From Felis catus (lineage: Eukaryota): a DNA stretch of 64,000 bases. The position numbers and the translations under genes were made by a program. A model generated the notes under the pieces. The model saw nothing but the letters and a program-made list of their open reading frames with translations, had not been told where the DNA came from and did no database searches. Where the stretch lies: NCBI RefSeq assembly GCF_018350175.1, contig NC_058368.1:83764001-83828000 (forward strand), in the 5' to 3' direction. Each line of letters starts with the position of its first letter. Positions within the stretch are counted from its first letter, which is position 1. Shown here piece after piece: positions 1 to 64,000 of this stretch.

Positions 1-260
1 TTTACTTTAATAGAATCTCATAGTTTATGCTGTTATTTTATTCAATCTTTCAATCTTTTTGTCTTTTTCCTCCTCTGACTCGATTATTTCCAATGTCCTG
101 TCTTCTCCTTCACATTCTTTCTTCTGTTTGATTTATTTTCTGTTGATACTGTCTATGGTATTATTTATTTATTATATTTTAGCACCATTATTTTAGTTTT
201 ATTTTATTTAAGATTTTATCTAGTTGTTAAACTTTTTTGTATATTATTTTTGAACACTGT
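1..260 (-). mobile_element. Old L1M-type ORF1-region fragment (antisense)
   Basis: T-rich text resembling antisense L1 ORF1 (tctttttcctcctctgactcgattatttccaatgtcctgtcttc); heavily diverged. Confidence 0.5.
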
Positions 261-269
261 ATTTTTAAT

Positions 270-1100
270 TTCATTTTTCTTGAAATATAGTTGACATACA
301 GTATTATATTAGCTTCAGATGTTCAATATATTGATTTAACAACCCTATAAATTATGCAATGTTTACCATGATATATATGGCTACCACTTAAAATTGTCAT
401 AGAAATTTGTTACAATACTACTGACTTTATTTCCTTGCTACACTTTTCATTCCTGTGATTTATTTATTTTAATAATATAAATTTGTACCTCTTGATTTCC
501 TTCATCTATTTGGCCAATAAGTCCTGGAAAGCAACAGTTTGTTCTTGGCATTTATGAGTTTGTCTCTGGTTTGGTTTTGTTTGTTTGTTTATTTCCTTGT
601 TTATTTATTTATTTATTTATTAGATTTTACATGTAAGAGAAATCATAAGACAAATCATTTGTCTTTCTCTGTGTGATTATTGAGATATCACCTAATACCA
701 TTCAAGAAGACAAGTATAAAAAAGAGAAGAAATTGCAAATGTTGTCAAGTATATGAAGAAAAGGAAACACATACACTGTTGGTGGAAATGTAAATCAGTG
801 CAGTCACTATGGAAAAGCATATGAAGATTCTTGAGAAAACTAAAAATATAAATAATATATAATATTGTAATTCTACTTTTGGGTGTCTACTTGAAAAATG
901 AAAATGCTAATTTTAAAAGTTAGGTGAATCATTATGTTTATTGTTTATTTATAATGGCCAAGATAGGTAAAACAATTTAGGTGTGCATCAATAGATAGAG
1001 GGAGAAAGTAAATTTGGTAACTATATACAATAGAATATTAGTGAGCCATAAAATAATGAAACAATGTAATTTTGATAATATGGATTGACCTAGATTATAC
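270..1100 (-). mobile_element. Older carnivore L1 3' end with 5' inversion (minus 270-680, inverted plus segment 682-1100)
   Basis: Antisense L1 3' terminus (gaaatatagttgacatacagtattatattag...gtctttctctgtgtgatta) abuts a sense ORF2-end segment (gagatatcacc...atggattgacctagattat) that stops where the antisense part begins. Confidence 0.7.
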
Positions 1101-1372
1101 CTTCTATCAGACCTGCTAGAAACACTGATATTTTCTCAGATGTTTTCTCTTAGTTCCTTTGCACAATTGTTGCTCCAAACTGTTGTAAATTTCTTAAAAT
1201 TGAATGCTTTCTCTGGAGGTTGCAAAGGCAAAACAGGTGCTTACAGGCTTTTCTTCTGCTTTTGCTACAGTGTTGTTGAATGATGTAGTTTACTTTATCC
1301 AAATCCTGCATATTTGAGGAGGATTTCTTTACATGTTTGACTACATATTTGCAAAATCTTAATCTTGTCACT

Positions 1373-2362
1373 GTTGGGAATGCTTACAGGGACCAAGACA
1401 TAGGGTGGTAGTATGGTGTACATAAGTTATGTGGAGCACTTGGGTTTCCCATGGGATTTGGGGGAATCCACAGTCTACACATCCATATTGGCAAATGAAT
1501 TGTCCTCCAAATAGAGACAGTGATGTGGTTAGTTGGTCTGCATCCTCTTCATACATTCAATCCTGAGCCTTGTCTGCAGTTTTCCCAGCTGCTAACCACC
1601 CACAGTCATGAGGATAATATCTCAGTATTCTGTATTGGGTCAGAGAGAAGTAAGCTTTTTTGGAATCTCTGTAGAGCTTTACACATCTGTGGAAGCTAAG
1701 TGCCAATTCACATAATTTCACTTTCCTTATGGGAAATCATGAGCCAAGTAATGTTATTTTGGCACTGAGCTGCCTTGGGAAGGGTTGGTGTGAATAAAGT
1801 TAATGTGTTCTTCTTACTCTCTTCCATACATCTAATCTTGGATTTTTTTTTCTTCAACAGTATGATGGAATTTTATGCTGAATTCCTGAATTTCAATAAA
1901 GTTTCTCATCTGTGAGTGATTGTCCAAATCAGCATTCTTCAGGGACTCCCATCCTGTAACCAGGAGGGGCTTGATCTGATTTATAGGCTACTTCAGTGTT
2001 TGTAGCCAGGACCTGCATACCTGTTATATAGCACATAGATGGGTAAGATCTTCCTTGGTCTATTGATATATGGTTCTAGTGACAGAACAGAAACAAACAA
2101 ACAAAACGTTTAGCTATAGCTAAATCTTCTGGGGTATTGAGCTATTTCTGGATCTAGCAGGCACCACAGAAAGTGAATTAGGTGCCTAGTCATAAGTTTG
2201 TCTCCTCAACGTGGGTCTTCTGACTTTTGGATTTCACATTTAAAATCTTGACTCTCAATCTCAAAGCTCCTACCAAATATGCTTTTGTTCAGAAATGGAT
2301 TCTAAAGTATAACTGTTAGGGGAGGGTATAAGTAAGGACAACTTTATTCAGTCATCTTGTTT
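1373..2362 (-). mobile_element. Old L1M 5'UTR (antisense), 5' end near 2360
   Basis: Reverse complement at 2343-2361 reads acaagatgactgaataaag, like an L1 5' start; the rest resembles old L1M 5'UTR. Confidence 0.55.
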
Positions 2363-2380
2363 GATTTTCTCACGGAGTTC

Positions 2381-2822
2381 TTTTTTTTTTTTTTTTAAGT
2401 TTATCTACTTTGAGATAGACACAGAGAGCCTGGGTAGCTCAGTCAGTTGAGTGTCTGACTTCAGCTCAGGTCATGATCTCACAGTTTATGGGTTCAAGCC
2501 CTGTGTCAGCCTCTGTGCTGACATCTTGGAGACTGGAGCCTACTTTGGATTCTGTGTCTCCCTCTCTCTCTGCTCCTCCTCTGCTCATGCTTTGTCTCTC
2601 TCTATCTCTCAAAAATAAATAAAGTTAAAAAATTATTTTGATATAGACAGAGACAGCATCAATGTGGGAGAGGCAGAGAAAGAGGGAGAGAGAGAGAATA
2701 CCAAGCAGACTCTGTGCCACCAGCACAGAGCCCAACACAGGGCCCAATACCATGAGACAGATCATGACCTGAGCAGAAACCAAGATCCAGACTCTCAACC
2801 GAATGAGCCATCCAGGCACCCC
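2381..2822 (-). mobile_element. Can-SINE (minus) hosting a nested SINE
   Basis: Poly-T at 2381, antisense head ending ccaggcacccc; TSD ctca(c/t)ggagttc at 2369-2380 and 2823-2834. Confidence 0.9.
2426..2632 (+). mobile_element. Can-SINE (plus) nested in the minus SINE
   Basis: cctgggtagctcagtcagttg...(CT)n...aaaaataaataaa; flanks tttgagatagacacagaga / tttgatatagacagagaca form a degenerate TSD. Confidence 0.9.
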
Positions 2823-3369
2823 CTCATGGAGTTCTTGATCTAAGGATTACTTTAGATTCAAATTACCTAAATTAGGATCTTCACTTTATATAGGAGGAAA
2901 TGGTGTTTCAGAGAATCTGTAGGTTACAAAGGTTATAAATCAAAACAGAGGTAGCACTAGACACAATACTTCAACTAAGAGATACAAATTGTTATGTCTA
3001 GTTTATATAGGATTAAAGAGATAGAAATGAATTTGCAAGCATAATATCATATAATGGGTGGTTTACATATGATAAACATGCTTATATGGCAAAAATGATC
3101 ATTGATTGCTGAAAACAAAGGTATGACATTATTAAATAAAATAAAGGGGACGAATGTCTTATTCATTTACCTTTATCCAAAATATATATTTAAATTATCT
3201 CCAAATTTTTATTTTAAAAGGTAAATGCTTAAATCCCAGTCATAGATAACAAGAACTACATTTGAGCAAAGAAATAAATTGAATTATTATATTTTTAATA
3301 TATAATGAATAGTAGTAAACAACCAATATTAAAATTTTCCACTGGTAAAGACCAAATACCAATACATTA

Positions 3370-3700
3370 AGCTAAATTTTATTTACTAACTTCCATCTGC
3401 CAAGTACAAAGTAAGTTGTAAGCATAACAGACAGACTTTGACTTTATGGAATTTGGTGTGATAATTAATTCATACTAATTGAATAATTAAATAGCTTATT
3501 AATGTGATTTGGATTAGTTTTTAAAGAATACATATAGTTATGATAGCAAAAAATAGGGATGCCTATCACAGTGTTTGGTGTTAGATATTTTCCTTACAGA
3601 ACAGATACTTCATATTTATACAAAGGATTAGTTGGAGTTATCCAGGGTTAGAGTTAGAAAAGATATCATGGTGATTACAAGTGCCTTTATGCTGAGGAAA
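3370..3700 (-). mobile_element. L2 3' fragment
   Basis: Resembles a degenerate antisense L2 3' end; recognised by eye only. Confidence 0.4.
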
Positions 3701-3888
3701 TACAGCTTTTGCACACTAAAGAAATATTAAACGAAAATCCCACAAGGAAAACATGTGGCAAAGAATATGCAACGTCTAGAGTTCTTCCCAAATACAATTT
3801 CCAGAAAGTCACAAACACAAAATTACCAATAAAAGGAAAAAAAATTGGAAGTAACATATTCTTCCTTTATCTAAAGCAATATAGGATT

Positions 3889-4097
3889 GGGGCACCCAAG
3901 TGGCTCAGTTGGAGCATCCAGCTCTTGATTTCAACTCAGGTCATGATCCCAGAATCATGAGATCAAACACTGCATCAGGCCCCCGTGCTAATCATAGAGC
4001 CTGCTTAAGACTCTCTTTCTATCTCTCTCCCTCTGTCTCTCTCCCCTTCTCACTTTTTCCTACCCCTCTCTAAAATTAAAAGAGTAAATAAGTAAAT
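3889..4097 (+). mobile_element. Can-SINE
   Basis: ggggcacccaagtggctcag head, CT tract, A tail; TSD aaagcaatatag(g/a)att. Confidence 0.92.
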
Positions 4098-4518
4098 AAA
4101 GCAATATAGAATTAGTGTAGTAATAGATAACATAATATTATATATTTTGACTCTGTTGAAACTAGTCATGACTCTATGAAGTGTCTGGTCCACAAAACAT
4201 ATGTGGACCTTCCAGAAAGAAGACAGAGAGACATCTTGTGGTTCAATATTTTTCTTTCTTCTCTCTACCTACACCAGAAATATTCCAGAGAGAATATCTT
4301 TTTTTGTAATATAAACATTTGTAATATAAACAATAAAAAGCCAGAACCAACTTGCTGTGGGCACAAACTGTGAGCAAAAAATCAACATTTGCTTCTATAA
4401 ATTATTAAAATTTTGACACCACTTTCCTTTAACACATCATAGGTTGGCCTTTGTTAATTAATAAGTCTTTGATTATTTTCCAGGTTCAAGCCCTACTGTC
4501 AAGATGAGTCATTGTTCT

Positions 4519-4724
4519 GGGTCACCTGGGTGACTTAGTTGGTTGAGCATCCAACTTCGGCTCACTTGAGCATTGGACTTGGGCTCATGCCATGTTCTCA
4601 TGGTTTGTGAGTTTGAGTCCCTCATTGGGCTCACTGCTGTCAGTGCAGAGCCTCTGTCCCACTCTTTCTTTGCCCCTCCCCTGCATGCTCTTTCTCTCTC
4701 TAAAATATAAATAAATATTTTAAA
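4519..4724 (+). mobile_element. Can-SINE
   Basis: Perfect 16-bp TSD aagatgagtcattgtt at 4501-4516 and 4725-4740. Confidence 0.93.
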
Positions 4725-4992
4725 AAGATGAGTCATTGTTTTAATAACAGAAAGATTTGTAATTTATACATCAGGGAAAACAAAAGGACCAATGAAAGAA
4801 ATATCTTCTTTGTTTTTATTGAACATGTATTTACCTGTAGTTTATGCAAATGGTATGACTGATGTAAATGTATTTAAATTAAATCCTATTATACAATATT
4901 CTATGATCAAATACCCCATTTTAATCTAGGTAAACTTAAACTACTAGATTACAACCTATTAAACAGACCTTGAGTAGACATTGATATAGTTA

Positions 4993-5125
4993 TTTCAAGC
5001 CCCACAATAGGCTCCATGCTACATGTTGATTCTGCTTGGGATTCTCTGTCTCTCTTTCTCTATGCCCCTTCCCCACTTGTTTCTCAAAAGAAAGAGAAAA
5101 AAAAAACAAACAAACACACACACAA

Positions 5126-5157
<32 letters not shown>

Positions 5158-5175
5158 GTATACACATATATATAT
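4993..5175 (+). mobile_element. 5'-truncated Can-SINE with tail decayed into (CA)n/(TA)n
   Basis: B-box remnant ttcaagcccc, gcttgggattctctgtctc, A tail, then a microsatellite. Confidence 0.8.
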
Positions 5176-5689
5176 GGTTTCCTTTATCTTTACTTTTTTC
5201 CATTTTTTCTAAGCCCACATATATTAAGAATCTGTTTTCAAAATTCCAATTATCTATTATCTTGTAATAAATCCACACATATCTCCTTGAAAAGAAAACC
5301 AGTTAAAATACAACTGATTCATTCCATTAGGCTTCTGTTATCGGATTTATAATGAGATAATTGGAATTTGGAAACTAGATCCCTAGAAAATTTGGGCTTA
5401 GAGAAAAAAAGAAAATAAAGATAAAAGAAACTAAACATAAGTTGTAATATTTATTGACCACTTCTTGAAGCAATAATTTCCATTAGCATGTTAAAAATCT
5501 AATTGTAGTATATTTAAAGAAAACATGGGTGAACAATTTGAGAATTACATGAATAGCATTTGACATGGCACAAGAATGGAGGTTTTGAGAGCACAAATAA
5601 ATTGCCTGGGACTTTGTGAAGAAATATAAGGATTTGGCATTTAATGTTGGTGATGTAGTATAGCAATGGGGAGGAAAGGGACACAATTG

Positions 5690-6800
5690 ATTTCTTTTTG
5701 TAAAGACTCACTGTAGAAAATGTATTGAGAATATATAATAGGTACAAAAGAAAAATTAATAAGACAGTGGTGAAAATACTTTAATAATTGAGATAAAAGT
5801 AGACATATCTTGACGAACGAAAGGAACACTGTAAGATAATGAGAATCAAATTTCAGTTTATTTGAGCCAACAGGATTTGCTGATGGGAGGGATGTATAGA
5901 AATCAAGGAGAAAATGATTTCAACATTTTTATTAAATTTTCTTTCATATTATAACTAAGCAGCATGAAATAATTATTTCTGGAAAGATGGAGATATTACA
6001 ATATTTTATTGTACTGTTTAGTTTAATAAACTGTTCAGACATCCAAATGTCAATATCAAGTAGGCAATTATATACATGAATCAAATTTAGAGATTATGTC
6101 TATACAAGAGATGTTTATAACTGAGAATTACCAGATGCCAGGTATATAATATGAGTGTATGGAAAAGAAGAGAAAAAAACCGGAATATTCCTAGTCTACA
6201 AAGGATTTTTCACTTAAGATAGGAAATACAATAGCACAGAAAGAGAAACGAGTATTGGTGAAGTGATGTCCTTGTTGTTCAGACCAGGCCTGGATCTGCT
6301 GAACAAGGTAAGGTTGTGGCTCTGGCAAAAGCACAGGCAGTTTTGCTATAGTAGAATAATAATTATAGAATATATAGACATTGATGCAATTGGTGGGTAA
6401 GAGGAAATTTGTTTGAAGTTCTTAGAGAACATCACACATTGCTCAGATACTGAGACTTAAGTCCAACCGCTTTAAATAAAGATAGGGAAGATTGTTTTGG
6501 GAGAATAAGAACAGATAATTCAATATGAAAATATTTTTTTAACGGGAACAGTTTATAGACCTGAGAATGTAGTATGGTTCTGGAGCTGTGTGGAAGGTAT
6601 ACCTGACACTACTGAGTATGATTATAGGGAGAAATAGTCACCATCAGATTTTTCCTTCGACATTAAGTTGTATAGGTGCTGGCATGGAGTGTATAAAAAG
6701 TTGTGTTTTACCATTGTATGATAAAGGGAAGCAGCTATAAGAAAACAATCAAGAGAAAGGAAGTTGAGGGCATATAAAAAATAACATGGGAAATGGAATT
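5690..6800 (-). mobile_element. L2 fragment(s)
   Basis: Typical antisense L2 motifs (caacaggatttgctgatgg, gacatccaaatg...tcaagtaggcaatt). Confidence 0.6.
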
Positions 6801-7199
6801 TAACTGGATAAGGAGAAAAGTGAGAACATATTTAAAGAAAAGAGAAAGTCTTATGACAAATGAAATTGAATAGTGAGGGTTAAGGAGCTTTGTACTTGTA
6901 ATGTGAAGTCTTGTCCATCTCTGGCATTTGGCTTTCCCACAGCCACTACTTTCTTCTTTCAACAATCAAACATGATTCCATGTGTGATTGTTCTGGCTTC
7001 AGAAGCATGTTCCTTCCAAGTTCAAGGACTTTTCACAACCAAGAGCATCCTTTAACAGATGATGGATAGTAGTTGTTGGGTAAAGACTTTATCTTCTTCT
7101 ACTTTTGTTAATAGAATTCTGGAATGTTCCACATGGTCCCCAAACCACCCCACTTTGAGTAAGCTGACATCTTTACTGGCAGAGACATAACATTTCATG

Positions 7200-8690
7200 G
7201 ACCCCTATTAGAGTGATATATAGAGGCCAGGAAATTGTAGAAGTCCTGGATCTCATTTTCTCACTATGTTTTCAAGCCCAGACTTACCTGCAATAATTTA
7301 TAGTCTGTGTGTATAATGTGAAGAATACACTTAACAACTGGCAGAACACTCATACATTTCCTGACCTGTGAACCAAAACTAATTTAATAGAAAATCCAAG
7401 TGAATTCCCCTGAAATTGTCCCTTTGGATAAAGCCCTTTGGATAAAGTCAGAAATAATTAAGTGTCTGGGTAAGTGGAATAATCAAAAACTTACAAATTC
7501 ATATCCATACATAAAATACTAAAATCCAAATAGATCAACTTTTAATTGAACCAAACTGATGTGCCAGGTGTGGTATTTTGTAAGACTATCTCCTGAAGCA
7601 TCCGGTACTTGATCTGGAGGATGTATTCTTGTAATATCCATGAGGTAAAATGAGCAAAAACAGTTCCTATTATCTTGGGATTGACAACAGTACACATTTA
7701 TTCTTGTCCTCAAGCTGTTTTATATCACCTGTTCTCATACAATATAGTCCTAAGAGATCTTGATCATCTAGACATTTCAGAAGACAACATATGCATACTC
7801 TACATTGGTGGTATTTAATTATTTAGTTCTCATTATCAGAAAGTTACAATCCTGTTATTCTTTGAAGATATATATGACACAGATATATCAGATACAGTAT
7901 TGTTCCCAGAAAAGACTAACATAACCCCAGCTTCTATTACTGTGATAAATGCACTTTTTCCATTTCATATCAGAAATAAAGAAAAAAGTATTCTCATTCT
8001 TTTGGATTGGCATGGCATACATCTATAGTATTTCTCCAGGGTAATAGTATTTCTCCAGTTCTCCATAATAACCTGCTCCTAGAGCTCAGAAATAGCTACA
8101 GAACATCATCATGGTCTAGTAAATTAATGACACCATGCAAATCACAATGAATGAAAAAAATGCCTCCATTAGGAGGCTCTAGATGTGTGCATAGGATATG
8201 AGATAAACAGTGAAGATTTAGTGGTTGACATCAGTAAAATGTTTGAGACTAGTATTCTAGGGTATTTTAATATAACCCCTCAGTAGGGAACATGCTGTTA
8301 TCTTCTCACCATGAAGGAAAAATGATATCTGATAAGCCTCTTTGGTTTTGAATGCAACATTTTCTTCATATGGAACAATTTTTCCAGCCAATCATTTAAG
8401 TGATACAATAAGTGTCAGGTGTAAGTGGAGCCAGAGCATGAACTCTCTCTACAGAAGATCTTGATTGATATGGTGGTGGCTTTTTTTTGTGCAAGTATAC
8501 AGCAAATCCTATGTTATTAGGTTTCAGTAGTGAGAAAAAAATATTAAATATATTGGTAGAGTGCTCCAAAAGGATAATTAGAATGCAGAGGTCTATGGTT
8601 ATGGGAAAATACTATATTTATGAAAACTTACATATTTTTAAAGCTATTGGAATGATATGGTACCCTGGTAGATAAAGAATATCTGACAGT
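7200..8690 (+). mobile_element. ERV-L (class III) internal pro/pol fossil, 5' part
   Basis: Decayed correspondences to ERV-L Pol motifs recalled from memory: LSSWQNPH (7330), QQYTF..PQG (7685), SVKFLG (8231), LFGFWRQHIPH (8338), YWALVETEHLT (8655-8690). Confidence 0.8.
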
Positions 8691-10225
8691 AGAGGGAAGA
8701 TGGAGGTGAAGTAGGAGGACCTTAGGTTCATCTCCTCTCATAAACACAATTAGAAAACTATCAAATAATCCTAGGTACCCCAGAAATTAATCTGAAGACT
8801 GACAGAACACACTCCATAACTAAAGGGAGAGAAGAAGCCACATCAAAAAAGGTAAGAAGTGTGGAGACATGGCTTAGGGAAAAAATGGATCAAGAGTGTG
8901 GTGGAGGTCAGGAAACTATGATTGCTAAGAAGGGAAAGAGAGAGCAGAGCACACAGGGTAACACACACAAATATATTCCCAAGCCATTCAGGAGCTGAAT
9001 TTCATGAGTTATTGAAGCCAGCAAGGCTTAAAGTCTGGAATTTTAAAGGTCATCAGGCTTGGTAGGATAGATCCCTGAAGGCACTGTACTGTTCCTGGAG
9101 AGAAGGCAGGCAAACACCCTGAGGGGCAGATGATGTGGAAACAGAAATATGAAGAATGCCTGGGGCACACAGAGGGGAGATTATTAACACTTCTCAGAGT
9201 ATCTCCCTGAGAGGCAATCTTCAGGGAGATGCCTCTTCCTTAACAAAGAAGCTGCCTGGAGAAATTTCCTTCCCCTACTCCTCAGCATAAACATGGAGCC
9301 ACCTGCAAGAAGCAGCACAGTACCAAAACTGGCTGCAAACTTGCTTACACCAAGAACCACATTTCTGAGCATTGTCAAGACTTCCCTTCTCAGACAAGTT
9401 TGCCTCAATCCCAGTGCAGTGGGCCCGTCTCCCAGAAGACCAGGACAAAACTCAGCCCAAATCACATTTCCCTCCCAGAGAGTTCTGCAAGGCATCAGTT
9501 CTAGAAGTAGTATCAGGTCTCTTAATAAGCAGACCAGAGCATAGTTAGTTAAACTCACTGTATTGAGGCCAAGTACCAAACACTGCATATAGCAGGCAAG
9601 GAAATCCTCTACAGATGATTGATCTGAAGGACAGAACAGCCAAAACAGAGCAGCAGAATACATGCAGGACACACCAGGCCCTGGACACTCTTCATAAAGC
9701 CATTACTTTCAGGAGCAGGAAACATAACTGGCTTTTCTAACACAGAGACGGTAGAAACTTAGATAAAATATCAAGACAGAAAAATTCATCCCCCGCCCCC
9801 CAAAATAACATAAGGACACTGCATGGGAAGACCCATAAGTCTAGTTGCATATTTCTCAACAGAAACTCGACAAACCAGCAGGGATTTTCACAATATATTC
9901 AAAGTGATGCATGGGAAAAATCTGCAGCCAAAAATACTCTATCCAGCAAGGCTATCTTTCAGAATATAAGGAGAGATAAAGAGTTTCCCATACAAATGAA
10001 ATCTAAAGGAGGTCATGACCACTAAAGCAGTTCTTCAAGATATATTAAAGGGGACTCTTTGAGTTGAAAGGAAACACCAAAAGTGACAAAGATAATAAAG
10101 TATCAGAGAAAATCTACAGAAGATAAGGCAAACAAGTAATAAAGTGGAACTAAATACATATTTATCAATAAGTAAACACATCATTGTAAATAGACTAAAC
10201 CCTTCAATCAAAAGACATAAAGAAT

Positions 10226-10339
10226 GGAGGAGGAGGAGGAGAAGAAGAAGAAGAAAAAGAAGAAGAGGAGGAGGAACAAGAACGAGGAAGACGAGGAAGA
10301 GGAGGAAAGAGAAGGAAGAGGAGGAGAAGAAGAAGAAGA
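10226..10339 (+). repeat. (GAG/GAA)n polypurine microsatellite within the L1-A EN region
   Basis: Directly visible; sits where other copies have an A-run before gaccca. Confidence 0.95.
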
Positions 10340-11877
10340 CCCATTGAAATGTTGCCTCCAGGAGACTCATTTTGGGCCTAAAGACACTTTCATATTTCAG
10401 GTGAGGGGAATGAGAAGGATTCATCACACAAATTAATGTTAAAAGAAAGCCACAGTAGCAATACTTATATTGGACAAACTCAACTTTAAAACAAAGAGGA
10501 TAACAAGAGATAAAGATGGGCACTATCTCATAATGAAGGGACAATCCAACATGAAGATATAACAATTGTAAATATTTATGCCCCCAACAGGAAACTACAA
10601 AATATATAAAGTCATTAATAACAAACATAAAGAAATTGATTTATTGAATTGATTATAATTCAATAATGGTAGTGGATGACACCCGTTTACATCAATGAAC
10701 AGATCACCTAAGAAATAAATCAACAACAAAAAAGAAATGTTGAAGCCAAAGGACTTTGAAAACCAAGAGTCTAGGAAGAAAAGAGACTGAAACTACCAGG
10801 AAGAAAATGAGACAACTTGAGAAACAATAGGTGTGTGATTGAGAACTGGGGGAGAACTGCCCAAATAGGCATGGAGGGGAGGGATCCCCTTATGAGGAGA
10901 GACAAAGGGAAGAGAAAAAGTGGTGGGGGAAGTGTAGGACTGTATCTGGATAAGAGAAAAACCTCGGACTGGTACTGAAAGGGATCCTATCTCTAACTGT
11001 GGAGCTTTCTTCAGACTGGTCCTGGCTCCCTGTTTGTGCACCTGGGGAGTAGGGGAGCCAGCCCTGGGTTTGGTGGTAAATCAGGGGTGCAGTCTGCAGT
11101 AGGAGAAAATGGCTCCCTCCCTGAAGTGCAGTGGGACAGGACAAAGCCGGCCTACCTCCACCACCCTTCACCACTGTGAAGTTAGCGGCACAGTCCACAG
11201 CAGGAAGGAGGTCCTCCCTAAAGTGTGGAGGCACAGACAAAGGTAGCCAGGACCACATATGGAGCCACACAGTGAAGTGCTTCCCCTATGCCAGGGCTCA
11301 CAGAGTGGGTCTTTGATCCTAGCCAAGTGTCAGGCCAGGAGAGTTGTTAGAGGGGGAAGGACCACCCCTTCTGTGCCCATGGCACAGTAAGGATGACTCT
11401 AAAGGAGTCCACTGGGTCTTGGAGAAGAGACGGTGGAATTGCCATTTTTCCCACCACCACCATCACTAACGTGGGGACTCAAAGATCAATCCCAAGGCCC
11501 ATAGCAGATGTGGGACCAGCCTACACCAAACCATGCCCTTCCGTGCCAGGTAACTGCATTTCTGCTGGAAATAGATAGATGCTGTGCAACCAGATGGCTC
11601 CATCATCCAGACCAGTGATGATGCATAGGCTGAATTAATTCCAGAAAATTTCATGCTATTTATATATATTCACCCTTCATATCTCTTCCCTCCTCTAGGC
11701 TGATTGCTCTGGTTGCTAGTTTGTTCAAGCAGACATATTTAATCCATTCCCTTGATTCATGTTCTACATCTCCTTCTGTATTTTCCTTTCTCTCTTTCTG
11801 GAATAATCAATCCATATAATTTCTCTGTCTGGGTAAGTTTATCTTCATTTTGTTTCCCCACATCCTTCTTTATTTTA

Positions 11878-11911
<34 letters not shown>

Positions 11912-12077
11912 CCATTTAGTCCCTCTGCCTGGTCAATGTTTATTTTCTCTTTGTCCCCACCCCTGTCATTTCTCTCTTTATATGTGCTCCTCCATCAGTA
12001 CCTCCTCGTCACTCTGTGCTTTACTTGTAGCTGGTGTTTCCATTTTTTTTTGTTTTTGCTTTCAGACTGTTTTTGTC

Positions 12078-12080
<3 letters not shown>

Positions 12081-12114
<34 letters not shown>
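12081..12114 (+). repeat. (GT)n microsatellite in the L1-B 5'UTR
   Basis: Directly visible. Confidence 0.95.
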
Positions 12115-12115
<1 letters not shown>

Positions 12116-12356
12116 GTCTCTTTATTTGTTTTATTTGTCTGTGTGTTTGCATGTCTCTGTTTCCCGTTTGCTTCCCTGTTTATTTTCCTTTCCAGGGCTA
12201 TTTCAAGGAACAAATCAAAGCACATCTTGTGGAGGGTCCAAAACATCACTATGAGTAGAGAAATAAAATAATGAAAGTCACAAGAACAGAGAGCAAGTAA
12301 CCTTCAAAAATCACCTGCTGAAGGGCCAGGCCCTGAACAGTGTATGACACCACTTT

Positions 12357-13269
12357 TTTTTTTATATGAAATTTATTGACAAATTGGTTTCCATACAACA
12401 CCCAGTGCTCATCCCAAAAGGTGCCCTCCTCAATACCCATCACCCACCCTCCCCTCCTTCCCACCCCCCATCAACCCTCAGTTTGTTCTCAGTTTTTAAC
12501 AGTCTCTTATGCTTTGGCTCTCTCCCACTCTAACCTCTTTTTTTTTCCTTTCCCTCCCCCATGGGTTCCTGTTAAGTTTCTCAGGATCCACATAAGAGTG
12601 AAACCATATGGTATCTGTCTTTCTCTGTATGGCTTATTTCACTTAGCATCACACTCTCCAGTTCCATCCACGTTGCTACAAAAGGCCATATTTCATTTTT
12701 TCTCATTGCCACGTAATATTCCATTGTGTATATAAACCACAATTTCTTTATCCATTCATCAGTTGATGGACATTTAGGCTCTTTCCATAATTTGGCTATT
12801 GTTGAGAGTGCTGCTATGAACATTGGGGTACAAGTGGCCCTATGCATCAGTACTCCTGTATCCCTTGGATAAATTCCTAGCAGTGCTATTGCTGGGTCAT
12901 AGGGTAGGTCTATTTTTAATTTTCTGAGGAACCTCCACACTGCTTTCCAGAGCAGCTGCACCAATTTGCATTCCCACCAACAGTGCAAGAGGGTTCCCGT
13001 TTCTCCACATCCTCTCCAGCATCTATAGTCTCCTGATTTGTTCATTTTGGCCACTCTGACTGGCTTGAGGTGATACCTGAGTGTGGTTTTGATTTGTATT
13101 TCCCTGATAAGGAGCGACGCTGAACATCTTTTCATGTGCCTGTTGGCCATCTGGATGTTTTCTTTAGAGAAGTGTCTATTCATGTTTTCTGCCCATTTCT
13201 TCACTGGGTTATTTGTTTTTCGGGTGTGGAGTTTGGTGAGCTCTTTATAGATTTTGGATACTAGCCCTT
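12357..13269 (-). mobile_element. L1-C: young 5'-truncated L1 inserted antisense in the L1-B 5'UTR
   Basis: Poly-T; perfect TSD tgacaccacttt (12345-12356, 13270-13281); open ORF2 C-terminus 12581-13204 with CCHC-type motif CWRGC...HCWWEC. Confidence 0.97.
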
Positions 13270-13354
13270 TGACACCACTTTAATATAGCAGTGCTCGCAG
13301 GTGCAGAGCAAATAAAAAGGGTTTCAAACTCATAAAGGAGAAAAGAATAGCCAA

Positions 13355-14470
13355 ATGATTAAACGGAAGAATTACCTTCAAAAGAAACTCCAGGAAGAAG
13401 TGACAGCTAAAGAATTGATCAAAACAGGGGCACCTGGGTGGCACAGTTGGTTAAGCGTCCGACTTCAGCCAGGTCACGATCTCGCGGTTCGTGAGTTCGA
13501 GCCCCGTGTCGGGCTCTGGGCTGATGGCTCAGAGCCTGGAGCCTGTTTCCAATTCTGTGTCTCCCTCTCTCTCTGCCCCTTCCCCGTTCATGCTCTGTCT
13601 CTCTTTGTCCCAAAAATAAATAAACGTTGAAAAAAAATTTTTTTTAAAGATTTGATCAAAACAGATATAAGAAATATAACTGAACAAGAATTTAGAACAA
13701 TAGTCATAAGATTAATTGCTGGACTTGAAAAAGGCATAGAAGACCATGGAGAATCCATTACTGCAGAGATCAAGGAACTAAAAAACAGTCATGATGAATT
13801 AAACAATGCAATAAATTAGGTGGAAAAAAATGGCGGCAGCCACACTGCGGATTGAAGAGGCAGAGGGCAGAATAGGTGAATTAGAAGATTAAATTATGGG
13901 AAAAGAGGAATCTGAGAAAAAGAGAGATAAAAAAATCCAATATCAAGAGTGGAGAATTAGAGAATTAAGTTATTCAATCAAATGGAACAAGATCCATATC
14001 ATAGAAATTCCAGAAACAGAAGAGAGAAAGGGGCTGATGGTGCACTTGAACAAATCATAGCTGAGAACTTCCCTGATCTGGGGAAGGAAACAGGCATTGA
14101 AATCCAAGAGGCACAGAGAACTCCCTTCAGACATAACTTGAATCAATCTTCTGCAGGACATATCACAGTGAAACTGGCAAAATACAAGGATAAAGAGAGA
14201 ATTCAGAAAGCAGCTAGGGATAAATGGGCATTAACATACAGAGGTAGACGCATAAGGGTAGTAGCAGACCTATCTACTGAGACTTGGCAGGAATGGCAGG
14301 AAATCTTCAATGTGATGAACAGGAAAAATATGAAGTAAAGAATCCTTTATCCATCAAGCCTGTCATTCAGAATAGAAGGACAGATAATTTTTTTTCCAAA
14401 CAAGCAAAAACTGAAGGAATTCATCACCACTAAACCAGTCCTACAAGAGATCCTAAGGGGGACTCTGTGA
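13355..14470 (+). pseudogene. L1-B ORF1 (disrupted by a SINE, stops and frameshifts)
   Basis: MIKRKNYLQKK..., EQIIAENFPDLGKETGIEIQEAQRTP, RIRVVADLSTETWQ. Confidence 0.9.
13427..13645 (+). mobile_element. Young felid SINE (SINEC_Fc-like) in L1-B ORF1
   Basis: CpG-rich; B-box gagttcgagccc; 18-bp TSD aaaga(a/t)ttgatcaaaaca. Confidence 0.97.
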
Positions 14471-14534
14471 GTGAAATGTTGCAAGGACCACAAAGTACCA
14501 GAAATATCATTGCAAGCCTGAAACCTACAGATAA

Positions 14535-17500
14535 CACACTTACTCTAAACCCACCTCTTTTATTAATGACACTGAATGTAAATGGACTAAATGTTCCAAT
14601 CAAAAGACATAGAGTATCAGAATGGAGAAAAGAAAAAAAAAATAAGACCCATCTACTTGCTGTCTACAAGAGACTCATCTCAGACCTGAGGACAATTTTA
14701 GATTAAAGTCAGGGGATAACTATCTATCATGCTACTGGAAGTCATAAGAAAGCTAAAGTAGCCATACTTATATCAGACAAACTAGACTTAAAGACTGTAA
14801 CAAGAGATTAAGAAGGGCATTATATAATAATTACATGGTCTATCCATCAGGAAGGGCTAACAATTACAAATGTCTATGCACCAAATTTGGGAAAACCCAA
14901 TATTAACATTTTTTTAATGTTTATTTATTTTTGAGACAGGGAAAGACAAATCATGAATGGGGGGGGGGTGGTCAGAGACATAGGGAGACACAGAATCTGA
15001 AATAGGCTCCAGGACCTGAGCTGTCAGCACAGAGCCCAATGCAGGGCTCCAACTCACAAATGGTGAGATCATGACCTGAGCTGAAGTCAGATGCTTAACC
15101 GACTGAGCCACCCAGGCACACCAGGAGAACCCAATATTTAAAACAATTAATCACAAGCATAAGAAACCTTATAGATAAAAATGTGTTAATTGCAGGGGTC
15201 TTTCATACCCCACTGATGACAATGGACATATCATCTAGACACAGAATCAGTAAAGAAACAATGGCTCTGAAAGATACATTGGACCAGATGGAGTTGACAG
15301 ATATATTAAGAACTCTACATCCCAAAGGAGCAGAATATACTTTCTTCTCATGTGCACATGGAACATTCTCCAAGATAGATCACATACTGGGTCACAAAAC
15401 AGCCCTCAATAAAGACAAAAGTATTGAGATCACACCATGCACACTTTCAGACCACAATGCTATGAAACTTGAAATCAACCACAGGAAAAAGTCTGGAAAA
15501 CATCCAAAAGCATGGAAGATAAAGCACATCCTCCTAAAGAACGAATGGGTCAACCAGGCAAAAAGAGAAGAAATTAAAAGAAATGTGGAAATTAATGAAA
15601 ATGAAAATACAAAAACCCAAACATTTTGGGATGCAGCGAAGGCAGTCCTAAGAGGAAAACATATTGCAATCCAGGCATATTCCAAGAAACAAGAAAAATC
15701 CCAAATGCAAAATCTAACAGCACACCTAAAGGAACTAAAAGCAGAACAGCAAAGTCACCCCAAACCCAGCAGAAGAAGAGAAATAATAAATATCAGAGCA
15801 GAAATAAACAATATAGAATAAAACAAACAAACAAACAAACAAAAAACAGTAGAACAGATCAATGAAACCAAGAGTTGTGGGTTTTTTTTTTTTTGAAAAA
15901 ATAAACAAAATTGATAAACCTCTGGCCAGGCTTCTCATAAAGAAAAGAGAGAGGACCCAAATAGATAAAATCATGAAAGAAAATGGATTTATTACAACCA
16001 ATTCCTCAGAAATACAAGCACTTATCAGGGAATACTATTAAAAATTATATGCCAACCAACTGGACAACCTAGAAGAAATGGGCAAATTCCTAAACACCCA
16101 CACACTTCCAAAACTCACACGGGAAAAAAGAGAAAATTTGAACAGACCCATTGCTAGTAAGAAATTATATAATTCAACAAAAATCTCCCAAGAAATAAGA
16201 GTCCTGGACCAGATGGCTTCCCTAGGGCATTCTATCAGACACTTAAAGCAGAATTAATACCTACACTTCTCAAGCTGTTCCAGAAAATAGAAAGGGAAGG
16301 GAAACTTCCAGACTCATTCTATGAAGCCAGCATTACTTTGATTCCCAAACCAGACAGAGATCCAGTAAAAAAAAGAGAACCTCAGGCCAATATCCCTGAT
16401 GAATCCGTATGCCAAAATTCTCAAAAAGATACTAGCAAATCTAATTCAACAACATATAAAAAGCAGTATTCACCGTGATCAAGTGCAACACATTCCTGTA
16501 TTGCAGGGATGGTTCAATATTCACAAATCAATCAAAGTGATACATCACATTAATAAAAGTAAAGGTAGGAACCATATGGTCCTGTCACTAGATTCAGAAA
16601 AAGCATTTGACAAAATGCAGCATCGTTTCTTGATGAAAACCCTTAAGAAAGTCGGGATAGAAGGAACATAACTAAACATCATAGAAGCCATTTATGAAAA
16701 GCTCACAGCTCATATCATCCTCAATGGGGAAAAACTGAGAGTTTCCTCCTGAGATCAGGAACACGACAGGGATGTCCACTCCCACCACCGTTGTTTAACA
16801 AAGTATTGAAATTCCTAGCATCAGCAATCAGACAACAAAATAAAATAAAAGGTATCAAAATTGGGAAAGATGAAGTCAAACTTTCACTTTTCACAGACAA
16901 CATGATACTCTACATGGAAAACCCAAAAGACTCCACCAAAAATCTGCTAGAATTGATACATGAATTCAGCAAAGTTGCAAGGTACCAAATTCATGTACAG
17001 AAATCGATCGCACTTTTATACACGAATAATGAATCAACAGAAAGAGAAATAAAGAAACTGATCCCATTGACAATTGCACCAAGAATCATAAATATGTAGG
17101 AATAAACCTAACCAAAGATGTAAAAGATCTGTATGCTGAAAACAATAGAAAGCTTATGAAGGAAATTGAAGAAGATACAAAGAAATTCCATGCTCATGGA
17201 TTGGAAGAATAAATATTGATAAATTTTCAATACTGCCCAAAGTAATCTACATATTCAATGCAACCCCAATCAAAATTGCACCAGCATTCTTCTCAACACT
17301 AGAACATACAATCTTAAAAATTTTTATAGAACCACAAATACCCTGAATGGCCAAAGTAATGTTGAAGAAGAAAACCAAAATGGAAGGCATCACAATCCCA
17401 GACTTTAGCCTCTATTACAAAGCTATAATCATCAAGACAATATGGTATTGGCACAAAAACAGACACATAGACCAATGGAATAGAATACAGACTCCAGAAC

Positions 17501-18590
17501 TGGACCCACAAATGTATGGCCAACTAATCTTTGACAAAGCAGGCAAAAGTGTCCAATGGAAAAAAGAAAGTCTCTAACAAATGGTGCTGGGAGAACTGGA
17601 CAGCAACATGCGGAACAATGAAACTAAACCATTTGTTTACACCATTCACAAAAATAAACTCAAAATGGATGAAGGACCTGAATGTGAGACAGGAAAGCAT
17701 CAAAACCTCTTTGTCCTTGGTAGCAGCAATTTCTTACTTGACACATCTCCAAAGGTAAGGGAATTAAAGGCAAAAGTTAACTATTAAGACCTCATCAAGA
17801 TCAAAAGTTTCTGCACTGCAAAGGAGACAATCAACAAAACTAGAAGGCAACCAATGGAATGGGAAAAGATATTTTCAAATGATATATCAGTTAAAGGGCT
17901 CATATCTAAAATCTATAAAGAACTCACCAAACTCCACACCCGAAAACCAAATAATCCAGTGAAAAAATGGTCAGAAGACATGAATAGACACTTTTCCAAA
18001 GAAGACATCCATATGCCTAACAGACACATGAAAAGATGTGCAATGTCACCCCTCCTCAGGGAAATACCAATCAAAACTACATTAAGATACCACTTCACGA
18101 AGGTCAGAGTGTCTAAAATGAACAAATAAGGAGACTATAGATGCTGGAGAGGATGTGGAGAAATGGGAACCCTCTTGCACTGCTGGTGGGCATGTAAACT
18201 GGTACAGCCACTCTGGAAAACAGTGTGGAGGTTCCTCAAAAATTAAAAATAGACCTACCCCATGACTCAGCAATAACACTGCTAGGAATTTACCTGAAGG
18301 ATACAGGAGTGCTGATGCATAGGGGAACATGTACCTCAATGTTTATACCAATGCTTTCAATAATATCCAAATTATGGAAAAAGCTTAAATGTCCATCAAC
18401 TGAAGAATGGATAAAGAAGATGTGGTTCATATATACAATAGAATGCTACTAGGCAATGAGAAAGAATGAAATCTGGCTATTTGCAGCAACATGGATGGAA
18501 CTGGAGGGTATTATGCTAAGTGAAATAAGCCAGGCAAAGAAAGACAAATACCATATGTTTTCACTCATATGTGGATCTTGAGAAACTTAA
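14535..18590 (+). pseudogene. L1-B ORF2 (EN, RT, C-terminal domain), fragmented
   Basis: [53 protein letters not shown] (degenerate FADD motif), [15 protein letters not shown]. Confidence 0.93.
14905..15122 (-). mobile_element. Can-SINE in the L1-B EN domain
   Basis: TSD gga(a/g)aacccaatatt at 14890-14904 and 15124-15138. Confidence 0.93.
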
Positions 18591-19558
18591 CAGAGGACCA
18601 TTGGGAGAAGGTAAGGGGGGAAGAAAATTACAAAGAGGGAGGGAGGCAAACCATAAGGAACGCTTAAGGACTGAGAACAAACTAAGGGTAGATGGAAGGT
18701 GGGGGAGAGGTGAAGTGGGTCATGGGCAGGGAGGAGGGCACTTGGGATGAGCATCGGGTGTTGTATGGAAACCAATTTGGCAATAAATTATATTAAAAAT
18801 AAAAAAAACTCTAAAAAAATTCTTTAAGAAACATTACTAAAAGAAAAATAATTAAATCAACAAGAAAACAATGGCTTTCAATGACACACTGGTTCAGTTG
18901 GACTAACAGATATATTCAGAGCATTCTAACCTAAAACAACAAAATTCACATTCTTTTCAAGTGCATATGGGATAGTCCCCAGAATAGATCACACATTAGA
19001 TCACAAATCAGTCCTGGAGAAAAACAAATGATTGAGATCATACAATGTGCATCTTCTCTGAGCACAATAGTATGAAAATTGAAGTCAACCACAAGAACAA
19101 ATTTGGAAATATCACAAATACATATATTTATATACACATAAACACAGTGGAATATTACCTGGTCATAAAATAATGAAATCTTGCCATTTGTAGCCATGTG
19201 GGTTTAGCAGAGAGCATTATGGTAAGTGAAAAAGTCAGTCTAAAGAAGACAATTTGACTCATATGTGGAATTTAAAAAAACAAAACAAACATAAAAAGGG
19301 TAAGAGAAAGATAGAGAGAGAGACAAACCAAGAAACAGATTCTTCACTATAGAGAACAAACTGAGGGTTACCAGAGGGAAGGTGTGTGTGATGATGAGTT
19401 AAATAGGTGGTGGGGATTAAAGAGTGCACTTGGTATTGTGAGCACCAGGTGTTATATGGAAATGTTGAATCACTCTATTGTACAACTAAAAGTAATACTA
19501 TATTCTGTGTTAACTAACTGGAATTTAAATTAACATTTAAAGAAAGATTAACTAACCA

Positions 19559-21330
19559 TATCATCAAGTGACCATGGGTCAGAGTTGCCCATCATAAACC
19601 GAGTTTCCTCATATTCATCAAATAACAATATTGGGTGTGCCCAAGAACAATTTGTTATAAAATGAAATTGATGAGTATAAGATTATGAGAAGCATCTGAA
19701 GCACTATAATATACACAAGAAGTTCCTCCATGTGGCTCTAATGTATTCATGTCTCTCTTTCTGTTCATACTTATGGCAAAAAAAAAAAAAAGATTCATCA
19801 CAATTAGTAGAGAGAGAAGGAAAAATATTCAAACTTGAATGATAGTTGAGGTAGGTTTGTATGTTATGGCTTTGAAACACAATGGTGATGGAGAAATAGG
19901 TCCAATATTTACTCTATTTCATGATACACTTGATCATTCACTTTGTATGTAAAAGAAATGCTTCAAAGATAGAATAACTTCAGTAGTCTTGTGCAGTGCC
20001 AAATGATGTGGCAGATTGCCCAGAAGTATGGATGTTATGCAAATGAAAGGTTGGAGACAGAGAGTGCTTGTGGTATGTGAATGGACACACGGGAGTGGCC
20101 ACGAAATGAGAATATCTTGGTATTTCATGAAAACGCTCGTAAGGGGAACATCCAATGTAAGTAAATTACTAAACAAAGTAGTAGGGGAAAAAATTCTTCT
20201 AGTTGAAATCCATTAGCTTTTAGTATTCCTGGTAAATGGACATAACCATGTGGTAGTAGCCATGTTTGCAAGGTTTGAATTTTATTAATAGGTCCCATAT
20301 CATAGGCTCCTACACACTAATGTTGGTTGAGATACAATCACTGCCAAATTTCCAATTAGTCAGTGACAAAGACTAATGCTGAGCCCTGATGAGACACCAA
20401 CCTAGGAAGACAATCATTGGTCAAATGATACCAGCATAAATATTTTAGATCACTTGTTCACGGTATAGGTTCATTTTTATTGAAGTGAGCAAATACTCCA
20501 TAAATGGAGTTTATTTACCTGCCCCAGGGCATTAACCACAGCAATTGAGGGCTTGCAGTATGTTTCGTACACTGAGATTGGATACTATGTAATATCTCAT
20601 AAGACCAAACAACTCGAATTAATGCACAGGAGGTGTGGCATTGGGCACATGAACATGGGATTCACTGTTGTATCACACACTGTGCTACCCAAAACCTTCC
20701 TAATTTGAAGATGCGTTGAAACAGCTTGTTGAAGGCACCATTGAGGTGATACCTTAGATTTTTAGAGATGACACCCTAGGTGGGTAAGGCGTCTTTTCCT
20801 AGAATTTATTATTCTAAATCAATGATCAGTATAGGAGTCTGTATATCTATTTGGTAGAATACATAGATTTAGTTATCAAGACACGGAAGTAGATGTGACA
20901 ACATTTACCACTGTAACTAGTAACTAACTGGGAAAATTTACACCTCCCTCAAATCTTCATCTTAGCTGGATGAGAGTTTCTGTTTCCCAAAGGGTCCAAA
21001 ATGCCACCATGGTGAACTACAAAATTTCCATTGTATTATAAGACATTACTGTTCCCTAATAACTTTGAATTTATCATGCTAAGTAACAAGCAGTCAAAGG
21101 AGAAGTCACTGTCCTGGTTGGGGTAACTGACCTTGTAATTAGGAAATGTTATGTTTACTGTTAAACAGAAAAAAAATAGGGAAGAATATACTTAGTTACC
21201 CAGGTGATACATTTGGGTATCTCTTGGTACATTCTTGTCCAGTTACCAACCGTAAGTGGACAAGTGTATTAGGCAAAGTAGTAAAATTCTAAGTTATACT
21301 ACCAGGTAAACGATTTGTCCATTGTTTATA
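19559..21330 (+). mobile_element. ERV-L internal fossil, 3' part (RNase H, integrase, dUTPase)
   Basis: Resumes with HQVTM..ELPII (19563), colinear with the 5' part; dUTPase-like region 20975-21140 (FLFPKG..MPP, GVTVLVGVTD-like). Confidence 0.8.
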
Positions 21331-21479
21331 GAGTAAACCTCAGGTTGTCCAATTAAACTTCTTTTTAAAGTTCTAGAGAAATAAGCCCAGTTATACCCTG
21401 TAACTTGTCTTAGAAGAGCTATTAATCTATTGTGTTTATTAGTTTTATGCTAATACTATTCCAGAATACTATTCTATTA

Positions 21480-21925
21480 ATAAAGAGAGTTTCTCTCAGT
21501 AATTATATAACATTAGATCCAAGGGACACAATACAAGTGACGTGTAATGAATATATTATTGGAAAAATGATGGATTGGTTCTCCAAGTTCTTGGGAACGC
21601 TGCCAGAATATAGCCATAAGCTATCAGCCTTCTCTAGGGAACTGACCTCTGATGTGAAGAGCTGCTTCATCCAAGATAACTTTCACATCCTGAGTACAGC
21701 ATGCATTATGTTGCCAATGTGGGAACTTAAAAGATGAGTCATTGCCCCAACAAGGAAAATTTTTAGAGTATCCTGTGCATTCACTGAAGAACTTTGTAGA
21801 GCTTACATAGGAGTTTAACTTCTTCTCTACCCACCCCACAGTTATTAATCTCAAATAAATTCCTGGTAAGTTTTGTAGATTCTAATCTTTGAATATGTTT
21901 AATGGAGAACTAATTTGCACCATAG
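21480..21925 (+). mobile_element. Possible ERV-L 3' LTR remnant
   Basis: Lies downstream of the internal region, with aataaa at 21853; no matching 5' LTR recognised. Confidence 0.3.
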
Positions 21926-22098
21926 TGATCCCAGTCCACAGTGGCCGCTTTCACTACTGTGACTGTTGTTTGAATGCTAGGGCATAGGAATATTTATATA
22001 AATGATATACTAAGATTTTTTATTTATATAAGTCCTAGCTCATATTCATAAGACAGTTTTTATATATTTGATGGTGGATTAAGATAAGAGAGAGAATT

Positions 22099-22311
22099 GG
22101 GGTGTCTGGGTGGCTCAGTCGGTTAAGCATCTGACTTTGGCTCAGGTCATGATCTCACACTTCATGGGTTTGAGCCCTGCATCGGGCTCTGTGATGACAG
22201 CTTGGAGCCTGGACCTTGCTTTGGATTATGTATCTCCTGCCCCTCTCTCGTTCCCATTCTGTCTCTCTCTCTCTCAAAAATAAATAAGCATTAAAAAATT
22301 TTAAATGAAAA
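22099..22311 (+). mobile_element. Can-SINE
   Basis: ggggtgtctgggtggctcag head, CT tract, A tail; degenerate TSD aagat(a/g)aga. Confidence 0.93.
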
Positions 22312-22403
22312 AAGATGAGAAAGAATATCTGTAAGCAGTGAAAAATTATTGGAGCATCTTTTAAAATAACATTTTACATGTATAAACATTTTTTTTTAAA
22401 TGA

Positions 22404-22598
22404 GGGGGGCGTCTGGGTGGTTCAGTTGGTTAAACGTCTGACTTAGACTCAGGTCATGATCTCATGGCTTGAGAAGTTGAGCCCCGCATCGGGGCCTGTA
22501 GCCTGCTTTGGACTCTGTGTCTCCCTCTCTCTCTCTGCCCCTCCCCTGCTCATGCTCTGTCTCTCAAAGATAAATGAATATTAAAAAATAATTTTAAA
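22404..22598 (+). mobile_element. Can-SINE
   Basis: ggggcgtctgggtggttcag head; flanked by ataaacatttt repeats. Confidence 0.92.
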
Positions 22599-24073
22599 TA
22601 AACATTTTACGTCGATTGTAGGGAATAGCTACAGTTCCAAACAAGCACTTAACTGAAAATTTTTATCATTCTTTTTATTTCCTTGTTGTGGCAATAGACA
22701 AAATATTCATTAATATAAAATTCCAAGGAGCATAAAGTAATCAAATATCACTTATATTCATAATCTCCTCATGTATTAGCACATATTCAATAGTTTCTAC
22801 TCTGTTATTAAAGATAATTTTTGAGTAGTTAAGAATTTTGATAATTAAAGCAACTCCATGCTTAAATTATTTCCTGAATATTGGAAGTGGATAGGATTAG
22901 ACATCATTCATGAATGGATTTTGACCTTACATTCCAAAGAGAAATCCATAAATTTAAAATAGAGACATAGATGTGTTAATAGTAATTTTCTTAAAATGAC
23001 CATTGTAGAGTTGCTTTATGTCCACTGTATCAGTCATCTTATGTTTCAGTAACAAAATACCTCATATTGGAAGTTTACAAAAAGGAACTCACATCATACC
23101 ATGGCTTGGAGATGGTTTTGTTCTTTTTCAACTTTATTTTAGAATCCGGGTTAAAAGAAGCAGCTATTCTTTGGGACTTTGCCAAATTTCTTGCAAAGGG
23201 ATAGCATACTTACCTATAAAACACATAATAGTTCTTAACGTTTTTACTTGGAAATGCACATTTTATTTCTGTTCACATATATTGACTAAAAAGTCAAGGC
23301 CAAGCCTGACAATAATGGAGATAAGTGGGTTAATTCCTCCATAGTTTTGGGTTCATACGGATAAGAACATATCAAAATTTAATACCATATAAATATAATA
23401 CAAAGTCTTGGCAATGCACAGTAAGTTTATCTACCAGAATATTAAAAAAAAATAGTACCAATAAATTTGCCAGTAGCAAATGATTAGCTTTTTTATGGCT
23501 TTGTTCTTCAGGGCACAAGAGGAAAGATTAATTATTTGAGTGAGAATTAATTCCATTAAGGAGAGAGAAATTTCCCAGAGTGTTGGGTACAAATCTCTGG
23601 TGACTGTAAGTATGTAAAAGTCTCTTGTCCTCAAGACAGACCAGAAAATAAATCCAATTGCTAGGTATGAAAAGCAGATCCCAATGCCCCCAAGATAATG
23701 AAATAGGATAGAACCATTTTTTTTCTATCACATAAACAATGCAATCATGGAAATATTTTTCCATATTGGAAACACAGTAAAGTAGTCTGCCATAGCTGCC
23801 ATAATTATTTTGTGGGCAATTATGTCATCAAAGGAGAAATAAAGGCAGGTCCTTAACAGAAAAAGCCAAATTGGTCCCATGTTTAAAAGAATAGTATCTG
23901 GTTAAAGCAGATTTTACCAAGGAATAAATTAATCTTCTGAACCCACCCATAGTCTCCAATTAGATAAAATGTCTCATGCTTAACACAATATAGTATATTG
24001 TCAGAAATTGCACTCACTAACAACATGTCAATTTAGTGCCACTATAGACAGCAATATATTTTCATTGGTTTCT

Positions 24074-24281
24074 TTAAAAGAAAATTAATGCTTATTTATT
24101 TCTGAGAGATAAAGAAACAGTGTGAGTCAGGAAAAGGCAGAGAGGAAGACAGAATCTGAAGCAGGCTCCAGGCTCTGAGCTGTCAGCACAGAGCCCGATG
24201 TGCAGCTCGAACCCACGAACTGTGAGATCATGACCTGAGCCGAAGTCAGACACTTAACCAACTGAACCACCCAGGCGCCCC
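24074..24281 (-). mobile_element. Can-SINE
   Basis: TSD tat(t/c)tt(c/a)attggtttct. Confidence 0.93.
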
Positions 24282-24539
24282 TATCTTAATTGGTTTCTAT
24301 TAAATCAAATATATATTGTAAGCACTGCCACAGAAAATGTGTTCATTTATGAATTCAAGTGTGTACATTTATGAAAATTAATTGAGCTACTCACTATTTA
24401 TGCACTTTTCTGTGTATTTATGATTTGTGCACTTTAGCACAAAAATAGTTTTATCTAATTGTCCATCTGTACAGTCATTTTCTTTTTTAATTTAAATATT
24501 AACATTTAAATATTACAATTGTTCTTTCGTTTTAACCTG

Positions 24540-24900
24540 CACAGTCATCATAAAATATACAATAATATTTTATCTCTCTTCTTTTGTTTGAAACTTGGTC
24601 TTTTTACAGATGAATAACATTGTGTATTTCAGGCTACATTTACACGAGTTTTCTTTGGGATGTATATGGAAAGACTTGGTGAAAAAAAAAAGCATACATT
24701 TGTTATTGAACTAGTTTACATACTATCCAATGACATGAGAGTTCCAGTTTCAGGTCATGCAGAGATCCAACAACTTATCTTCAAAATGTTTTTACTTAAT
24801 ATCATTTGTGTCTCTATTTTTAAATTTGTATCTGGTTGGGATTTTTTTCTGTCCTTGTTTAATAAAATTTCAAATCTTTGACCATGTGAGTAATTAATTA
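24540..24900 (-). mobile_element. Very old L1 (L1ME-like) fragment
   Basis: actagtttacatactatccaatgacatgagagttccagtttc resembles an antisense ORF2 end. Confidence 0.45.
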
Positions 24901-24999
24901 CTATTTTCCTTTCAACTTTTGCATTTATCTTTTACCTTCTTTATATCTAAGATTTAAAGAGACCCTGTGTTCTAAGCCAGTTTAAATTCCATGGACCAC

Positions 25000-25845
25000 A
25001 TTTATGATGATGGCTTGCATTTAGTTTTATCTATCTGCCTCTCCCTATGCTCAGTGTAATCTCCTTGCAGCCCCATACCTATTTAAATCCAACAGCCTTT
25101 GTTCTGACCACACACTTCTTTATGTGACTGGAAAAAAATCAGAACTAGTATAAATGCCACCACTTTTAATTTGTAACTTTTACTGGACTTTCAAACCTCC
25201 GAGAATAGTTGTACCCATCTACAATCCTTCAGTGTTTTTCTTTCTAGAAAACTATTTTGTGTCATTTTCATTTTCCTGAACTTTTGAATGCCTTCTATTT
25301 CCACATCTCTCTCATCTGATACTGGTCTTCTATTTTAATAAAAATATTAAAATATTTACAAGAACACTTCCATATCTGCATTACTGGCACACACTTTTCT
25401 ACAAATTTTTATGTGTTAATCATGTTCTGTCCTGTCAGTGTGGAGACATTGTAAGTCCAATATTCATCATATAAAGAAAATTCCTAACCTCTCACCTATG
25501 CTAACCAAAATATTAATTCTCAGCTTTTTTTTTTCATATTACCAGAAACATTTGAGAAATTCATAACTCTCTGTTCTTTGATGTAGTTTATTACTTGGCT
25601 TAAATGATTTTTAATTTACTGTGTTGTTTTTCATCTTTATGGATGACTCCTTTTTCTTTCCTTGAAAAATTTTCCCCAATTTATTTAATATTGGAGTTCC
25701 CAGAGTTCAATGCGTACTATTTGGGAACTAAGTTTCAGAAATATCATATACTTTTTGTTTGTTTGTTTGTCTGTCATTGGTCTTTCTATGTCCACTCTCA
25801 AATGTAATTCTCTATAGTAGATATTCCTTTTAGATACAGCTGTAT

Positions 25846-25880
<35 letters not shown>

Positions 25881-26605
25881 TGCATTTGGGGGTTGTGATA
25901 AAATCTCAATATTTCAAAACTAAAATCCTTATCCTGTCCACCTACCAAATGTTCCCCACCTGGTTTACATGATTAGAGCTCCATATTCTCAGATACTAGA
26001 TGGTTACTCCTCATGTCTGTTGCCAACAATGGAACCAGTGCAAATGATTCAAATCTAGACAAAAAATTTGTCCTCTCCTCACAACTCTTCAGAGACTCTA
26101 ACTCAATCATCATCTTCACAGTGGTGTGTAAATTGAATCTAATCTGCTTATTTCTTTTTGGGCCTGACCTCCCACTGCTTTCTCTATCTTTGTATAAGTT
26201 TCATACTGACTGCCTTTCTTGTATTCAAACAGACCAATAATGTCACACCTTACGGCCATTTTCTGACTGTTATCTTTGCTCAGAGTACCTTCTTCACAGA
26301 TGTCTATTTGGTCAAAACCTTTCATTCTTTCTATTCTCTCATCAAACCTTACCTCACTCCTTTAAAAATACAATATTTAAAACTCCCAAACCACTGTCTC
26401 TCATTGTCTTTTATAATTTTGTATTATTCCGATATTATTTTTATTTTAACATAATATTTAGCTCAGTTTATGTTTCTCACCCTGCTAAAATGTTAGCTCA
26501 CCATTGTTAGACATCCTTTGTGTTTTGCTCACTGATGTATCCAAAGAACCTTTAATAATTCCAGGTAATTAGTCAATATATATCAGGTCAATTAAATTAA
26601 TTAAT
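25000..26605 (+). mobile_element. L2 3' portion
   Basis: L2-like 3' terminus (ttttgctcactgatgtatccaaagaacct...attaattaat); (TATT)n at 25843-25880. Confidence 0.6.
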
Positions 26606-28312
26606 CTAGTTTAATGCACAGCATAATTTTTAATGTTGAAAAATTTGCTTATATTTGTTTTTTATTTAATATTATATAAGAAGAACTGCAGATAACAAAG
26701 AATTAAAGTTATTATATTTAATTTAAAGTTAATATATACAAGAGTATATTACACCCTTTTTCATTATATCCAGAATTCCAATTGGATTCTTTTGGCTTTA
26801 TTTCATTCAGCAGGTGACAGAACCAAAATATTTAATTTTTAAATAATTCAACAGAATATACTTTATGTCCTGTCCTTAGGCTGTAGATAATAGGATTCAA
26901 TTTTGGAGGAACAACTGTATAGAATATGGACAGTACGAGGTGAAGATGAGAGGGGACATCTGACCTCAGTAACCCACTATAGCAGCACCAAGTAAAAAAA
27001 AAATCATGATTACCAAGTGAGGAACACAGGGAGAGAAGGCTTTGGACTCACTCTTAGTAGAGGAGATATTCAGAACAGTAGGCACCTTGTGCAAATATGA
27101 GAGAAAAATGGAGATAAAACAGACAAAATCCAATGAAAAGAGGTATGGGCACTCTGATGGAGCAAATAAATGTGAGAATAGGTACCTGAAGAGAGCAAAA
27201 GAACTACTTTATGACCTGTGTTGGTCTTTCTCTAAAGCGACACGGCTCAATGCCTATAAGGTCCCTCACTCCATGATTTGTTTCATGCAGAAAAGTGAGA
27301 GGTTAATTACTGCCCAGTCTCCCCAGCCCAAGAAGTCCACTTCTTTCTCAATCAGCCAAAAATTGAGATGATTTGCATAGCTGGTTAGTCTGGGGAAGCT
27401 AAAAACAGGGAAAAGAGTTGGGGTTTGCAACAACTGGGTGCAGAACTTAACAATTGGTAATGGTGGCAACTAAATAACTGTGGACTCCACCAACAGGCTT
27501 ACCTATAAACTTCATAGGAGGCATCACCTGTGTGTACCCTCAAACAGTGCACATGTGCCCCCCAGCAATCCATGTGCCCAAATGACCCTGTGGCCAGTGC
27601 TCCGCATGTCCATGCAGACAGTGGACTAAAACCTCTACAGATCATGTGCAAAGAAAATGAAGTATCCACTGAAAAGGTCTGAGAGACTACCCAGAATTCA
27701 TAACATGATGGACTGGTAAAATTCTTTATATTTGCAAGCCACTTTATTCTTCCAATGCAAAGACACCAATGGAAAACTTCAAAACACAAGCAATCAAAGA
27801 AACATAACACCAGCAAAGGCACAATAATTGTCCATTAGCTGACACCAAAAAATAGAGAACTATGAATTGTCCAACCAAATATTCAAAATAATTGTTTCAA
27901 GAAAGCTAAGCTCAGCAAAACACAGATATGCAACTAAATGAAATCGGGACAATATATGAACAAAATGAGAAGTGCAAGAGATGAAATTACCTAATAAAAC
28001 TTCTGGAGCTGGAAAATGAAATAAATGAAATGAGAAATGCAGTGGAGACAAGCAGGAAGGAAAAACGAATCTCTGAATTTGAAGATAAGTGATTTGAAAT
28101 TATACAGGCAGGAAAAAAAGAATAGAAAAGACTTAAGAAAACCTACAGGATTTGATATGCCATTATGTAAACCACCGTACATACTACTACAGTTTTAGAA
28201 GGAGAAAAGAGAAAAGAACAGAAAACTTATTTAAAGAGATAACGAGAAAAAAAAGTAAAACATCCTAAATTCTTAGTGCAATATGGAAATTCAAGTTCAA
28301 GAAACTCAAAAG

Positions 28313-29245
28313 ACCCTATGTTTATTGCACCATTATCTACAATAGCTAAGATATGGAAACAGCCAAAATATACACTGATTGATGAATGGATAAGGGAGAT
28401 GTGGTAATATACACAATGAAATATTATTTCTTGCCATTTGCAAAGACATGGATGGGGCTACAGAGTATAATGCTAAGTGAAATAAGTCACTCAGAGAAAG
28501 AAAAATGCATGATTTTTCTCATATGTGGAATTTAAGAAACAAAACAAATAACAAAGGAATAAAAGGGAGAGAGGAACTAAGAAACAGACTCATAAATATC
28601 TTCTCCCATTCTGTCGGTTGCCTTTTAGTTTTGCTGATTGTTTTCTTCGCTGTGCAGAAGCTTTTTATTTTGATGAGGTCCAAGTAGTTCATTTTTGCTT
28701 TTGTTTCCGTTGCCTCCAGAGACGTGTTGAGTAAGAAGTTGCTGCAGCCAAGGATCAAAGAGGTTTTGCCTGCTTTCTCCTCAAGGATTTTGATGGCTTC
28801 CTGTCTTACATTTAGGTCTTTCATCCATTTTGAGTTTATTTTTGTGTATGGTATAAGAAAATGGTCCAGGTTCTTTCTTCTTCATGTGGCTGTCCAGTTT
28901 TCCCATCAACAATTACTGAAGAGACTGTCTTTATTCCCCTGGATATTCCTCCCTGCTTTGTCAAAGATTAGTTGGCCATATGTTTGTGGATCCATTTCTG
29001 GGTTCTCTATTCTGTTCCATTGATCTTAAGTATAGAAAACAAGCTGATGGTTCCAGGAGGGGAGGAGGTTGGGGGATGGGTTAAATAGATTATGGGTATT
29101 AAGTAGTACACTTGTGATGAACACTGGGTGTTATATGGAAGTGTTGAATCACTATAGTACACACCTGCAACTATTACAACACTATGTTAAATAATTGGAA
29201 TTAAAATAAAAACTTTAAAATATAAGTAAGTAAATAAATGAACAA
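28313..29245 (+). mobile_element. 5'-truncated carnivore L1 3' end
   Basis: ccctatgtttattgcacc...3'UTR...A tail; degenerate TSD aagaaactcaaaaga / aagaagcagaaaaga. Confidence 0.85.
28594..29026 (-). mobile_element. Young internal L1 ORF2 fragment lacking 3'UTR and poly(A)
   Basis: ORF 28519-28824 reads [19 protein letters not shown]...KRQPTEWEKIF; CpGs retained. Confidence 0.9.
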
Positions 29246-29593
29246 AAAGAAGCAGAAAAGATCACAAATAGAATCCAACCAAGGAAAATTACATCAAAAA
29301 CACTGTAAAAATATTAAGTAAAAAAAAATAAATAAAGAGAAAATTGAAAAAAAATCAAGAAAAATGTGACTCATCATGTGTAGGGGAACTTGTATAATTG
29401 TATCAGCACTTTTCTCAGCAAAATCCTTGAGGGTCAGGAGATTGTAGGGCGATATGAATCCAAAGTGTTGAAAGAAAAGAAAAATATTAAGCAAGAACAC
29501 CATACATGGCAAATTTGTCCATCAGGAAAATAAAAAAAGCTGATCTTCCAAAAACATGAAGGAGCTCATCACCAGTAAATGCTAAACAAAGTT

Positions 29594-29805
29594 AGGGCAC
29601 CTGGGTGGCTCAGTCAGTTAAGCGTTCGACTTCTGCTCAGATCATGATCTCACAGTTCATGAGTTCAAGCCCTGCATTGGGCTCTGTGCTGACAGCTCAG
29701 AGCCTGGAGCTTGCTTCAGATTCTGTGTCTTCCTCTGTCTGCCCCTCCACCACTTGTACTCTGTCCCTCACATTGCCTCAAAAATAAATAAAACGTTAAA
29801 AATAT
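29594..29805 (+). mobile_element. Can-SINE
   Basis: Perfect 18-bp TSD taaatgctaaacaaagtt. Confidence 0.95.
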
Positions 29806-30139
29806 TAAATGCTAAACAAAGTTCTTCAAGTTGGAATAAACTAATTAGTAATATAAAATCTATGAAAGTAAAAAACAATAGTAAATAGTCAAATTTAGAA
29901 TATCTAATAGTATAATTGTAGGGTGTAATTTTATTTTAACTCTAGTATAATAGTTAAAAATGAATGTATTAAAATAATTACAGATATAAAAGTCTGTTAA
30001 AGGATATACAATATATGTTTTGGTAATTTGTGATATCAATAACATAAAAGGTTTGTGTGGGAAAGTAAAACTACTGCTTTTGTATGTCATTAAAGTTGTT
30101 TCCAGCTTAAAACAGACTGTAATGACAATAAATTGTCTT

Positions 30140-30166
30140 TTTTTTTCTTTTTAATGCACGGAGTCA

Positions 30167-30210
<44 letters not shown>

Positions 30211-30243
30211 ATGAATATATATAATATATAATATATATATATA

Positions 30244-30284
<41 letters not shown>

Positions 30285-33200
30285 CATAATTTATTGTCAA
30301 ATTGGTTTCCATACAAAACTCAGTGCTCATCCCAACAGGTGCCCTCCTCCCTGCCCATCACCCACTTTCCCTTCTCCCCCACCCCACAACTCCCCTTAGT
30401 TTGTTCTCAGTCTTTAAGAGTCTCTTATGGTTTGCCTCCTTCCCTCTCTGTAACATTTTTCCCCCTTTCCCTCCACCATGGTCTTCTGTTATGTTTCTCA
30501 GGACCACATATGAGTGAAAACATATGGTATGTGTCTTTCTCTGCCTGACTTATTTCACTTAGCATAATACTCTCCAGTTGCACCCATGTTGCTACAAATG
30601 GCCAGATTTCATTCTTTCTCATTGCCAAGTAGTATTTCATTGTATACAAAAAACCATATCTTTTTTATCCATTCTTCAATTGATGGACATTTAGGCTCTT
30701 TCCATAATTTGGCTATTGTTGAAAGTGCTGCTATAAACATTGGGGTACAAGTGCCCCTATGCATCAGCACTCCTGTATCCCTTGGGTAAATTCTGAGCAG
30801 TGCTATTGTTGGGTCATTGGGTATATCTATTTTTTAATTTTTTGAGGAACCTCCACACTGTTTTCCAGAGTGGCTGCACCAGTTGCATTCCCACCAACAG
30901 TTCAAGAGGGTTCCCGTTTCTCCACACCCTCTCCAGGATCTATAATCTCCTGATTTGCTCATTTTGGCCACTCTGACTGGCATGAGGTGATATCTGAGTG
31001 TGGTTTTGATTTGTATTACCCTGATAAGGAGCGACGTTGAGCATCTTTTCATGTGCCTGTTGGCCATCCGGATGTCTTCTTTAGAGAAGTGTCTATTCAT
31101 GTTTTCTGCCCATTTCTTCACTGGGTTATTTGTTTTTCGGGTGTGGAGTTTGGTGAGCTCTTTATAGATTTTGGATACTAGCCCTTTGTCCGATATGTCA
31201 TTTGCAAATATCTTTTCCCATTGCATCAGCTGCCTTTAAATTTTACTGATTGTTTCCTTTGCAGTGCAGAAGCTTTTTATCTTCATGAGGTCCCAATAGT
31301 TCATTTTTGCTTTTAATTCCCTTGGCTTTGGAGATGTATCAAGTAAGAAATTGCTGCAGCTGAGGTCAAACAGGTTTCTTTCTGCTTTCTCCTCTGGGAT
31401 TTTGATGGCTTCCTGTCTCACATTCAGGTCATTCAACCATTTTGAGTTTATTTTTGTGTATGATGTATGAAAGCGGTCTAGTTTCATTCTTCTGCATGAT
31501 GCTGTTCATTTCTCCCAGCTCCATTTGTTTAAGAAACTGTCTTTTTTCCATTGGTTTCTCTTTCCTAATATATATTCCATTGCTTTGGAATGCAGAGTTC
31601 TAAATATATCTGTGAAGTCCATCTGATCCAATGTATCATTCAGGGCCCTTGTTTCTTTATTGATTCTCTGTCTAGATGATCTATTCATTGTTGCAAGTGG
31701 AGTATTAAAGTCCCCTGCAATCACCACATCCTTATCAATAAGGTTGCTTATGTTTGTGATTAATTGTTTTATATATTTGGGGGCTTCCAAATTCAGTTCA
31801 TAGCAATTTATAATTGTTAAATCTTCATGATTGATAGACCCTGTAATTATTATATAATGTCCTTCTTCATCTCTTGTTACAGCCTTTAATTTAAAGTCTA
31901 GTTTGTCTAATATAAATATGGCTACTCCAGCTTTCTTGTGACTTCCAGTAGCATCATAGATACTTCTCCATCCCCTCACTTTCAATCTGAAGGTGTCCTC
32001 TGGTCTAAAATGAGTCTTTTGTAGGAAGTAAATAGATGGGTCTTGTTTTTTTTTCCCATTCTGATACCCTATGTCTTTTGGTTGGAGCATTTAGTCCATT
32101 TACATTCAGTGCTGTTATTGAAAGAAAGGGGTTTAGAGTCATTGTGATATCTGTATGTTTCATGCTTGTAGTGGTGTCTCTGCTACTTAGTGGTCCTTGC
32201 AACATTTCACTCACAGAGTCACCCTTAGGATTTCTTGTAGGGTTGGTTTACTGGAGATGAATTCCTTCTGTTTTTGTTTGTTTGGGAAGACCTTTATCTC
32301 TCCTTCTATTCTGAATGACAGACTTGCTGGATAAAGTATTCTCGGCTGCATATTTTTTCTGTTCATCACACTGAAGATTTCCTGCCATTCCTTTCTGGCC
32401 TGACAAGTTTCAGTAGATAGATCTGCTGCTAGTCTTATGTGTCTACCTTTGTATGTTAAGACCTGTTTATCCCTAGCTACTTTGAGAATTCTCTCTTTAT
32501 CTTTTTATTTTGCCAGTTTCACTATGATATGTTTTTCAGAAGATCAATTCAAGTTACATCTGAAGGGAGTTCTCTGTGCCTCCTGGATTCCAATGCCTGT
32601 TTCCTTCCCTAAATCGGGAAAGTCTCAGCTATGATTTGTTCAAGTACACCTTCAGTCCCGTTCTGTCTTTTGTTTTTCTGGAATTCCTATGATACGGATA
32701 TTGTTCCATTTGATTGCATCATTTTTTTTCTCTAATTCTCCTCTTGTATTCCTGGATTTCTTTATCTCTATTTTTCTCAGCTTTCTCTTTTTCCACAATT
32801 TTATCTTCTAATTCACATATTCTCTCTTCTGTCCCTTCAATCCGTGCTGTGGCCACCTCTATTTTATGTTGCATCTCATTTATACCATTTTTTAATTCAT
32901 CATGAATATTGTTTAGTCCCTGATCTCTGTAGCAATAGATTCTCTGCTGTCCTCTATGCTTTTTTCAAGCCCAGCAATTAATTTTATGACTATTATTCTA
33001 AATTCTTGTTCAGTTATATTGCTTACATCAGTTTTGATCAATTCGTTAGCTGTCACTACTTCCTGGAATTTCTTATATGAGACTTCTATTTTATCATTTT
33101 GGCTAGTTTTATGTCCCATATGCGTTTTAAAAGCTTATTGTGTGCTCTGCACCTGTGAGCACTGCTATATTAAAGGAGGGTCATACACTGTCCAGGGCCC

Positions 33201-34934
33201 GGCCCTTCAGGAGGTGTTTTTTCGAAGATTGTTACTTGTTCTCTGTTATCGTGACTTTGGTTATTTTATTACCCTACTTATAGTGATATTTTGGATACTC
33301 CACCTGGTGTGCTTTGATTTGTTCCTTGGAGTAGATATGTAAAGGGAAACAGACAGACAAACAGGAGACAAAAATGTTCAAACACACAAACAAATAACAC
33401 AAACAACCAAATAAACAAACAAAAAAAAAACTAAAGACTAAAACAAAAAACCCAATAACACCGAGTACAAGTAAAGAAGAGGGTGAAGATGGTGCTGATA
33501 GAAGAGCACATGCAAAGAGAGAAACGACAGGAGTGTTGGGGTGGGGGAAGAAAAAATAAACATTGATTAAGCAGAGCTACAAAAGGCTTAATTCAGAGAG
33601 AGAGGAAAATAAGGAGGCAGGGAAAACGAAATGAAGATAAAATTACCCAGTCAGAGAAAGTATATGACTTGATTATTCCAGAGAGTGAGAAAGGAGTGTA
33701 AAGGAGGTGTATCAAGACACCAAGACATGTATCAAGACAATGGATTAAATATATCTGTTTAGACAGACCAATAACCATAGTAACCAGCCTAGGGGAGGGA
33801 TGAGATAAGAAGAAAACAGGAGGGGGGAGAACATATCTATATATCCAGAATTGACCTAGAGTTAATCCAGGCAATGCTGCAGTGCTTGTCAGGAGGAGCT
33901 GTCCCCAGGGTCTGTGCTGCTTTGATGGATATGCAGTTACCCAGTGTGAAGGGGTGAGGTTTGGTGTAATTTGGACCCACCTCCACTATGGTCCCCAGGA
34001 GTGATCCTTGAGGCCCTGTCTTGGGGTGGTGGGGGGGACAGGAATGGTGATCCCCCAGTCTCTTCTCCACCGAGCCTGACCCAGTGGACTCTGTTTGAGT
34101 CGTCCGCATTGTGCCTCGGGTGCAGACGAGGTGGTCCTCCTCACTCCACCAACTCCCCTGACCCTGCATTTGGCTAGGATTCAAAGTCTTGCTTTGTGCC
34201 CTCTGGCAATGGGGAAGTGCCTCTCAGCGTGGCTGGATATGTGGTCCCGGATGGTTTTGTCTGTGCCTCTGCATTTCAGGGAGGACCACCTTTTCCTACT
34301 GCAGACTGAGAGCCACCACCCTCACCGTGAGCTCCTGCAGTGGCACATACAGGCAGGCTTTGCCTTTTCCCACAGCACCCCAGGGAGATGACCACCTTTT
34401 CCTACTGCAGACTGCGCCCTTGGCCCAGCCACTGAGCCCAGGGGTGGTGGACACAAGCAGGCTTTGTACTATCACACAGCCTTCCAGGGGGGGAATCACT
34501 TTTTCCAACTGCAGACTGAGACCCTGACATACATCCACACCCAGGCCTTGGCTCCCATCCTCCCCAGGTGCGCACATAGGGATCCTGCCCCAAAGAAAGC
34601 CCTGCAGTTAGAGATCTCCCCTCTCAGTCTCAGTCCGAGGTCTTTCTCCTGTCCAGATATGGTCCTACACTTCCCTAGCCACTTTTTCTCTTCCCTTTAT
34701 CTCTCTGCAGAATGGGGTCCCTCCCTTCCATGCCCACATGGCATTTTTTTTTATTTCCCCTAATGTGCAGTTTATCACCTTTTTTTCCAGCTTTCCCATT
34801 TTCTTCCTAGTAGATTCAGTCTCTTTCCTCCCAGGCTCTGGTGTTCAAAGTCCTTTGGCTTCTGCACTTTTTTGCTTGAGAGATGTGAAAAGTATGGATC
34901 CCCTACTTCTCTGTCATGTTGGCCCTTCACTGAG
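30140..34934 (-). mobile_element. L1-D: felid L1 with intact 5' end and 3' tail but about 2.2 kb of ORF2 (including RT) deleted
   Basis: 5' start ccaacatgacagagaagtagggg (reverse complement, about 34925); ORF1, EN and C-terminal domain; TSD aataa(at/ga)tgtctt at 30127-30139 and 34935-34947. Confidence 0.93.
30170..30286. repeat. (TA)n compound microsatellite
   Basis: Directly visible. Confidence 0.95.
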
Positions 34935-35162
34935 AATAAGATGTCTTATATAGGATGTATACCAAGAAGAAAAAAAAATACTTAATCAGGTACACAAAGA
35001 TAAAGAGAAGTAAGTTAACCAATAAAATCATAAATAAATCAATAAAATCATAAATCAATAAAAGATAATTAAATTACAAAAGAAGAGAGCAAGTTATGAA
35101 TAAAGAGACTATAAAGCATTAATAAAACAATAAAAAATGAAAACAATTTCCCTATCAATAAC

Positions 35163-35206
<44 letters not shown>

Positions 35207-35209
<3 letters not shown>

Positions 35210-38200
35210 GAAAAGTTGGCACACAGTGTTATGTTAGTTACAGGCATAAAGGCATAGTGAATCAACAACTTCATAGATTGTCCAGTGTTCATCAAGATAA
35301 GTGTTAATACAATCTGTCACCACACAATATTATAATACTATTGACTATACTTGTCATTTCTATGGTTTATTTATTTTGTTACTAGAAGTTTTTACCTCTT
35401 AATACCTCTATCATTTTTGTCCATCTCTCCACACTCTTCCCCTCTGGCAATCACCAGTTTGTTCTGTATTTATGGGTCTATTTCTGTTCTTTTGTTTGTT
35501 TCTTTGTTTTGTTCTTTAGATTCACATATAAGCAAAATCATGCTATGCATCTTCTCTGACTTATTTCACTTAACATAATACCCTCACCTCTATTTATGTC
35601 AAAAATGAGAAGGTCTTATTTTTTATGGCTGATCAATATTCCATTATATAGATTGATTATTATAGATAGACATACATCTATCTATCTATCTATCTATCTA
35701 TATATATATATCTATATATTTTATATGTCTCTACTGATATGTAGACCAAAGTATACAACTCTCTCTCACTCTCTATCTATATCTATACCTATGTCTCTAT
35801 CTATCTATCTATCTATCTATCTTAATCTTCCATATCTTGGTTATTGTAAATAATGCTGCAATAAATTGGAGTGCATATATATTTTCAAATTAGGATTAGT
35901 GTTTTCATTATGTTTACATAAGTATCTGGTAAAGGAATTACTGAACCATATGGTATTTCTAGTTTTAATTTTTGCAGGTACCTCAGTGCAGTTTTTCACA
36001 GTGGGTTCACCAATTTACATTCCCACCAATAGTGAGCAAAACTTCCCTTCCCTTCACATCTTCACCAACACTTGTTATTTTGTGTCTTTTTTATGCTAGC
36101 TGCTCTGACAACTATGGAATAATATCTCCTGTGTTTGATTTGCATTTCCCCATTGATGAGTGATTTTAAGGAAATTGAAATGTCTGTTTGTCATCTGTAT
36201 GAGGTTTTGGAAGAAAGTGTATTCAGGTCACTGTGCACTTACTTTGTAATCAATTATTTTTTGGTATTGAGTTATATAAGTTCTTTATATATTGTGGATA
36301 TTAAACCTTTAGCAGATATATCATTTTCAAATATTTTCTCCCATTCACTAGGTCACTTGTTCTTTTATTGATGTTACCCTTTCTTGTTCAAAATCTTTCA
36401 TTTTATTCCCAATATTTTATTTTTGTTTTTGTTTCCCTTGTTTTAAGAGATATATTTAAAAAGATGTTACTATGACCTATATCCACGCTATAACTGCCTA
36501 TGTTTTATTTAAGGAGTTTTTAAGGTTTTCAATTTAAGATATAGATTTATAATAGATATTGAGTATATTTTTGAGCTCTAACAAAGTGATCCAGTTTCAG
36601 TCTTTTGCATATAGCTCTCCAATTTTCCCAACACAATTTATTGAAGAGATTATCTTTGCCTTGTTGTATATCCTTGCTTCCTTTGTCATAGATTAATTGA
36701 CCATAGAAGCATGCGTTTATTTCTGGGCTCACTATTCAGTTCCATTAATTTATGTTCTATTTTTGTGCCAGTAGCATACTGGCACCATATGAAATCTTGA
36801 AATATTGTGATATTTATGAGTTAGTTATTTTTTCTTATGATTGGTTTGACCCTTCAGTGTTTTTTGGTTCCTTATAAATTTTAGGATTATTTGGTCAAGT
36901 CTTGGGAAAAATGTTATTGATATTTCAAAAAGAATTGCTTTGAAGCTGTATATTGGCTTGGGTGCTATAAAATAAAAAATATTCATTCTTTCGTTGGGTG
37001 AACACAAAACATCTTTCCATTTGTTGGTGTCCTCTTCAATTTATTTTATTAAAGTTTCATAGTTTTCAGAGTATAGTTTTCAGTATATCGTTTTCACTTC
37101 CTCTGTTAAGTTTAGTCCTAGGTATTTTATTCCTTTTGTTGCAGCTATAAATGCAATTATTTTCTTAATTTCTTCTGCTGTTACTTTGTTATTAATGTGT
37201 AGAAATGTAGCAAATTTATGTATATTAATTTTGTATTCTGCAACTTTACTGAACTCATTTATTAGATCTAGTAGTTTTTAGGTGGAGTCTAGTGTTTTCT
37301 ATATATAATGTTATGTCATCTGTAAATAGTAAAATTTTATTTAATTTTTTTACCAATTTGGGTGGCTTTTATTTCTTTACTTGTCTAATTGCTGTGGCAA
37401 AGACTTCCATTACTATATTTAATAAAAGTGATGAGTGTGGAAATTCTTGTCTTATACCTGATCTTAGGGGAAAAGCTCCCAGGTTTTCACCATTGAGTCT
37501 GATGTTAGCAGTGGGTATTCATATATGGCCTTGATTATGTTGAGTATATTTCCTCTAAATGTAAGTGGTGAAAGTTTTCATCATTAAATGAAATTGTGCC
37601 TTATCAAATGCTGTTTCTGCATCTATTGAGATTGCCACATGGTTTTGATCCTTTTTGTTGTAAATATGATATATCACATTGATTTATGTGTTGCTATTTG
37701 TATATTGAACCACTGTTGCATCCCTGGAGTAACTCCCACTTGATCATGGTGAATTATCTTTTTAATATGTTGTTAGATTCAGTTTGCTAATATTTTGTTG
37801 AGGAGTTTTGCCCCTATTGTGCCAAGAATATTGGCCTTTACTATTTTGTTGTTGTTATTGTTGCTGTTGTTATTATTGTAGTTCTTTGTAGTACCTTTGT
37901 CTGCTTTTCACCACATAGAATAAATTTGGAAGCTATTCTTCTTCTAAATCTTATAATAGGTTCAGGAGATAGATATTAACTTCTTTAAATATTTTGTAAA
38001 ATTTACCTGTCAGGCCATCTCATCCTGGACTTTTGTTTGTTGAGAGTATTTTGATACCAATTCAGCTTCATTATTAGTAATTGATATGTTCAAATAATTC
38101 TCTTACCTCCAGATTTGCTAATGAAAGATTACATATTTTTATGAATTTATCCATTTCTTTTAGGTTGTCAAATTTTTTGGCAACTTTTTTGTAGTAGTTT

Positions 38201-38331
38201 CTTATAATCATTGGAATTACTGTGGTGTTGGTTAGTATTTCTCTTTCATTTCTGGTTTTAGTTATTTCATACTTTTTATTTTCATAATTTTAACTAAAGT
38301 TTTATTAATTTTGTTTATCTTTTCAAAGAAT
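35207..38331 (-). mobile_element. L1-E: older carnivore L1, 3' half of ORF2 plus 3'UTR
   Basis: Antisense ORF2 (YGQLIYDKG...[10 protein letters not shown]); (TA)n at 35168-35206 in place of the tail; (CTAT)n at 35676-35822. Confidence 0.88.
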
Positions 38332-40063
38332 TGGCACATCAGTAGGCACCATTTCTCTCCCTTGCCACTCAACATAAATGCAGAGCCACATGCCAAGGAC
38401 AGTGAAGCCCCAATACTTGCTGCCTAGCCTGTTTTCTCCAACTCCCACTCCAATGCACTCTTACACAGCTGCCTTTATTGGTCAAACCTCCTTAATCCCA
38501 GTGTGGTGAAATCACCCTCTGGAAGACCAGGGCAGTCTTATGCTTACACCAGGTCCCTAATGCCTGGAGTTTTAAAGACAGAAGGCTTGACTGACAGATA
38601 TCCCAGAGGGAACTACAATGCTCCTGGAAGGAGGTAGGAAAACATCCCAGAGGTAGACAGATTGAAAAAAGTAATTAAAAAATGCCTGGGGCACACAGAA
38701 GGGGAGATTATTCACTCTTCAAGGAGTGTTTCCTGAGAGCAACAAGCAGGGATCCCTCTCCAGTGACAAGAGTTGGCTGGTACCATTTTCCTACACAACC
38801 CTTCAGCATAAACACATAACCACCATTGATAAACAGCAAAGCCCTAAGACTGGCTGCCTAACATGTGAAAACAAGTTCCCACAGCACAGTGTCCTGCCAG
38901 TATGGCCCTTCTTAGTTAAGTTTGCATGAGGCCCTGCACAGTGGATCCTTCCCCAGAAGACCAGCAGAAACCCCTGCCCACACCTTATCCCAACCAGAGT
39001 TCTACAAGGCTATTGGAAGTACCACCAATGAACACCTAGTTAAGACTTGCCAAACTCTAGAAAAAGGCAAAACATTGCCCACTGTAGGCAAGGAGAACCT
39101 CCAAATAAGAATGGTCTGAAAGATAGAGAAGTCGAAACACCACAGCAGAGTGCACACAGCACACATCAGAGACTCCCTCTGAAGTGCCAGGTCCTGGATA
39201 TTATATGACCTCTTCCTCATAAAGCCATTACTCTCAGGAGCAAGAAATGTAAGAGGCTTTTCTAACAATCAGAAGAATACAGAGACTTAGAGAAAGAGCC
39301 AAGATGGAAGAATTCATCCCAAATGAAACAAGATAAGGTCATAATCAGATTCTAAGCAAAACAGATATAAGTAATATTGCTGATGGAGAATTTAAAACAG
39401 CAGTCATAAAGATACTCACTGGGCTTGAAAAAGAATGGAAGACATCAAGGAGCCCCTTAACACAGTGATAAAAGAGTTAAAAAACAAGTAGTCAGAAATA
39501 AAGAATGCAATAACTGAGATGAATGAAAACAAGGATGGAGGAAGCAAGGAACAAGTAAGTGATATAGTAGATGAAGTAATGGAAAATGATGAAGCTGAAC
39601 AAAAGAGAGAAAGAATTGTGGAACACAAAAGGAAACAGGAAGCTCAGTGATCCCCATCAAACGTAATAACATTCATATTATAGGAGTTCCAGAACAAGAA
39701 GAGAGAAAAAAAGAGGTGAAAAAATTATTTGAGAAAGTAATAGCTGCAAACATCTTTACTCTGGGGAAGGAAACAGACATCCACATCCAGGAAGGCACAG
39801 AAAACTTCCATGAAAATCAGCAAAAGCAGGCAAACACCAAGACATATTGCAGTTAAATTTACAAAATATAGCAATAAAGAAAAAATCTTAAAAACATCAA
39901 GAAAAAAGAAGTCCTTAACTTACGAGGGAAGACCCACAAGGCTAGCTGTATATAGCTTCATAGAAACATGGCAAGCCATACTAAAAGTACTTTAAGGGAA
40001 AAATCTGCAGTCAAGAATATTCTATGTGGCAAGTATATCATTCAGAGTAGAAAAAGAGATAAA

Positions 40064-40284
40064 GGGGCGCCTGGGTGGCGCAGTCGGTTAAGCGTCCGAC
40101 TTCAGCCAGGTCACGATCTCGCGGTCCGTGAGTTCGAGCCCCGCGTCGGGCTCTGGGCTGATGGCTCGGAGCCTGGAGCCTGTTTCCGATTCTGTGTCTC
40201 CCTCTCTCTCTGCCCCTCCCCCGTTCATGCTCTGTCTCTCTCTGTCCCAAAAATAAATAAACGTTGAAAAAAAATTTTTTTTAA
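40064..40284 (+). mobile_element. Very young felid SINE (SINEC_Fc-like)
   Basis: CpGs intact, A-box tggcgcagtcgg, B-box gagttcgagccc; perfect TSD agaaaaagagataaa. Confidence 0.97.
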
Positions 40285-40490
40285 AGAAAAAGAGATAAAG
40301 AATTCCTAGACAAACTAAAGGAATTTGTCACCACTAAACCAACCCTGTAAGACTAGCTAAAGGGGATCTTTGAGCGCAAAGGAAAGACCAAAAATGACAA
40401 AGACAAGAAAGGAACAGAGAAAATCTCCAGACACAATGACAAAACAATTGATAAAATGGCACTAAATAAATAACTATCGATAATTACTTT

Positions 40491-40684
40491 GGGGGCGCCT
40501 GGGTGATTCAGTTGGTTGAGTATCCAAATCTTGACTTCAACTCAGGTCATGATCCCAGGTTCAAGGTATCAAGTCTGTTTCAGGCTCTGTGCTGAGCATG
40601 GAGTCTGTCTGACATTCATTCTCTCCCTCTCTCTCTCTCTCTCTCTCCCTCCCTCCCTAAAATAAAATTAAAAGAAATAAAAAA
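40491..40684 (+). mobile_element. Can-SINE
   Basis: TSD ataattact(t/c)tg. Confidence 0.92.
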
Positions 40685-40876
40685 ATAATTACTCTGAGTA
40701 TAAATTATTTAAACACTCCCATCAAAAGATATATGGTATCATAATGGATAAAGGAAAACAAGATCCATCTATATGCAGCCTACAAGAGACTCACTTTAGA
40801 ACTAAAGACACTGAGATTCAAAGTGAGGAGATGGAGGAATATTTATCATGAAAATGTATGTCAAAAGAAATTTGAA

Positions 40877-40898
40877 GGGGCACCTGGGTGGATCAGTT
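40877..40898 (+). mobile_element. 22-nt Can-SINE 5' stub at a deletion junction
   Basis: ggggcacctgggtggatcagtt followed by downstream EN sequence. Confidence 0.7.
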
Positions 40899-42786
40899 TT
40901 AGTCCATCCTAAAACAGCAGAATATACATTTTTTTTCCAATTGAAAATGGGAAATTTTCCAGAATAGATCACATACTAAGTCACAAATCAGTCCTCAACA
41001 AGTCTCAATAGATTGAGACTGTACCATGCATTTCTTTTTCTCTGAGTATGATGCTATAAAACTTGAAGTTAACCACAGTAATATGTGGAAAGACCATGAA
41101 TACATGGGGGTAAAATATCATACTACTAAACAATAAAGGGGTCAGCCAGAAATTCAAAGAATAAATTTTAAAAAATACACACAAACAAATGAAAAAAGAA
41201 AAAAAAATGGCCCAAATCCTTTGGGATGCAACAAATGTGGTCCTAAGAGGGAATTATACAGGAATACAGGGATATCTTAGAAAGCAACAAATCTTAAATA
41301 AAAACCTAGCTTCTACATAAAGGAACTAGAAAAATATCAACAAAAGACCCCTAAAGCCAGCAGAAAGAATGAAGAAATAAATATTAGAGCATTAACAAAT
41401 AATATAGAAAATAAATAAATAAATAAATAAATAAATAAACAAACAAACAAATAAGATGAATGACACCAGGAGCTGGTTTGTTGAAAAAAATAATGCAATT
41501 GATAAACCCCTAACCAGGCTTAGAAAAAACAGAAAAGACCCACATATATAAAATAACAAAAGAGAGAGAAAAAATAACAATCAACAGCACAGAAATATAA
41601 ATAATTATAACAGAATATTATAAAATAAAATATGCCAACAAATTTGACAACCTGGAGAAATAGATAAATTCTGAGAAATTAGTAACCTACCACAACTATA
41701 ACAGGAAGAAATAGAAAACTTGAACAGACTGTGAACCAGCAAAGAAATTGAATCAGTAATCAAAAAACTCCCAAGAGGGGGATGAGTGAAGATGGCTGGA
41801 CAGCATGGAAGCTTTTTGTGTCTCGCGTCCATGAAATACAGCCAGACCAACACTAAACCATCCTACACACCTAGAAAACTGGAGGATTAACACAACAATC
41901 TGCACAACCTGAACCACAGAATTCAGCAGGTATGCTTCACAGACAGTTGAACTTTGGGAGCAAGAAGCCACGAAAGGTAGGGAACTGCTTTTGCGGGTGG
42001 AAAGAGGACAGAGACTGGGGAGAGGGGGAGAATATGGGAAAAGCACCCCTCCCTAAAAGTGCTGCAGAGAAAGTGGAAAATTGGAAACAGCTGCAGGGAC
42101 TAAACTAAAAAGGGAGAAAGGAGAGGGTTTAAATTCCATTAAGACTGTAAACAAGGGGAGAGCAAAGGCTGAAACTCTGCAGCTCAATACCTGGCGGTGC
42201 TCTGGAGGGGAGGGTGAATCCCCAGGAACAGAGTGGGTCCTGGGAGGTTCTCAGGCCACACAAGGAAAAGTGATTCCACTGCTGGAAGGACATTTGGTAG
42301 AGACTGTTGAAGCCACCTGGTCCCAGCAGACCCCAGAAGGTGGCCACATTCACTGGTGCTGAGGCAAGGTATTTAAGGGTGAAGCCTGGTGCTAGATGTG
42401 TGTTGTGATTTTCATAATCCCTGAAATGCTGCTGCTACACTGTCTCACAAACTTTTTCTGGGGTGGGCTGGCACCTGGCCACAGTCTCGAGGCACCAGCA
42501 GCAGCAGGGTCCAGCAGGCATTTCTGGGTACAGCTGACATTCAGCCATTGCTCATTTGGCCATTGCTCAGTGAGACCCTCCTGCAGAAGGGCAGAATGGG
42601 ACAAAGCCACAGTCCTTCAGAAATAAGGGGCCGGAGAAAACAGCTGTAACTGAGACAAAACTTGGTAGAGAGGTACTGGCTGGGACATGGTCATGGAGAG
42701 TGAAAAAGCGGGCAGTAGACGAGAGCTGAAGACAGAGGACGGGTGCATGATTGCTGATCCAGGAGAATAGACGGTAGCTGGGTGGA

Positions 42787-42815
42787 GCCATTTTCACCTC
42801 TCCCGCGCATGCGCA
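42787..42815 (+). promoter_or_regulatory. YY1-like (gccatttt) and NRF1 palindrome (cgcgcatgcgca) motifs in the L1-G 5'UTR
   Basis: Exact match to YGCGCAYGCGCR at 42804-42815; motif match only. Confidence 0.45.
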
Positions 42816-43049
42816 TATGCACCTAACAGCACTGCAACAAGCCCCCCCAGTAGGCTAGCAGCGCCATCTATTGGAAAGCACAGCTGTTACACTGAGCCCC
42901 GCCCAACTGGGCCAACTTCTCTCTTCAAGAGCACAAGTCTCACTGCCAGCTTAATTTATGGACTACAAAGAGCTACATAGACTGGCTCCTAGGGGAAAAT
43001 GAAGTAGTTTCAGTCCTACTTTAATCTGTTACTATGTTCATTTATTCAA

Positions 43050-43740
43050 TTTTTTTTATTTTTCTTTTTTCTTCTTCTCTTTTAAAATTCTTTAATTTTT
43101 CTTGAATACAGAAAGAAAAAATTAATTTTTATTTTCAATTTTTGTTAAAAATATCTTTCATTTTTATTACTATATTTTTACTTTTGTGTAATTTTTTTCA
43201 AATTCTACTTCCATCATTTTATTTTAGTCTACTTCAGTCTATTCACCTTTCCAATTTTTCAAACAATTTCCTTTTTTTATTTCTTTTCCTTTTTTCTCTT
43301 TTTAATTCATTTTTCTTGAATGCAGAAAGAGAAAAAAAATCATTTTTACTTTCAATTTCTAATAAAAATATTCTTATTTAATTTTAATTACTATATTTTT
43401 TGCTTTTATGTAAATTATTTAAATTATATTTTACTTCCATCCTTTTATTTTAGTATTCTACAGAGTTTGCACTTTTTCAAATTTTCAAATGATTTATTTT
43501 TTATCATTCTTTTTTTCTCTTTTTCATCATTTTTCTCTTTTTCATTTTTCTTTTTTTCTTAAATACAGAAAGCGAAAAAATTCATTTTTATTTTTACTTT
43601 TTATTAAAAATATTTTAATTTTTTCTACTATATTCTTTACTTTTGTGTATATTTTTCAAATTCTATTTTACCCTCAACATCTCATTTTAGTCTATTTCAG
43701 TGTATTCAATTTTTCAAACTATCAAATGATTTCCTTCCCC
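43050..43740 (+). repeat. Three T-rich tandem units (about 215-245 bp) in the L1-G 5'UTR
   Basis: Anchor ctt(g/a)aat(a/g)cagaaag recurs at 43101, 43315 and 43558. Confidence 0.85.
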
Positions 43741-43918
43741 CCCACTTTTGTTTTCTCTAATCTGTCAAACCAATTTCAACAGTCAGTCCAAAACACACCT
43801 AGGATCTAACATCATCTATTCGATATGTGTGTGTGTGTTTAATTTTAATTTTAATATTTAAATTTTAATGTTTTCTTAATTTAATTTTTCTACCTCATTA
43901 ATATTTCCTCCATTCAAA

Positions 43919-44780
43919 ATAACAAAAAAAAAGAATTCACCCCAAAAGAAAGAGCATGCAGAAATGACAGCCAGGAATTTAACCAACACAAATAAAAGCA
44001 AGATGGCTGAACAAGAATTTAGAATCACAATAATAAGAATACTAACTGGAGTCAAAAATACATTAGAATCCTCTGCAGAGATAAAAGAAGTAAAAAAAAA
44101 ACAGTCAGAATGAAATTAAAAATGCTATAACTGAGCTGCAATCATGGATGGATGCAGTGGCGCCACGGATGGATGAGGCAGAACAGAAAATCAGTGATAA
44201 AGAGGACAAACTAATAGAGAATGATGAAACAGAAAAAAAGAGGGAGATGAAGACAAAGCATAATAAGAATTAGAGAAATCAGTGATGCATTAAAAGGAAC
44301 ATCAGAATCAGGGGTCCGAGAAGAGGAAGAGAGAGAAATAAGGGTAGAAAGGTTATGTGAGCAAATCATAGCAGAAAAATTTCCTAACCTGGGGAAAGAC
44401 ACAGACAGCAAAATCCAGGAAGCACAGAGGACCCCCATTCGATTCAACAAAAATCAACCAGCAACAAGGCATATCATAGTCAAATTCACAAAATTCTCAG
44501 GCAAGGAGAGAATCATGAAAGCAGCAAGGGGAAAACAGTCCCTAACTTACAAGGGAAGACAGATCAGGTTTGCAGCAGACCTCTCCACAGAAACTTGGCA
44601 GGCCAGAAAGAAGGGGTGGGATATATTCAGTGTGCTGAATCAGAAAAATATGCCTCCAAGAATTCTTTATCCAGCGAGTGTGTCATTCAAAATGCAGAGA
44701 TAAAAAGTTTCCCCCCAAAAAATTAAAGGAGTGTGTGACCACTAAACCAGCCCTGCAAGAAATTTTAAGGGGACTCTCTG
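43919..44780 (+). pseudogene. L1-G ORF1 remnant
   Basis: MKAARGKQSLTYKGRQIRFAADLSTETWQARK...RILYPA. Confidence 0.88.
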
Positions 44781-44790
44781 AGGGGAGAAA

Positions 44791-44843
<53 letters not shown>

Positions 44844-44919
44844 AATAAATACCAAGAGCAACAAAGATTAGAAAGGACCAGAGAACACCACCAGAAACTC
44901 CAACTCTACAAGCATCATA

Positions 44920-47900
44920 ATGGCTATAAATTCATATCTTTCAGTACTCACTCTAAACATCAATGGACTCAATGCTCCAATCAAAAGACATAGGGTAACT
45001 GAATGGGTAACAAAACAAGATATATGTATATGCTATTTACAAAAGACCCACTTTAGACCTAAAGGCACCGACAGATTGAAAATAGGGGGATGGAGAACCA
45101 TCTACCATGCTAATGGTCCACAAAAGAAATCCAGAGTAGCCATACTTATATCAGACAATCTAGACTTTAAAATGACTGTATCAAGAGATGAAGAAGGGCA
45201 TTATATCATAATCAAGGGGTCTATACACCAAGAAGACCTAACCATTGTAAAAATTTATGCACCAAATGTGAGAGCACACAGATATATAAATCAAGTAATC
45301 ACGAACATAAAGAAACTCTTCGATAGTAATACCATAATAGTAGGAGACTTCAACACCCCACTCACAGCAATGGACAAATCATCTACTCAAAATATCAACA
45401 AGAAACAATGGCTTTGAATGAAACACTGGACCAGATGGACTTATTCATAACATTTCATCCTAAAGCAGCAGAATATACATTCTTCTCAAGTGCACATGTA
45501 TTGGTCTCCAAAATAGACCATATACTGGGACACAAATCAGCCCTAAGTAAGTACAAAAAGATTGAGATCATACCGTACTTATTTTCAGACCACAATATTA
45601 TAAAACTCAAAATCAATCACAAGAAAGAATATGGAAAGGTAAAAAATACTTGGAGACTGAAGAACATCCTACTAAAGAATGAATGGGCTAACCAAGAATT
45701 TAAAAAGGAAATTAAAAAGCATATGGAAGTCAATGAAAATGATAACACCACAACCCCAAACCTAGGGATGCAGCAAGGTCGGTCATAGGAAAGAAAGTAT
45801 ATACCAATCCAGACCTTCCTAAAGAAGGAAGAAAGATCTCAGATGCACAACCTAAACTTATGCCTTAAGGAGCAGGAAAAAGAACAGCAAATGAAACCCC
45901 AAACCAGCAGAAGACAGGAAATAATAAAGATTACAGCAGAAGAATGCTATCAAAACCAAAAAACAAAAAAACAAAAAAAAAAAAAAAAACAAAAAACAGT
46001 AGAACAGACCAATGAAACCAGAAGCTGATTCTTTGAAAGAATTAACAAAATTGATAAACCAGTAGCCAGTTTGATAAAGGAGAACAAGGAAAGGACCCAA
46101 ATAATAAAATCAAGAATGAAAGAGGAGAGATCACAACCAACACAACAGAAATAAAAGCAATACTAAGAGAATATTATGAGCAATCATATGCCAATAAAAT
46201 GGGCAATCTGGAAGAAATGGTCAAATTCCTAGAAACATATACACTACCAAAACTGAAACAGGAAGAAACAAAATTTTAACAGACCCATAACCAGTAAGGA
46301 ATCGAATTAGTAATCAAAAATCTGCCAAAAAACAAGAGTCCAGGGCCAGATGGCATTCCAGGGGAATTCTACCAAACATGTAAGGAAGAGGTAACACCTA
46401 TTCTCTTGAACTGTTCCAAAAAATAGAAATGGAGGGAAAACTTCAAAACTCTTTCTATGAAGCCAGCATTACCTTGATCCCCAAACCAGAAAGAGACCCC
46501 ACTCAAAAGGGGAACTATAGACAAATTTCCCTGATAAAAATGCATGCAAAAATACTCAACAGGATATTAACCAACCAGATCCAAGAATACATGAAGAAAA
46601 TTATTCACCACGACCAAGTGGGATTTATACCTGGGATGCAGGGCTGGTTCAATATCTGCAAAAAAATTAACGTGATTCATCATATCAATAAAAGAAAGGA
46701 CAAGAAACATACGATCCTCTCAAAAGATGCACAGAAACCATTTGACAAAATACAGCATCCTTTCTTGATAAAAACCCTCAAGAAAGTAGGCATAGAAGGA
46801 GCATACCTCGAGATCATAAAAGCCATATATAAACGACCCAATGCTAATATCATCCTCAATGGGGAAAAACTGAGAGCTTTCCCCCTAAAGTCAGGAGCCA
46901 GACAGGGATGTCCACTCTTGCCATTGTTATTCAACGTAGTCCTGGAAGTCGTAGCCTCTGCAATCAGACAACACAAAGAAATAAAAGGCATCCAAATGGG
47001 CCAGGAGGAGGTCAAACTTTCACTCTTCGCAGATGACATGATACTCCATATAGAAAACTCAAAATATTCCACAAAAAAAATGGTAGAATTGATTCATGAA
47101 TTCAGCAAAGTCGCAGGATATAAAATCAATGCATCGAAATCGGTTGCATTCCTATATACCAACAATGAAGTGACAGAAAGAAAAATCAAGGAATTGATCC
47201 CATTTACAGTTGCACAAAAACCCATAAAATACCTAGGAATAAATCTAACCAAATTGGTGAAAAATCTATAAACTGAAAACTCTAGAAAGCTTATGAAAGA
47301 AATTGAAGAAGACACAAAAAAATGTAAAAAGATTCCATGCTCCTGGATAGAAAGAACAAATAGTGTTAAAATGTCAATACAACCCGAAACAATCTACATA
47401 TTCAATACATTCCCTATCAAAGTAACACCAGCATTCTTTACAGAGCAAGAACAAAGAATTCTAAAATTTGTATGGAACCAGAAAACACCCAAATAGCCAA
47501 AGCAATCTTGAAAAAGAAAACCAAAGCAGGAGGCCTCACAATCCCTGACTTCAGGGTATACTACAAAGCTGTAATCATCAAGACAGTACAGTACTGGATG
47601 AAGAACAGACATTCAGATCAATGGAACAGAATAGAGAACCCAGAAATGGACACACAAACCTATGGCCAAGTAATCTTTGACAAAGCAGGAAAGAATATCC
47701 AATAGAATAAAGACAGTCTCTTCAGCAGGTGGTCCTGGGAAAACTGGACAGTGACATGCAGAAGAATAAACCTGGACCACTTTCTTACACCCTACACAAA
47801 AATAAACTCAAAATGGGTGAAAGACCTAAATGTAAGACAGGAAGCCATCAAAATCCTCTGGGAGAAAGCAGGCAAAAACCTCTTTGATCTTGGGCACAGA

Positions 47901-48760
47901 AACTTCTTACTCAACACGTCTCTGGAGGCATGGGAAACAAAAGCAAAAATGAACTACTGCGACCTCGTCAAAATAAAATCTGCACAGTGAAGGAAACAAT
48001 CAGCAAAACTAAAAGGCAATGGACAGAATGCGAGAAGATATTTGCAAGTGACATATCAGATAAAGGATTAGTACCCAAAACCTATAAATAACTTATCAAA
48101 CTCAACACCCAAAAAACAAATAATCCAGTAAAGAAATGGGAAAAGACATGAATAGACACTTCTCCAAGGAAGACATCCAGATGGCCAACTGACACATGAA
48201 AAAATGCTCAACATCACTCATCATCAGAGAAATACATATCAAAACCACAATGAGATCTCACCTGACACCTGTCAGAATGGCTAACATTAACAACTCAGGC
48301 AACATCTGATGTTGGCTTGGATGAGGAGATAGAGGATCTCTTTTGCATTGTTTGTGGCAATGCAAGCTGGTGCAGCCACTCTGGAAAACAGGATGGAGGT
48401 TCCTCAAGAAACTAAAAATAGAACTACCCTAAGACCCCATAATTGCACTACTAGGCATTTATCCACGGGATACAGGTTTGCTGTTTTGAAGGGACACATG
48501 CACCCCAATGCTTATAGCAGCACTATCAACAATAGCCAATAATGGAAAGAGCCCAAATGTCAATCGATGGATGAATGGATAAAGAAAATGTGGCATATAT
48601 ATATATATGTAAACACACAATGGAGTATTACTCGGCAATCAAAAAGAATGAAATCTTGCCATTTGCAACTACATGGATGGAACTGGAAGGTGTTATGCTA
48701 AGTGCAATTAGTCATTGAGAGAAAGACAAAAATCATATGACTTCACTCATATGAGGACTT
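44920..48760 (+). pseudogene. L1-G ORF2 (EN 44920-45788, RT core 46429-47271, C-terminal domain), frameshifted
   Basis: [66 protein letters not shown]. Confidence 0.95.
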
Positions 48761-49376
48761 TAAGAGACAAAACAGATGAACATAAGGGAAGGGACACAAA
48801 AATAATGTAAAAACAGGGAGGGGGACAAAAAGGAAGAGACTCATATATATGGAGAACAAACTGAGGGTTGCTTAAGGGGTTGTGGGAGGGAGGATGGGCT
48901 AAATGTGTAAGGGGAACTAAGGAATCTACTCCTGAAATCATTGTTTCACTATATGCTAACTAATTTGGATGCAAATTTTAAAAAATAAAAAAATTAAATT
49001 AAAAACAAAACTCCCAGGAAACCAAAGTCCAAGGCCAGATGGATTTACAGACAAATTCTACCAAATCTTGAAAGAATAGTTAATACCTGTTCTTCTGAAA
49101 CCATTCAAAAAAGTAGAAATGGAAGGAGAAGTCCCAAATTCATTCTAAGGTTTCAACTTTAACCTGATACTAAAACTAAAAAAGATTCCACAAAAAAAGA
49201 AAACTACAGGCCAATATACCTGATGAAAATGGATGCAAAAATTGTCAATAAAATACCAGCAAATCATTTTCAACAGTACACTAAAAGAATCATTCACCAT
49301 GGTCAAATGGAATTTATTAGCGGCTACAAGTGTAGTTAAACATTCACAAATCAATTAACATAATATACTAAGAAAA

Positions 49377-49531
49377 GAGAAAATATATTATTAAGAAAAT
49401 ATATTAATTTAATATATTAATATTATTAATAACCATTAATAATTATTAATAATATATATTATATATTATTATATATAATAATATATAATATAATATATAA
49501 TATATAATAATTAATTATTAATAATAAATAT
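49377..49531. repeat. Almost A/T-only low-complexity insert between 16-bp direct repeats
   Basis: taatatactaagaaaa at 49361-49376 and 49532-49547. Confidence 0.85.
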
Positions 49532-49730
49532 TAATATACTAAGAAAATAAAGGTAAGAACCCTATGATCATTACAATAGAAGCTGAAAAACTATTTCACA
49601 AATTACATTTACTCATGGTAAAATACCCTTAACAAAGTAGGTTTAGAGGGAACACACCTAAAATAATAAAGGTTATATACCAAAATCCCAGAGCTAATAT
49701 CATCCTCAATGGGAGCAAAACTGTGCACTT

Positions 49731-49987
49731 TCCTCCTCCTCCTCCACCACCACCACCACCACCACCACCTCCTCCTCCTCCTCTTTTGTGATTATTTATT
49801 ATTGAGACATAGAGACAGAGCACAAGCATGGGAAAGGGCCGAGAATGAAGGAGACACAGAATCTGAAGCAGGCTCCAGGATCTGAGCTGTCAGCACAGAA
49901 CCTGGTGCAGGGCTTGAACTCACAAACCACGTGATCATGACCTGAGCTGAAGTCAGACACTTAACCAATTGAGCCACCCAGGTGCCC
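49731..49987 (-). mobile_element. Can-SINE with a (GGA)n(GGT)n tail
   Basis: Antisense SINE 49790-49987 preceded by (CCT)n(CCA)n(CCT)n; degenerate TSD ctgtg..ctt. Confidence 0.88.
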
Positions 49988-50743
49988 TGTGAGCTTCTCT
50001 TCTATGGTCGGGAATAAGACAGGGATGTCCATTGTCACCACTGTTATTAAACACAGTATTGGAAGTCAAAGCCTCAGCAATCAGACAACACAAAGAAATA
50101 AACAGCATCAAAAACAGCAAGTAAGAAGTCAAACTTTCACTACTTCCAGATGGCATGATCTTCTATATGGAAAATTGAAAATACTCCACCAAAAAACTGC
50201 TAGAATTGATATATGAATTTAGTAAAGTCACAGGATACAAAATCAACACATGGAAATCTGTTGCATTTGTATACACCAACAATGAATCAGGAGAAAGAGA
50301 AACCACGGAATCAATCCCATTTACAATTGCACCAAAACCCACAAAATACTGAGGAATAAACCTAACCAAATTGGTAAAAGATCTGTCTGTACTCTGAAAA
50401 CTAAAACACTGATGAAAGATATTTGAAGAGCACACAAATGGAAAAATATTGCAAGCTCATGGATTGGAAGAACAAGTATTGTTAAAATGTTTCTATTACT
50501 CAAAGAAATCTACACATTTAATGCAATCCCTATCAAAATAACACCAGCATTTTCCACAGAGCTGGGACAAACAATCTTAAAATTTGTATGGAACCACAAA
50601 AGACTGAATAGCCAAAGCATTCTGGAAAAAGAAAGGCATAACTGAAGGCATCATAATTTCAGAGTAAAAGTTATATTACAATGCTGTAGTGATCAAGACA
50701 ATATGGTACTGGAACAAAAACAGATATATAAAAGCATAAAACA

Positions 50744-50930
50744 GGGGATCTTGCGTGGCTCAGTTGGTTAAATGTCCAAGTCTTGGTTTCGACTCAGGTC
50801 GTAATTTCACAGTTTGTAAGACTGAGCTCTATGTTGAGCTCTGTGATGACAGCATGGAGCTTGCTTGGGATTCTCTCTCTTTCTATCTCTGCCCCCACCT
50901 CTCTCTCTTAAAGTAAATAAATAAACTTGA
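50744..50930 (+). mobile_element. Can-SINE
   Basis: ggggatcttgcgtggctcag head; degenerate TSD aaagcataaaaca / aaagcaagaata. Confidence 0.88.
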
Positions 50931-51069
50931 AAAGCAAGAATAGGAAACCCAGGTTTAAACCTCCTACTATATGGTCAATTTCTTTGACAAAGCAGAAAAA
51001 AAAAATCCAGTGGGAAATAGATAGCCTCTTCAAACGGTGTTGGGAATTCTGGACAGCAACATGCGAAAG

Positions 51070-54000
51070 TTGAAAGAGACTGGGGGATCGCCATTTCCCC
51101 ACCACAACCACCACCACCACACAGGGCCCACAATGGAGGTGGGACCAGCCTGCACAAACCACCCCCCTCCGTGCCAGGTAACTGTATTTCTGCTGGAGCC
51201 AGATAGATGCTGTGCAATAAGACGGCTTGTTCATCCAGACCAGTGATGCTACATAACCTGGATTAATCCCAGGATAATACTTGTCCTGGCTATATCCTCC
51301 CTTCCTATCTGTTCCCTCCACTAGGCTGGTTACTCTGGTAATTGGTTCGTTTAATCAGACATATTTAATCCATTCCCTTGTTACATGTTCTACATCTCCT
51401 TCTGTACTTTCCTTTCTCTCTCTCTGGATTAATCAAACCATATAGTTTCACTGTCTGGGTAACTTTATCTTCATTTTTTCCCCCTGCCTCCTTCTTCATT
51501 TTCCTTTCTCTCTTCCTGGATTAAGCCATTTAGTCTCTCTGCCTTGTCAATGCTTATTTTCTCTTTGTCTCCACCCCTGTTATTTCTCTCTTTGTATGTG
51601 CTCTTTCATCAGCACAACCTCCACCCTGTTCTTGACTTGTAGCTGATGTTTGTGTTCTTTTTCTCATATACTGCTTTTGTTTGTGTGTGTGAGTGTGTGT
51701 GTGTGTATTTCCATTTGTTTGTTTCTTTTATGTGTATGTGTGTTTGCTTGTCTCTATGTCCTATTTGTATGTTTGTTTTCCTATCCAGGGTTATTTCAAG
51801 GAATAAAATGAAGCACATCTCATGCAGGGTCCAAAACATCACTACAAGTAGAGAAATAAAATAACCAAAGTAACAACAATAGAGAACAAGTAACATTCTC
51901 ACTTTCCAAAAAAACGCCACCGGAAGAACCAGGCCCGGGACAGTGTATGACCCCCTTTAATATAGCAGTGTTCACAGGTACAGAGTACATAACCAGCTTA
52001 TAAAACTCATAAGGGACAGAAAACTAGCCAAAATATGAAACAGAAGGATTCCCCTCAAAAGAAATTCCAGGAAAAAGTGACATCTGAAGAACTGATCAAA
52101 ACAGATAAAAGCAATATAACTGAACAAGAATTTAGGATAATAATCATAAGATAAATCACTGCATTTGAAATAGGTATAGAAGACAGCAGAGAATCTATTA
52201 CTGTAGAGATCAAGAAACTAAAAAATAGTCATGATGAATTAAAAATGCTATAAATGAAGTAGAAAATAAAATGGAGGAAGCTACAGTATGTAATGAAGAA
52301 GCAGAGGGGAGAATAATGAATTAGAAGATAATATTATGGAACGGGATAAAAGAGAAAGCTGAGAAAAAGAGATTTAAAAAAATCTGGATCACGAGGGGAG
52401 AATTAGAGAACTAAGTGATTCAATGAAATGGAATAATATCCGTCTCATAGGAATTCCAGAAGAAGAAGAGAGGGAGAAAGGGAAGAGGGTGTACTTGAAC
52501 AAATCATAACTGAGAACTTCCCTGACTTGGTGAAGGAAACATACATAGAAATTCAGGAGGCACAGAGAACTCCCTTCAGATGTAACTTGAATCAATCTTC
52601 TGCAAAACATATCATAGTGAAAATGGCAAAATAAAAAGACAAACAGATTTCTCAAAGTAGCTAGGGATAAACGGGGTCTTAACATACAAAGGTAGACACA
52701 TAAGACTAGTAGCAGATCTATCTACTGAAACTTGTCAGGCCAGAAAGGAATGGCAGGAAATCTTCAATGTGATGAACAGAAAAAAATATGCAGCAGAGAA
52801 TACTTTATCCAGCAAGTCTGTCATTCAGAATAGAAGGAGAGATAAAGGTCTTCCCAAACAAACAAAAACTGAAGGAATTCATCTCCAGTAAACCAGCCCT
52901 ACAAGAAATCCTAAGGGGGACTCTGTGAGTGAAATGTTGCAAGGACCACAAAGTACCAGAGACACCACTACCAGCATGAAACCTACAGATATCACAATGA
53001 CGCTAAACCCATATCTTTCAATAACAACATTGATTGTAAATGGACTAAATGCTCCAATCAAAAGACATAGGGTAACAGAATGGATAAAAAAAAAGACCCA
53101 CATATTCGCTGTCTACAAGACATTCATTTCAACCCTGAGGACACTTTCAAATTAAAAGTGAGGGGATGAAGAACTATCTATCATGCTCCTGGAAGTCAAT
53201 AGAAAGCTGGAGTGGCCATACTTATATCAGACAAACTAGACTTAAATTAAAGGCTGTAACAAGAGATGAAGAAGGGCATTATATAATAATTACAGGGTAT
53301 ATCCATCAGGAAGAGCTAAAAATTTTAAATGTCTATGCACCGAATTCAGGAGAACCCAATATTTAAAACAATTAACCACAAACATAAACAATCTTATTGA
53401 TAAGAATGTGATAATTGCAGGGGACTTTAATACTTCATTGACAGCAATGGACAGGTCATCTAGACACAGAATCAGTATGGAAACAATGTCTCTGAATGAT
53501 ACATTGGACCAGATGGATTTGACAGGTATATTTAGAACCCTACATCCCCAAACAGCAGAATACACATTCTTCTCGAGTGCACATGGAACTTTCTCCAAGA
53601 TAGATCACATACTGGGTCACAAAAGAGCACTCAATAAATATAAAATAATTGAGATCATACTATGCACATTTTCAGATCACAATGCTATGATACTTGAAAT
53701 CAACCACAGAAAAATGTCTGGAAAACCTCCAAAAGCATGGAGGTTAATGAAAATCCTCCTAAAGAATGAATGGAGCAAACAGGCAATTAAAGATATTAAA
53801 ATATATATGGAAACAAATGTACATGAAAATACTACAATCCAAACCATTTGGGATGCAGCAAAGGTAGTCCTAAGAGGCAAATACATTGCAATCCAGGCGT
53901 ATCTCAAGAAACAAGAAAAATCCCAAATACAAAATCAACAGCACACCAAAAAGAACTAGAAGCAGAACAGCAAAGACACCCCAAACCCAGCAAATGAAGA

Positions 54001-54322
54001 GAAATAATAAAGATCAGAGCAGAAATAAACAATATAGAATCCAAAATATGTGGTAGAACAGATCAATAAAACATAGAGTTGTTTTTTTGAAAAAATAAGT
54101 GAAATTTATAAACCTCTAGCCACGCTTCTCAAAAGGAAAAGAGAGAGGACCAACATAGATAAAATCATGAATGAAAATATATTTGTTACAACCAATCCCT
54201 CAGAAATGCAAGCAATTATCAGGGAATACTATTAAAAACTTATCCGCCAACAATCTGGACAACCTGGAAGAAATGAACAAATTCCTAAACACACACACAC
54301 TACTAAAACTCAAATGGGAAGA
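51070..54322 (+). mobile_element. L1-H: felid L1 (same 5'UTR type as B and D), 5'- and 3'-truncated
   Basis: 5'UTR matches L1-B from about 11420; ORF1; ORF2 ATG about 52997; EN ORF 53408-53959; ends at ctcaaatgggaaga. Confidence 0.9.
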
Positions 54323-57300
54323 CCCTCCTTTTTAGTAGGATCTTATTCTGGTTTTGGAATAAAGGTAATCCCCGGCTTTAAGAATGAGTTTGGAAGCTTT
54401 TCTTCTATTTCTATTTTGTGGAACAGTTTGAGCAGAACATGTATTAACTTCTTTAAATGTCTATTAGACATTTAAATTCCCCTGTGAAGCCACCTGGTCC
54501 TGGACCCTGCTTCATTGGGAGATTTCTGATCACCGATTCCATTTATATGCTGGTTATATGTCTGTTCAAATTGTCTATTTTTTCCTGTTTCAGTTTTGGT
54601 AGTTTGCATGTTTCTAGGAATTTGTTCATTTCTTCCAGATTTCCCCGGTTGTTGGCATATAATTTTTCATAATATTCTCTTATGCTTATTTGTATTTCTG
54701 TGGTATTGATTCTGATCTCTTGCCCTTCATTCATGACTTTACTTGGGTTCTTTCTTTTTTCTTTTTGAAAATCTAGAGAGGGGCTTGTCGTTTTAATTAA
54801 TTTCTTCAAAGAACCAACTCTTAGTTTGTTGATCTGTTCTATTGTTTTTTTTTTTGTTTTTGTTGTTGTTGTTTTGTTTCTATTTCATTTATTTCTGCTC
54901 TAATCTTTATTTCCCTTCTTCTTCTGGCTTTAGAGTTTATTTTCTGTACGCTTTCTAGTCCCTTTATCTGTAATGTCAGGTTACATATTGAGACTTTCTT
55001 CCTTCTTGAGGTAGGTTTGTATTGCAATACACTTCCCTCTTAGGACTGCCTTTGCTGCATCCTAAAGTTTTCAGACCATCATGGTTTCATTTTCATTTGC
55101 TTCCATGTATTTTTTTTATTTCTTCTTTAGTTTCTTGGTTAATCCATTCATTATTTATAGGATGTTATTTTGCTCCATGTAATTGTTGTCTTTCTTGTGG
55201 CTGACTTCAAGTTTCATAGTTTTGTGGTCTGAAATTATGCATGGTATTATCTCGATTTTTTTGTACTTGTTGAGCACTGATTTTGGACCCAGTATATGAT
55301 GTATTCTGTAGAAAGTTTCATGTGCACTTGAAAAGAATGTGTATTCTGCTGCTTTAGAATGAAGTGTTGTGAATATATCTGTTAAGTCTTTCCAGTGTAG
55401 AGTGTCATTCAAAGCCATTGTTTTCTTATTGATTTTCTGCTTAGATGATCTGTAAATTACTGTAAGTGGGGTATTAAAGTCCCTGCTATTATTGAAATTG
55501 TGTCTGTTGTTAATTGGTTTGTATATTTTCAGGCTTTCTAGTTGGGTGCGTATGTATTTTCAGTTGTTTGATCTTAGTGGATAGACCCTTACAATGCCTT
55601 TCTTCATCTCCTGTCTGTCTTTTTTATAAAATCTAGTTTGTCTGTTATAAGTATGGCTACTCCAGCTTTCTTATGATGTCCATTATTATGACTGATGTTT
55701 CTCCATCCCCTTACTTTCAGTCTACTTTCAGCCTAGTTGTCTCTGGGTCTCAGATGAGTGTCTTGCAGGCAGCATATAGATGGGTCTTTTTTTTGTCCAT
55801 TCTGATTCCTTATTTCCTTTTACTGGAGCATTTAGTCTATTTACATTCAGAGTGGTTATTGAAAAAAATGAATGTTGTACCATTGTGTCACCTGTAGAGT
55901 TGGTGTTTCTGGTGATATTCTCTGTTCCTTTCTAGTCTTTATTGTTTGTTTTTGTTCCCATTCAGAGAGTCCCCTTTAATATTTCTTGCAAAGTTGATTT
56001 AGTGGGAACAAGCTCCTTTAGTTTTTGTTTGTCTGGAAAACTTTTTATCTCTATTTTGGTTCTGAATGACAGCCTTGCTGGATAAAGTATTCTTGGATGC
56101 ATATTTATCCATTCAGAGTGTTGAATATATCCTGTCATTCCATTATGGCCTGACAAGTTTCTGTGGACATATTTGCTCTGAATCTGATTTGTCTTGCCTT
56201 GTAAGTTAAGACCTTTTTTTTTCCCCTTCCTGCTTTCAGGATTCTTTCCTTGTCAGTGTATTTTGTGAACTTGACTATGACATGTCTAGGTGATGGTTGG
56301 TTTTTTGCTGAATTTAATTAGAGTTATCTGTGCTCTTGGATTTTGATGTGTTTATCCTTCCCAGATTAAGGAAGTTTTCGGCTACGATTTGCTCAAATAA
56401 ATATTCTGCCCTTTTTTCTATCTCTTTCTCTTCTGTGACTCTTTGATAAAAATGTTATTACGTTTTTAGAAGTTGCTGAGTTTTCTATGTCTAACTTTGC
56501 AATCCAATACCTTTCTCTCCTTCTTCAATTCAGCTTCATTAGTCACCATTATATTTTCTCCGGTATCACTGGTTCATTTATCCATTTCATCCATCTTCAT
56601 TGTTATGGCATCCATTTGGGATTACATCTTGGTTGTAGCATTTCAACTTCAGTCTGACTAAATTTTAGTTCTTTCATCTCTGCAGTAAAGGATTCTTTAG
56701 TGGTTTCTAAACCACTTTTTTTAAGCACAGGTAGTATCCTTGTAATTGTTGTTTAAAATTCTAGTTCAGACATCTTACTTATATCTGTATGGATTAAATC
56801 CCTGGCTGTAATTTCTAGTTCTTGTTTTTTCTTTTGTGGTGAATTCCTCGATCTTGTCATTTTGTCTAGGAAAAAAAAAAACAATCTTTCCCCCGAGAAA
56901 CAAAAAAATAACAACTAGATCCTAGGTGTGTTTTTGTATGCTTGTTATAAGAAACTAGAGCCAAATAATAATAATAATAATAATAATAATAATTTTATTA
57001 TTGAAATTATATAATGTAATATATATTATATATATTTGATACAATGTCTTTCTTCATATCTTGTTACTGTCTTTTTTTGTAAAATATAATTTATTATATA
57101 CGTATATATATTAAAAATTAAAAAAAATAAATTTAAAAATAAAAAAGTAAAAATAAGAGGGAAGCTAGATCCTTTTCCCTTAGAGCTGAAGTTTTGGAGC
57201 ACTCTATTGTTAGTAGTCTTGGTTTCTGTGAATGGTTTGTTTTGTGAGTGGTTTGTTCTGGTATTTTGAGTGAGGGACCTGATGTGCTAATTCTGAGTCT

Positions 57301-58640
57301 GACTTGCCCTAGTGGAGATACATCTGCAGGGCTCAGCAGGATTTTGTTTAGAAGCTCTGGTATCCACCTGGTGGCACTGTTTAACTCATTGAAGTAGGTC
57401 AGTTCTGTAGAGGGAGTGTGACAATGGCTTTGCCACACTCTCTAGTCTCTGGTGCAGGGACTTCATGGATGCCACTCCTCAAGAAGCCCTGGCCAATGAA
57501 CAATCACCCCTTGTATCCCTAGCTTTTGTCAGATCCCTGCCTGTGCCCTGCCTGTTTTTGAGTTGTCTGCCTGTGAGGCAGCACAGTGCTCCTGTGTTTT
57601 ATCTCAGACAGGGCTGTGTTTCAAAACTCTATACTCTTAAAACATCCAGGTCTTCCTGGATGACTCAGTCCATTGATCATCTGACTCAATTTCAGCTCAG
57701 GTCATGATTCCAGGGTTGTGGGATCAAGCCCCGAGTTAGGCTCTGCACTGAGCATGGATCCTACTTAAGATTCTCTCTGTCTCTCTCTGTCTCTCTCTCT
57801 CTCCCTCTCCCTCTGTCTCTCTCTCCCTCTTTCCCTCTCCCCTGTTCATATACTCTCTCTAAAAGAAATGAAAAATTAAAAATAAAACTTCAGGGATCCT
57901 GGTGGCATGGCCCCATGCTTACTCTCTGCCCAAGGGTTTCACTGCATCATGGCTGGTGCCCCTTGTACCCAAAACAGTCACTCAGTTGTGTAATGGCTTG
58001 GCATTTGTGGTAAATCACAACACAAATCCAGAGCCAAGGTTTGCTGCCCTAAGCCAGTCAGTGTCTTTGTTCCCATTCTGGTAAACAGACAGCTCAATGG
58101 TGCCCATTGGGTCTTTTTTCTATGGAGGGGTCATATCACCTCTACCAAATGCACTCCAGTGCAGTGGAACTCTTTCTTGGGGATCTTGAGACCCTGCTAC
58201 CCACTCCAGGTCTCCACCCTCCTTTCCAGCATAGCACTTTCAGGCATGATCCTGGCAATGGTATTGACCTCTGAAACTTCAGACTTGCACTCCTCTGTTT
58301 AAAAACACTCTCTTTTTTCTCAGTCAATGGTTTGGGATGAGTTTTTCTTGTGAAATCCCCTGCATGTGTTTTCAGTCTTTTTTTCTCTCTCTCCTCTCTC
58401 TGCAGAAAAGACTCCATACCTTACACAACACCCATGGCTCTTTTCTCTCCTAAATCAACTCTCACAGTTACTACCCTCCACAAGGTGGTCATTTTTCACT
58501 GCTTGTAGATGTGAAGGTTGGTTCTTTCAGTACTCATATTGATTTCTTCTGTGTTCAAATGATTTGATATTTATCTAGCTATTTTCAAGGATGAGACAAG
58601 CTTAGGGTCACGCTACTCTTCCATAATCTTAAGCCTCTTG
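54323..58640 (-). mobile_element. L1-I: 5' half of an L1 (5'UTR, ORF1, EN), 3' half missing
   Basis: 5' start aagattatggaagagtagcgtgacc (reverse complement); ORF1 ATG about 56849; MALNDTLHWKDLTDIF. Confidence 0.88.
57649..57885 (+). mobile_element. Can-SINE in the L1-I 5'UTR
   Basis: cctggatgactcagtc...(CT)n...A tail; flanks aaaacatccagg / aaaacttcagg. Confidence 0.88.
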
Positions 58641-58704
58641 AATGATTCTTAAGTAGATGATTAACATGATATAATTGGAGTTTCATAAGACCATTCTAAT
58701 TTCT

Positions 58705-58914
58705 ATTTTTTATTTTTTTTAATGTTTATTTATTTTTGAAACACAGAGTACAAGTGGGGAGGGGCAGAGACAGAGGGAGACACAGAATCTGAATGAGGCT
58801 CCAGGCTCTGAGCTGTCAGCATAGAGCCCAATACAGGCCTCAAACCCACAGACTATGAGATAATGACCTGAGCTGAAGTTGAATACCCAAACGACCAAGC
58901 CACACAGGCGCCTC
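58705..58914 (-). mobile_element. Can-SINE
   Basis: Perfect 18-bp TSD aagaccattctaatttct. Confidence 0.95.
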
Positions 58915-59007
58915 AAGACCATTCTAATTTCTGAGTAAAAATTGGATGGAAGAGAAAAAAATGGAGTTAGAAAATTCCAAATGAGGTTGTTGAAAAAATT
59001 CAGAACA

Positions 59008-59219
59008 GGGGTGCCTGAGTGTCTCAGTCGGTTAAGCATCTGCCTTCATCTCAGGTCATGATCTTGCAATCATCAGTTCAAGCCTCATGTCAGGCTCTGT
59101 GCTGACAACTCAGAGCCTGGAGCCTCCTTCAGAATCTGTGTGTGTCTCTCGCTCTCCCACTCCCCCACTCAGACTCTGTCTCTCTCAAAAATGAATTTTA
59201 AAAATTATTGAAAAAAATT
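59008..59219 (+). mobile_element. Can-SINE
   Basis: TSD aaaaat(t/c)cagaaca. Confidence 0.94.
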
Positions 59220-59498
59220 AAAAATCCAGAACAGAGAGACTGTGGTGAACATATTTTAATATGAAATATGTGACTGTATTTAAAGGATATTCAGAGGACA
59301 TGACTGATAGTAAATGAATTTTAGTTCATGTTGATTGTGAAGTTTCAGTGGTATATCCAGGAGAAGTTATCAAATAGAGAGTTGGCAGTGTGGGGCAGAG
59401 AAATAATTGGGAGCTTTAGATGTGGGAAATTTCAGCAAACAGATGGTTATTGAATTTATGGACTTATTGTGTGCCAAATAAGCCTATGAATAAAGTAC

Positions 59499-59625
59499 TT
59501 TTGGCTCAGGTCATGATCTCATGGTTTGTGATTTCAGGCTCCACATTGGGCCCTGTGCTGGCAGCAAAACCTGCTTGGGATTCTCTCTCTCTCTCTCTCT
59601 CTCTCAAAATAAATAACTAAACATT
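59499..59625 (+). mobile_element. 5'-truncated Can-SINE
   Basis: ttggctcaggtcatgatctc...(CT)n aaaataaata. Confidence 0.85.
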
Positions 59626-60520
59626 ATTCTTTAATAATTTCAATATTGTTAACATAAAGTATCATATTAGTTTCAGGTGTACAATATAAGTGGTACAACA
59701 ATCCTATACATAACTTAGTGATCATCAAGATAAGTGTACTCTTAGTCCCCTTCACCTATTTCACTAATCTCACCACTCCCCTTCCCTCAGTAGTCATCAG
59801 TTTGTTCTCTATAGCTAAAGTCTGGTTTATAGTTTGTCTCTCTTTTTTTTTCTTTCTTTCTCTGTTTTGTTAACTAAATTCCACTTATAAGTATAATCAT
59901 ACAGTAATTGTCTTTCTGTGACTGACTTATTTCACTTATCAGTATATTATCTAGATCTATCCATGTTGTTTCCAATGACAATATTTCATTTATTTATTGC
60001 TGAGTATATTACACCTTCTTTATTCATTCATCAATCACTGAACACTTGGGCTGCTTCCACAATTTGACTATTGTAAATAATGCTGCCATAAACATAAGGG
60101 TTCTTACATCTTTTTAAATTAGTGTGTTTGTATTCTTTTTATCATATGATAATTTTCTTTTTGAGACAGACCTGGAGCATGAGCAGAAAGAAAGGGAAAG
60201 AGAGAATCCTAAGAAGTCTCTACACCCAGCACAGAGCACAATGCAGGGCTTGATCCCATGACTATGATATCATGACCTAAGCAAAAACCAAAAGTTGAAC
60301 GCTTAACCTACTGAGCCACGCAGGTGCCCCATATGGTAATTCTATTTTAAAATTTTGAGGAACTTACATTCTTCTTTCCACGGTGGTTGCACCAACTTGG
60401 ATTCCCACCAATTATGCATGAGGTTTCCTTTTTTCCTACATCCTTGTCATTTTTATTTTAGCCATTCTGACAGGTGTGAGGTGATATATCATTGTGGTTT
60501 TAATATCTATGTCTCTAATG
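59626..60520 (-). mobile_element. Older carnivore L1 3' end
   Basis: Antisense 3'UTR and ORF2 end (tattagtttcaggtgtacaatat...ccattctgacaggtgtgaggtg). Confidence 0.85.
60155..60330 (-). mobile_element. Can-SINE
   Basis: Ends gagccacgcaggtgcccc; TSD-like atatg(a/g)taatt. Confidence 0.85.
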
Positions 60521-61301
60521 GATTAAGGCCTTAGATGTGTGACCCGAAACCATAAAAATCCTAGAAGATAGTATGGACAATAATCTCTTTGACATTGGCC
60601 ATAGGGTTATCTTTCTAGATATGTCCTCTGAGACAATGGAAACAAAAGCAAAAATAAACTATTGGGACATCATCAAAATAAAAAGCACAGCAAAGGAAAC
60701 AAACAAAAAAGCTAAAACTTAGCCTGAATAATGGCAGAAGATATTTGCAAATGACATGTCTGATAAAGGGGTAGTATCCAAATTATATAAGGAACTTATA
60801 CAACTGAACAACCAGAAGACCAAAGAATCCAGTTAAGAAATGGGCAGAAAACATGAATCAACACTTTTCTGATGAAGACATACAGATGGCTAACGGACAT
60901 ATGAAAAGATGCTCATCATCACTCACCATCAGGGAAATACAAATCAAACCTAAAATGAGATATTACCATCACTTCACATCTGTCAGAAAGGCTAAAATTA
61001 ACAACACAGTGAACAATGGGTGTTAATGAGGATGTGGAGAAAGGGGACCCCTCTTACATTGTTGGTGGGAATGCAAATTGGTTCTGCCACTCTGGAAAGC
61101 AGTACAGAGATTTCTTGAAACATTTAAAAAAGAACTATACTGCAATTCAGCAATAACACTATTTGGTAGTTAAACAGATAACACAAACACACTAATTCAA
61201 AGTGATACATACACCTCAATGTTTATAGCAGCATTTCCAACAATAGGTAAATTATAGAAAGAGACCAAATATCCATCAACTGATGAATGGATAAAGAAGT
61301 G

Positions 61302-61344
<43 letters not shown>

Positions 61345-61590
61345 GTTGGCCATAAAAAAGAAATATTGATATTTGCAGCAATGTAGATGGAGTTAGAGCA
61401 TATTGTGCTAAGCGAAATAAGTCAAAGAGAGACAAATACCATGATATCACTCATATGTGGAATTTAAGAAACAAAACAAATGAAAAATGGTGAGGTGGGG
61501 GGAAAAAAGAGGCAAACCAAGAAACAGACTCGTAACTATAGAGGACAAACATGGTTACCAGATGGGAGGTTGGCAGGGGGCATGGGTTGA
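60517..61590 (+). mobile_element. L1 ORF2 end and partial 3'UTR
   Basis: aatggattaaggccttagatgtg...gaaacagactcgtaactatagagg; (TA)n at 61306-61340. Confidence 0.85.
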
Positions 61591-61669
61591 TTGTATTAAT
61601 ATCATGGGTGTTTGCATGCATCCAAACTCATCAAAGTCTGCATGTTAAATGTGTGCAGTTTTTTAAATA

Positions 61670-61747
61670 ATTTTTAAAAGTTTATTTGTTTATTTTGAGA
61701 GTGGAAAGGGGGAGAGAGAGGGAGGAAGAGACAAAATGCCAAGCAGT
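61670..61747 (-). mobile_element. Can-SINE 3' fragment (head deleted)
   Basis: aagtttatttgtttattttgagag...gagagaggg...ccaagcag. Confidence 0.7.
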
Positions 61748-61759
61748 TTGAGTTTGATG

Positions 61760-63652
61760 AGTTGATTTCGAGTTTCATAGCAGTGTGATCTGAAAATATG
61801 CACGGTATGATCTTGATATTTTTGTACTTACTTAGGGATGATTTGTGTCCCAGTATATGGTCTATTCTGGAGAACGTTCCATGTGCACTGGAGAAGAATG
61901 TATATTCTGCTGCTTTAGGATGAAATGTTATGAATAAGTCAATCTGGTCCAGTGTGCCATTCAAAGCCAATGTTTCTTTGTTAATTTTTTGATTAGATGA
62001 TCTGTCCATTGCTGTAAGTGGGGTGTTGAAGTCCCTACTATTATGGTATTACTATCGATGAGTTTCTTTATGTTTGTGATTAATTGATTTACATATTTGG
62101 GTGCTATCACATTTGGCACATAAATGTTTACAATTGTTAGGTCTTCTTGGTCTATAGACCCCTTGATTATGATATAATGCCCTTCTTCATCTCTTGATAT
62201 AGTCTTTATTTTAAAGTCTAGGTTGTCTGATATAAGTATGGCTACTCCAGCTTTCTTTTGTTGACCATTAGCATGATAGATGGCTCTCCATCCCCTTATT
62301 TTCAATCTGTAGGTATCTTTAGGTCTAAAGTGGGTCTCTTATAAACAGCATATAGATGAATCTTTTTTTCTTATCCATTCTGTTACCCTATGTCTTTTGA
62401 TTGCAGCAATGAGTCCATTGACGTTTAGAGTGAGTATTGAAAGATATGAATTTATTGTCATTATGATGCTTGTAGAGTTGGAGTTTCTGGTGGTGTTCTC
62501 TGGTCCTTTCTAATTTTGCTGCTTTTGGTGTATATATATATATATATTTTTTTTTTCACCTTTTCTCCCCTCAGAGAATCCTCCTTTAAGTTTCTTGCAG
62601 GGCTGGTTTAGTGGTCACAAACTCCTTTAAATTTTGTTTGTCTGGGGAACTTTTAATCTCTCCTTCTATTTTAAGTGACAGCCTTCCTGGATAAAGAATT
62701 CTTGGATGCATATTTTTCTGATTCAGCACATTGAATATATCCTGCCACTCCTTTCTGGCCTGACAAGTTTCTGTGGATAGGTCTGCTGCAAACCAGATTT
62801 ATCTTCCCTTTTTCATTAAGGATGTTTTTTTCCCTTGTTGCTTTCATGATTCTTTCCTTAACTGAATATTTTCTAAAATTAACTATGATATGCCTTGTTG
62901 ACTGTTGGGTTTTGTTGAATGTAATGGAAGTCCTCTGTGTTTCCTGGATTTTGATGTCTGTGTCTATCCCCAGGTTAGGAAAGTTTTCCACTATGATTTG
63001 CTCACATAACCCTTCTACCCCTATTTCTGTCTCTTCCTCCTCTGGGACCCCTATGATTCTGAGGTTGTTCCTTTTTAATGAGTCACTGATTTCTCTAATT
63101 CTTAAATCATGCTCTTTTCCCTTAATCTCCCTCTTTTTTTCTGCCTTATTATTCTCTATAAGTTTGTCCTAGATATTGCTGATTCTCTGTTTTGCTGATT
63201 CTCTGTTCATTCATCTTTGCCACCGCTGCATCCATCCATGATTGCAGCTCAGTTATAGCATTTTTAATTTCATTCTGGCTATTTTTTACTTCTTTTGTCT
63301 CTGCAGAAAGGGATTCTAATGTATTTTTGACTCCAGCTAGTATTCTTATTATCGTGATTCTAAATTCTGGTTCAGACATCTTGCTTGTATCTGTGTTGGT
63401 TAAATCCCTGGATGTCGTTTCTTTGTGCTCTTTCTTTTGGGGTGAATTCCTTTTGGAGCTTCTTGCTCCCCAAATTCAGCTCTTCATGTCTCATACCTGC
63501 TGAATTCTGTGGTTCAGGTTGTGCAGATTGTTGTGTTAATCTTCCAATCAGTTTTCTAGGTGTGTAGGATGACTTAGTGTTTGTCTGGCTCTACTACATG
63601 GACATGAGACACACAAAAAGCTTCCATGCTGTTCTGCCATCTTGGCTCCTTC
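61760..63652 (-). mobile_element. L1-J: L1-G-family element with a ~1.96 kb 5'UTR deletion (candidate spliced copy), 3'-truncated within EN
   Basis: 5' start gccaagatggcagaacagcatggaagc matches L1-G; about 200 nt of UTR joined directly to ORF1; EN ORFs 61961-62305 and 61674-62009. Confidence 0.92.
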
Positions 63653-64000
63653 AGCAGGCAAACAATCTTGAGGCCACAGTGTGGAAACAACAATTTGAAA
63701 AAAGCCTGGTCCACACAAGGAGCAGATTATTCATTCATCTCCGAGTGCTTACCTGAGAGCAATGGGCACAGAGACCCCTCTCTGGAGACAAGCTGGCTAA
63801 ATACATTTTCCTCCACCAACCTTCAGTATAAACACAGAAGTAAACAGCAAAGCTGCATAACCTGCTTACACCAAATTCGACATGTCTGTGCTGTCACCAC
63901 TGCCCTTCTAAGTCAAGTTTGCCTCAGTCCCAGAGCAATGGGTCTTTTACCCTGAGAACCAGCACTCTCCAGTGTTGAAATTCCTGCCAACACCACAGCT
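63653..64000 (+). mobile_element. L1-K: 5'UTR fragment of the L1-A/F type, runs off the window
   Basis: gcaggcaaaca...gtggaaaca...gattattca...aagtttgcctcagtcccag parallels 9105-9440. Confidence 0.8.

Follow-up and report, generated by a model that had tools for sequence, protein, structure and literature searches.

The question raised by this locus is how a LINE-1 (L1) copy in the domestic cat came to lose most of its 5'UTR together with the start of ORF1 while its extreme 5' end was kept. The copy, here called L1-J, lies on the minus strand (63652 to about 61762) of a window of 64,000 nucleotides from Felis catus (contig NC_058368.1, positions 83,764,001 to 83,828,000), which is the whole stretch of DNA that was analysed. 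A previous sequence-only reading had proposed a felid equivalent of SpIREs, i.e. of L1 RNAs that were first spliced and then retrotransposed. Our results supported this proposal, both through the AG state of the acceptor in the family and through joins to the same acceptor in two database peptides (P0026 and P0118). L1-J is likely a copy that was reverse-transcribed from an RNA from which splicing had dropped 1,956 nt.

Anatomy of L1-J and of related copies

On the minus strand, the L1-J junction reads ...gaagctccaaaag/gaattcaccccaaaag at 63450/63449 (a slash within a sequence marks the border of an exon or of a join). Its sibling L1-G displays ...gaagccacgaaag/GTAGGG at 41976/41977 and gaattcaccccaaaag at 43933. 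L1-J joins the equivalent of G 41789-41976 to that of G 43933 onward, with 1,956 nt skipped, and alignment to G gave 84.6% identity on the exon-1 side (G 41789-41977) and 85.4% on the body side (G 43928-45616). In G, the skipped piece has GTAGGG as its first bases and extends over the first two bases of ORF1 codon 5. Its absence removes the ORF1 start codon from J, where the next in-frame ATG stands at 63379 and corresponds to residue 29 of the family protein. Junction, length of the skip and downstream ATG had all been given in the sequence-only reading, and each of them was recovered when the sequence was read again, in agreement with the alignment.

The skip and its ends are direct observations, and so is the complete 5' end of J, which starts about 8 nt before an AAGATGG motif, as do G and the leaders of database peptides P0115, P0124 and P0125. 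L1-J is an old copy (85% identical to its sibling G), dead and 3'-truncated inside ORF2 at about 61762. From its position, the remaining ORF2 piece is presumably the endonuclease region. Coordinates are collected in Table 1.

Table 1. Features of L1-J, of its flanks and of the related copies L1-G and L1-I (positions are those of the window).
Feature	Position	Strand	Remarks
L1-J exon-1 equivalent	63450..63652	-	complete L1 5' end, about 203 nt; sharp border with old-L1 flank at 63654
Junction AAAG/GAATTC	63449..63450	-	donor 2 joined to third base of ORF1 codon 5; same join in P0026
Donor 1 in J, donor-like CAG/GTATGA	63491..63499	-	last exon base 63497; homologous site joined to same acceptor in P0118
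Leader reading frame	63375..63599	-	spans junction in a frame other than that of ORF1; J has two stops near its beginning; search probe
ORF1 remnant of J	62571..63449	-	without start codon, decayed; peptide 77-83% identical to L1 ORF1 proteins named for lion and cat
ORF2 5' piece of J	61762..62461	-	abrupt end; alignment to G ends at G 45616-45622; start placed by eye
Filler and SINE tail	61670..61761	-	about 14 nt filler, then carnivore SINE 3' tail with A-rich end; marks loss of J 3' part
Older L1 5'UTR-like flank	63654..63965	+	J inserted into it; 68% identity to 9106-9446 and 38664-38966
Sibling L1-G	41777..49015	+	full length, A-rich tail, target-site duplication about aaaaactccca; ends approximate
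Donor 1 in unspliced G, CAG/GTATGC	41927..41935	+	last exon base 41929
Donor 2 in G, AAG/GTAGGG	41974..41982	+	last exon base 41976
Intron equivalent in G	41977..43932	+	1,956 nt, covering most of the 5'UTR and the first 14 nt of ORF1
Acceptor context in G	43803..43932	+	130 nt without AG; G itself AA at -2/-1
ORF1 start of L1-I, more distant than G	56840..56860	-	GAG/GAATTC at homologous site (56846)

Element G was itself inserted, in the same orientation and with a target-site duplication, inside ORF2 of an older L1. The end of its 5'UTR (43047-43736, plus strand) is a T-rich tandem array, with units of about 220-226 nt that are 74-80% identical, and this array forms part of the long intron equivalent. 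The ORF1 start of G (43919-43933, plus strand) has become a run of A (codons ATA ACA AAA AAA AAG, followed by AAT), with several G-to-A changes relative to the family by which both the ATG and the acceptor AG were lost.

Splice signals in the family

The sequence-only reading had pointed out that G reads AA before the acceptor position, that L1-I displays GAG/GAATTC at the homologous site and that J retains a donor-like CAG/GTATG upstream; all three were borne out, the last site (CAG/GTATGA) lying 47 nt before the junction. It had also called for the state of the family before GAATTCACC to be checked, and this was approached through peptides. ORF1 peptides, taken from 25 database matches, start with M-T-K-(R or Q)-R-N-S-P-Q-K. 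Codon 5 specifies Arg in 10 of the 11 peptides that cover it (Met in the eleventh), and its first base must be A, given five frameshifted M-K-E starts. Together with a codon ending in G, these observations point to AGG as the family codon and to AAG/GAATTC as its acceptor. The family state before GAATTCACC is thus likely AG, as deduced from peptides and not from DNA, and the AA of G a private change. In L1-I, AG is seen at the acceptor site directly in DNA.

At donor 2, the site at the J junction, Lys followed by Val-Gly (K/V-G) was found in 14 of the 38 in-register leader peptides, and V-G, whatever residue precedes it, in 20 of them; the remaining ones displayed substitutions, frame shifts or the states of other subfamilies. 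Upstream of the G acceptor, branch-like motifs occur (CTCAT with its A at -36, and TTAAT at -32) and pyrimidines reach 73% between -50 and -20, a result of limited weight since it comes from a simple motif scan in T-rich DNA. The T-rich stretch devoid of AG can be read directly in G, and because it extends over the preceding 130 nt the acceptor would be the first AG to follow it. The acceptor has A at -3, and its pyrimidine stretch stops about 20 nt short of it; acceptors of the AAG type are less common than CAG or TAG ones, a point against the splicing reading.

A further motif, AACCACA, which we take to be a RUNX-like consensus, is located about 10 nt before donor 1 in J (63507-63515, minus strand) as well as in G (about 41914-41920). 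In human L1, the donor overlaps a RUNX3 site, as described in the accessible text of PMC5860796. The cat motif is short enough that its place before donor 1 may be due to chance.

Recurrence of the join in database peptides

Recurrence was probed at the protein level with the leader reading frame, which runs across the join in a frame that is not that of ORF1. Searches yielded 117 distinct peptides, of which 111 carried the leader anchor and 106 extended at least 12 residues past it. Among the latter, 97 continued into unspliced 5'UTR, two jumped into the L1 body, one ran into unrelated sequence and six did neither. Both jumps into the body, which are again direct observations, land at the acceptor of J. 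Peptide P0026, in which 9 of 75 residues are not those of J, displays the join of J itself (donor 2). In P0118, a donor 47 nt upstream (CAG/GTA) is connected to the same acceptor, in the frame predicted for such a join; this peptide is found on four contigs, the longest of 7,241 bp, and its join bypasses a 7-nt GAATTCA microhomology located just 5' of its donor. P0026 and P0118 are peptides without flanks, each join being placed within about 5 nt, and they could be derived from RNA; such an origin would still show that the sites work, not that retrocopies were formed.

The J junction, whose uniqueness the sequence-only reading had proposed to check, is therefore not unique, as the same join stands in P0026. 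The upstream donor had been raised there as a caveat. The site is indeed present, but it does not hold as an objection: joined to the same acceptor in P0118, it supports splicing, and two donors connected to one acceptor favour splicing over a DNA deletion. Protein matches were named for lion, cat, lynx, hyaena and Prionailurus. A search of 1.84 billion representatives gave 33 matches, including 16 new identifiers, and no further join.

Several other candidates were discarded. An origin of P0118 by re-splicing of a J-type RNA was rejected, since it carries G at a leader-frame position that is R in both J and P0026, and a 47-nt intron is too short to splice. The L1 match of P0127 gives way to unrelated sequence a few residues short of donor 2, and P0075 and P0138 end in what we take to be an adapter-like peptide; none of the three was counted as a join. 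P0115, whose L1 match ends at donor 1, was not counted either. This peptide (GAB5570122.1) is an NCBI gene model of Prionailurus named olfactory receptor 4S1 and consists of the L1 leader frame; it is likely a misannotation, or may perhaps have arisen by splicing from donor 1 to an exon of the host. ORF1 peptides starting with MSEPEF are starts chosen by gene callers and provide no evidence of splicing.

Other rearrangements of the leader were recorded in P0062 (internal skip) and P0119 (downstream leader sequence placed before exon-1 sequence). The family leader (window 41777-42100, plus strand; peptides P0026-P0141) holds a long sense frame of about 100 codons (M-K-Y-S-Q-T-N...), whose open stretch in P0115 starts close to the 5' end and which is picked by gene callers in more than 100 copies. 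Selection by gene callers may be the reason for this long frame. Scans of other collections were uninformative, as these hold little mammalian DNA: the acceptor motif was found in no viral contig and in three metagenome contigs, none of them window-like, and the junction peptide gave 82 pattern matches in prokaryote genomes and 104 in viral contigs, with no relative confirmed.

One ancestral event or several

The common join of J and P0026 could also go back to one event, both being orthologues or descendants of a single spliced or deleted copy, multiplied by duplication or by retrotransposition with ORF1p provided in trans. J and P0026 differ at 6 of 50 exon-1 residues, against 7-16 between J and 14 unspliced relatives and 5-15 between P0026 and the same relatives. 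In the probe frame they also have in common two residues that fit CpG decay, Met at position 36 and Gln at 59. The nine changes of P0026 are too many for an allele in the organism whose sequencing runs cover about 75% of the words of the stretch (about 1.6 residues expected, P about 4e-5). An orthologue from a distantly related feliform would accommodate them (with a divergence of 4.5-6%, nine or more changes have P 0.35-0.68). Against a single origin, the exon-1 changes that depart from the subgroup majority are mostly private (five in J and three in P0026), Met or Ile at position 36 is also encountered in 5 of the 14 unspliced relatives, and P0118 requires a separate event anyway. We regard a single origin as an appreciable possibility, albeit an unlikely one. 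It would be compatible with splicing, but P0026 would then no longer count as independent support.

A broader reading, which we consider rather improbable, would extend to an older feliform L1 family as a whole. Its strong acceptor in ORF1 codon 5 would be fed by two leader donors, start-less spliced copies would make up around 2% of its 5'-complete copies, and these copies would form a small non-autonomous subfamily, or would move in cis with an ORF1p started at Met29, instead of being rare dead ends. Around 2% would be about ten times the share of the human 5'UTR/ORF1 class (SpIRE97/976; 11 of 6,609 full-length primate L1s, Larson et al. 2018, PMC5860796, in its accessible text), with the reservation that the 2 of 99 classifiable peptides behind it are not a frequency estimate, the probe being biased in favour of spliced copies.

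Splicing versus loss at the DNA level

A short aagg microhomology had been put forward in the sequence-only reading as a possible cause of a deletion. The 4-nt AAGG is indeed common to the two ends of the J junction (inferred family state), and it would allow a microhomology-mediated loss, either by repair deletion or by a jump of the reverse transcriptase at insertion, to have joined two AAG/G sites, the GT-AG borders being a by-product of the shared AGG. Joins of the AG/G type always carry short homology, and a second rearrangement, with filler, is present where J breaks off on its 3' side, both of which agree with such a loss.

Deletions were simulated between G 41790-42300 and G 43800-44200 (n=150,626). 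A GT-AG fit was obtained in 487 of them (0.3%), in 32 of the 3,130 with at least 3 nt of microhomology (1.0%) and in only 12 of the 634 with 4-nt homology (1.9%), figures that overstate rarity because J was selected for its spliced look. The weight accordingly rests on P0118, which was found afterwards and needs the same acceptor together with a second GT site. Both leader-to-body joins (2/2) use one acceptor from two different GT sites, and longer homologies of 7 nt nearby (GAATTCA and CCAAAAG) were left unused. As a feature of the junction the microhomology stands; as its cause it is less favoured, owing to these unused homologies and to the shared acceptor, and a loss of this kind has little chance of being the right explanation.

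Gene conversion of a full-length L1 at the locus by a spliced cDNA, the intron being lost in place, would yield an identical join, and any marks of insertion are hidden by the loss of the 3' end. We give it a very small chance, since no positive sign of it was seen and the process is rarer than the human SpIRE route as described in the accessible text of PMC5860796. An assembly artefact is practically negligible: the join recurs in an independent database peptide with 9 of 75 residues different, and fourteen sequencing runs from seven studies cover about three quarters of the words of the stretch 63200-63900 (shares 0.73-0.76, which do not show that junction words are among those covered; RNA runs with shares of 0.14-0.68 were left out of the evidence).

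Lost 3' end and proposed history of L1-J

Beyond its truncation point, J is followed by filler and by a SINE tail that aligns to other SINE tails of the window at 50860-50930 and 59560-59625. The A-rich end near J belongs to this tail and not to J. The filler, of about 14 nt, resembles the L1 bases just before it. Two events would fit this boundary: a deletion sealed by end joining with a templated insert, or the insertion of a truncated SINE accompanied by loss of target DNA. Neither a poly(A) of its own nor a target-site duplication was found near the end of J, whose 3' part is missing along with the matching flank, and the other half of the older L1 flank was not found beyond J. The marks of retrotransposition are consequently not readable at J, and the non-contiguous flanks together with the absent 3' marks indicate a DNA-level loss at this locus. 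An inversion by twin priming was rejected, as what precedes J on its 5' side is the leader of an older L1 and not the 3' part of J.

The retrocopy of a spliced RNA, which remains the favoured explanation, would have arisen as follows. A full-length member of the family would have been transcribed from its 5' promoter, and its RNA spliced from AAG/GTAGGG to the AG of the AGG codon for Arg5. From this start-less RNA, only an ORF1p shortened by 28 residues could have been made; if human SpIRE97/976 is a guide, the RNA would have needed the ORF1p of another L1. Target-primed reverse transcription would then have inserted it into the older L1, and a later deletion, or one at the time of insertion, would have taken away the 3' part of J and a flank. 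A copy of this type would be a dead end.

Comparison with known spliced L1 copies

Judging by its sequence, L1-J likely belongs to the 5'UTR/ORF1 class of SpIREs. Five of the defining features of this class were found, and none failed: a GT donor in the family, an AG acceptor in the family (deduced from peptides), a branch and pyrimidine context, a complete 5' end and the loss of the start codon. The mechanism is already known from human L1, of which spliced genomic copies were first reported by Belancio et al. 2006 (as cited in the accessible text of PMC5860796), and L1-J would be a carnivore case of it. By title and opening of the abstract, no report of spliced retrotransposed L1 copies in carnivores was found, though subscription papers, Repbase/Dfam or supplements may hold one; the term SpIRE is likewise absent from the accessible part of a 2026 review on canine retrotransposons (PMC13756887).

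Although J is a single copy, dead and truncated, it would, if correctly interpreted, mean that a carnivore L1 with a leader of its own independently came to have its RNA spliced into ORF1 and then retrotransposed, and that an old fossil record was left there. Splicing would then appear as a general cost to mammalian L1s instead of a quirk of the primate promoter. The exact donor and acceptor sites are now available for counting such copies in cat assemblies and RNA.

A different type of SpIRE, RAP1GDS1/L1PA2, co-opted a host promoter and demonstrates that daughter copies can arise from a SpIRE (bioRxiv 10.1101/2025.02.02.635956, accessible text), which bears on the shared parent considered above for J and P0026. 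It is a primate element spliced within the 5'UTR, with intact ORFs, and no sign of a co-opted promoter was seen at J. Human intra-5'UTR SpIREs (97/622, 97/790 and 97/853) are likewise retrotransposed spliced L1 RNAs, but they keep ORF1 and can move in cis, whereas the join of J removes the ORF1 start (PMC5860796 and PMC5860798, accessible texts).

The closest known counterpart is human SpIRE97/976, which needs ORF1p from another element (PMC5860796, whose accessible text also underlies the comparisons below). In both, an early GT donor of the 5'UTR is joined to an AG inside an early codon of ORF1, and J, like its human counterpart, is 5'-complete, has lost the ORF1 start with most of the leader and is left with a downstream Met only. 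The L1 family and its leader are different, the 1,956 nt removed represent a longer intron, and J is old, without 3' end and known from sequence alone, whereas human SpIREs were assayed. The donors of the J family are located at about nt 156 and 203 instead of 97, and its acceptor lies in Arg5 instead of Lys22. Human L1 combines one donor with several acceptors, whereas the felid family combines two donors with one acceptor.
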